From NCBI GenBank assembly GCA_951406725.2, contig OX597815.1, positions 77,190,001 through 77,254,000 on the forward strand: 64,000 nucleotides of DNA. The letters run 5' to 3'. Shown piece by piece: positions 1 through 64,000 of the stretch. A program made the position numbers and the translations under genes. Under the pieces are notes generated by a model, which did not search any database, was not told the DNA's origin, and was given only the letters and a program-made list of their open reading frames with translations. Source of the stretch: Octopus vulgaris (Eukaryota). The stretch's first letter is position 1. Each line of letters opens with the position of its first letter.

Positions 1-34
1 GTTTTTCTGTAAATTTCAACTATGTGTGTGTGTG

Positions 35-77
<43 letters not shown>

Positions 78-251
78 TATGTGTATACTTTTACAAGGAA
101 ACGTTGACTATGACTTCGAAGTTTTGGCTTGGTCACCATCATCAAAGTATGACAACTGATAAAAGTATTGAGTTCTCTACTAGAAACTATTGAGTAATTC
201 TTCAGTTTAAAGTTAAATTGTTTTTATATATAACATGACTTTAAAACAAAC

Positions 252-288
<37 letters not shown>

Positions 289-1801
289 TAGATGTTATGT
301 ATAACTTCATATCTTTCTTGTCTTTGCTACCAGGAGTATTTTGAACTATGCCTTGTCCCTTACCTTTTGCATAGAGGCAATTTCCTCAGTTTAGCAGCGT
401 TGAACTGCTTTGATCTCTGCTGTCAGTTTTAGTGTACACAGCGACCATAATTGAAAACAATAATCTAGATCACTTAGAACATCCACCACACGACTAATAT
501 GGTTTCTTGTTCTACGTTTTAAATCATCCTAGAAACCATCCCGCCATCTACACCGTTTTCAGGCAAGAGTAGGATAATTACCTGACGACCACGTGGGTCA
601 ATAGTTTGCTGTCAATTAATAAATAGAATAGGTACCATTCAATCACTTTGCTCGAGGATGGGGATATAATGCTGTTAATACAGTTCCACCCACTAGTCGT
701 CTGCACGTTGTTACCATCTGGAAAATTCTCACATGCAACTATACATCATTACTCCCCTTGATCCCTAGGTCACACACTGATTGTGATTCAAGGACTGCAG
801 TCTCTCCTGGCTGCGGATATTAGTAGCAATGCGTTAGAGGGCTGATAGTGACATTTTTTGTAATTTTCCGTACTGTTTTCTTCAAATCACTTGCATATTG
901 TTTGAGCCCTTTCGTTAAGTAGAACATAATGAATTTTAAGGTGTATTAGGCCATAAATTTATGAAAGCACTTAATGATGCAAATCTCGGGATTAAAGTAG
1001 TTGAGAAAGAAGGAAACCCATCAGATCACAATAAGACATACTCTGTCGATAGGACCACCATATTAATAGATCAAACCTAAAACTAGGAATATGATATATA
1101 AGATAAAATGCATAGCGGGTGAATGTTGGAACTCTATCACATCTTGCAAAGGGAAACCGCGCACAATTTGGCTGAAAAGATGGAGGTCACTGGCAAAAAT
1201 ATAGAGATAGAAAACCCACATTAGTCTCTACCAATATGACGACACACTGAATAATATAATAGTCATAATTATATCGACATATCTATATGACGATACATGA
1301 CGACAGATACATGAAGCTATACATATAAGAAATCGTTAGCCAATACTTAACGTAAAATGCAAAATATCAATGAGCTCCACCACTACCACCACCACTAATA
1401 CTCGAACATAATCCTGCAGCATCACCACTCTATCACAGCTATATGAAGACGCGTGTGTGTCAGGTACACATGACTCCCTGTGCCATGGATGCATGCGAGT
1501 AAGCATATGAATCCAAATATGATATTGATAGACATGGTGCCAATCAGGTACCATACTAGAAGTGGTTAAACATTCTCTTCTCCCCCACTTCCTAGCCTTG
1601 TACCTATGTTGGCATGATTCGTATAACCTAAGGCATATTAGAAATGTATTTATAAATAGTAGATTATGTATTCGTGAGCGTAATACATATTTAGAAGAAT
1701 TAGCAATGATCACACTACCACTATCTGACACAGATACATATGCCCTGGCATCACTATATCGTTGGGTGGATACATGTGAGTCTTAGCAGGTGTGCGTATG
1801 A

Positions 1802-1886
<85 letters not shown>

Positions 1887-2114
1887 CATACAACCAGCCA
1901 ACCATGGAAATAGAAATACAATGTGTCCAAAAGAAAAGGGCGAAGGACCATCATATACGCACACTTATATACGCATAACCTTAAATTTTATAAAAAGAAG
2001 TAACAGAGACTTAAAAACAACGAGACAGACGTGGAGGAACAAAGGAATATCACTGATAGGTTAGGATGGCCATGGAAGGACTGATAGTCCAACTAGATTT
2101 TGATTGATTGATTG

Positions 2115-2192
<78 letters not shown>

Positions 2193-2349
2193 ACAAACGA
2201 TTATTAAGCAATCAATTAGTTGCTTGGCTCATTAGTTATGTAGTGAAATAGAAACAGTGCATGTGTTACTTATTGGCAAAATGCCTCCGCCCCAACAAAA
2301 TATAGAATATCAGTTTCAACACGATCTTATTAGCAGACTGGGATGCTCT

Positions 2350-3520
2350 CAATCATGATCTTTCACAAGTTGATTGGGCCTTCACGCACGCATACACCCC
2401 TTCTAATATAAACACATCATGGCAGACATTTGTAGGTACTGTGACAAATATATGCGCAAAACATACTCCATTAAGATCAGTATACAAATCTAAGTGCAGA
2501 ACCCCTAGAAATAGAAGAACAATTATCAGAAAAATAAAAGAATTAACAAGAAAATCAACCAACTGAAATACTGCCATCAGCAACGCACCCATTCGACTGC
2601 CATTGCATCACTCGAATCGAAAAAACCACGACCTCCAAAAAAGCCTGATGACCATCATTAACAGTCAAAGAGCAGCTGAATAGAGTTGGACCATTGAGAA
2701 AATAAAACTTAATCCCAAAATGTTCTTACAATTTTCAAAACAACATAAAGACGCTGTTTCCACTTTTGGTCCACTGGTTGACGAGAACAACACTCTACAT
2801 GATGATGCAAAATCCATGTACGAGATACTGCAGAGACTATACTGTTCTGTCTTCAGTAACGATAATGCGTTTGATCTGGTTAGTATCAGTGATGTAAACC
2901 CTAAACTAACCATATCTGACATAACTTTTGGTGCTCCTGATATCCTAACAGAAATAGATAAGATGAAGCACAACTCGGCAGTAAGTCCCGATAAGTTCCC
3001 GGTCACTGTCCTGAAGATATGTCGACATCAAATTACACCCCCTCTAGCTGAGCTCTGGAGAAACTCACTTGATGCATGCTACATTCCTGATCATTTTTTT
3101 TCCCAGTCTGTCGTTCCAGTCTTCAAAAAGGGAAACAAATCTCTTGCAGTGAACTACCGTCCGATTTCACTCATTTCTCATATCACTAAAGTATTTGAGA
3201 GGGTGGTGAGATCGCGAATAACTCACTTTCTCGAAGACAACAATCTGATGAACACCAACCAGCATTGTTTCCGTGAGCTTCTGCACCATTTTGATGACAT
3301 CTTAAAAGCTTTGGGAGAAGGCTCCAACACTGACGTCATATACCTTGATTTCAGCAAGGCATTTGACAGAGGGGACCAGAAAATCCTGCTGAGGAAACTG
3401 TCCAACATTGGAGCCCGTGCAAAGTTGCTGCAGTAGATAAAGTGTTTCCTGACGAACAGAACCCAACATGTTGTGTTTGAGGGAATACGATCCAGCTTAG
3501 CCAAAGTCAGTAGTGGTGTC
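2350..3520 (+). mobile_element. CR1/Jockey-group LINE RT fragment, 3' part deleted
   Basis: ORF 2720-3436 has PVFKKG, NYRPISL and YLDFSKAFD motifs; the left boundary is approximate. Confidence 0.85.
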
Positions 3521-3915
3521 TGCATGTGTATAAGAATTTATATGTACATATGTATTTGTGTTTGTATATGTATGTGTGTATGTATGTATGTATGTATGTA
3601 TGTATGTATGTATGTATGTATGTATGTATGTATGTATGTATTTAACCTTGTTCTCAGGGAGATTTGGCATGACGTAGAATGTAACAAGGTTGGCCCTTTG
3701 AAATGCAGGTACGACTCATTTTGTCAGGTGATTGGACTAGAACAACGTAAAAAAGTGTTTTACTCAATGATACAACGCGCCGCTGGGGATCGAAATCACG
3801 ACTTTATGATCATGAGCCGAATACCCTAATCATTATACCATACCCTTTCATTATACATGTATACGTACATATATATTCATATATATGTATGTATGTGTTG
3901 TTGTTGTTGTTGTTT

Positions 3916-3953
<38 letters not shown>

Positions 3954-5415
3954 ATTACGCATATTCCCAGCATTAACAAGGTATTAAACATACTTAGAAT
4001 ATCGCTTACTTTTCTATTCCAATCTTTTTGCTGATAGTTATATTTCTGATTTTATCGAATGTTTCAAATATAATGCGAATACATATCTAAACCTTACTTT
4101 TCTCAGATTTTTATGATGTGTGAAGCTTTTGAAACTGTTTTAATGATGATTTATTGTTTGTGGCTCTAGGAAATACTATCCTTTTTGTTTTTACTGTAGA
4201 CATTTTCTTGCAATTTCAAATTGCTAGGCAACACTTACAACTGAATTAACCCTCACACAAATCCGTTATATTCAGCCAGAGCTCTGGAGTTGACTATTTC
4301 TTGTTCTGGAATTTGATACGCTGATGAAAAGAAATGCCTGCTTAGCCGAACCCCTGAGTATGCTATAGGGAGCTGATAATGAGAAGAACACGGGTTGCTC
4401 TGTTCAACTCCAGCAACTCTTACGGACTGTGGCACTTGTTGAGACAAAAGAAAAAGGTATTGTAAAATGAAGGTTCTTGAACTGAAATGGCATAACTGAT
4501 GGGTTGAAGGGAATACGTGGACTGAAAGTATCTTTTGTCTTGCATCATTATATACTTTCAAATTATGTAACAGTATATTGGCTGCTCCTACTTTCAGCTG
4601 GAGACAGTTTGGAAAAGAGTTGAAAAATTTTGTTGCATCATTAACGTCAACTATGGTATGAACTGACTTGTACTGTCTGGATTAGGTTGGTATCTGTTAA
4701 ATGATAGTAGTATTAATATCCTGCACAATATCATCCTTGGAATCTACTATTGTTTGAATGTATTTGCATCCTCTATACGTTGATTTCTTAAACAGAGCAT
4801 CCCTGCTGATGAGCTCTAGTGTTCAAGACAGAACACACACACTCACACATGCATGGTTTGGAAGACAAGAGGAAAGAAACGGGTATGTCTCAATTGCTTA
4901 GGTAGACGGATGAATATGCAGTCACTTAGTCAAGAATAGAAACAGATGTAGTAACAAGAAAAATAGAGGAAAATGAGAAGAAACAGTATATCTGTTTGCA
5001 AAATGTAGATGTTTTGTTGTACAAGAATAACTGCTGTTGCCGAAATAGTATCGCGCCACCGCCACACAAGGTCACCTGATTTCCATACAGCTCTTTCTTT
5101 CTTTATATTCTTATTGAATCCAGCTCATCAGCCATCATCTAAGCTCTGCAACAATCCCTTCCAAACAAAGTCAACCCTCTGGAATTCTGCCCTTGTTCAT
5201 ATTTTTCCTGTTACCATCAACTGGAATATTTTTTTAACGTTGATCGCGTTCATCTCACCGATCCAGGAGAACCTGCGAAGGCCAGGGAAACTGCACTTCC
5301 CTTCAGACTAAAGTATTTAAATAAAAACACCATATCGGTGTATATAACATATCAATGTGTGTGTGCGTGTGTGTGTGTATGTGTGTCTGTGTGTGTGTGT
5401 GTTTGTGTGTGTATA

Positions 5416-5447
<32 letters not shown>

Positions 5448-5643
5448 CGTGTGTGTGTGTATGCGTGTGTGTGTGTGTGCGTGTGTGTGTGTGTGTGTGT
5501 AGTCTCACATGACAACCTTTTCGGAGATGAGAACAGAATCGATGTTTTGGACGTTCTCTTCTCAGTAAGACATGTCATTTAGCTTATCCGCCTCCATAAC
5601 AACTGCTTAAAAAAGAATCCTAACTAAAACACAAATCTTTATA

Positions 5644-6038
5644 TCTTTATATATAAAAGTGAGGTTGTGTGCTGTCTGTCTCCTACGATTTAGATTCCTA
5701 ACTACTCCCACATTTTGCGGTGCAGTTTAACCAAAACCGGGTATCTTATAGTCGTGTTTCATATCGAGCCCTTCTGGGTATTAGCGCGCGTCTACGATGA
5801 GTCTACGATTTTAAAAAAATTTACCATTAATTTTTCCCATTTTTAATGCATTTTTGGCATATATAAGGGAAGTAACTCTCTAAAAATGTATTATTAAATC
5901 TCAGAACGTAAAAAGCTACAGTAACACCCCACCTTTGTGGTTAGCCATATTGAGATGGCTATTATACTTTACATCTCTAAAAATGCTTATATAGTTATTT
6001 CCCTTACAAACCCGAGCAACGCCGGGCGATACTGCTAG
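5644..6038 (+). mobile_element. Non-autonomous Helitron-like element (B copy 46346-46740)
   Basis: A|TC 5' end, subterminal GC-rich hairpin cccgagcaacgccggg, CTAG|T 3' end. Confidence 0.7.
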
Positions 6039-6162
6039 TAAGATATAAATGTTAAACAATTATCCTTTCCACGAAAAAGTCAAAACAGCGCTTATATTTG
6101 CAATGTAATACAAAGTTTTCACAGTAACCAGATAGTATTTTTTCTTTATTTCCTAATTTTAG

Positions 6163-6344
6163 TCGGCGTTTCCGATAAAGAGAAAGACTACATGATAAAT
6201 ATGCTTAACAACTTTGTAATCGGTCGAAGCGGAGATAAGTATTCTATGACCCATAGCTGTGAAGATCCACAACTAACAAAGACCTACATTTACGATCTTG
6301 ACGAGCCACTGGAATCGACTGATATTTTTGGTCGAAAATTTAAG
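6163..6344 (+). CDS. FABP/iLBP-like gene copy A, exon 2 (182 nt)
   Basis: ttttag|TC...TTTAAG|gtaata; phase 1 to phase 0; (V)GVSDKEKDY...ESTDIFGRKFK ends like the FABP 'DGRK.K' exon 2. Confidence 0.85.
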
Positions 6345-6431
6345 GTAATATATTTTATATTGTATTTTCTTGAATTATGTTGCTGTCGTCATCGTAGCTG
6401 TAGGAATATGGCTACTCTCTAATACATGTAT

Positions 6432-6472
<41 letters not shown>

Positions 6473-6533
6473 CTATCTCTCCCCTTGCTAATCTTTATTT
6501 TTTTCATTTTTTCTTCATTTGTTTTTGCACCAG

Positions 6534-6644
6534 AGCATTTTCAAATTGTTTAATCCTAACTATCTGACTGAAACCTGCACTGAATGGACTGATGGTGTTA
6601 TTGAGTGTACGTACGAAATAACAGGTGGTGATACCATGACGTGG
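6534..6644 (+). CDS. FABP/iLBP-like gene copy A, exon 3 (111 nt)
   Basis: Polypyrimidine tract, accag|AGC...TGG|gtgagt; SIFKLFNPNYLTETCTEWTDGVIECTYEITGGDTMTW. Confidence 0.85.
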
Positions 6645-6814
6645 GTGAGTATACTATTACTATTATGAAAGTAACTGCAGCCGAACCTACTAGAGATGTG
6701 CACAGGGCGACGAAACTGTTCTGCAAACAATCGCCCAGTGTCTAAAAATTACTGACTTACGTAATCCCATTACGTATAAACTCTAAATTTATCGAGGCCA
6801 AGTTTGCTTTTCAA

Positions 6815-7180
6815 ATTTAATAATAATAATGAAATTATTGTATACAGTGCTCAGGTGCAACACAACTTGTCAAAAGTGTGTATAAAGCATATGTAGTAAT
6901 GTACAAATGTCTGGAAAGTGAACAGTGTATGAGTCAGATACACGCTTGCGTGTGTATGGAAGAGAGAAAATCAGGTGTAGTGTTGGCGAATCTCAGGAAG
7001 CATGGAAGTTTTGAAGGATGCAGTGCTCCGACAACTAACAACTGATGCCGGCAGTTTGTTCCATGCTTCAGCAACTCTTAGCGTGAAAAAAATGTTTCCG
7101 AAAGTTATGAAAGCTGTGCTGTTTTCTGACTTTGTAAACATGTCCACGAGTGTTAGACAGGTGGACTTTGAAAAGGTGCT
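6815..7180 (-). mobile_element. CR1-like LINE 3' end (B copy ~47525-47890)
   Basis: Minus frame reads FTLRVAEAWNKLPASVV...FK, a CR1-type ORF2 C-terminus, followed by an (ATT)n-like tail. Confidence 0.65.
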
Positions 7181-7221
7181 CTAAATAAAATACCAGTTAG
7201 GTACACCCTATGTTAGAAATT

Positions 7222-7258
7222 ATTATCATAATTATTATCATCATCATCACCATCATCC

Positions 7259-7308
<50 letters not shown>

Positions 7309-7317
7309 GTCATCATT

Positions 7318-7392
<75 letters not shown>
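7222..7392. repeat. Compound (ATC)n/(ATT)n microsatellite (B copy ~47930-48160)
   Basis: Read directly; it produces the poly-M/I/N artefact ORFs. Confidence 0.95.
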
Positions 7393-7414
<22 letters not shown>

Positions 7415-7503
7415 GGCAGTGAGCTGGCAGAATCGTTAGCACTTAATCCCTTCCCCCAAATTTGAAGCCTTCTGCTTCCAGCAGAAAGAATTATTGTCAT
7501 TAT

Positions 7504-7536
<33 letters not shown>

Positions 7537-9375
7537 TACTACTACTACTACTATTCAACATTTGGAAATTTCAGGCAAATTTCTACTGCATCACCTGCTA
7601 CACCTCGTGTTGCTGGGATGTTTGCAGCATTGTGTGTTCATTTTTGTTGTTGGGAGTCTGCAAACTCTTCCCAGTATTGTATTGTGTCAGTTTTTTTATG
7701 GGCTGTGCTGCAGTCTTTTAATTATTATTATTATTATATGAAAACACAAAACTTATTTTGATGAGTATGATGGAAAGTGTCAGCTGTCCACATCCAGCAG
7801 ACTAAGGTGACATTTGTTTATTTGTCATGCTTCAAGAACCCCGCGAAGAATTCTTGTAGTTCCAAGCAATGCTGAATTTTGTAAGTGTTCTACCTTTACA
7901 CTTGCACCAATCTTTTTCAACCATGTTGGTAGTTGAGTGCTGATACTTCCAAGTGCACCACTTACTATTTGTATCACGTCTACTCTCTTCATTGACCACA
8001 ACTTTCATATTTCCCACTTTAAATCGTCATAGTTATTTATTTTTACTTCTTTCACATTGATCGTGGTAAGTAATTCTAAACTGATGAATACAGTCTTTCA
8101 ACAATACTTTATCAATCTGTTTGGCGAGAAATGAGCTTTAAAGCCTAATACATTGGCTTTTCACGAATATATGGGGTGGTACTAAACACCCATATTACTA
8201 TATTAAGGTAAGTGACAGACATAGGGAAGCTACTTAGAGACAAATTACTAAACTGTATGATCTTCTCTGTTCTAGTACGCCATATCTGTTCACCCCTGTT
8301 AAGGTTGATGTGTACCATTGTACCACTGCGGGGAACAGATTGAGAACATTCCTATTATGTGAGCCGAGTTATAGATAGATTTGGGGTGATATAATGAATA
8401 TTTTTCATGCTTAATAACTGATAAATGCAGAGCTGAAGGTTTGGTCAATATGCCATTAGTAGTATTCGAGCTTGCAGAAACCTTGCCAAAATAATCCCCT
8501 CTTCAGATCATACATCATAGAACAATGTGGTAGCAGATCTAGTGCTCGTAAGCCTACGGTCAATCTAGATCAGTCGTAAGCGTAAGACGTTTTTGATCAT
8601 TGGTTCCTTGCAGGTATCTTAAAAGAAACTATTGCTTAAATGTTATAATGGGGATGACAAATAATTGGGTAAGATGCTAACACTTAACTACTTTATTTTG
8701 CCCTATTAAATATTTGAATAGTTTGGAATCCATTCTTCCTTTCGTTCCTTATGTTACCTTTCGTCAAAAAGTTAATATATTACTAGGGTCCGTTTTTAGA
8801 GATCTCAGAATGCTGTGACTTAAAAATCACGGGCATGACTCAAGACTTTTGACTCAGGACCCTTCGCAGTATTTAAGTACATTGTTTTAGAATTTGAGTT
8901 AGATTTTGACTTTCAACTTGCATCGGTCAATAAGAACCAATCTAGTATCGTAAGCAATATGTTTTGGGGGCCGTATCTACGTGACAAGAAATTTGCTTCC
9001 CAATCACATGGTTCTGGGTTCAGTCCCACTGTGTGCCACTATTGGCATGTGCTTTCTATAATAGCTCCGGGCCAGCCAAAGCCTTGTGAGTCATCGTTGC
9101 CTTCTTTCCTGCCTGCCAGAGCTACAAATATCCGATTCAACAGAACATCGTACGTCTTCTTTCATTGTAGTTATGGTCAATACCATCATTAGCATAGTTT
9201 ATCGGGTTTTATATAGATACTGCCCGTTATCTAAATACACACAGTGTAGAATTCAGGTGCGCTTCGTTATTTAACAATGCTCAGATCGAGTCTTCAATAG
9301 AAATAACTAAATTGATGTGTACGCATATGTAAATACATTCCAGTTGTATATTTATTAATATCTCTACGGTTAATA

Positions 9376-9562
9376 AGGCGTAGAGCTGGTAGAATCGTTA
9401 GCATAGCGGGCAAAATACTTAGCGGTATTTCGTCCGAGTTCTAAATTCAAATTCCGCCGAGGTCGACGTTGTCTTTCATCTTTTCGGGGTCCATAAAATA
9501 AGTACCAGTCAAGTACTAGGGTCGGTGTAATCGATTTACCCCCGAAATTGCTGGCCTTGTGC
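9376..9562 (+). mobile_element. tRNA-derived SINE (B copy ~50102-50288)
   Basis: A-box-like gagctggtagaatcgtta, B-box-like ttcaaattcc, and a core aataagtaccag shared with other SINE copies. Confidence 0.65.
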
Positions 9563-9672
9563 TGTCTCTACTTTTAATGTATGTTTCAGTTCGGTTTTTT
9601 CATTGATTATTTTCTACAATATCATACAAAATGTTACCACTTACTAATTGACATATTATTACTCCATTTTAG

Positions 9673-9729
9673 AAAGTGAACTATAAAGGACATACCAGCA
9701 CCACAATCTTGAAAAAAGTTGCTTCCTAG
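9673..9729 (+). CDS. FABP/iLBP-like gene copy A, exon 4 (KVNYKGHTSTTILKKVAS*)
   Basis: cattttag|AAA, phase 0, 18 codons plus TAG; AATAAA at 9783-9788; size matches FABP exon 4. Confidence 0.75.
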   Translation, partial: KVNYKGHTSTTILKKVAS

Positions 9730-10300
9730 ACATCAACTAAGAACAGCTACAATTCTTTCCTTCAAAATCAAACAGAAATTGAAATAAATATTTCTTGAAA
9801 CACAAGCACTTTTTTCTCTTTTCTTGAGCTGTTTGTTTTTGCTTAATTGCTTTTGTTTAGCATGGAAACCGATTTGACAGAAATGATACCTTGTTGTGTT
9901 AAATACATTACTTACGCGTTCCTGAGTTCAAATCTTACACATTTATTTGCCTCCGATTCAATAGATAATAGATTCTTCCTTAAAAACTGAGATTTATCAG
10001 AACACAATACTAAAACAACCTGTAATGATGTGTTGTGGTAGAGACTCTGGTAAAACAACTTGCATGACTTTTTTCAATTTTAGGTCGAAGATAATTAATT
10101 TCACATAACATTCCTATTGCTTTAAGAAAAGTATTGACATCACATAATCCGGTTAAACGTAACATGAAATAGTAGTTGGGTAAGATTAGGATTCCCCAAG
10201 GACATCAATTGCATATGTAAAATGAAATAGTTTTAAATGGAATCGAAATTGATTCGCTGATTCGTTGATCAGGCGGCTTTAATTAGACATTTATTATTAA

Positions 10301-11989
10301 CTAGACTACCCGTGACCCGTTGGGTCACTGACGGTTCAGGTTATAAAACACTGAAGCTGATTTCAACATTGCATTGAAATGAAAGTTGATTTTATGGTGA
10401 TTCAGTTAAATATTTCAATTCGCTCGTGTCATCATAGGTCTGGTTTACAAGTTCATGTTTAAGGTCTTATTGATTATTTACAGCATCTAATAGAAATAGC
10501 ACTTTCGCGATAGACTTGAACTCCATTAACAGCGTTTCTTTATGGTATGTGTACAAACTTAAAAATGCAAAAGGAATTGTTATATACGTAAACGCAAAAT
10601 TAATGGAAACAGTTTTCCCATTTCAGGGTTATGTTACTTTCGGAGTATTTTCCTATTAGGCACCGTTTTGGTTATTTATGAAGGTACTCCCCACCAAAAG
10701 AAAACGCATATCTCGGGAATCTACAGTCCCATGTCTTATTCCGTTTGTATTCACATTTCAAGGGTACTTTACTTTCAAAATATTTTCCCATTATGCGCCG
10801 GATTGGCTGTATTAAACTACAGACAAGCACGCACGCAAGCAAGCACACAAACAAAACTAGCATAACTACACATAAATCTCGTTTGTTGAGTTTTGGTTTC
10901 ACACCCAGCCCAGTTCTGCGCAATCAGTGTCGCGATAGGAACGCATGGGTTGGGAGTTTGACTGGCAGAGGTGATCAAGTTGCACATGCCAGCCCTTTTG
11001 ACACCAACTCCCCTCACCTAACACCCTCGTCCTATGAGTGAATAGCAATGATGAGAAGAAACGTGCTGATTCCGCCGAAAACGCAGAGCAATTAGAGCAC
11101 AAAAAACAGCATTCAAAGTGATTTTATGAATATGACGCATTGAAGCAAGTTACGCAGTAAGGTCAATAGTTATAAGTTCATGAGACATAGAAGCACGTAA
11201 GACATCAAGGTTAACTAAGGTATAAATAATAGGTATGCTTTTTCGCGGAAGGCTAATTGGGTTCCCGACACTGAAACGGAGTCGGTTAGGTTCGGAACAC
11301 AACTAAGCATTCAACTAAAACCTAGACTAACCTTACGGAAAGGGGCTCGGGAGCCTCTAATATGCAGCTTCTTATCCCGATCTATCACTAACCCATCCTA
11401 GGGCTTCTAAATGATATGGCTGTAGAGTAAATTGGCTGTCGATATGTGCATGGCGAGTTTGTTTCGAAGGAGGACGACTGCATTGGATTAAGGACCATTG
11501 AAAAATGTAGCTTTGGAGATCCTAACTCGATAATTATTCTCTGCATTTCTCAAATCAAAAAAGCTTGCACGTTTCAAAGCCAAAACACATGATAACGCCT
11601 CTTCGCAAAACACAAAAATGCGCTGAGACATTCAGACTATCTGCAAATACGCACGCGCATTCAACTGTCAAGGGTAAAATTATCTCCGTCCAATCAAAAA
11701 ACAGCTGGCAGTCTATTGGTATATCTAGTTGTACGCACGCACCGCATACACATTTCTATGTTTTAGAGATTTTGAATGGATATGCCCATAACTTATGGGC
11801 ATATGGGTTCGGTTTATCGATTTTTTGAATGGCTTTCTGGGGTGACTGGAGAAATGAAAAGATCTTTATGACCACCCTCAGACGGTTTTGAAAGCCCATG
11901 GAAAATGCGAGCCTTTTACGTGAAAAACTGTGGATTTGTATAAAGGACACACAGATACACAGAAATTTTGCCGTTTATAGATATAGAGA
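10301..11989 (-). mobile_element. Non-autonomous Helitron-like element (B copy 51027-52716)
   Basis: On the minus strand: TCTCTATATCTAT 5' end, hairpin gtgaccc-aac-gggtcac, and CTAG|T 3' end. Confidence 0.7.
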
Positions 11990-11995
11990 AATATA

Positions 11996-12063
<68 letters not shown>

Positions 12064-12068
<5 letters not shown>

Positions 12069-12545
12069 AAACAAGTCAAAAATAGAAAATGCTAAAATAA
12101 TTTTATAGTGAACATTTCAGTACCGGTTTCGGTCATTTTGAGACCTTTTCAACTGTAACGATTAAATAATTAAATTTAGAAAAATTAGAAGAAAAGTTTT
12201 TTAAAAGAATATTTCTATAGTAGTGTTCAGATTTAAGTGGCATTCTGCCTTTCTCTGACTCCCTTGTTTGCACTTGTGTGTCGGAGGTCGTTGTGAGTTC
12301 TTGGAAGGGTAGTAGAGGAAGAAGGCTGGTGGGGAAAGGGGGATGGGAGAATCTGGGAGTGCCCTGATGGTCGTATTTTGAATGGTCAGTGGCGGCTGGC
12401 AGTCTCAGTTCAATTCAGGAGAATATTTATATTGACAGGCTTGTTTATAGAATTAGCGTAGGTGTTACCCCTTAACTTTGTCACTAATGTTTTTTAGTAT
12501 AACACCATTATTTTAGCATTTTCTATTTTTGACTTGTTTTTTCAT
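12064..12545 (-). mobile_element. Short PLE-derived insertion with ~38-bp inverted ends and a hammerhead; A-specific
   Basis: 12064-12101 is the reverse complement of 12508-12545; lies in (TA)n; absent at B ~52735-52772. Confidence 0.75.
12118..12155 (-). ncRNA. Minimal type I hammerhead motif, U3-A8 variant
   Basis: Minus strand: cag UUGAAAA GGUC-ucaaaau-GACC GAAA CCGG UA cug. Confidence 0.75.
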
Positions 12546-12602
12546 ATATATCAACTCGTGTGTTCCTTTTCACCCTTATACATATATATATATGTATAAG
12601 GG

Positions 12603-13607
12603 ATGGTGGATGGTGACTGGATGGTGACCACTTTAATAGCTAAGATTAATAATAACAACATTAAACTAGCCAGGAAAAATAGAAATAAAAATAATAATAT
12701 CAGCATGAATACCAATAGCAATTATAATATTACTACCAACAATAAAAACAGCAATAGTAACTATCAAAACATGGGTGAAATTAGTTACCACAGAATGACT
12801 AATAACATTAACATTAATAGTAATAATAACAATACTGATATTAATAGAAGTAATAATGTTAATAATAGAAATAATAGAAATAAGGCTAATGGAGAAAATA
12901 AGGAGAATGAAAATATCAGTGATATCTATAGCAACAATATGCAGTCGGATAAAAAGACTAACAATAATAGTAACATTACCAATAATATAAGAAATCATGG
13001 TAGGACTTTAGACCTAAAAGATGAAACAGAAGGATCAATAAATAATAGCAATACTTTAGATATCAGCACCAACTATAGAAATATTAATAACAATAAGGAC
13101 AATTATACTCATGATAATCAAAATAATAGGAACCTAAGACATCTACCCAAGAATAATCCAAAACCTGAAGTTGTTCCTCCTGTGTGTAAGTGTAGAATAA
13201 AATCAAAATGCCCGGCACCTGGTCTATGCGGGGAAAATAATGTAATCTATAAATGTACCATATCCACGGAGAATAACAAATATTTTTACATTGGATGTAC
13301 AATTAATTTTCTAGCCAGAGTTAGAAATCACATCTCGTCTTTTAAATTACGTCATAAAGCTGGTACCACCACACTTTCAAACAAAATCTGGGAACTCAAA
13401 AATAATAATAATAATTACAACCTTAATTGGGAAATAGTTAGGAGAGCAATTCCGTATAAAAATAGCAGGGTTGGTTGCCAACTATGCTCCATGGAGACGT
13501 ATGAAATTCTAAAGCATAGAAAACATAGAAACTTATTGAATAACCATATCGAACTAGGTCAAGTTTGTGTCCACGCTAAATTGAAGACTTTAAAATATTT
13601 TAAATGA
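12603..13607 (+). CDS. PLE GIY-YIG endonuclease ORF with Asn-rich N-terminus and no RT
   Basis: CKC..CP..GLC...NVIYKC...YIG.T..F..R..NH..SF...TLS..IW.LK...CQLC..E. Confidence 0.8.
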   Translation: MVDGDWMVTTLIAKINNNNIKLARKNRNKNNNISMNTNSNYNITTNNKNSNSNYQNMGEISYHRMTNNININSNNNNTDINRSNNVNNRNNRNKANGENKENENISDIYSNNMQSDKKTNNNSNITNNIRNHGRTLDLKDETEGSINNSNTLDISTNYRNINNNKDNYTHDNQNNRNLRHLPKNNPKPEVVPPVCKCRIKSKCPAPGLCGENNVIYKCTISTENNKYFYIGCTINFLARVRNHISSFKLRHKAGTTTLSNKIWELKNNNNNYNLNWEIVRRAIPYKNSRVGCQLCSMETYEILKHRKHRNLLNNHIELGQVCVHAKLKTLKYFK

Positions 13608-15078
13608 TTAGAATAGTCGTAACTAGATAGATAGATAGATATAACTTGATTTTTACTAGTATAGCACTGCTTTAAGTAGATAACTAAGAGTTCTCACACT
13701 ACAGTTATCTTTTTCCTTATATCTGCATCAGTTTTTTTGAGAACAGGGAAATGAATAGTACTTATACGCTGCTTAATTGAGGCTTTATTTAATTTCAAAC
13801 TCATAATTTTAAATTTTAAAATCTTAATTTTAAATCTTAATTTTAATTTTTAATTTTAATTCTTAACTTAATCTAATTTAAGTAGCATAACTTTAATAAA
13901 ATAAAATGAGTTACTAAAGCCCCATAATTCTATTTCAAAATTAAATAAATAAGGCTACTCCCTCGGTTATAATATGATTATCTTCATTATGATAGACAAT
14001 TCCCTAACACCTTGTAAATGATCTTCTAAGATTTGACCTGTAGTCCGTCAATGTATGAATAATAAAGGCAACTCCTTAAGACAGTAAAATGAATAAAATA
14101 AATAAATAAATTTTAATGACTTTTTGATAAGATTATACTTAGATTTTCCTAATGTATTTTCTTTTGATTTTAGCCTTTGACCACTAAACCCCTAAACCCC
14201 TGACCGTGTTATCTCTTTAGATTCTCTTTAAATTCATAGCTGCTTTCGACAGCAATAAATTAGCTGTTTTACTGGTCAAAGAATAATATTCTCCTCTAGT
14301 TCCTAGATGCCTGTAAATTAAAACCAGACTTGCCGTCTACTAATTCTTCTGTATAACTAGAACCCTCTTTTTTTCTTTTTCTTTTTTTCCCTTCTTTCCC
14401 TATTTCTTTCTCTTTTCTCTTTTTTTCTTCTTCTTATTCTCTTTTACTTTTTTTCTTTTTCCTTTTCTCTTCTCTTCTAGCCCCCCCCCCCTTTGCTCCC
14501 TCCCCCTTATTTTCTCTCTTTCCTTCCCTTTTCTGTTCTTTGCCTCTCCAGAAAGCCCTTCAGCCTTTATAAGTTAAATAGCTACAGTCTCTTGAAAATA
14601 GCAGTAATGTGATTAATGTGGCAAATACCTAATCATATAGCAAGAATTGATACCCACCTCATTGTGTTCAACCATTGATAAATTTATCGCCTGTGAATAT
14701 GAAATTCCTCTTCATTTCTCTGGAAATTTACATCTACACCATTGGAAATTGTGCATCTATACAAAGGATTAATTCACCCTCTCTGTAATGCTAATAAGCA
14801 GGAATTGAAACCCACCTCGTTGTGATTAGCAATGGATAAATTTGTCGTCTGTGAGTATGTAATCCCTCCTCATATCTCTGGAAATTCATATGTACACTAT
14901 GGATTAAGTCACCTTCTCTGTGATGCTATTAAAACTTTTTTAAAATTCTGTGATAAGACTGTACATCATCTTTAAAGAACTTTAATGAACTTTGGAAATC
15001 AGTTTATGTTACTTAATTATCTACATTACTTCATGAGTATAGCCTCAACCACTAGGATGTCTAGAGAACTCACATGTA

Positions 15079-15169
15079 TTTTAGCTGATGAGTACGGGAC
15101 ACGTTTATATGCTGCAATTTTTGCAACTTTTAATAAAGCCTGTCCTTGTATGAAACGATTGTACTAAAA
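15079..15169 (+). ncRNA. Type I hammerhead with canonical CUGAUGA core and extended stem II
   Basis: uuuuag CUGAUGA GUACGGGACA...UGUCCUUGUAU GAAA C-gauu-G UA cuaaaa. Confidence 0.8.
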
Positions 15170-15316
15170 ACCTATCCATTCTTGTTGCTTTTTTCTCGCT
15201 TATAATCACCCCACATTACTGTATTGTTAAAACCGTATGGTTTGTTTTGGTGCATCTAAGTTAGGTACCATATTCAAGTAAATTCATTTAAATTAACTTG
15301 AATCTTTATTGCTTTT

Positions 15317-15378
<62 letters not shown>

Positions 15379-15381
<3 letters not shown>

Positions 15382-15826
15382 GTGTGTGGTAAGTAGCTTG
15401 CTAACTAACCACATGGTTCAGGGTTCAATCACACTGTGTGGCACCTTGGACAAGTGCCTTCTACTATAGCTTCGGGCCGACAAAAGCCTTGTGAGTGGAT
15501 CTGGTAGACAGAAACTGAAAGAAGCCCGTCGCATATGTGTGTGTATGTGTGTGTGTGTGTGTGCGTGCGTGTGTGCGTGTGTATGTATGTATGTATGTAT
15601 GTATGTATGTATGTATGTATGTATATTTGTGTATGTGTGTTTGTCCTCCCAACATAGCTTGACAACCGATGCTGATGTGTTTACGTCCCTATAACTTAGC
15701 GGTTCGGAAAAAGAAACCGATAAAATAAGTACTAGGTTTACAAAGAATAGGTCCTGGGGTCGATCTGCTCGACTAAAGGTGGTGCTCCAGTATGGCTTCA
15801 GTCAAATGACTGAAACAAGTAAAAGA
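15379..15826 (+). mobile_element. tRNA-derived SINE with internal microsatellite (B copy ~52774-53215)
   Basis: gtgtggtaag A box and ggttcaatc B box; the body recurs on the minus strand at ~18270-18390, 23780-23965, 33630-33978 and 61650-61808. Confidence 0.75.
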
Positions 15827-15836
15827 TGTGTATGTA

Positions 15837-15904
<68 letters not shown>

Positions 15905-15908
<4 letters not shown>

Positions 15909-16590
15909 AACAGAAAAGAGGAATTTCGATTATCCCCACGTGGTAAGTTGTAATGTTTATAAGAAATTTAAAAAGGAAAATACGCACACTTACATAGTTT
16001 TAATATAATTTTTAATATATCGACCGGTTTCGCTATCGCTATTCATGATATTATGTTTTACTTATTTGAATATATATGTTTTGTTATGAAGAAATTTTGT
16101 CCATGTTGTGTGTGATGAAATTCACGAGTGAATGACTTCACAAGTAGATAAATAAAGGCAGGTAATTGGTTGTCGATATTGTTGTTATTGTTGTGGCTAA
16201 GGGAGATAACTGTTCAGCTTTCGGTATTGGGTGGGGATTATATATGTGTACAGACAGAGACAAGTTTCAAAAACCTTGTTTAGTAGGGGATTTATGTACA
16301 GTGATGTAATCGTGAATTGAAATATGTAAAAAGATAAAAGTTGGTTATGCGTGCATTTAAGACGTGTTTTGTATTTTTCAATGAAAAAAGTTTCTTTATT
16401 TAAACGTTCTAGTTGAGAGATTGCGTCTTTGCACTGGTAGAAAGGGAAGACTGTGAAATTTGGTTCGATGTTACCTGCACATTTTTCTATATGTTCACTG
16501 AGAGGAATTTGTCTGTATTGCGGGAAAGTGATTTGCTCTTTATGCAGAGTGATTCTCTTTCTCAAGGTCATACTTGTTTGTCCACTATAG
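15905..16590 (-). mobile_element. PLE 3' fragment: GIY-YIG C-terminus plus hammerhead (B copy ~53310-53995)
   Basis: ORF 16197-16571 preceded by GQTSM; R..LH...H...RLNKE..I; ends in (TA)n. Confidence 0.75.
16017..16051 (-). ncRNA. Minimal type I hammerhead, A3-U8 variant
   Basis: Minus strand: auauc AUGAAUA GC-gaua-GC GAAA CCGG UC gauau. Confidence 0.75.
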
Positions 16591-16604
16591 TGGTGTCCGC
16601 AACC

Positions 16605-17480
16605 CGAGCAGGAGAGAAAAAATGCGTGTAGTAGCTACCGATCTATCATGGCGACTGCCAGACAGAAGGGTCACACAGAAGAGCGAAGAAGTAGGGGAGA
16701 TAACAAAGTAAAGAGGACCCCCCAACACGAAGGTGCGTGTGTGTATAAGAGAGTATGTATGTGCATGTGAAAGAGAGCTGGTGATCTTGATGCGTGCGTG
16801 GGTGTATGTGTAGGTGTGAAAATGTGGGGATGGGAATTGGTCAGTGCTGGTGTGTGGGTGGTGTGCTGTGATGTGATGTGTAGTGTGGTATGGTGTAGTG
16901 TGGTGTGGTGTGATGTTGAGTGGTGGGGGAAACGAGAGTGGGGAAAGCACGAGTGGGGTGTGGGTTAGGCTGAATGTTGGGATATGTGGGTCGGTAGAGG
17001 GTGGGGGTAGAGGTGGGGTTTGTGTGTAGGCAGAGGGTGTGGGTAGAGGTGAGGTATGTGGGAGAGGGTGTAAGGGATGGGATGGGGAGGACAGGGAAGG
17101 TGGAGTAGGAATGTGTAGGGGTGGGGTGGGTTTATGAGGGAGAGTTGACGATGAAGGGGGAAGGAGAAGGTGGGTATGTGAGAAGAGAGAGAGAGTAAGA
17201 GAGAAGAAAGAAGAGAGAAAGAGAGTAAGAGAGAAGAGAGAAAGAGAGAATGAAAGAGTAAGAGAGAAGAGAGAAACAGAGTAAGAGAGAAAGAGAGTAA
17301 GCGAGAAGAGAGTAAATGAGAAGAAAGAAAGAGAGTACGGGTGAAGAGAAGTAAGAGTCTGAGCAAGAGAGGAGAGGTGGGTAGGAAGAAGTAGGAGGGA
17401 GGGGGAAAGAGGCAAGGGAAGAGGTTAGAGGAAGAGGGGAGGAGAGTTGAGCACAAATGGAATAAAGGAGCGAAGAGGGA
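16605..17480 (-). mobile_element. Fragment of a Neptune-like PLE 3' UTR (B copy ~54010-54940)
   Basis: The reverse complement resembles 27934-28620 (CT-rich tract, cacacca repeats, cgccatg...gctac...tttttctctcc). Confidence 0.65.
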
Positions 17481-17509
17481 ATATATATATAAATATATAT
17501 ACAGACACT

Positions 17510-18148
17510 CACGAGGGGGTACCCGAAAGTAACCGGAAACGTTCTCTGTGGGAAAAGCTTGTGGTAATTCAGGCTTCCGCCGCTAGAAGCCACTTGATCC
17601 AACCCTCAGACATCAGTCTGCCGACCGGCGTTGTTCGATTGTGTCATGCTGCTATGTGGTGCATCTTTGTTTTACAATGCTTCTCCATGGTTCGTCGATG
17701 AAACGATGGAACAGCGTGCTTCCATGAAATTCTGTTTTCTGCTGGGGAAAACGGCGGACGAAATAGTTGTCATGCTTCAAACAGCTTACAAGACCGCTGC
17801 CGTGCGCAAAGCACAAGTTTGCGAGTAGTTTTCACGCTTTAGCAATGGTCATTTGTCGCTTGAGGACCAACCTCGTTCAGGGCGACCGTCGACCTCTCGA
17901 ATGAACGAAAATGTCATGAAAGTTCATGAACTGTCATGAACTAATCTTGGAGTACCGTCACCGAACAATTGACCTACTTGTTGATATGACTAGTGTACCC
18001 TGGAGTCCATGCCAACGAATTTTGAGCGAGGAATTGTGAATGAAAAGAGTTGCAGCAAAATGCATACCTCACTTGCTCACGGAAGATCAAAGTTGTCACG
18101 GCTGAATGCGCGTCGTGAACTGAAAGAAAAATTGAAAGTTGATCTGGA
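17510..18148 (+). mobile_element. Mariner 5' remnant (B copy ~54970-55608)
   Basis: TIR-like cacgagggggtacccgaaagt; MEQRASMKFCFLLGKTADE... HTH, later RSGRP; stops and frameshifts. Confidence 0.8.
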
Positions 18149-18149
18149 G

Positions 18150-18262
<113 letters not shown>

Positions 18263-18399
18263 GTATATACGACGGGCTTCTTTCAGTTCCCGTCTATGAA
18301 ATCCACTTACAAGGCTATGGTTGGCCCGAAGCTACAATAGAAGACACTTAACCAATGGTGACGCGCAGTATGACTGAACTCGGAACCATCAATTTATCC

Positions 18400-19095
18400 T
18401 CCTCTGGGGATCGAATGCTGAAGCCAGTTTATTACGGTGCCAGTACCTGCTGTTCTAGTATCCAATTCAACCTCCAGCCTTCTATGATTCGTTTATGCAG
18501 CAGCCTCGAAATACTTGGATTACTCCATTTGGTTCAATGATATTCGACTAATTTGCAGGGTGAACTGTGAATACTTTCTTGGCGGGACCACTGTCTCAGT
18601 CTTTGTAACACTTAATCTTATCTCTACCTTGCAACACTCGGCAACGAACTCATTCAGAGCATATGGAGATCACCTCCTAATTAGCCAAGTAGCACCGTAT
18701 CGTCTGCAAATATCAGCCAACCGATCTTACGTTTACCAATTGTAATTACACTTCCACAACGGCTACGTTCATAAAAATTAGGAAAAGGAGAGGTAACAGT
18801 TACTCACTCCTACCGAAGTCTAAGATCTACGTTGAAAGGTTTCGAAAAATCACCACTTACTCGTACACAGACAGCTATGCATTCGTAATAAGAACTTCAC
18901 AACAACCAAAAGTTATCTATTAATCTCAAACACCTGCACACCCCTCCAGAGCATTCCCGCGGCACACAATCATATGCCTTTATATATATCTAAAGACATA
19001 GCTAATGAAGTTCATAAGATAATACTTAATTCCTTTATCATCTCCCTTTCTTATCGCTTTTTCGTTCTGAAACTTACGTACATTGAGATCTATAT
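18400..19095 (-). mobile_element. Decayed LINE RT fragment (B copy ~55850-56550)
   Basis: Minus frame VRVSGDFSKPFNVDLRLR*E resembles the region around the RT GxRQG motif. Confidence 0.45.
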
Positions 19096-19146
19096 TGGGT
19101 TGTAGATCTCGCAATTCCTAAGCGAAATATTATATATATATATATA

Positions 19147-20072
<926 letters not shown>

Positions 20073-20166
20073 TATTACATTAAGGGTTGATACTATAGGT
20101 AGTACTAATTTTTACGCTCGGTGCTTGATAAAATCTTATATAGATTTTATCCTTATATTCAATTGT

Positions 20167-20216
<50 letters not shown>

Positions 20217-20448
20217 AATTGAGATAGGGGTTGTAAATGCAACCCTCCATGGGATAACATATATCCAATATACTGCTAGTGAAGAACCCAACAAAGTTAA
20301 TACATAAATGTTAAGAATTGCGATGCAATTAATTCATCTACTGTATTATATGGGCAAAGGTAAAATATTTTACCACAAATTCATAATACAAAATAAGAAA
20401 ATGGAGAATTGATATTTGATTTGGATGTATTTCTCCGTTTTCTTATTT

Positions 20449-20526
<78 letters not shown>

Positions 20527-21904
20527 TGTATGTATGTATGTATGTATGTATGTATGTATGTATGTGTGTGTGTAATTTAATTGATATATGAGTGTGTGTA
20601 CATGTAGGTATATATACGCGTATATTTCCATATATATATTCTAAATGCATGTATATATGTGTGTGTGCGTGCCTGTGCGGGTGTGCGTGCCTGTGCGGGT
20701 GTGCGTGCCTGTGCGGGTGTGCGTGCCTGTGCGTGTGTGTGTATGTGTGAGTGAGTGAGTGAGTGTGTGTGAATAAAATCAGTAGGTTACAGAAGAACAA
20801 TATCTTTATCATCTCAGATAAAGCTAAAAATATTTACGTGGAAAGACAAATTTTCATCACTTTATATCCATCTGAGTTTCAGTCGTTTACACAAGAACTT
20901 ACTACGTCAGCTTACATGACATCAGCACTTTTGTGCAGAATGTTTTATTGAACTAATATTTTAGCAATATCTTTATTTTAAAGGACTGCAAACTTAAATT
21001 CGCCACCCGCCCACCCTTCCACAGAAATATTAAAACCTCTGCAATTTATCTGGGCATTATTGGCAAAAATATATATCAGGCTCTGTCTTCTCCTCTCCTT
21101 TAGAATAAATAACATTACGTTATAAATTGGTTTAACTCTGCTTTGGAAATGAATGTTACTTTTTTTCGATTCACTATTAGGAACTATTTCCCGGTTTCAA
21201 TGGTGTATGTGTCTTCCAGCTGGACGGGACGCCAGTCCATCGCAGCGTTACTCATTTTTGCCTGCTGAGTGGTCTGGTGCAACATGAAATGAAGTGTTTT
21301 GCTCAACAACACAACGAGTCGCCCGGTTCAGGAATCGAAACCACAATCTAAAGATCATGATGCTGACACCCTAACCACTAAGCCACGTGCCTCCACATTT
21401 AGGAACTATTACTTGTCAATAATCAAATATATTCCTACTGCAGACTCTGCAGACTCAACTTTGTTGAATTCATTAACCCTATCAAACCCCTGGCAGAAGT
21501 TATATTACACGGTAGACAAATCTATCATTTTATGCCCCCACCCCCACCCCAGAACACTGTTATACAGATTTTAAAATGCAAAATACTGAAACCTCCACCA
21601 TGAGCAAGAGGACATGGGTTAGCAAAGTAGTTAGCAAAGTAGTTGAAGCATACGCTTAAAATTCTTTACGCGAGAAATCCCCCTTCATTTCTGGCGTATA
21701 TAGAGGAACGATGGTTCGCTTTTACTTAGATGCTTTAACCCGTAAATAATAAAACGTTTCTGAAGGAATCGTTGCGAATTCTTCAAATATTTAGTCTTTC
21801 TAAAACAGTTGATTCACGTATAAAAGTTTGTTTAATTTCTTTGGTGCCACTTCATACACAGATAAGCATAATGAAAATCCACAATATATATATATATATA
21901 TATA

Positions 21905-22710
21905 TAATTTAGAGAAAAACCTCTATTAAACAATTCAATAATGAAAGATGTTATTCATACCATATAGAAAACATATGCTATAAAAACCTTATTCTAAAAA
22001 TCAATAAAATACAATAAATAGTAAATAGTAGTAAAAATACTACACGCGTTTCGTGGCTATATTTTCAAATAGACAATGATAGTAAAATCAATTCGATTTA
22101 AAATTAAATCTATCTAAAATTAATTCTATTTAAAAAATATACTCACTCATCAGGTCTACAATAATAGATAAAAATAATAATAGAATAAATGTACTTAACT
22201 TAACTTATACTAATTATCAAATAAATATATAAAAATAGTTTATTAACTATAAATAATCGAAAAACATTTAACAATATTTCTTAAAATAAAAACATAACTT
22301 ATCTTATCGAAGGATTTCCGTTAACTAAAAATTTAAATGTAATACGTAAAGCTTAGCGTTTATAAGAAAAATAGCGCATGAAAATATGGCGTAAATAGAA
22401 TTTAAAGAAGAAATAGATAGAAATATGTATTTAAGCTATTAAAATTACAAATGTACTTTAGCTGTGAGAATAAGAAAAAAATTAACTTTAATATTCCATT
22501 TACTGGAAAAATTGTAAAGTCTAAATAGTTTAGATACTAAATACGTAAAATACATAATATAATAAACATAAATTAAGTTAAAATTCTATAATTTAATCTA
22601 TTTGCATTAATTTATTTATTTTATAAGCATCTAATTTTCATCTTATTCTAATTATGTAATATACATTATATAATCTCGTCCTAATTTATACACATTTTAC
22701 TACTACAAAT
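21905..22710 (-). mobile_element. AT-rich PLE-derived non-coding element with hammerhead-like motif at 22039-22155 (B copy ~59703-60510)
   Basis: CUGAUGA, long stem II, GAAA CGCGUG UA; terminus related to 57845-57875. Confidence 0.55.
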
Positions 22711-23675
22711 TATTCACCAGTGAACAACTTTGGGTGGGGCCGAAAGCAGTGAGTTATAATTATTGTGCCCGGAAGAATTTGGTGCAAAGCCTATTGATAG
22801 CGTAAAGAGGGAGAAACGTTGTCGAGGAGGCAGCGTCTTCTGGAAAAACTGAGGTCTGAGAGGAAGAGTTGTCGATAGGAAAAGGAGAAAAGCTCATGAA
22901 GATACGCAGGCTAATCTTTTGGAGTTGTATGAGTTTGTGAAGAGAAAGTGCTGAAACGTCAGGTCAGAATACCTTTTTCAGATGAGGAAGCGTCGAAAGA
23001 AACAAAGAAATTTTAACAAAAATCCATTCGGTTGTACAAAGAATATTTCTGAAGTGGACGTCAAGTACCAGAAGTCATAACCGTTTCGAGCAGTTACACT
23101 TGAGACAGTTCGACCTGGTTGCCCCAAAAAAGTCTAAGCTAAGAGCATTAGACCTTTTTGTAAGAAAGCTAGGGAATGTGTACGGCAACAAAGACAAAAA
23201 ACGGGGAACATGGTAGACAATTACAAATACAAACACAAGAAAATAATAACTGGTGTCTTTCGACTGAAAACGAACCAAATTGAGCTGGCGTGCATGAAGT
23301 GAAAGCCTAAAGGCAGGAACACAGGAGATGGACATAAGAGGTGTTGGCGGTCGGCAGTCAGGCCAAGAAAGAAATATCATGGCTGGCCGAACTTCGGTCA
23401 CGTGGAAGGAAGAGAGAGGGTTAGGGGGAAGCGGGACTGAAGGATTAGAAAAAATCAAAGAGAAAGGTACAAGGGTGATAAATGAGGGGGAAATAGTGTG
23501 TGTTAAAGAGAGGAAAAAGAAATGTGTGAAAGAGAGGGGTAGCGAGAAAAAGAAAAGGGGAAGAAATTGTGAGAGGGACTAAAGAGTACGAGTCGTACAA
23601 AATTTAGATACATACCTACTATAAGGTGAAGATATATATGTGTGTGTGTGTGATGGACTCTCAAGCTCATATATA

Positions 23676-23724
<49 letters not shown>

Positions 23725-23981
23725 GTGGAGCCATTGCAGATTTCCGATATAGCGGATATATAATTGTTAAAAAGGACAAGTCATAAAACTGCGGCCATGC
23801 TGGTGCACCACCTTGGAGTATTTTTGTAGAATGAATCGGCCCCAGTTTGTTTTTTAAGTTTGGTACTTATTCTATCAGTCTCTTTTGGTGAACCGCTAAG
23901 TTACAGGGATGCAAGCACACCAACACCGGTTGTTAAGCGGTGATGGGGAACAAACACAGACACAAAGACACACACACACTC

Positions 23982-24033
<52 letters not shown>

Positions 24034-24271
24034 CCTTATACATACTAATACATACACCAACCCTATACATACACACGTCCAGACCCCTCCTACGCACTAT
24101 TAGCTGGTCCTTCAACCCTATTATCAACCCTATTATCTCCCCTTATTTCGCTCTCGCGTCTCATGTTTGATCTTTGACCTCTGGCCGAAATCAGATCGCC
24201 ATGTTGATTCGTTAGCTACTGCACGCATTTTTTTTCTCTCCTTCTTTCTGTGTTTTTTTCTCTCTGTGTAT

Positions 24272-24307
24272 TTTTCTGTTGAAGAGCGTAGGCTCGAAAC
24301 GTTAAAG
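24272..24307 (+). ncRNA. Minimal hammerhead-like motif with CUGUUGA core in the upstream pLTR
   Basis: uuuu CUGUUGA A GAGC-guag-GCUC GAAA CG UU aaag. Confidence 0.55.
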
Positions 24308-25026
24308 ACTTGTTTTATTTATATTTCCTGAGCGCCATACTAATACAATTGCTCGTTTGTTTTCCACCTGCCTTCGTCTTTTGTCTATTTTCATAAAGCT
24401 TCCCGTTATATATTATGCGCTCACGTGGTCTCACTTTCATCCTATATTCTACCAATACCACTATCAACACTTACCTCTACCTTGGATTTTCTTTACCTCT
24501 TGGATACTTACCATTGGCTGCACCTCTCTTTCGCGGATCAAAGTGACTTTGCATTGATGTGAAATCCTTAAAAAATATACCACGACGTCTACACATTTCT
24601 CACCTTGAACTTTCAACCTTGAACTTGTTCGCATAAACTGTCCCGTTTGTTGTATTTTTATTTTCTCTTATATTACCACTTTTTTTACATTCATTTCATG
24701 CTTTCCACATTTTCCTGCATTTTTGTTCTCCTTTCCGTCTTTCTTCCCTCTCTGGATGTCCATACTCCGTTTCCTCTGCCTGCACCCCCTTTTTTGCCTC
24801 CCCCTCTCTCTGCTTCCCTTCTTTCTTTCCCTTTTCCGTTTGCCCCGTCTTTTCTGCCCCTATCGCTTACTTATCTAGTTTTTTCATACGATTATTATTT
24901 TTTTGTTTTTTTGAACGTTTGTTTTTTCCCCTTTTTTCGCTATCCCTTTTTTTTCTTTTTTTTCATACGATAATTTTTGTTTTTGTTTTTTTTGTTTTTT
25001 CGAACGTTTTTTTCCGCTATCCCATC

Positions 25027-27933
25027 ATGCCGGATCCTAGGTCCTACCTCCTCACCCTCCATCACCGTTTGAAGGATCATCTCCGTTCTCTTCCTGTATA
25101 TTGCCTTCAGCCGTCCGTTAATCTCTCTCTACTTCTTTTTAAAAAAACCCGCTTCTCTAGCCATGTCTCTTTCCTAAGCCGCTGCCTACATCACCTACTC
25201 ATCCCTAAAGGTTTCCGCCTCCACTTCCACCCTGCTCTCCACTCGGATTCTTCCATCTTACCCATACTCCGCACCACATCTTACCGCCTTATGCGGGCCA
25301 CCATTCGCTCCAATCTCTCCAAACTACATGCCATCAACCGCCTTCTTCCTCCTGCTTTCTCCACCTTCTTCTCCTCTCTGCCGCCTCTCTATGCTCCAAA
25401 CACGCTACGCTTCATTATCCATTTGAATCAACTCTTCCATCAATTTCTTTCTGATACCAAACTTCGTAAACTCCAATCACTCTTCCATTCCACCCTACCC
25501 GACGCCACTACCCCAACTCCTCCACCACCCTTCTCCCCTCCCGATAGGCTCCATCCACCCACACCTAACCCCACTGCCCCTCCCTACAACCCCTTCTCCC
25601 CTCCCGATAGGCTCCATCCACCTACACCTAACCCTACTGCCCCGCCCAACCACCCCCCACACACCTCCCCAATCCCTCCCCCTCAGACCTCCACGAGACC
25701 TACCACCCCTCCTACTTCTATTCCACCCACCCCTTCTCCACTTCCGTCTGTTGTTACCATTCCCCCCGATCTTCCCCTCTCTGCGGCTGAACGCTCCGTC
25801 CTTGGTAGGGGTCTGCGTTTCATCCCCCTCACTCCATCCTGTAAGGAATTCCAGACGCGAGTTGATGTCCACAGCTTTGTGCGCCGTGTCCGGTTGGGTG
25901 CGCATTACCACGACTCGCCACCCACACCCAACGAAGAGGACTGCTTCACTGGCCTGGGCCGCCGACCATCCCCGTGGACGCCTGCCCCTGGCCAGATCCT
26001 AGCAGTGGATCTTTTCGCGGGCGCTTGTCAGCGTGCATTGGAGCGGTTCAACTTCTCCAGGCGCCAACGCCGCCTCAACATCTCCCCGGCTGAGCTCTTG
26101 GCTCTTCGTTCCCTCCAACGGCGCGCTGACATTATCATCAAACCGGCTGACAAGAGTGGAGCTGTAGTGGTGTGGCGCGCGGACCTCTATAGGGCCGAGG
26201 CTTTCCGCCAACTCAATGACACCTCCTTCTACTCCCCTCTGCCCTCTAACCCCACACGTAGCTACCAACAGACGGTATCCTCTACTGTCCACGACCTCAT
26301 CTCGTCCTCCCGTCTCCCCCGCACCGCATCCAACCTAATTGTGCGAACCCCACGTACCCCCACCATTTACTTCCTCCCCAAAATCCACAAACCCAACAAC
26401 CCTGGCCGCCCCATCGTCTCCGCCTGTAACTGCCCCACGGAGCTCATCTCTAAATACCTCGACCGTGTCCTTGCCCCCCTAGTGGCATCTCTTCCCTCCC
26501 ACATCCACGATACCAACCATGCTCTCCGGCTTTTCAACTCTTTCTCCTTTCCTCCCGGCTCCTCCAAAATCCTTTTTACTATGGACATCCAAAGCCTCTA
26601 TACTGTTATCCCTCACCACGAAGGACTGCAGGCCCTTCGACACTTTCTTGACCTCCGCTCTAACCCTGTACCTGACATATCCACACTCATTCGTTTGGCC
26701 GAACTTGTCCTTACTCTGAACTGCTTCTCGTTCGCGGGCGAGTTCTACCATCAGGTCTCGGGAGTGGCCATGGGAACGCGAATGGGCCCCAACTATGCGA
26801 ACCTGTTCGTTGGCTATGTTGAGGCCCAAATATTCTCTAATTTCACTGGTCCCACTCCTGAACTATATGGTCGTTACATCGACGACATTATCGGTGCCAC
26901 CTCACTCTCCCGCGAACATCTAGATTCCTTCCTCTCTTTCGTCCAATCTTTCCATCCAGCCCTCCACTTCACTTCCACTATCTCCAACACCTCTGTCTCC
27001 TTCCTCGACATTTCGGTTAGCATTCTTCACTCCACTCTTACCACCTCCATTCACTACAAACACACAGACTCACACTCATACCTAAACTTCTCTTCCTCCC
27101 ACCCCAAACACACCAAGCTTTCCATCCCCTATTCCCAATTCCTCCGTCTACGTAGGCTCTGTAGTGACGACCATGACTTTGAGACTCAGTCTCAACTCAT
27201 GGCTCGCCACTTCATCCTACGTGGATACCCCCTCACCACTATCCACACCGCCCTTGTCAGAGCACGTTCCGTAGACCGTGCATCTGCTCTCTCCCTCCGA
27301 ACCCGCCCTGTAGTCTCCCGCCTCCCTTTTCCCCTCACTTCCCACCCCACCACCCTACCTCTCCAACGCACCATTCTTCGAGCTTTCCGGCATCTCCAGT
27401 CCGACCCGTCCACTTCACACCTCTTCCCTAACCGACCCCTCCCCTCCTTCAAACGAGCCCATAACCTACGAGACCTCTTGGTCCACAGCTTCTTACCTGA
27501 CCCTACCTCCCAACCTGGCTCGTTCCTCTGCTCCCGCCCATGTTGCCGCACTTGCCCTTACCCCTCCAACACCACCCTCCTCACTGGCACCCATCATCGA
27601 CCAAATTGCATCATCGACTCCTTCACCTGCACCTCCAGCAATATCATCTATTGCATCTCCTGCTCTCTCTGCCATTCCCTGTACATCAGACAAACGGGAC
27701 GCCGCTTGGCTGACCGGTTCGTGGAACACCTCCGAGACATCCGCCTTGCCAATGACACACCGGTCTCACGCCATTTCCGCTCCACCGGTAACTCCTTGCA
27801 ACACCTATCTGTGTTCGGATTGTCCTTGCACAGAGGCCATCCGGATTCCCGCTTGCGCCGTGAACAGGGATTAATCTTCTCTCTTCGCTCTTTTACGCCA
27901 TTTGGTCTCAACTCTCCCCTCCTTTTCATCTAA
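25027..27933 (+). CDS. PLE polyprotein: reverse transcriptase, Cys-rich linker, GIY-YIG endonuclease
   Basis: KPADKSG, YFLPKIHK, GRPIVS, MDIQSLYT, GVAMG, YIDD, FLD; CSRPCCRTC; NIIYCISC...YIRQTG..RF.EH. Probable start MPDPRS at 25027 (track ORF opens at 24919). Confidence 0.93.
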   Translation: MPDPRSYLLTLHHRLKDHLRSLPVYCLQPSVNLSLLLFKKTRFSSHVSFLSRCLHHLLIPKGFRLHFHPALHSDSSILPILRTTSYRLMRATIRSNLSKLHAINRLLPPAFSTFFSSLPPLYAPNTLRFIIHLNQLFHQFLSDTKLRKLQSLFHSTLPDATTPTPPPPFSPPDRLHPPTPNPTAPPYNPFSPPDRLHPPTPNPTAPPNHPPHTSPIPPPQTSTRPTTPPTSIPPTPSPLPSVVTIPPDLPLSAAERSVLGRGLRFIPLTPSCKEFQTRVDVHSFVRRVRLGAHYHDSPPTPNEEDCFTGLGRRPSPWTPAPGQILAVDLFAGACQRALERFNFSRRQRRLNISPAELLALRSLQRRADIIIKPADKSGAVVVWRADLYRAEAFRQLNDTSFYSPLPSNPTRSYQQTVSSTVHDLISSSRLPRTASNLIVRTPRTPTIYFLPKIHKPNNPGRPIVSACNCPTELISKYLDRVLAPLVASLPSHIHDTNHALRLFNSFSFPPGSSKILFTMDIQSLYTVIPHHEGLQALRHFLDLRSNPVPDISTLIRLAELVLTLNCFSFAGEFYHQVSGVAMGTRMGPNYANLFVGYVEAQIFSNFTGPTPELYGRYIDDIIGATSLSREHLDSFLSFVQSFHPALHFTSTISNTSVSFLDISVSILHSTLTTSIHYKHTDSHSYLNFSSSHPKHTKLSIPYSQFLRLRRLCSDDHDFETQSQLMARHFILRGYPLTTIHTALVRARSVDRASALSLRTRPVVSRLPFPLTSHPTTLPLQRTILRAFRHLQSDPSTSHLFPNRPLPSFKRAHNLRDLLVHSFLPDPTSQPGSFLCSRPCCRTCPYPSNTTLLTGTHHRPNCIIDSFTCTSSNIIYCISCSLCHSLYIRQTGRRLADRFVEHLRDIRLANDTPVSRHFRSTGNSLQHLSVFGLSLHRGHPDSRLRREQGLIFSLRSFTPFGLNSPLLFI

Positions 27934-28650
27934 GCTCCCCCCCCCGACTCCTACTTCTCTTCAGTCCTTCATCTTTTCACCCCTACTCTCTTTCCCTCCT
28001 CTTCCCTTCTTTCCCTTCTTCCCTCTTCTTCTTTCTTCTTTCTTCTTCCCTCTTCCCCTTCTCTCTTCCTCTCTGCTGCCTCACTCCCCTTCTCTCCCCC
28101 TCTCCCCTCCTCTACTTCCTTCTCCTCTCCTCCTCCCCCTCCTCCCCTCTCCCCTTCATCTCCTCTCTCTCCTCCCTTCCTCCCCTCCTCTCCTCTCTCT
28201 CCTCCCCTCCTCCCCTCCTCTCTCTTCTCTCCCCCTCTCACTCTCCCCACAACCCCCACTCTACCACAACCCCCACTGTACCCCAACCCCCAGCCGAAAC
28301 CACACCCCACATGGGCTTTCCCCACTCTCGACCCCCCACCTCCCCACAACACAACATCACACCACACTACACTATACCATACGACATTACACATCACATC
28401 ATACATACATGCACACGTCCAGACCATCAGCCCTCTTTCACACGCACATACATACTCTCTTATACACACACGCACCTTCATGTTGGGGCGAAGTTCTTGA
28501 CCCTGTTATCTTCCCTACTATCCCTCTAGCGTCTAACGTCTGACCTCTGATCTCTGACTTCTGCCTGAAATCAGAACGCCATGTTGGACCGTTAGCTCCT
28601 ACACTCATTTTTTTCTCTCCTTGTTTCTCTCCGTGTTTCTTTTCTGTGTA

Positions 28651-28688
28651 TCTTTCTGTCGAAGAGCGTAGGCCCGAAACGTAAAAGA
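28651..28688 (+). ncRNA. Minimal hammerhead-like motif with CUGUCGA core in the downstream pLTR
   Basis: ucuuu CUGUCGA A GAGC-guag-GCCC GAAA CG UA aaaga. Confidence 0.5.
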
Positions 28689-28848
28689 CTTGTTTTATTT
28701 CTATTCCTGAGCGCCATACTAATACAATTGTTTCTTTATACTCCACCTGCCTTCGTCTTTTATTTATTTTCGTAAACCTTCCCGTTATATATACACATAT
28801 ATACATGCACTAGCACTATGACCCGGCAACGACGGGTCTTTAATGCTA

Positions 28849-28899
<51 letters not shown>

Positions 28900-30489
28900 C
28901 ATATATATATTTACATATATATGTGTGTGTGTATCTGCTGACATACTCTTTTTCTAACAGGGCGATGTTAGAAAAATGACTATCAATACACACTATTTAA
29001 AGCCTTGATAAAGTCTAAGAAACCGATGATCAGGAAGACTTAGAATTCTCCATATTTATCGATGAAAATGTCTGAATAAAATTATCTATTCTGTACAAGT
29101 GCTCGGTGCAGATATCAACTTGTTCTTCGTGTAGTACACTGTCTTTCATACATTGCATTCCTTCCGTTTACCGAGTCCTTAATTAGAGTTGAATTTGTAT
29201 TTCTTTTGATGTTTCAAAAGTGCTGTATTCCACTGTTTAACTGTTATCCCTTGGTCTTCTAAGCGGAGGAAGAAGGAATGTTATGCTGTTGTAGATTAAG
29301 AAATCTAGAGTGAGAAGTAAGTTTCAGAACATGCGAAAGCAAAACGGTTTCGGAAAATTTTATAGTGGTATAGATGTATGATGATATAGAAGTATGATGA
29401 GCGAGTGACATTCAGTTAACCATATCAAAAGAGCTGGATCTGTTGCTGTTGCGATAGGAACGAGCTTAGGAAGACACAATTTGATTTGTGTCCTGCTAGC
29501 TCGTTTTACGGAGGAGATACAGAGTGAAAAATGTTTAATAACAAGTGACTTTTTCTTAGATGCAGAATGAAAAATGCTTATCAGCGAGTGACTTTTTCTT
29601 AGATGCAGACCATTATATATGTGCGCAGAGAGAGTACTAGAAAGGCTATAATCTGGCTGATGCACTAAGAAGAGATTGTTTTTATGAAGAGTTATCGTCA
29701 CCGTTACCATGTCACAAAATAAAAATAAAATTATGTAATCAGATCTGTCTGATGCAAGATATATAAATTATAATACTATTCTCTTCAGCCTATGATAATA
29801 TTTTAATTATATTATCTCTATTATTAAACCCATTTTATTATAAACTAATTCTAGTTCTTACTCCAATATCGAAACAGCAAATAACAAATTATTCCTTCAA
29901 TTTCATGTTTACATTAATGTGCCAACCCAGTTTAGCCTTGTTGACAAACTAAGTGCTTATTTTCCTCGCTTCCCTAACTCAGAACATCTGTTGCACTAAC
30001 TAGCTTCAAAGATCATTTGTTTATATAATCACATAATTATGAATGTACATCTTTTATTTTGCGCTAAATAAATTTCTGTGAAAATTTGTGTTTTTCTCAA
30101 AACCATACATTTCCTACGTGGCAGACATCAAGATGTTCTGCAGACTATTTGAAGTCAATAAAGTTCACTTAAATTCCTCATGCTTAGAGTCCCCAAATTA
30201 TTAAGAATTAAGAAATTGAATGTTACATTACTTAACCATTTCTGAAAGGTTATATTCGGTTGCAGAACTGATACGACACACCAAAAACAGAGACACAATC
30301 TAATTTCTGATTTGGCCTCCTAACATGGCCTTAGTGTAATGTCTAAAATACACGTTAATGAACTAAAAGAAGGAAATATTTTCCATTCTAAATAACTCTC
30401 CAAAATACTTTTATAAATTGTGATATACATATGATATAATCGACTATACATGTAAAAGACATAAAGCACACACATTATGTCAAAGCACA

Positions 30490-30565
30490 TGCGAGCATTC
30501 ACATATACACATATGAATATATAAATATATATATGTGTATGTGTGTGTGTGCCTGTGTGTATGTA

Positions 30566-30603
<38 letters not shown>

Positions 30604-30672
30604 TACACACACACACATATATATATATACATATATATTTATATATTCATATGTGTATATGTGTGTGTGTAT

Positions 30673-30706
<34 letters not shown>

Positions 30707-30776
30707 GTGTGTGTATGTATATATATATATATATGTATATATATATACATATATATACATATATATATACATATAC

Positions 30777-30840
<64 letters not shown>
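30490..30840. repeat. Long TA/TG/CA-rich microsatellite tract
   Basis: Read directly; it produces many spurious YI/CV ORFs. Confidence 0.95.
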
Positions 30841-30843
<3 letters not shown>

Positions 30844-30923
30844 TCCCGGGTTGATTCGGGGTTAACCACAGTAAATAAGGTACTCAATACATAGCAGAGT
30901 AAAATTAATTTATTATATAGAAG

Positions 30924-30976
30924 GAGCTTCTACAGGACTAGAACTGTTTCATTCAAGAGAAATCTTCAGGAAGCTC
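30924..30976 (-). ncRNA. Type I hammerhead with 7-bp stem I and a complete stem III
   Basis: Minus strand: gagcuuc CUGAAGA U-UUC-ucuu-GAA-U GAAA CAG-uucuaguc-CUG UA gaagcuc. Confidence 0.8.
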
Positions 30977-30990
30977 AGGAAGCTCAGGTG

Positions 30991-31037
30991 CTTCCTGAAG
31001 ATTTCTCTTGAATGAAACAGTTCTAGTCCTGTAGAAC
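30991..31037 (+). ncRNA. Mirror-image hammerhead with stem I shortened by a 1-nt deletion
   Basis: cuuc CUGAAGA UUUCUCUUGAAU GAAA CAGUUCUAGUCCUG UA gaac. Confidence 0.65.
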
Positions 31038-31049
31038 TCCTTCTATATA

Positions 31050-31128
<79 letters not shown>

Positions 31129-31865
31129 CATATTAAAGGAAAAGGAAAACAAAACCAAAGCAGGACAAGTATCTCAGGTCATTTAGAATATTTAATTAGA
31201 GTAAGGTGAATCAAATACACATATATAAGTATATGTATGTATGTTATTGTCAGGTCGCTCCTGGGCACTATTAGTAACATGTAACCCAGTACAACCCGTT
31301 GCATGATCGGGTCGTCGGCGACTAAACTGGCAACCCCATCAAGCTTATTTGGTGCGTATGGTGATTGTTGGACATGCTGCAGGCGAAAAAATAAGACCTG
31401 TCAAAGGGCGGAAGAACTCACGAGCAGTCAACGGCCATCCAACAATATGTGTACGTGTGTATGTATGCATGTATGTATGCATGTATGTATGCATGTATGT
31501 ATGCTCGGGACCGTAAAAATACCTGGATAGTGTTCAGGCGCACGGTTGGCACACTAGAAGTGGGAGGTTCCTCTATTGTTACATTTCTCTAGGAGAGGGA
31601 AACCTTAAGAGAAAATTTGCGACACTGACAATATTCGATGATGTAGACTAGTTCTTCTTTTCGAGTTTATGTCGTCCATGTTCAGAGAGTGGGATTGGAT
31701 TAGTGCAAATCCTTTCCCAACTATAAAAAAATCATCATGCACAGGCATCGCATAAAAAAAAGTAAGGCCTCTCACAAAAATGGCTGGTCGTAGCCTTCGC
31801 ATGTGTGGGACTTTCGATCAGGAGATGGCAAAACTCGAACACGAGTTTGCAGTCACCATGTATGT

Positions 31866-33113
31866 AAGAGCCTCAAAATAACAAAACATGGTACAAGACT
31901 TCTAATGATTTATTTTTCAACACAGTCCCCCTCGGTGGCTGAACACTCTCTCCAGCGGTGCTGAAGCGCCATTATCCCGGAGTATCTTTTGTTTGAAACT
32001 CCAAGAAACTTCCTACAGCGTCTATGACGTCATTGTCACTGACAAAATGGCGACCAACCAGGGCTTTTGTCCTTTTTGGGAATAGATGAATGTCAGACGG
32101 TGCTAAGTCTGGCGAATAAGGCAGATGGGAAACAAGTTGGTATCCGCAATCACGAATTGTTGCCACGGCAACCACTGAGGTGTGGGCTGGAGCATTGTCG
32201 TGATCAAAAAGAACTCCTCTGGTGAGCATTCCCGGCTTTTTTTCTTTGATTGCTTCACGGGGGCGTTTCAGTAGCTGAGATTAATACAGCCCTATCACGG
32301 TGTGACCTTTTTCAAAGTAACTGATCGGCAAGATACCTTGAAAATCCTAAAAAACGGACGCCATGACCTTGCCAGCTGAGAAATTACCCTGGCCTTCTTT
32401 GAGGTAGGAGAAGATGTGTGTTTCTACTGCTTTGATTGTTCTTTGGTTTCAGGCTAGTAGTGATGAACCCAACTTTCGTGCATAGTAATGAAATGAGCGA
32501 GAAAATTCTCTTCATCGGCTTCAAACAGTTCCAGATTGCTCGTGGACAAAGTGCACCTGGTGCGTTTCTGTTCAGGGGTCAAAAGGCGAGGGACCCACCT
32601 TGCGGAAACCTTTGAGAAGCTAGATTCTTTTGTGAAAATGTTGTCTGCTCTTTCAAATGAGATGCCCAGGCTCTCAGCTATCTGACGACATAATATTCGA
32701 CATAATCATACCATACCAAGGTTGTCCTTGGTGGTTGCAGTTGGAGATCTCCCTGGTCTATGATCTTCTTCCACATTCTCCCTGCCACCCTTGAATTCAT
32801 TTACCTAACGTTTGACTGTTGCATATGAAGGAGCATCCTCTGTTAAAGTTCTCACCATGTCTTCATGAATTTCTGATGGCGTCTTGCCTTTCACATGAAG
32901 GTACTTTATGACAGCACGATACTCAATTTTCTCCATTTTCCTTGTAACCTCGACGCTTGTTTATTCAAAAATCTGCAACAAAAAAATTTAAATATCAGAA
33001 TCATAAAAATGAACCAGAATACTCCGAAAAGATTTACTTACCAGAAAAAATTGTTTCAGCTATCTAGCAGCCCCGTTTCTAGGTTAGGCTCAAAACTTTT
33101 CATATACCCTCTG
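31866..33113 (-). mobile_element. Decayed mariner transposon
   Basis: HDNAPAH and YSPDLAPSD motifs (ORF 31972-32229); TIR-like gagggtatatgaaaagt at the right end; frameshifts and stops. Confidence 0.9.
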
Positions 33114-33345
33114 ATATGTATGTATGTATGTATTTACGTATGTATGTATGTATGTATGTATGTATGTATGTATGTATGTATGTATGTATGTATGTATGTA
33201 TATATGCATGCATGCATGTATGTATGCATATATATATGCATGTATGTATGTTTATATGTATGTGTACATGCAGATATGTATGTACAAATGAATATTTCAT
33301 TTTGGGATTTGGTATGCAAGATTCTTTATATGAGTTCGTGTGTTG

Positions 33346-33628
33346 AAGCATATTCTGTTGTGTCTGGGGAGAGTCATTCTCTTTTAGTGCCTTATAATTT
33401 AACACACTCACCGGAAAAGCTTCCACTCATATATTTATTTATTTTTCTAAAATTTTCGTGGCGTCTTGCCACCTTTTCAGTAGTTGCTGACTCTGTCCAT
33501 TATCCGAACTGCGTTCTTTTTGTTTGTTTGTGCGTATAATTAAATGAGTGGAAATTTTACCGGTGAGTGTGTTAAATTATAAGGCACTAAAAGAGAATGA
33601 CTCTCCCCAGACACAACAGAATATGCTT
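33346..33628. repeat. Foldback element: 85-bp inverted arms around a spacer with a degenerate hammerhead-like motif
   Basis: 33346-33430 is nearly the reverse complement of 33544-33628. Confidence 0.85.
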
Positions 33629-33977
33629 TTACTTGTTTCAGTCATTTAACTGCAGGACTTACTTTTTCAGCCTAGTACTTATTCTATCTGTATCTTTTGC
33701 TGAACCGCTGCGTTACGGGGACATAAACACACCAACACCAGTTGTCAAGAGGTGATAGGGGTATAAACAGTGACATAAAGGCACACACATGCACACACAC
33801 ATGGATCCATACATAAATATACGACGAGCTTCTTTCAGCTTCCGTCTACCAAATCTACTCACGAGGCGTTGGTCTGTCCGAGGCTATAGCAGAAGACACT
33901 TTCCCAAGGTGCCACGCAGTTTGATTGAACAGGAACCATGTCGTTGGTTAGCAAACTTCTTACCACACAGCTACGCC

Positions 33978-34037
<60 letters not shown>

Positions 34038-34130
34038 CATTCATACATACATACATACATATATATAGCGCATATATATACATATATATGCACATATATA
34101 TACATTTATATTTATATATACATATATATT

Positions 34131-34175
<45 letters not shown>

Positions 34176-34824
34176 TATATATATGTATATACATACATAG
34201 ACACATATATACATACATGTGTGTGTGTGTGTGTATGAAGAAATTCGTAGATATGGGCTAATAATTATGGAAACTCACAAATACAAGCGGATGGAAAAAT
34301 TCTACGCTCGTAGTATTTTTCCTTCCCTTATACGTATTTATAATTTCGTGCACATGAATGTCCTGTTTTTTAAAGTTAGCGCATATTTAAATCTATGTAA
34401 GCAGGCATATATTTACATGTGAATACGTATGCTTGCATGTAGATCTGTATAATGGAGGGAGAGCGAGAGAGAGAGAGAGTAGTGAGTGTGTGTGATTTGT
34501 GTCTATGTGTATGTGTGTTTGTATGTATATATGTATATATATAGTACCGAGCCGAATAAATGGGAGGGCTGAAGGACAGGATGAGAGGAGAGGGAAAAGG
34601 CAATGGCAAAGAGTAGGTCGCCATAATAACAATTGCCATTGGTAACCTGATAAATTTTTAGATTGTTTACTTTATACTGTCTTTCAAAATGGCGAACGTT
34701 CTCACGGTTAATAGAGAACCACGCAAAAAGATTAAATAAATATATGAAAAGAATAAAACAATCATAAAATAACCAGTTGTTTTCTCCTCTTCCCACTGAT
34801 TTGAATAACAGAATTTGAAGACAA

Positions 34825-34918
34825 ATTTATTTGGTCGGTAACCAATGAAATTTCAATAGATACGTTGTTGGCGTTTCAAAAATGAACTTCCGGTGACACT
34901 TTCTCTAAGTATATAAAA
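34825..34918 (+). promoter_or_regulatory. Putative core promoter of the FABP-like gene
   Basis: TATATAAAA at 34910-34918, about 90 nt before ATG 35005; ATTGG and CCAAT at ~34829-34846. Confidence 0.6.
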
Positions 34919-35004
34919 CGAAAGATCTTTTTATAAAGCCACACTGAGACCTAGCGTTGATCAAGAAAATATACATAGCAATCTCAATATAAACAAATAT
35001 CAAA

Positions 35005-35077
35005 ATGGACAACTTTTTTGGTACATGGAAGCAAGAAGCTAAACCAGAAAATATGAAAGCTGTCATGGATGCTACCG
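35005..35077 (+). CDS. FABP/iLBP-like gene copy B, exon 1 (73 nt)
   Basis: aaaATGG start; MDNFFGTWKQEAKPENMKAVMDAT contains the FABP FxGxW motif; phase-1 donor G|gtaagg; a 73-nt coding first exon is typical of FABP genes. Confidence 0.88.
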
Positions 35078-35403
35078 GTAAGGAAAATATTACATTAATA
35101 TATTTTTATTATATTAGTATATTTGTAGAAGTTTTGGAGGTTTCTTTTTTTATTAAAATATTTCTGTTTTTGGTAGAATGCTCTTTGAAGTTTTGGTCCT
35201 AGGTTAGAGTCACTTTTTTATTAGTCCGTTAAACGGTACAGTGCTCATGACATTTGCATGTCTTCCTAATTTGGTGACATTACTGCAGCTGATGGACATT
35301 ATGATTCCAGCCGGTTAGTGCTTGCAAAGCCAGTCAGAGTCACGATACAAATGCTTTCAACAGAAGTCATGTCTATCTATCTATCTTTCTATCTATCTAT
35401 CTT

Positions 35404-35466
<63 letters not shown>

Positions 35467-35471
35467 GTCTG

Positions 35472-35534
<63 letters not shown>

Positions 35535-35870
35535 GTTTATCTATCTGGCTACATGCATATGTGAGTGTGTGTGTGTGTGTATTCTTTTATATTTTTTATC
35601 TTTCACTTGTTTCAGTCATTATATTGCAGCCATGCTGGGGCACCGCCTTGAAAGGTGATCATTCGGTACTAGTAACATAACTGTCACTTATAAACCCACG
35701 TGGGTTTATTTACATTTCTGAAGAAAAAAGATAACCTTCCCCGAAAAATTTTTAGCTGAATGAATCGATCCCAGCACTTAACTTTTTTGCTAGGCCTGGT
35801 ACTTATTCTGTCGGTCTCTTTTGCCGAACTTGGAGTACAATGCTCAGGAATTTTGAATAATGAATATTAT

Positions 35871-35926
<56 letters not shown>

Positions 35927-35928
<2 letters not shown>

Positions 35929-36260
35929 GGATAACTTTTGTGGCACTTGGAAAAGACAAGGTAAAAGAGAAGATATGCAAACTGTTATGGATGCTACCAC
36001 TAAGGGCAATATTATGATACTTTATATTTGTAAAGGTTTTTTAAGTATTTTATTTTATTAATGTTTTTTCCTAAAATGCTCAAAACAAGTGTTTTGCAGC
36101 TTAAAGTAAACCTAACCAGATTTTGATCTTGGTTGGAACCAGTCTTATATTTGTCAGTGTGCAGATGGTACAGTACCGAAGGCAATTTGCATGTTCTTTT
36201 CAGTTTGGTGAGGTTACTGTGATTGATGCATAACATGAACTGCAGCCGGACAGTATTTGC
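35927..36260 (+). pseudogene. Diverged duplicate of exon 1 plus the start of intron 1
   Basis: MDNFCGTWKRQGKREDMQTVMDAT; the homologous donor reads ctaagg instead of gtaagg; downstream sequence resembles 35078-35330. Confidence 0.8.
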
Positions 36261-36500
36261 AAAAGAAATTAGGAAAGGGAGTTGGCAGGGGTTCTGACAC
36301 GAATTATTGCAACAAAGAATATACCAATCTATCTATCTATCTATTTATCTGATGGGTACAGGTTCGGTTCCCGTAACCGCTTCCTAGCAACCTTTTCCCG
36401 TCTTATAATGGTAAATACCCAATCTTTCTCTGCTGTTCTTACAACTTTACTGCGCTCGAAATTTACTTTTTTGTCTTCTGTAAAATGTGTGTGTGTGTGT

Positions 36501-36555
<55 letters not shown>

Positions 36556-36656
36556 GCATGCATATACGCTTTATTTTCACACTTGTTTCAATCATTGGAC
36601 TGCGGCCATATATACGTACATATACACACATGCACATGCACACACACATATACATG

Positions 36657-36703
<47 letters not shown>

Positions 36704-37066
36704 ACACACACTTTTAGTTTTTTGCTAATTTTAGCATGTGTGCTCTGGTTATACTGTGGCATCTCTATCATCCTTGTGACTGGATTTGGTAGATAGAAAC
36801 TAAAAGAATACCTTCGTATAGATATATTTGTCTGTGTATGTGTATCTATTTGTGTGTTAGTGTTTGTCTTTGTCCCCCACCATCGCTTGACAACCGATGT
36901 TAATTTGTTTACGTCCCCGAAACTAGCGGCTCGGCAAAAAGAGACCGACAGAATAAGTACTAAACTTACAAAGAATCAGTCCTGGAGTCGATTTCTTCGA
37001 CTAAAACGTTTTAAGGCGGTGTTTCCGGCATGGCCACAGTCTAATGATTAAAACAAGTAACAGAAT

Positions 37067-37166
<100 letters not shown>

Positions 37167-37204
37167 ATATGTATGTATGTATGTATATGACATAGCTGTA
37201 TAAT

Positions 37205-37690
37205 ATATATTTCATTATAACATATATTCTCCGATTTTAAGCGACAATTTTTAAATACAAAAAAATGACCAAAACTAATCCCAGCCAAAATCGAATCCAC
37301 AACTCAACGGTTACACGGCCCCTTGTGCATCCGATTGGGCCAAACGCTCAACCAGCAATTTCAGCCAAAATTAATGAATATATATTTAATCTGTCTAATA
37401 CTACATATAATATTTGTAAACAAACCAGAAATGCTTTGTAAGTTACGGATCGAAAACAACTATGGAAGAGTAATCGAATAATAATAACAGTATAATAATA
37501 TATCATAATAATATATATTCTCCGATTTGAAGCGACAATTTTTAAATACAAACAAATGACCGAAAAATTATGAGCTAACCCAACCCAGAATCAAACTCCC
37601 AAATCAACGCTTACACGGTTCCTTACGCATCAATGGGGTCAAACCCGCACCCATCAATTTCAGCCAAATTTTATGAATATATATTTAAAT
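37205..37690. repeat. Diverged ~180-bp direct repeat pair
   Basis: atattctccgattt..agcgacaatttttaaatacaaa...atttcagccaaa...atgaatatatatttaa at ~37222 and ~37513. Confidence 0.7.
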
Positions 37691-37859
37691 TCCAAAGGTT
37701 TCTTTTTTATTCTTTTTCTGTTTGTTTCCTCGTGTTCCTTTCTGTTGAAGAGCGTAGGCTCGAAACGTAAAAGACTTTCTCACCTTCCTGAGCGTCAAAC
37801 TAATACACTTGCTTGTTGTTTATACACCTGTCTTCGTCTATTGTTTTTCTGTAAATTTC

Positions 37860-37862
<3 letters not shown>
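37690..37862 (+). mobile_element. Solo pLTR 3' fragment with CUGUUGA hammerhead-like motif (37738-37773)
   Basis: Similar to 24260-24410 and 28640-28790. Confidence 0.7.
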
Positions 37863-37914
<52 letters not shown>

Positions 37915-39658
37915 TGTGTGTGTGTATGTGTGTGTGTGTGTGTATTATGTGTATACTTTTACAAGGAAACGTTGACTATGACTTCGAAGTTTTGGCTTGG
38001 TCACCATCATCAAAGTATGACAACTGATAAAAGTATTGAGTTCTCTACTAGAAACTATTGAGTAATTCTTCAGTTTAAAGTTAAATTGTTTTTATATATA
38101 ACATGACTTTAAAACAAACACAGACAGACAGACAGACAAACAGACAGATAGATGTTATGTATAACTTCATATCTTTCTCGTCTTTGCTACCAGGAGTATT
38201 TTGAACTACGCCTTGTGCCTTACCTTTTGCATAGAGGCAATTTCCTCAGTTTAGCAGCGTTGAACTGCTTTGATCTCTGCTGTCAGTTTTAGTGTACACA
38301 GCGACCATAATTGAAAACAATAATCTAGATCACTTAGAACATCCACCACACGACTAATATGGTTTCTTGTTCTACGTTTTAAATCATCCTAGAAACCATC
38401 CCGCCATCTACACCGTTTTCAGGCAAGAGTAGGATAATTGCCTGACGACCACGTGGGTTAATAGTTTGCTGTCAATTAATAAATAGAATAGGTACCATTT
38501 AATCACTTTGCTCGAGGATGGGGATATAATACTGTTAATACAGTTCCACCCACTAGTCGTCTGCACGTTGTTACCATCTGGAAAATTCTCACATGCAACT
38601 ATACATCATTACTCCCCTTGATCCCTAGGTCACACACTGATTGTGATTCAAGGACTGCAGTCTCTCCTGGCTGCGGATATTAGTAGCAATGCGTTAGAGG
38701 GCTGATAGTGACATTTTTTGTAATTTTCCGTACTGTTTTCTTCAAATCACTTGCATATTGTTTGAGCCCTTTCGTTAAGTAGAACGTAATGAATTTTAAT
38801 GTGTATTAGGCCATAAATTTATGAAAGCACTTAATGATGCAAATCTCGGGATTAAAGTAGTTGAGAAAGAAGGAAACCCATCAGATCACAATAAGACATA
38901 CTCTGTCGATAGGACCACCATATTAATAGATCAAACCTAAAACTAGGAATATGATATATAAGATAAAATGCATAGCGGGTGAATGTTGGAACTCTATCAC
39001 ATCTTGCAAAGGGAAACCGCGCACAATTTGGCTGAAAAGATGGAGGTCACTGGCAAAAATATAGAGATAGAAAACCCACATTAGTCTCTACCAATATGAC
39101 GACACACTGAATAATATAACAGTCATAATTATATCGACATATCTATATGACGATACATGACGACAGATACATGAAGCTATACATATAAGAAATCGTCAGC
39201 CAATACTTAACGTAAAATGCAAAATATCAATGAGCTCCACCACTACCACCACCACTAATACTCGAACATAATCCTGCAGCATCACCACTCTATCACAGCT
39301 ATATGAAGACGCGTGTGTGTCAGGTACACATGACTCCCTGTGCCATGGATGCATGCGAGTAAGCATATGAATCCAAATATGATATTGATAGACATGGTGC
39401 CAATCAGGTACCATACTAGAAGTGGTTAAACATTCTCTTCTCCCCCACTTCCTAGCCTTGTACCTATGTTGGCATGATTCGTATAACCTAAGGCATATTA
39501 GAAATGTATTTATAAATAGTAGATTATGTATTCGTGAGCGTAATACATATTTAGAAGAATTAGCAATGATCACACTACCACTATCTGACACAGATACATA
39601 TGCCCTGGCATCACTATATCGTTGGGTAGATACATGTGAGTCTTAGCAGGTGTGCGTA

Positions 39659-39734
<76 letters not shown>

Positions 39735-39931
39735 CATACAACCAGCCAACCATGGAAATAGAAATACAATGTGTCCAAAAGAAAAGGGCGAAGGACCATC
39801 ATATACGCACACTTATATACGCATAACCTTAAATTTTATAAAAAGAAGTAACAGAGACTTAAAAACAACGAGACAGACGTGGAGGAACAAAGGAATATCA
39901 CTGATAGGTTAGGATGGCGATGGAAGGACTG

Positions 39932-40011
<80 letters not shown>

Positions 40012-40184
40012 CGATTGATTGATTGAACAAACGATTATTAAGCAATCAATTAGTTGCTTGGCTCATTAGTTATGTAGTGAAATAGAAACAGTGCATGTGT
40101 TACTTATTGGCAAAATGCCTCCGCCCCAACAAAATATAGAATATCAGTTTCAACACGATCTTATTAGCAGACTGGGATGCTCTC

Positions 40185-42400
40185 AATCATGATCTTTCAC
40201 AAGTTGATTGGGCCTTCACGCACGCATACACTAATATAAACACATCATGGCAGACATTTGTAGATACTGTGACAAATATATGCACAAAACATACTCCATT
40301 AAGATCAGTATACAAATCTAAGTGCAGAACCCCTAGAAATAGAAGAACAATTATCAGAAAAATAAAAGAATTAACAAGAAAATCAACCAACTGAAATACT
40401 GCCATCAGCAACGCACCCATTCGACTGCCATTGCATCACTCGAATCGAAAAAACCACGACCTCCAAAAAAGCCTGATGACCATCATTAACAGTCAAAGAG
40501 CAGCTGAATAGAGTTGGACCATTGAGAAAATAAAACTTAATCCCAAAATGTTCTTACAATTTTCAAAACAACATAAAGACGCTGTTTCCACTTTTGGTCC
40601 ACTGGTTGACGAGAACAACACTCTACATGATGATGCAAAATCCATGTACGAGATACTGCAGAGACTATACTGTTCTGTCTTCAGTAACGATAATGCGTTT
40701 GATCTGGTTAGTATCAGTGATGTAAACCCTAAACTAACCATATCTGACATAACTTTTGGTGCTCCTGATATCCTAACAGAAATAGATAAGATGAAGCACA
40801 ACTCGGCAGTAAGTCCCGATAAGTTCCCGGCCACTGTCCTGAAGATATGTCGACATCAAATTGCACTCCCTCCAGCTGAGCTCTGGAGAAACTCACTTGA
40901 TGCATGCTACATTCCTGATCATTTTCTTTCCCAGTCTGTCGTTCCAGTCTTCAAAAAGGGAAACAAATCTCTTGCAGTGAACTACCGTCCGATTTCACTC
41001 ATTTCTCATATCACTAAAGTATTTGAGAGGGTGGTGAGATCGCGAATAACTCACTTTCTCGAAGACAACAATCTGATGAACACCAACCAGCATTGTTTCC
41101 GTGAGCTTCTGCACCATTTTGATGACATCTTAAAAGCTTTGGGAGAAGGCTCCAACACTGACGTCATATACCTTGATTTCAGCAAGGCATTTGACAGAGG
41201 GGACCAGAAAATCCTGCTGAAGAAACTGTCCAGCATTGGAGTCCGTGCAAAGTTGCTGCAGTTGATAAAGTGCTTCCTGACGAACAGAACCCAACATGTT
41301 GTGTTTGAGGGAATACGATCCAGCTTAGCCAAAGTCAGTAGTGGTGTCCCACAAGGTACTGTGTTGGGCCCACTCCTCTTCATTATTTACATCAACGACA
41401 TTGTAGATGTCATCAAACATTCTACATTGTAAATCTTTGTAGATGATTCCAAACTCCAAAAAGCCATAAACGGCATGGAAGAGCGAACATGCCTTCAGTC
41501 AGATTTGTTTGCTATTGTCCAATGGGCGGAAATAACAATATGCTTTTAAATGAAGATAAGTTTGATTTGATCCACTTTAGAAAACAGAAAACTCTGAAAT
41601 TACCATGTGCTCTTTCCTCGGACGATTTCCTAGTGTCATCCAACAGCGCCAGAGACTTTGGAGTAATTGTTGATAACAATCTAAGTTGGAGTTCCTACGT
41701 AAACAGCAAGGTTTACTTGGCCCGTAACATGTGCTCCTGGATTCTGAGAACTTTCCGGTCTAGAGACGCCTACACCATCATCCTTCTCTACTCTACTTTT
41801 GCCCGACCCCACCTTAGATATTGTTGCCAACTGTGCCCCCCCCCATACGAAGCAACTCATTATGTAAGTAGAAGCACTCCAGAGGTCAATAACAAGAAAG
41901 ATAGACGGCATGAGAGGCATTGATTATTTGGGTCGACTAAAAATAAAATCAATCTCTACTCTCTCCAATGCCGCCGGGAGCATTACATCATTTGTGTTTT
42001 GTGGAAAATATTCCATCAATATTGCACAAGTGATGCTGGCATCAATTTTAAAATCCATTCAAGACTTGGCCCCCGTGCTATCCGCCCACTACAAAAATCG
42101 AACTTGGTACACATAGCAACATTACGTCACAATTACTTTACCTCAACCGGTCGAGCTTTCTTTAATGCCATACCAAAATAGTCAAAACGGAAACGGATCC
42201 CATAAAACTCAGATGTTCACTGGACAAATTTTTTCAAAAAATCCTGAACCAACCTCATACACCCGGATATATCTCCAACAACAATAACTCCTTGCTAGAG
42301 TGGGCTACGGCGCTCCGTATATGACTAAAAGACTTCACCAGGTGGTGCTATTAAGTTAGACATGGTCTGGGCCTATACTGGCCGAAACCTATCAAAGTTA
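40185..42400 (+). mobile_element. Same LINE in copy B, decayed but retaining its 3' end
   Basis: ORF 40548-41432 includes GVPQGTVLGPLLF; a stop precedes FVDD; frameshifted C-terminal pieces follow. Confidence 0.88.
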
Positions 42401-42472
42401 TATATACACGCACGCACACGTGTGTGTCTGCATGTGTATAAGAATTTATATGTACATATGTATTTGTGTTTT

Positions 42473-42504
<32 letters not shown>

Positions 42505-45500
42505 TGTATGTATGTATGTGTTTGTAATTTTTAGTTTGTTCTACTCTAAAACTTGCCTCTGCGGGACATAACTTGATCCTGGTGTTTATTTCCATACATC
42601 CTAGTTATTCCGCGATTTAGCAAAATAGATTATAAACACTAAACAATAGTCGACTGGGTCGATTAAAACCCCTGAGGGCAGAGACCGAGGACGAGTGCAG
42701 TTTGTGACCGAAACCAGTAAGACTATAAAAGGATAAAATGAGTGCACATATAGACTATATATATACACACACACACATACGCACACACACACGCGCGCGC
42801 ACGCACGCGTACACACACACATACACACACTTGTATTACTTATAAGATCTATGTGTGTAGCTTGGGAAAGTCATGTGGGCAATAAAAACACATGCCCCAT
42901 TGAATGTGTTTTTCTTAGCAAACTGACACTCCCAAGACACATCTGTTTTAACACAAGATTTCACTTCAAGAGCCTTGCAAAGCAAATAGACTGAAATATA
43001 CATACATACATTTTTTTTAAATCGGCACTCCGTCGGTCACGACGATGAGTGTTCCAGTTGATCCGATCAATGGAACAGCCTGCCCGTGAAATTAGCATGC
43101 AAATGACTGAGCACTCCATATTCACGCGTATGTTTAACCTTGTTCTCAGGGAGATTTGGCATGACGTAGAATGTGACAAGGTTGGCCCTTTGAAATGCAG
43201 GTACGACTCATTTTGTCAAGTGATTGGACTAGAACAACGTAAAAAAGTGTTTTACTCAATGATACAACGCGCCGCTGGGGATCGAAATCACGACTTTATG
43301 ATCATGAGCCGAATACCCTAATCATTATACCATACCCTTTCATTATACATCTATAGGTACATATATATTCATATATATGTATGTATGTGTGTATGTGTTG
43401 TTGTTGTTGTTGTTGTCGTCGTCGTCGTCGTTGTTGTTGTTGTTGTTGTTGTTGTTGTTGCTGTTGTTGATATTACGCATATTCCCAGCATTAACAAGGT
43501 ATTAAACATACTTAGAATATCGCTTACTTTTCTATTCCAATCTTTTAGCTGATAGTTATATTTCTGATTTTATCGAATGTTTCAAATATAATGCGAATGC
43601 ATATCTAAACCTTACTTTTCTCAGATTTTTATGATGTGTGAAGCTTTTGAAACTGTTTTAATGATGATTTATTGTTTGTGGCTCTAGGAAATACTATCCT
43701 TTTTGTTTTTACTGTAGACATTTTCTTGCAATTTCAAATTGCTAGGCAACACTTACAACTGAATTAACCCTCACACAAATCCGTTATATTCAGCCAGAGC
43801 TCTGGAGTTGACTATTTCTTGTTCTGGAATTTGATACGCTGATGAAAAGAAATGCCTGCTTAGCCGAACCCCTGAGTATGCTATAGGGAGCTGATAATGA
43901 GAAGAACACGGGTTGCTCTGTTCAACTCCAGCAACTCTTACGGACTGTGGCACTTGTTGAGACAAAAGAAAAAGGTATTGTAAAATGAAGGTTCTTGAAC
44001 TGAAATGGCATAACTGATGGGTTGAAGGGAATACGTGGACTGAAAGTATCTTTTGTCTTGCATCATTATATACTTTCAAATTATGTAACAGTATATTGGC
44101 TGCTCCTACTTTCAGCTGGAGACAGTTTGGAAAAGAGTTGAGAAATTTTGTTGCATCATTAACGTCAACTATGGTATGAACTGACTTGTACTGTCTGGAT
44201 TAGGTTGATATCTGTTAAATGATAGTAGTAATTAATATCCTGCACAATATCATCCTTGGAATCTACTATTGTTTGAATGTATTTGCATCCTCTACACGTT
44301 GATTTCTTAGGTTCTATTAGGGAGACTTTGATCAATAAGCTATATCTGACCATAACTTTAAATGGTGAGTGAGGGATATTTTGTGCCACTCCGTGACACA
44401 AAAGCAGTGAAATCTTTTTTTTCCTTAAAAAAATACAATCTATCTGGAAATGAGCAATCCAGTGAGTCTTTTTTTTGTCACGTCGAATGACCACATAATG
44501 TCTTTCTGTTGGTTCGTAGCTACAATGGTTGTTATTTTTGTTTCGTTTATGGTCGGCCCTGACTAAACAGACCTTTGATCGAAAGCATTCTAACCAGGAT
44601 CGTTCCTTCTATTGTTTCATGCAACTTGTATCTAACACTACATTATCGAATGTAGTCTTACTTTACCACCATTTTAAAGAAAGTAATATGTGATTTTTTT
44701 TTCGATGTTTTGTTGATATTTCTACAAGGAAGCGACTACATAAAGACTCAAATGTACGCAGGTTTTTATATTTTTGTAGAGATATTTAGTAGAAATATTA
44801 TTTAAGAATGCCGTTTCCATGGTCAAAAATAACAGGAAATCGTTCACCGCAATTATCTATCCAGCTGAAGTGTCGTTGCAATAAACTAAGATCTATTAAT
44901 AAAAATTAACTAAATATTTGGTCAAGCTGAAATTATAATTAGTAAGAGATAGAAAGATTAATCATTCATCTTTGTTAAATTCTTTTTCGACGTACGAATA
45001 AGATTGCGTTCATTATTTCTCCAAGAACACAGACAATTTTAAAACAACTTTTTGATAAATATTTCTTCCATTAGTTAAAGAAAAGAGGAAGATTATTTCC
45101 AAAACCTCTGTAAACTTTCCCAATCTGGTAAGCATACGATTGATGTCCAGTTTGATGACTGGTGGAGAAAAATATGAACGGCAAGAGGTTATTCTAGATG
45201 TGTATACTTCTGAGACAAGAGGATTGGGTAAAGTGGAAGAAAGTAAGGATGGTGTGGAAAGCGCGTGGCTTAGGGGTTAGAGCGTTTCATTCACGATCAT
45301 AAGATCATGGTTTCGATTCCTGGACCGCGCGGTGCGTTGTGTTTTTGAGTAAAATATAGTCCACTCAGCTGTAGATGAGTACCCCTGCGATGGATTGGCA
45401 TTCCGTCCAAGGGGAATGTTCTGATCTCGGTCACTTATACCCCACGTAAACAGAGCATCCCTGCTGATGAGCTCTAGTGTTCAAGACAGAACACACACAC

Positions 45501-46107
45501 TCACACATGCATGGTTTGGAAGACAAGAGGAAAAGAAACGGGTATGTCTCAATTGCTTAGGTGGACGGATGAATATGCAGTCACTTAGTCAAAAATAGAA
45601 ACAGATGTAGTAACAAGAAAAATAGAGGAAAATGAGAAGAAACAGTATATCTGTTTGCAAAATGTAGATGTTTTGTTGTACAAGAATAACTGCTGTTGCC
45701 GAAATAGTATCGCGCCACCGCCACACAAGGTCACCTGATTTCCATACAGCTCTTTCTTTCTTTATATTCTTATTGAATCCAGCTCATCACCCATCATCTA
45801 AGCTCTGCGACAATCCCTTCCAAATAAAGTCAACCCTCTGGAATTCTGCCCTTGTTCATATTTTTCCTGTTACCATCAACTGGAATATTTTTGTAACATT
45901 AATCGCGTTCATCTCACCGATCCAGGAGAACCTGCGAAGGCCAGGGAAACTGCACTTCCCTTCAGACTAAACTATTTAAATAAAAACACCATATCGGTGT
46001 ATATAACATATCAATGTGTGTGTGCGTGTCTGTGTGTGTGTGTGTGAGTGTCTGTGTGTGTGTGTGTGTGTTTGTGTGGGGGGGGTCTGTGTGTGTGTGT
46101 GTGTTTG

Positions 46108-46138
<31 letters not shown>

Positions 46139-46865
46139 CTGTGTGTGTGTGTGTGTGTGTGTGTCTGTGTGTGTGTGTGCGCGCGCGCGCGTGTGTGTGT
46201 GTAGTCTCACATGACAACCTTTTCGGAGATGAGAACAGAATCGATGTTTTGGACGTTCTCTTCTCAGTAAGACATGTCATTTAGCTTATCCGCCTCCATA
46301 ACAACTGCTTAAAAAAGAATCCTAATTAAAACACAAATTTTTATTTCTATATATATAAAAGTGAGGTTGTGTGCTGTCTGTCTCCTACGATTTAGATTCC
46401 TAACTACTCCCACATTTTGCGATGCAGTTTAACCAAAACCGGGTATCTTATAGTCGTGTTTCATATCGAGCCCTTCTGGGTATTAGCGCGCGTCTACGAT
46501 GAGTCTACGATTTAAACAAAAATTTACCATCAATTTTTCCCATTTTTAATGCATTTTTGGCATATATAAGGGAAGTAACTCTCTAAAAATGTATTATTAA
46601 ATCTCAGAACGTAAAAAGCTACAGTAACACCCCACCTTTGTGGTTAGCCATATTGAGATGGCTATTATACTTTACATCTCTAAAAATATTATATAGTTAT
46701 TTCCCTTACAAACCCGAGCAACGCCGGGCGATACTGCTAGTAAGATATAAATGTTAAACAATTATCCTTTCCACGAAAAAGTCAAAACAGCGCTTATATT
46801 TGCAATGTAATACAAAGTTTTCACAGTAACCAGATAGTATTTTTTCTTTATTTCCTAATTTTTAG

Positions 46866-47047
46866 TCGGCGTTTCCGATAAAGAGAAAGACTACATGATA
46901 AATATGCTTAGCAACTTTGTAATCGGTCGAAGCGGAGATAGGTATTCTATGACCCAAAGCTGTGAAGATCCACAACTAACAAAGACCTACATTTTCGATC
47001 TTGACGAGCCACTGGAATCGACTGATATTTTTGGTCGAAAATTTAAG
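46866..47047 (+). CDS. FABP/iLBP-like gene copy B, exon 2
   Basis: tttag|TC...AAG|gtaata; in frame with exon 1. Confidence 0.85.
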
Positions 47048-47131
47048 GTAATATATTTTATATTGTATTTTCTTGAATTATGTTGCTGTCGTCATCGTAG
47101 CTGTAGGAATATGGCTACTCTCTAATACATG

Positions 47132-47183
<52 letters not shown>

Positions 47184-47255
47184 CTCTCTCTCTATCTCTC
47201 TCCCCTTGCTAATCTTTATTTTTTTTCATTTTTTCTTCATTTGTTTTTGCATCAG

Positions 47256-47366
47256 AGCATTTTCAAATTGGTTAATCCTAACTATCTGACTGAAACCTGC
47301 ACTGAATGGACTGATGGTGTTATTGAGTGTACGTTCGAAATAACAGGCGGTGATACCATGACGTGG
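47256..47366 (+). CDS. FABP/iLBP-like gene copy B, exon 3
   Basis: atcag|AGC...TGG|gtgagt; SIFKLVNPNYLTETCTEWTDGVIECTFEITGGDTMTW. Confidence 0.85.
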
Positions 47367-47982
47367 GTGAGTATACTATTACTATTATGAAAGTAACTGC
47401 AGCCGAACCTACCAGAGATGTGCACAGGGCGACGAAACTGTTCTGCAAACAATCGCCCAGTGTCTAAAAATTACTGACTTACGTATAAACTCTAAATTTA
47501 TCGAGGCCAAGTTTGCTTTTCAAATTTAATAATAATAATGAAATTATTGTATACAGTGCTCAGGTGCAACACAACTTGTCAAAAGTGTGTATAAAGCATA
47601 TGTAGTAATGTACAAATGTCTGGAAAGTGAACAGTGTATGAGTCAGTTACACGCTTGCGTGTGTGTGGAAGAGAGAAAATCGGGTGTAGTGTTGGCGAAT
47701 CTCAGGAAGCATGGAAGTTTTGAAGGATGCAGTGCTCCGACAACTAACAACTGATGCCGGCAGTTTGTTCCATGCTTCAGCAACTCTTAGCGTGAAAATA
47801 ATGTTTCCGAAAGTCATGAAAGCTGTGCTGTTTTCTGACTTTGCAAACATGTCCACGAGTGTTAGACAGGTGGACTTTGAAAAGGTGCTCTAAATAAAAT
47901 ACCAGTTAGGTACACCCTATGTTAGAAATTATTATCATAATTATTATCATCATCACCATCATCCTCATCATCATCGTCGTCG

Positions 47983-48041
<59 letters not shown>

Positions 48042-48056
48042 GTCATCGTCATCATT

Positions 48057-48115
<59 letters not shown>

Positions 48116-48122
48116 TTTGTTA

Positions 48123-48161
<39 letters not shown>

Positions 48162-50398
48162 GACGGTGAGCTGGCAGAATCGTTAGCACTTAATCCCTTC
48201 CCCCAAATTTGAAGCCTTCTGCTTCCAGCAGAAAGAATTATTGTCATTATTACTACTACTACTACTACTACTACTACTATTCAACATTTGGTAATTTCAG
48301 GCAAATTTCTACTGCATCACCTGCTACACCTCGTGTTGCTGGGGTGTTTGCAGCATTGTGTGTTCATTTTTGTTGTTGGGAGTCTGCAAACTCGTCCCAG
48401 TATTGTATTGTGTCAGTTTTTTTATGGGCTGTGCTGCAGTCTTTTAATTATTATTATTATTATATGAAAACACAAAACTTATTTTGATGAGTATGATGGA
48501 AAGTGTCAGCTGTCCACATCCAGCAGACTAAGGTGACATTTGTTTATTGGTCATGCTTCAAGAACCCCGCGAAGAATTCTTGTAGTTCCAAGCAATGCTG
48601 AATTTTGTAAGTGTTCTACCTTTACACTTGCACCAATCTTTTTCAACCATGTTGGTAGTTGAGTGCTGATACTTCCAAGTGCACCACTTACTATTTGTAT
48701 CACGTCTACTCTCTTCATTGACCACAACTTTCATATTTCCCACTTTAAATCGTCATAGTTGTTTACTTTTACTTCTTTCACATTGATCGTGGTAAGTAAT
48801 TCTAAACTGATGAATACAGTCTTTCAACAATACTTTATCAATCTGTTTGGCGAGAAATGAGCTTTAAAGCCTAATACATTGGCTTTTCACGAATATATGG
48901 GGTGGTACTAAACACCCATATTACTATATTAAGGTAAGTGACAGACATAGGGAAGCTACTTAGAGACAAATTACTAAACTGTATGATCTTCTCTGTTCCA
49001 GTACGCCATATCTGTTCACCCCTGTTAAGGTTGATGTGTATCATTGTACCACTGCGGGGAACAGATTGAGAACATTCCTATTATGTGAGCCGAGATATAG
49101 ATAGATTTGGGGTGATATAATGAATATTTTTCATGCTTAATAACTGATAAATGCAGAGTTGAAGGTTTGGTCAATATGCCATTAGTAGTATTCGAGTTTG
49201 CAGAAACCTTGCCAAAATAATCCCCTCTTCAGATCATACATCATAGAACAATGTGGTAGCAGATCTAGTGCTCGTAAGCCTACGGTCAATCTAGATCAGT
49301 CGTAAGCGTAAGACGTTTTTGATGATTGGTTCCTTGCAGGTATCTTAAAAGAAACTATCGCTTAAATGTTATAATGGGGATGACAAATAATTGGGTAAGA
49401 TGCTAACAATTAACTACTTTATTTTGCCCTATTAAATATTTGACTAGTTTGGAATCCATTCTTCCTTTCGTTCCTTATGTTACCTTTCGTCAGAAAGTTA
49501 ATATATTACTAGCGTCCGTTTTTAGAGATCTCAGAATGCTGTGACTTAAAAATCACGGGCATGACTCAAGACTTTTGACTCAGGACTCTTCGCAGTATTT
49601 AAGTACATTGTTTTAGAATTTGAGTTAGATTTTGACTTTAAACTTGCATCGGTCAATAAGAACCAATCTAGTATCGGAAGCAATATGTTTTGGGGGCCGT
49701 ATCTACGTGACAAGAAATTTGCTTCCCAATCACATGGTTCTGGGTTCAGTCCTACTGTGTGCCACTATTGGCATGTGCTTTCAATAATAGCTCCGGGCCA
49801 GCCAAAGCCTTGTGAGTCATCATTGCCTTCTTTCCTGCCTGTCAGAGCTACAAATATCCGATTCAACAGAACATCGTACGTCTTCTTTCATTGTAGTTAT
49901 GGTCAATACTATCATTAGCATAGTTTATCGGGTTTTATATAGATACTGCCCGTTATCTAAATACACACAGTGTAGAATTCAGGTGCGCTTCGTTATTTAA
50001 CAATGCTCAGATCGAGTCTTCAATAGAAATAACTATATTGATGTGTACGCATATGTAAATACATTCCAGTTGTATATTTATTAATATCTCTACGGTTAAT
50101 AAGGCGTAGAGCTGGTAGAATCGTTAGCATAGCGGGCAAAATACTTAGCGGTATTTCGTCCGAGTTCTAAATTCAAATTCCGCCGAGGTCGACGTTGTCT
50201 TTCATCTTTTCGGGGTCCATAAAATAAGTACCAGTCAAGTACTAGGGTCGGTGTAATCGATTTACCCCCGAAATTGCTGGCCTTGTGCTGTCTCTACTTT
50301 TAATGTATGTTTCAGTTCGGTTTTTTCATTGATTATTTTCTACAATATCATACAAAATGTTACCACTTACTAATTGACATGTTATTACTCCATTTTAG

Positions 50399-50455
50399 AA
50401 AGTGAACTATAAAGGACATACCAGCACCACAATCTTGAAAAAAGTTGCTTCCTAG
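50399..50455 (+). CDS. FABP/iLBP-like gene copy B, exon 4
   Basis: Identical to 9673-9729; the spliced CDS of 73+182+111+57 = 423 nt gives 140 aa. Confidence 0.75.
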   Translation, partial: KVNYKGHTSTTILKKVAS

Positions 50456-52722
50456 ACATCAACTAAGAACAGCTACAATTCTTTCCTTCAAAATCAAACA
50501 GAAATTGAAATAAATATTTCTTGAAACACAAGCACTTGTTTCTCTTTTCTTGAGCTGTTTGTTTTTGCTTAATTGCTTTTGTTTAGCATGGAAACTGATT
50601 TGACATAAATGATACCTTGTTGTGTTAAATACCTTTCTTACGCGTTCCTGAGTTCAAATCTTACACATTTATTTGCCTCCGATTCAATAGATAATAGATT
50701 CTTCCTTAAAAACTGAGATTTATCAGAACACAATACCAAAACAACCTGTAATGATGTGTTGTGGTAGAGACTCTGGTAAAACAACTTGCATGACTTTTTT
50801 CAATTTTAGGTCGAAGATAATTAATTTCACATAACATTCCTATTGCTTTAAGAAAAGTATTGACATCACATAATCCGGTTAAACGTAACATGAAATAGTA
50901 GTTGGGTAAGATTAGGATTCCCCAAGGACATCAATTGCATATGTAAAATGAAATAGTTTTAAATGGAATCGAAATTGATTCGCTGATTCGTTGATCAGGC
51001 GGCTTTAATTAGACATTTATTATTAACTAGACTACCCGTGACCCGTTGGGTCACTGACGGTTCAGGTTATAAAACACTGAAGCTGATTTCAACATTGCAT
51101 TGAAATGAAAGTTGATTTTATGGTGATTCAGTTAAATATTTCAATTCGCTCGTGTCATCATAGGTCTGGTTTACAAGTTCATGTTTAAGGTCTTATTGAT
51201 TATTTACAGCATCTAATAGAAATAGCACTTTCGCGATAGACTTGAACTCCATTAACAGCGTTTCTTTATGGTATGTGTACAAACTTAAAAATGCAAAAGG
51301 AATTGTTATATACGTAAACGCAAAATTAATGGAAACAGTTTTCCCATTTCAGGGTTATGTTACTTTCGGAGTATTTTCCTATTAGGCACCGTTTTGGTTA
51401 TTTATGAAGGTACTCCCCACCAAAAGAAAACGCATATCTCGGGAATCTACAGTCCCATGTCTTATTCCGTTTGTATTCACATTTCAAGGGTACTTTACTT
51501 TCAAAATATTTTCCCATTATGCGCCGGATTGGCTGTATTAAACTACAGACAAGCACGCACGCAAGCAAGCACACAAACAAAACTGGCATAACTACACATA
51601 AATCTCGTTTGTTGAGTTTTGGTTTCACACCCAGCCCAGTTCTGCGCAATCAGTGTCGCGATAGGAACGCATGGGTTGGGAGTTTGACTGGCAGAGGTGA
51701 TCAAGTTGCACATGCCAGCCCTTTTGACACCAACTCCCCTCACCTAACACCCTCGTCCTATGAGTGAATAGCAATGATGAGAAGAAACGTGCTGATTCCG
51801 CCGAAAACGCAGAGCAATTAGAGCACAAAAAACAGCATTCAAAGTGATTTTATGAATATGACGCATTGAAGCAAGTTACGCAGTAAGGTCAATAGTTATA
51901 AGTTCATGAGACATAGAAGCACGTAAGACATCAAGGTTAACTAAGGTATAAATAATAGGTATGCTTTTTCGCGGAAGGCTAATTGGGTTCCCGACACTGA
52001 AACGGAGTCGGTTAGGTTCGGAACACAACTAAGCATTCAACTAAAACCTAGACTAACCTTACGGAAAGGGGGCTCGGGAGCCTCTAATATGCAGCTTCTT
52101 ATCCCGATCTATCACTAACCCATCCTAGGGCTTCTAAATGATATGGCTGTAGAGTAAATTGGCTGTCGATATGTGCATGGCGAGTTTGTTTCGAAGGAGG
52201 ACGACTGCATTGGATTAAGGACCATTGAAAAATGTAGCTTTGGAGATCCTAACTCGATAATTATTCTCTGCATTTCTCAAATCAAAAAAGCTTACACGTT
52301 TCAAAGCCAAAACACATGATAACGCCTTTTCGCAAAACACAAAAATGCGCTGAGACATTCAGACTATCTGCAAATACGCACGCGCATTCAACTGTCAAGG
52401 GTAAAATTATCTCCGTCCAATCAAAAAACAGCTGGCAGTCTATTGGCATATCTAGTTGTACGCACGCACCGCATACAAATTTCTATGTTTTAGAGATTTT
52501 GAATGGATATGCCCATAACTTATGGGCATAAGGGTTCGGTTTATCGATTTTTTGAATGGCTTTCTGGGGTGACTGGAGAAATGAAAAGATCTTTATGACC
52601 ACCCTCAGACGGTTTTGAAAGCCCATGGAAAATGCGAGCCTTTTACGTGAAAAACTGTGGATTTGTATAAAGGACACACAGATACACAGAAATTTTGCCG
52701 TTTATAGATATAGAGAAATATA

Positions 52723-52775
<53 letters not shown>

Positions 52776-53225
52776 GGTGTGTGGTAAGTAGCTTGCTAAC
52801 TAACCACATGGTTCAGGGTTCAATCACACTGTGTGGCACCTTGGACAAGTGCCGTCTACTATAGCTTCGGGCCGACAAAAGCCTTGTGAGTGGATCTGGT
52901 AGACAGAAACTGAAAGAAGCCCGTCGCATGTGTGTGTGTGTGTGTGTGTCTGTGTGTTTGTGTGCGTGCGTGCGTGTGTGCGTGTGTATGTATGTATGTG
53001 TGTATGTATGTATATTTGTGTATGTGTGTTTGTCCTCCCAACATAGCTTGACAACCGATGCTGATGTGTTTACGTCCCTATAACTTAGCGGTTCGGAAAA
53101 AGAAACCGATAAAATAAGTACTAGGTTTACAAAGAATAGGTCCTGGGGTCGATCTGCTCGACTAAAGGTGGTGCTCCAGTATGTCTTCAGTCAAATGACT
53201 GAAACAAGTAAAAGATGTGTATGTA

Positions 53226-53300
<75 letters not shown>

Positions 53301-53421
53301 TATATATATAGTAGTAAAGAAAGAGGAATTTCGATTATCCCAACGTGGTAAGTTGTAATGTTTATAAGAAATTTAAAAAGGAAAATACGCACACTTACAT
53401 AGTTTTAATATAATTTTTAAT

Positions 53422-53456
53422 ATATCGACCGGTTTCGCTATCGCTATTCATGATAT
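53422..53456 (-). ncRNA. Copy-B duplicate of the A3-U8 hammerhead
   Basis: Identical to 16017-16051. Confidence 0.75.
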
Positions 53457-55608
53457 TATGTTTTACTTATTTGAATATATATGTTTTGTTATGAAGAAAT
53501 TTTGTCCATGTTGTGTGTGATGAAATTCACGAGTGAATGACTTCACAAGTAGATAAATAAAGGCAGGTAATTGGTTGTCGATATTATTGTTATTGTTGTG
53601 GCTAAGGGAGATAACTGTTCAGCTTTCGGTATTGGGTGGGGATTATATATGTGTACAGACAGAGACAAGTTTCAAAAACCTTGTTTAGTAGGGGATTTAT
53701 GTACAGTGATGTAATCGTGAATTGAAATATGTAAAAAGATAAAAGTTGGTTATGCGTGCATTTAAGACGTGTTTTGTATTTTTCAATGAAAAAAGTTTCT
53801 TTATTTAAACGTTCTAGTTGAGAGATTGCGTCTTTGCACTGGTAGAAAGGGAAGACTGTGAAATTTGGTTCGATGTTACCTGCACATTTTTCTATATGTT
53901 CACTGAGAGGAATTTGTCTGTATTGCGGGAAAGTGATTTGCTCTTTATGCAGAGTGATTCTCTTTCTCAAGGTCATACTTGTTTGTCCACTATAGTGGTG
54001 TCCGCAACCCGAGCAGGAGAGAAAAAATGCGTGTAGTAGCTACCGATCTATCATGGCGACTGCCAGACAGAAGGGTCACACAGAAGAGCGAAGAAGTAGG
54101 GGAGATAACAAAGTAAAGAGGACCCCCCAACACGAAGGTGCGTGTGTGTATAAGAGAGTATGTATGTGCATGTGAAAGAGAGCTGGTGGTCTTGATGCGT
54201 GCGTGGGTGTATGTGTAGGTGTGAAAATGTGGGGATGGGAATTGGTCAGTGCTGGTGTGTGGGTGGTGTGCTGTGATGTGATGTGTAGTGTGGTATGGTG
54301 TAGTGTGGTGTGGTGTGATGTTGAGTGGTGGGGGAAACGAGAGTGGGGAAAGCACGAGTGGGGTGTGGGTTAGGCTGAATGTTGGGATATGTGGGTCGGT
54401 AGAGGGTGGGGGTAGAGGTGGGGTTTGTGTGTAGGCAGAGGGTGTGGGTAGAGGTGAGGTATGTGGGAGAGGGTGTAAGGGATGGGATGGGAAGGACAGG
54501 GAAGGTGGAGTAGGAATGTGTAAGGGTGGGGTGGGTTTATGAGGGAGAGTTGACGATGAAGGGGGAAGGAGAAGGTGGGTATGTGAGAAGAGAGAGAGAG
54601 TAAAGAGAGAAGAAAGAAGAGAGAAAGAGAGTAAGAGAGAAGAGAGAAAGAGAGTAAGAGAGAAGAGAGAAAGAGAGAATGAAAGAGTAAGAGAGAAGAA
54701 AGAGAGAGTGAAAGAGTAAGAGAGAAGAGAGAAAGAGAGTAAGAGAGAAAGAGAGTAAGCGAGAAGAGAGTAAATGAGAAGAAAGAAAGGGAGTAGGGGT
54801 GAAGAGAAGTAAGAGTCTGAGCAAGAGAGGAGAGGTGGGTAGGAAGAAGTAGGAGGGAGGGGGAAAGAGGCAAGGGGAGGAGGTTAGAGGAAGAGGGGAG
54901 GAGAGTTGAGCCCAAATGGAATAAAGGAGCGAAGAGGGAATATATATATAAATATATATACAGACACTCACGAGGGGGTACCCGAAAGTAACCGGAAACG
55001 TTCTCTGTGGGAAAAGCTTGTTTGTAATTCAGGCTTCCGCCACTAGAAGCCACTTGATCCAACCCTCAGACATCAGTCTGCTGACCCGCGTTGTTTGTTG
55101 GTGTCATGCTGCTATGTGGTGCATCTTTGTTTTACAATGCTTCTCCATGGTTCGTCGATGAAACGATGGAACAGCGTGCTTCCATGAAATTCTGTTTTCT
55201 GCTGGGGAAAACGGCGGACGAAATAGTTGTCATGCTTCAAACAGCTTACAAGACCGCTGCCGTGCGCAAAGCACAAGTTTGCGAGTAGTTTTCACGCTTT
55301 AGCAATGGTCATTTGTCGCTTGAGGACCAACCTCGTTCAGGGCGACCGTCGACCTCCCGAATGAACGAAAATGTCATGAAAGTTCATGAACTGTCATGAA
55401 CTAATCTTGGAGTACCGTCACCGAACAATTGACCTACTTGTTGATATGACTAGTGTACCCTGGAGTCCATGTCAACGAATTTTGAGCGAGGAATTGTGAA
55501 TGAAAAGAGTTGCAGCAAAATGCATGCCTCACTTGCTCACGGAAGATCAAAGTTGTCACGGCTGAATGCGCGTCGTGAACTGAAAGAAAAATTGAAAGTT
55601 GATCTGGA

Positions 55609-55723
<115 letters not shown>

Positions 55724-56554
55724 GACGGGCTTCTTTCAGTTCCCGTCTATGAAATCCACTTACAAGGCTATGGTTGGCCCGAAGCTACAATAGAATACAC
55801 TTAACCAATGGTGACGCGCAGTATGACTGAACTCGGAACCATCAATTTATCCTCCTCTGGGGATCGAATGCTGAAACCAGTTTATTACGGTGCCAGTACC
55901 TGCTGTTCTAGTATCCAATTCAACCTCCAGCCTTCTATGATTCGTTTATGCAGCCTCGAAATACTTGGATTACTCCATTTGGTTCAATGATATTCGACTA
56001 ACTTGCAGAGTGAACTGTGAATATTTTCTTGGCGGGACCACTGTCTCAGTTTTTGTAACACTTAATCTTATCTCTACCTTGCAACACTCGGCAACGAACT
56101 CATTCAGAGCATATGGAGATCACCTCCTAATTAGCCAAGTAGCGCCGTATCGTCTGCAAATATCAGCCAACCGATCTTACGTTTACCAATTGTAATTACA
56201 CTTCCACAACGGCTACGTTCATAAAAATTAGGAAAAGGAGAGGTAACAGTTACTCACTCCTACCGAAGTCTAAGATCTACGTTGAAAGGTTTCGAAAAAT
56301 CACCACTTACTCGTACACAGACAGCTACGCATTCGTAATAAGAACTTCACAACAACCAAAAGTTATTTATTAATCTCAAACACCTGCAAACTCCCTCCAG
56401 AGCATTACCGCGGCACACAATCATATGCCTTTATATATATCTAAAGACATAGCTAATGAAGTTCATAAGATAATACTTAATTCCTTTATCATCTCCCTTC
56501 CTTATCGCTTTTTCGTTCTGAAACTTACGTACATTGAGACTATATTGGGTTGTA

Positions 56555-57875
56555 TAATATAATATAATATAATATATTTCGCTTAGGTATTGGTAATTTG
56601 TAGTAGTATTTTTCATTGATAAAATATATTCGTAGTTTTCATTATTAAAGAATTTTTCATTTGTTTATTATTTGTTTATTATTTGTTTATTATTTGTTTA
56701 TTATTTCATTTGTTTAGTTAATGGCACGTTTTTTGAAAGCTAAGTAAACCTTTTTATTGAATTTATTTTGATTATTTTAATAATTTATGGTATATGGTAT
56801 TATATTGGATACTATATAACTAAGGATTGATAATTTGATTGTATAAGTATTTAGTTGTTAAAGATATGTATTTCATTATTAGATTATAACTATACGGTTT
56901 TATATTGATCGTTAAATAGTTATAGGGTTCTTTTAAGATAGGTTATACGTTTATAATTTGCTTTTTCATTTTTAATTTTTTAATATATTTCGTAAGTAAA
57001 AATGGAATAATTTATTTAGTTTTTCATTATACGTATATATATTTATTGATAGAGATAATTTTAGATCTTAATTTTTATATCTATTGATAATAATTTTGCT
57101 ATTATTCTCAAATATTTTATAATTATTAGATTTGAACTTAAATTTAATAATATGAATAGTTTTTATTTTATTATTATTTTTTTGTTAATAATTTGGTAAT
57201 TAGATATTGACTATAACTGAGATTAGGTTATTCGTGAGTTTATTATGTTTTATAAAGCCATATTATATCTTAATGGATAAATATATTTTCTATCTATTTT
57301 TACCTTTAAAATTAATATTTAACATTATAATTGATTGTATGACATAATCCTAATCGTTAAAGTCTCTAGTTTGATAATAGAGTTTTTTATAAGAAAAAAT
57401 TACTATTTTATTTATTTATTGAAAAATATTGTTTAAATATATTTGCCTATTTATTTAACTATTATCATTAAACTGAAGATTGACTATAACTATAATTCGA
57501 ATTTTTAATTGGATTTAAATTATTGTAATTCGAATTGGGTTATGGCCATGAAACGTACGTAGTGGTATTACTTATTATCTTATATTAAACTTTTTAATAC
57601 TTTTTTATATATTTTTTTAAAATATATATTATATATTTTTTTAAATAAATAAATAAATTAAAAGTTGAAAAGTTTAAAAATTTATAAAGTTTTAATTTTA
57701 AAAAAATATATAAAAAATATTAAAATTTATAAATATAAAATAAAAATTTTAAATTTAAGTAATTTAAATTTTAAATTTTATATTTTATATATGTTATATT
57801 AATTATATTTATTTTTATGTATTGGTTTATGTTTTTCACTGTTTGATTTGCTTAATAGTGGTTTTATCTCTAATA
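56555..57875 (+). mobile_element. B-specific, extremely AT-rich element with hammerhead-like motif at 57473-57563
   Basis: CUGAAGA, long stem II, GAAA CGUACG UA; ends in (TA)n; terminus resembles the reverse complement of 21905-21940. Confidence 0.6.
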
Positions 57876-57983
57876 TATATATATATACATTATTACATTA
57901 AGGGTTGATACTATAGGTAGTACTAATTTTTACACTCGCTGCTTGATAAAATCTTATATAGATTTTATCCTTATATTCAATTG

Positions 57984-58043
<60 letters not shown>

Positions 58044-58277
58044 AAATTGAGATAGGGGTTGTAAATGCAACCCTCCATGGGATAACATATATCCAATATA
58101 CTGCTAGTGAAGTACCCAACAAAGTTAATACATAAATGTTAAGAATTGCGATGCAATTAATTCATCTACTGTATTATATGGACAAAGGTTAAATGTTTTA
58201 CCACAAATTCATAATACAAAATATGAAAATGGAGAATTGATATTTGATTTGGATGTATTTCTCCATTTTCTTATTTC

Positions 58278-58366
<89 letters not shown>

Positions 58367-58517
58367 TGTATGTATGTATGTATGTGTGTGTGTGTAATTT
58401 AATTGATATATGAGTGTGTGTACATGTAGGTATATATACGCGTATATTTCCATATATATATTCTAAATGCATGTATATATGTGTGTGTGCGTGCCTGTGC
58501 GGGTGTGCGTGCCTGTG

Positions 58518-58551
<34 letters not shown>

Positions 58552-60519
58552 TGAGTGAGTGAGTGTGTGTGAATAAAATCAGTAGGTTACAGAAGAGCAA
58601 TATCTTTATCATCTCAGATAAAGCTAAAAATATTTACGTGGAAAGACAAATTTTCATCACTTTATATCCATCTGAGTTTCAGTCGTTTACACAAGAACTT
58701 ACTACGTACAGCTTACATGACATCAGCACTTTTGTGCAGAATGTTTTATTGAACTAATATTTTAGCAATATCTTTATTTTAAAGGACTGCAAACTTAAAT
58801 TCGCCACCCGCCCACCCTTCCACAGAAATATTAAAACCTCTGCAATTTATCTGGGCATTATTGGCAAAAATATATATCAGGCTCTGTCTTCTCCTCTCCT
58901 TTAGAATAAATAACATTACGTTATAAATTGGTTTAACTCTGCTTTGGAAATGAATGTTACTTTTTTTCGATTCACTATTAGGAACTATTTCCCGGATTCA
59001 ATGGCGTATGTGTCCCCCAGCTGGACGGGACGCCAGTCCATCGCAGCGTTACTCATTTTTGCCTGCTGAGTGGTCTGGTGCAACATGAAATGAAGTGTTT
59101 GGCTCAACAACACAACGAGTCGCCCGGTCCAGGAATCGAAACCACAATCTAACGATCATGATGCTGACACCCTAACCACTAAACCACGTGCCTCCACACT
59201 TAGGAACTATTACTTGTCAATAATCAAATATATTCCTACTGCAGACTCTGCAGACTCAACTTTGTTGAATTCATTAACCCTATCAAACCCCTGGCAGAAG
59301 TTATATTACACGGTAGACAAATCTATCATTTTATGCCCCCACCCCCACCCCAGAACACTGTTATACAGATTTTAAAATGCAAAATACTGAAACCTCCACC
59401 ATTAGCAAGAGGACATGGGTTAGCAAAGTAGTTAGCAAAGTAGTTGAAGTATACACTTAAAATTTTTTACGCGAGAAATCCCCCTTCATTTCTGGCGTAT
59501 ATAGAGGAACGATGGTTCGCTTTTACTTAGATGCTTTAACCCGTAAATAATAAAACGTTTCTGAAGGAATCGTTGCGAATTCTTCAAATATTTGGTCTTT
59601 CTAAAACAGTTGATTCACGTATAAAAGTTTGTTTAATTTCTTTGGTGCCACTTCATACACAGATAAGCATAATGAAAATCCACAATATATATATATATAT
59701 ATAATTTAGAGAACAACCTCTATTAAACAATTCAATAATGAAAGATGTTATTCATACCATATAGAAAACATATGCTATAAAAAACTTATTCTAAAAATCA
59801 ATAAAATACAATAAATAGTAAATTGTAGTAAAAATAATACACGCGTTTCGTGGCTATATTTTCAAATAGATGATGATAGTAAAATCAATTCGACTTAAAA
59901 TTAAATCTATCTAAAATTAATTCTATTTAAAAAATATACTCACTCATCCGGTCTACAATAATAGATAATAAAAAAAATAATAGAATAAATGTACTTAACT
60001 TAACTTATACTAATTATCAAATAAATCTATAAAAATAGTGTACTAACTATAAATAATCGAAAAACATTTAACAATATTTCTTAAAATAAGAACATAACTT
60101 ATCTTATCGAAGGATTTCCGTTAACTAAAAATTTAAATGTAATACGTAAAGCTTAGCGTTTATAAGAAATATATCGCATGAAAATATGGCGTAAATAGAA
60201 TTTAAAGAAGAAATAGATAGAAATATGTATTTAAGCTATTAAAATTACAAATGTACTTTAGCTGTGAGAATAAGAAAAAAATTAACTTTAATATTCCATT
60301 TACTGGAAAAATTGTAAAGTCTAAATAGTTTAGATACTAAATACGTAAAATACATAATATAATAAACATAAATTAAGTTAAAATTCTATAATTTAATCTA
60401 TTTGCATTAATTTATTTATTTTATAAGCATCTAATTTTCATCTTATTCTAATTATGTAATATACATTATATAATCTCGTCCTAATTTATACACATTTTAC
60501 TACCACAAATTATTCACCA

Positions 60520-61640
60520 GTGAACAGCTTTGGGTGGGGCCGAAAGCAGTGAGTTATAATTATTGTGCCCGGAAGAATTTGGTGCAAAGCCTATTGATAG
60601 CGTAAAGAGGGAGAAACGTTGTCGAGGAGGCAGCGTCTTCTGGAAAAACTGAGGTCTGAGAGGAAGAGTTGTCAATAGGAAAAGGAGAAAAGCTCATGAA
60701 GATGCGCAGGCTAATCTTTTGGAGTTGTATGAGTTTGTGAAGAGAAAGTGCTGAGACGTCAGGTCAGAATACCTTTTTCAGATGAGGAAGCGTCGAAAGA
60801 AACAAAGAAATTTTAACAAAAATCCATTCGGTTGTATAAAGAATATTACTGAAGTGGAGGCATCCAGATCATTGGAAGAACTGCGAAATAATATGAAGTC
60901 AACATATTCATGTAAGAAGCGAAAAAAGCCAGTGGCACAATGTTTGATAAAACCAACAGGAACATTGCATATGTTTGATATAGATAGGTTGCAATTAAGG
61001 GAGGTTGATGTTGTGGTATGGAAGGCATGTGCTGGTATCACAGTGGGCCAATTAGCTCTCTTACTCGCTTTTCATATATTATCTTCAGATTTTTGTGACA
61101 GATTCTCTACTTAGTGAGTTGAAGAACAGGCAGACATCCTAAAGTACAAGGACGTTAAAGGGACTCGTCAGTTGCAATCAATGTCACTGTTCTCGATGTT
61201 GATTGGGACGTTTTGATGGAACGGAAGTTGACGGGTTTTGTCCTAAAGAACAGAACTGTGTATGTAACTGAGTAGAAATGTTCGGTTCCGGGATTTTTAC
61301 GCTGCATTGAGCATGTATAGATGGTTTAAAAATTCATTCTGTGGTGTAAGCAAAACATATGGATGTTGATGTCTTTAGGTTAGATTTTGCTTATGCAAAA
61401 CTCGATTTCCCACAATTACATACAATTTATACTCGCGTTCAAGTATAAATTCTGCGAATTGCTCAAGTTAAGATTCACTACAGATTCGTATAACACATAA
61501 TGGCAGCCCTTGGAGATAGGGATTCACAGAGGGTACTTTTTCTCACCACTACCCTTTACAAAGAGAACTGAGATTTTGAATTGTATGTCAGAGTGAACTG
61601 AAACATTGTTACTTGTAAAGGGAGTTATGTTACCTTCAGT
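60520..61640 (+). mobile_element. Decayed non-LTR retrotransposon RT fragment, possibly RLE-clade (truncated at 23058 in A)
   Basis: RKKQRNFNKNPF, then remnants resembling GVPG..GC.EH, LDFAYA and GI..G...SP. Confidence 0.5.
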
Positions 61641-61805
61641 GTAGGTGTTCATACAGGCTTTTTTCAGTTTCCGTCTACCAAATCCACTCACAAGGCTTTG
61701 GCCAGCCCGAGGCTACAGTAGAAGACACTTGCCCAAGGTGCCACGCAGTGGGACTGAACCCGGAAACATGTGGTTGGGAAGCAAGCTTCTTACCACACAG
61801 TCACG

Positions 61806-61890
<85 letters not shown>

Positions 61891-61971
61891 TTCCCGAGCG
61901 TTATACTAATACATATGTTTGTTGTCTACACCACCTGTCTTCGTCTTTGTTTTGTTGTGAATTCTCCACCC

Positions 61972-62021
<50 letters not shown>

Positions 62022-62032
62022 GCATACCTACA

Positions 62033-62070
<38 letters not shown>

Positions 62071-62266
62071 CCTATCTATCTATCTAATTGTTAAAGAGGG
62101 CAATTGTTAAACAGACGATAAGGCAAGGCAAACATCTCAAGTCATATACATTATTATTATTATTATTATTAGAATTCTAATAATATTAATGTTTGCCTTG
62201 CCTTAACGTTTGTTGTCCTTTTTAACAATTATATATCCGCTATATCGGAAATCTGCAATGGCTCCA

Positions 62267-62328
<62 letters not shown>

Positions 62329-63435
62329 CTGGAGAGTCCATCACACACACACACATATATATCTTCACCTTATAGTAGGTATGTATCTAAATTTTGTACG
62401 ACTCATACTCTTTAGTCCCTTTCACAATTTCTTCCCCTTTTCTTTTTCTCGCTACCCCTCTCTTTCACACATTTCTTTTTCCTCTCTTTAACACCAACTA
62501 TTTCCCCCTCATTTATCACCCTTGTACCTTTCTCTTTGATTTTTTTGTAATCCTTCAATCCCGCTTCCCCCTAACCCTCTCTCTTCCTTCCACGTGACCG
62601 AAGTCTGGCCAGCCATGATATTTCTTTCTTGGCCTGACTGCCGACCGCCAACACCTCTTATGTCCATCTCCTGTGTTCCTGCCTTTAGGCTTTCACTTCA
62701 TGCACGCCAGCTCAATTTGGTTCGTTTTCAGTCGAAAGATACCAGTTATTATTTTCTTGTGTTTGTATTTGTAATTGTCTACCATGTTCCCCGTGTTTTG
62801 TCTTTGTTGCCGTACATATTCCTTAGCTTTCTTACAAAAAGGTCTAATGCTCTTAGCTTAGACGTTTTTTGGAGCAACCAGGTCGAACTGTCTCAAGTGT
62901 AACTGCTCGAAACGGTTATGACTTCTGGTACTTGACTGAGGAAAGAAGGTCACGAATGACCCGTCTTCTTTTGCCTGTCCTATTTATTCTTTCTCCTGTC
63001 CGCCTTTGTATCATCTATCTGTCCCGAATGTTTTATTGTCTCCTATTGCGTTTTTGTTCCATTATACACACACACACACACACAGGTACTAGGTACTAGG
63101 CTTACAAAGAATAAGACTTGAGGTTGATTTGTTTGACTAAAGACGGTGCTCCAGCATAGCCGCTGTCAAATGACTGAAACAAGTAAAAGAATAAAAGAAT
63201 ACATCTATATCTTTTATCTTTTACTGGGTTCAGTCATAAAACTGCGGCTATGCTGGTGCACCACCTTGGAGTATTTTTGTCGAATGAATCGGCCCCAGTT
63301 TGTTTTTTAAGTTTGGTACTTATTCTATCAGTCTCTTTTGGTGAACCGCTAAGTTACAGGGATGCAAGCACACCAACACCGGTTGTTAAGCGGTGATGGG
63401 GAACAAACACAGACACAAAGACACACACACACTCA

Positions 63436-63488
<53 letters not shown>

Positions 63489-63491
<3 letters not shown>

Positions 63492-64000
63492 AAAATAGTA
63501 AAGTGTGAAAAAACGACAGAAGGCTTAAATGTTAAAAAATATATATATTTGTGTCAAAATGTCTGGAGAATATTGGAAAAATTTTTTTCCCTTTCCTTAA
63601 AATGACATAATTTTAAAATTTTTAAAGAAATTACCGGTTTCGCGTGTAGCTTTTCAAATTTCTTGTGACGTTATGTTTATATTGCATGGAATTATCGTTG
63701 TTTTTATTTCCAGGAGATTTCTAAATAAGGGGAGGTAGTGAGTGATTTTTTCCGGTGTAGGGGAGATAATCGCTTAAAAATTTTTTTTCCCATTTCCTTG
63801 TTAATTTCTCTGTGTCAGTATGTTCGGATGGTTGAGTCTGGGTTTGTACTTTTCAATGAAGAATGTTTCCTTGTTCAGTCTCATTTGTGTTGATGATCCG
63901 AAAGCACATTGGTAAAATGGGAAGATTAAAAATTGTGGCAGTAGTTGCTTTGCGCATTTCTCAATGTGCTCACTAAAAGGTATCATTCTATATTCTGGGA
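63489..64000 (-). mobile_element. PLE 3' end (GIY-YIG C-terminus plus hammerhead); runs off the window
   Basis: ORF 63801-63986 is similar to 16197-16571; ends in (TA)n. Confidence 0.8.
63625..63664 (-). ncRNA. Minimal type I hammerhead, U3-A8 variant, 7-bp stem I
   Basis: Minus strand: aagaaau UUGAAAA GC-uacac-GC GAAA CCGG UA auuucuu. Confidence 0.8.

Follow-up and report, generated by a model that had tools for sequence, protein, structure and literature searches.

Type I hammerhead ribozymes carry C3 and G8 as consensus nucleotides, and the window studied here (the whole 64,000-nt stretch of the Octopus vulgaris contig OX597815.1) raises the question of whether another pair, A3-U8, can be the settled state of a retrotransposon family, and if so what keeps it paired. 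The original prediction, drawn from this DNA alone, had placed an A3-U8 hammerhead and a U3-A8 counterpart in two kindred elements and regarded them as a natural experiment in double compensation.

An A3-U8 hammerhead and its U3-A8 counterpart

Both motifs are present as described, and the first has a further copy in the window:

16017..16051, minus strand: minimal hammerhead motif of type I in family A, with an A3-U8 core (from its sequence, its exact genomic copies and the family state)
53422..53456, minus strand: further occurrence of the A3-U8 motif (99.4% identical across 1150 nt, flanks included)
63625..63664, minus strand: minimal hammerhead motif of type I in family B, with a U3-A8 core (from its sequence and 824 genomic matches)

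Nucleotides are numbered by the standard hammerhead scheme, and the passages of the literature agree with it. In the family A motif, a 5-bp stem I (auauc and gauau) encloses A3 U4 G5 A6 A7 U8 A9, a 2-bp GC stem II and GAAA-CCGG-U-C17; N3 is at 16046 and N8 at 16041, and the predicted cut lies between 16022 (C17) and 16021. The family B motif reads aagaaau, U3 U G A A A8 A, GC stem II, GAAA-CCGG-U-A17 and auuucuu, with a stem I of 7 bp, N3 at 63657, N8 at 63652 and a cut predicted between 63632 (A17) and 63631. The 2-bp GC stem II and the ACCGGU are thus common to the two motifs and the 3-8 pair is swapped, as had been proposed. The family A motif has the type I core (U4 G5 A6 N7 N8 A9; G12 A13 A14 A15.1; U16.1 H17; three helices, with stem I open), and A3-U8 stands in the place of the consensus C3 and G8.

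The 25-nt core motif matches the window twice, against no match in 100 shuffles, and the 2.8 Gb of genome searched hold 326 exact copies of the motif and none of the reversed-pattern control. No hammerhead was returned by Rfam, either among the 150 listed of 176 window matches or in a 201-nt region. The motif at 53422-53456 represents the same insertion as that at 16017-16051 and not an independent one, for it lies within a regional duplication of about 38 kb. The duplication itself joins window positions 260-23700 and 38100-62900 at 93-99% identity, includes the family A copy, and has repeats spaced 37-41 kb apart across the window; it is either a recent segmental duplication or an uncollapsed haplotype.

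The host elements

The elements that surround the two motifs are the following:

15904..16612, minus strand: 5'-truncated Penelope-like element, family A, with the endonuclease end, 3' UTR, hammerhead and a tail to a (TA)n run
16359..16612, minus strand: fragment coding for the C-terminus of the family A GIY-YIG endonuclease (tblastn, 60% to residues 772-859 of the family B RT-EN)
63490..64000, minus strand: 3' end of a young, almost full-length family B element of about 4.3 kb, extending past the window end
63804..63998, minus strand: sequence coding for the C-terminus of the family B GIY-YIG endonuclease (100% identical to residues 805-869 of that family's ORF)

The 5' limit of the family A copy is set by the point, 16612, at which homology to other family A loci ends. 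By itself its endonuclease fragment has no Pfam match; the family B RT-EN protein matches Pfam RVT_1, and relatives match Pfam GIY-YIG. A long family B copy encodes an ORF of 869 aa, with an RT and, at its C-terminus, a GIY-YIG domain, in which a DKG motif, a CX4CxxC linker and CCHH-type residues can be recognised by eye. RT, C-terminal GIY-YIG, DKG, a CX2-5CxxC linker and CCHH are the anatomy given for Neptune and Nematis in the part of PMC8557442 available. Judged by its domain anatomy, the host is an EN+ Neptune-like Penelope element, the tree described below being made up of RTs other than the named Neptune and Nematis ones. The GIY-YIG C-termini of the two families had been called closely similar, which is apt for the extreme C-terminus (37 of 55 residues identical) and too strong for the last 260 residues, where identity is about 52%, a family-level value.

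The motifs lie 312 nt (A) and 146 nt (B) 3' of the GIY-YIG C-terminal coding sequence, and the placement of the hammerhead in family A copies, some 300 nt beyond the endonuclease end, is that of a terminal repeat region. Family A looks the older of the two, its copies being 89% identical, and the four longer family A regions fetched showed no intact ORF. That the family B element of the window is young and nearly full-length is judged from a comparison of L411 with L188, which are 98.3% identical over 4379 nt. Numerous copies are arranged as inverted pairs, as is known for Penelope-like elements; long family B copies occur in inverted and tandem arrangements, and beyond the family B element of the window lies a truncated copy in inverted orientation.

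Several observations on these elements stand apart from the ribozyme. Upstream in long family B elements there is an additional ORF, 460-495 codons in length, that overlaps the RT-EN ORF in another frame (L188:1828-3303, plus strand; also L174, L182 and L186). It is unusual for a clade described as single-ORF, and it has neither a Pfam match nor a usable match in the ESM Atlas (best 0.81). Penelope families also adjoin or nest in one another (L182, L087/L337, L068, L058), for instance where the end of a family D element is followed by a family B ribozyme.

Core states across the genome

The family patterns, which allowed any base at positions 3, 7 and 8, returned 329 matches for family A and 824 for family B. 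A3-U8 is found in 99 of the 100 family A copies listed and U3-A8 in all 100 of those listed for family B, so both cores are inherited family states and not post-insertion mutations. That the family consensus might be CUGANGA, with the cores of the window arising by chance after insertion, is refuted by these counts and by those of the whole genome, and it can be given next to no credence: C3-G8 occurs in 0 of 100 listed copies of either family and in two of the 3112 motifs described next.

These 3112 matches, against none for the control, were obtained with a family-agnostic pattern of GC stem II plus ACCGGU; the search patterns fixed U4 G5 A6 A9, G10.1-C11.1, GAAA and U16.1, and left the 3-8 pair and stem I free. 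U3-A8 accounts for 1931 of them, A3-U8 for 896, U3-G8 for 188 and G3-C8 for one, and 94 are in other states (by subtraction); C3-G8 is a rare state in this genome, and 2830 of the 3112 are Watson-Crick at 3-8, all these figures being counts of copies and not of independent events. Other stems II gave a further 3728 matches (19 for the control), among which the 100 listed belong mostly to one U3-A8 family, D. A looser canonical CUGANGA pattern gave 341 matches against 101 for the control, 358-bp tandem repeats being the commonest. The view that A3-U8 is an uncommon core therefore needs dividing: in this genome it is abundant, while in print no natural A3-U8 was found in the literature searched, which covers the most relevant hammerhead papers and supplements incompletely.

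Kinship of the families

Families A and B had been taken for sisters. The tree was built from 36 hand-picked, decayed copies out of 123 with RT-EN homology (the chimeric D/B row L087 being left out). It samples six groups, and good support attaches to each of A, B, C, D and E. Family B joins family C, which comprises C3-G8 and U3-G8 copies, at 100/99, and family A falls on the same side as families D and X, which are U3-A8, at 95/93; monophyly of A and B is rejected (p-AU 0.0009). The 3' regions of A and B are about 62% identical in a global alignment, near the 0.53-0.63 found between unrelated families, and hence stem I was replaced over a long divergence and not stepwise. Compensation of stem I between close relatives, as originally envisaged, does not describe this pair.

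The other A3-U8 family, E, is separated from A by U-A families (95/93), and a grouping of A with E is weakly rejected (p-AU 0.035); A3-U8 probably arose twice. Since the tree is unrooted, it does not give the direction of the 3-8 changes.

Closer swaps and covariation

More closely matched exchanges of the 3-8 pair exist elsewhere in the genome. In family E, A3-U8 and G3-C8 occur within near-identical flanks. By eye, the 100 listed of 313 purine-3/pyrimidine-8 matches comprise 75 A-U, 19 G-C, 5 A-C and 1 G-U, in a set that includes family A copies with altered stem II and two matches that look like chance. A3-C8, which may be a half-way state, is found in two of the family E copies fetched. 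Type I hammerheads that share the ACCGGU palindrome are also carried by 358-359 bp tandem retrozyme-like repeats (L146-L152, L345, L346), and the 358-bp repeats exist in C3-G8 and U3-A8 versions that are about 89% identical.

Twenty subfamily representatives were compared, two misplaced rows (D and X) having been dropped from the pair count. All 20 pair at 3-8 (A-U 8, U-A 5, U-G 3, C-G 2, G-C 2), and in stem I 88% of cells pair, with two-sided changes at all five pairs, against 25-42% in slid controls. Because the representatives were hand-picked to span the states, this covariation shows consistency and not frequency. Stem I also covaries between family A subfamilies.

At least four separate two-sided changes can be counted at 3-8, namely between A and its U-A neighbours, between E and B/C, between A-U and G-C within E, and between C-G and U-A in the 358-bp repeats, and no amplified family with a 3-8 mismatch was seen in any listed sample. 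Both facts, together with the stem I covariation within family A, speak against the motif being a decaying relic under little selection whose 3-8 pairing came down from a few founders. The few deep lineages (the six groups sampled), a stem II of just 2 bp and young subfamilies that tolerate U3-G8 and a shifted stem I are what such a relic would share with the data; on balance it appears improbable.

Loose constraint in young subfamilies

The young subfamilies in question are two, have U3-G8, make up 91 of the 100 listed among the 188 matches of this state, nest inside family B, and consist of copies that are 96-97% identical. In 26 of 27 fetched U3-G8 copies stem I has slipped by one base and U2.1 lacks a partner, and both features recur in 17 fetched U3-A8 copies. 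The U3-G8 subfamilies with this one-base shift at the cleavage junction (L096-L123, L181-L185) have been amplified to well over 100 copies. As they still spread, the constraint on 3-8 is not absolute. The intact family B subfamily of the window nests among shifted ones (DNA tree, 95/95), which suggests either loss and regain or recombination. In family C only 2-3 of the five stem I positions pair, and of 66 family A copies fetched, 61 retain the 1.1-2.1 pair.

A probable slow dimeric ribozyme

The reading that agrees best with these results, and one that is likely to be right, is that family A carries a minimal type I hammerhead of the Penelope kind in which A3-U8 is fixed, which folds by means of that pair and is predicted to cleave slowly as a dimer. 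The ACCGGU palindrome would join two RNAs, its computed self-duplex amounting to -8.3 kcal/mol and the computed dimer through the palindrome to -15.3 kcal/mol, against -3.6 kcal/mol per monomer. The resulting slow, dimer-forming ribozyme would process tandem element transcripts, probably helped by an element protein, and the A3-U8 pair in place of C3-G8 would likely keep the slow self-cleavage. Small Penelope-associated hammerhead variants with a short stem III reportedly do cleave as dimers, a finding ascribed to Lunse, Weinberg and Breaker.

Across the related families the 3-8 nucleotides have changed together several times, giving U-A, A-U, G-C and C-G, plus U-G. Selection on master elements may keep the 3-8 pair, of whatever identity, but only loosely; since it is loose, half-way states such as U-G and A-C, and likewise a shifted stem I, could persist until a second change occurs. 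A bolder version, for which there is some room though it is doubtful, holds that the radiation left C3-G8 and that 3-8 became a tunable rate setting of a deliberately slow, protein-gated ribozyme, with lineages that went on transposing as they passed through half-broken states (U-G, A-C, shifted stem I) back to an intact fold. If this were true, one genome would document in full, with all four Watson-Crick pairs, how the active site of a ribozyme evolves naturally by compensation.

The behaviour of a related element bears on whether cutting matters at all. In the portion of Frangieh et al. 2024 available (PMC11167929), the hammerhead of the Anolis Poseidon element is cleaved with the assistance of the element protein, which it needs; mutants of position 3 or 8 singly are dead, and the double mutant C3G/G8C is partly rescued. 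The same source reports that the dominant insertion substrate is uncut RNA, that hammerhead mutants insert normally, without effect on insertion in vitro, and that no reads end at the cut site. The fold might accordingly be maintained for a function other than catalysis, for example dimerisation of the RNA or RT-EN binding near the start of reverse transcription, with cutting incidental or absent. Family A copies extend about 60 or 125 nt past the predicted cut, to a (TA)n run, so at that copy of the hammerhead the template was uncut, and the amplification of subfamilies with a disturbed cleavage junction points the same way. Yet the Poseidon hammerhead does cut in the presence of protein, and, as far as the accessible text of PMC3884650 goes, the 3-8 pair is part of the active-site conformation, for which reason its repeated compensation fits catalysis better. 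A purely non-catalytic role is thus unlikely, and slow dimer cleavage with a fixed A3-U8 remains the favoured account of family A.

Relation to known hammerheads

Cervera and De la Pena 2014 (PMC4209133) described the minimal type I hammerheads that Penelope-like elements of metazoans carry; in the available part of that paper, multimers have low activity and the single minimal motif none. The octopus motifs resemble them in their location in a terminal repeat region after the RT-EN, a tiny palindromic helix III, the conserved G10.1-C11.1, large variable families and motif pairs on opposite strands. They depart from that consensus in that A9 directly abuts G10.1, with no extra base, that stem II has 2 bp and is not long, and that hardly any Penelope motif of this shape has C3-G8. 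The same source reports a U3-A8 covariant in Schistosoma Penelope elements, with about 1300 matches, and among the 56 representatives of its Fig. S3 there are two U3-A8, one U3-G8 (Saccoglossus) and no A3-U8 or G3-C8.

Natural covariation from C3-G8 to U3-A8 was also noted by Perreault et al. 2011 (PMC3088659), who cite Przybilski and Hammann 2007 for the activity of swapped 3-8 pairs in vitro; in the passages available, U3-A8 alone is named, from rare examples, whereas here such pairs are the fixed state of retrotransposon families of several hundred copies. The Anolis hammerhead likewise belongs to a Penelope element and has a 3' tail beyond it, but it is canonical (C3-G8) and of the Poseidon clade (PMC11167929), and the G3-C8 engineered there is natural in family E. 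As for non-LTR retrozymes (PMC7229834; bioRxiv 10.64898/2026.07.22.740005), their accessible descriptions compare with the 358-359 bp repeats, which carry type I hammerheads with ACCGGU; the A3-U8 motif itself sits in an endonuclease-coding element and not in a short tandem repeat. The portions available of PMC11014351, PMC6155905 and PMC6765202 added nothing on the 3-8 pair, and the literature searched held nothing relevant on octopus Penelope hammerheads. To the extent of these sources, natural U3-A8 and one U3-G8 were already published, and A3-U8 is apparently new in a Penelope minimal hammerhead.

A swap at 3-8 is chemically expected, which limits the surprise. The value of the material lies less in the pair formed by A and B than in a matched natural series: A-U and G-C in one family, U-A and U-G in subfamilies that are 96-97% identical, C-G and U-A in repeats that are 89% identical, and intact and shifted stems I. 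Each of these constructs comes with a copy number and an age, so that the series makes it possible to test directly if the rate of cleavage has a bearing on spread. Descriptors that demand CUGANGA miss nearly all motifs of this shape here, finding two of 3112; claims that hammerheads are absent from retroelements can thus be artefacts.

Other observations

At 25774-27900 on the plus strand the window contains a third Penelope-like RT-EN, GC-rich and distant (27% to family B), and a pattern search of 27701-28900 returned no hammerhead-like motif. A long perfect inverted repeat with arms of about 40 bp, possibly a small MITE-like element, lies at 30934-31030, and a 600-nt repeat occurs at 23123-23721 and 62273-62872 in inverted orientation, at 97-98% identity.

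The host family is present in contigs of four sequencing runs, two of them labelled as other organisms, and among the 40 listed of 191 differences in these contigs none concerns the ribozyme. Matches in at least 117 metagenome stretches were set aside as mostly chance: their 3-8 states are scattered, with one A-U, and RT-EN homology is absent from all of the stretches. One AT-rich metagenome contig (L232) has a canonical C3-G8 motif in which the palindrome recurs and stem I is 8 bp long, and this one is probably a genuine hammerhead.
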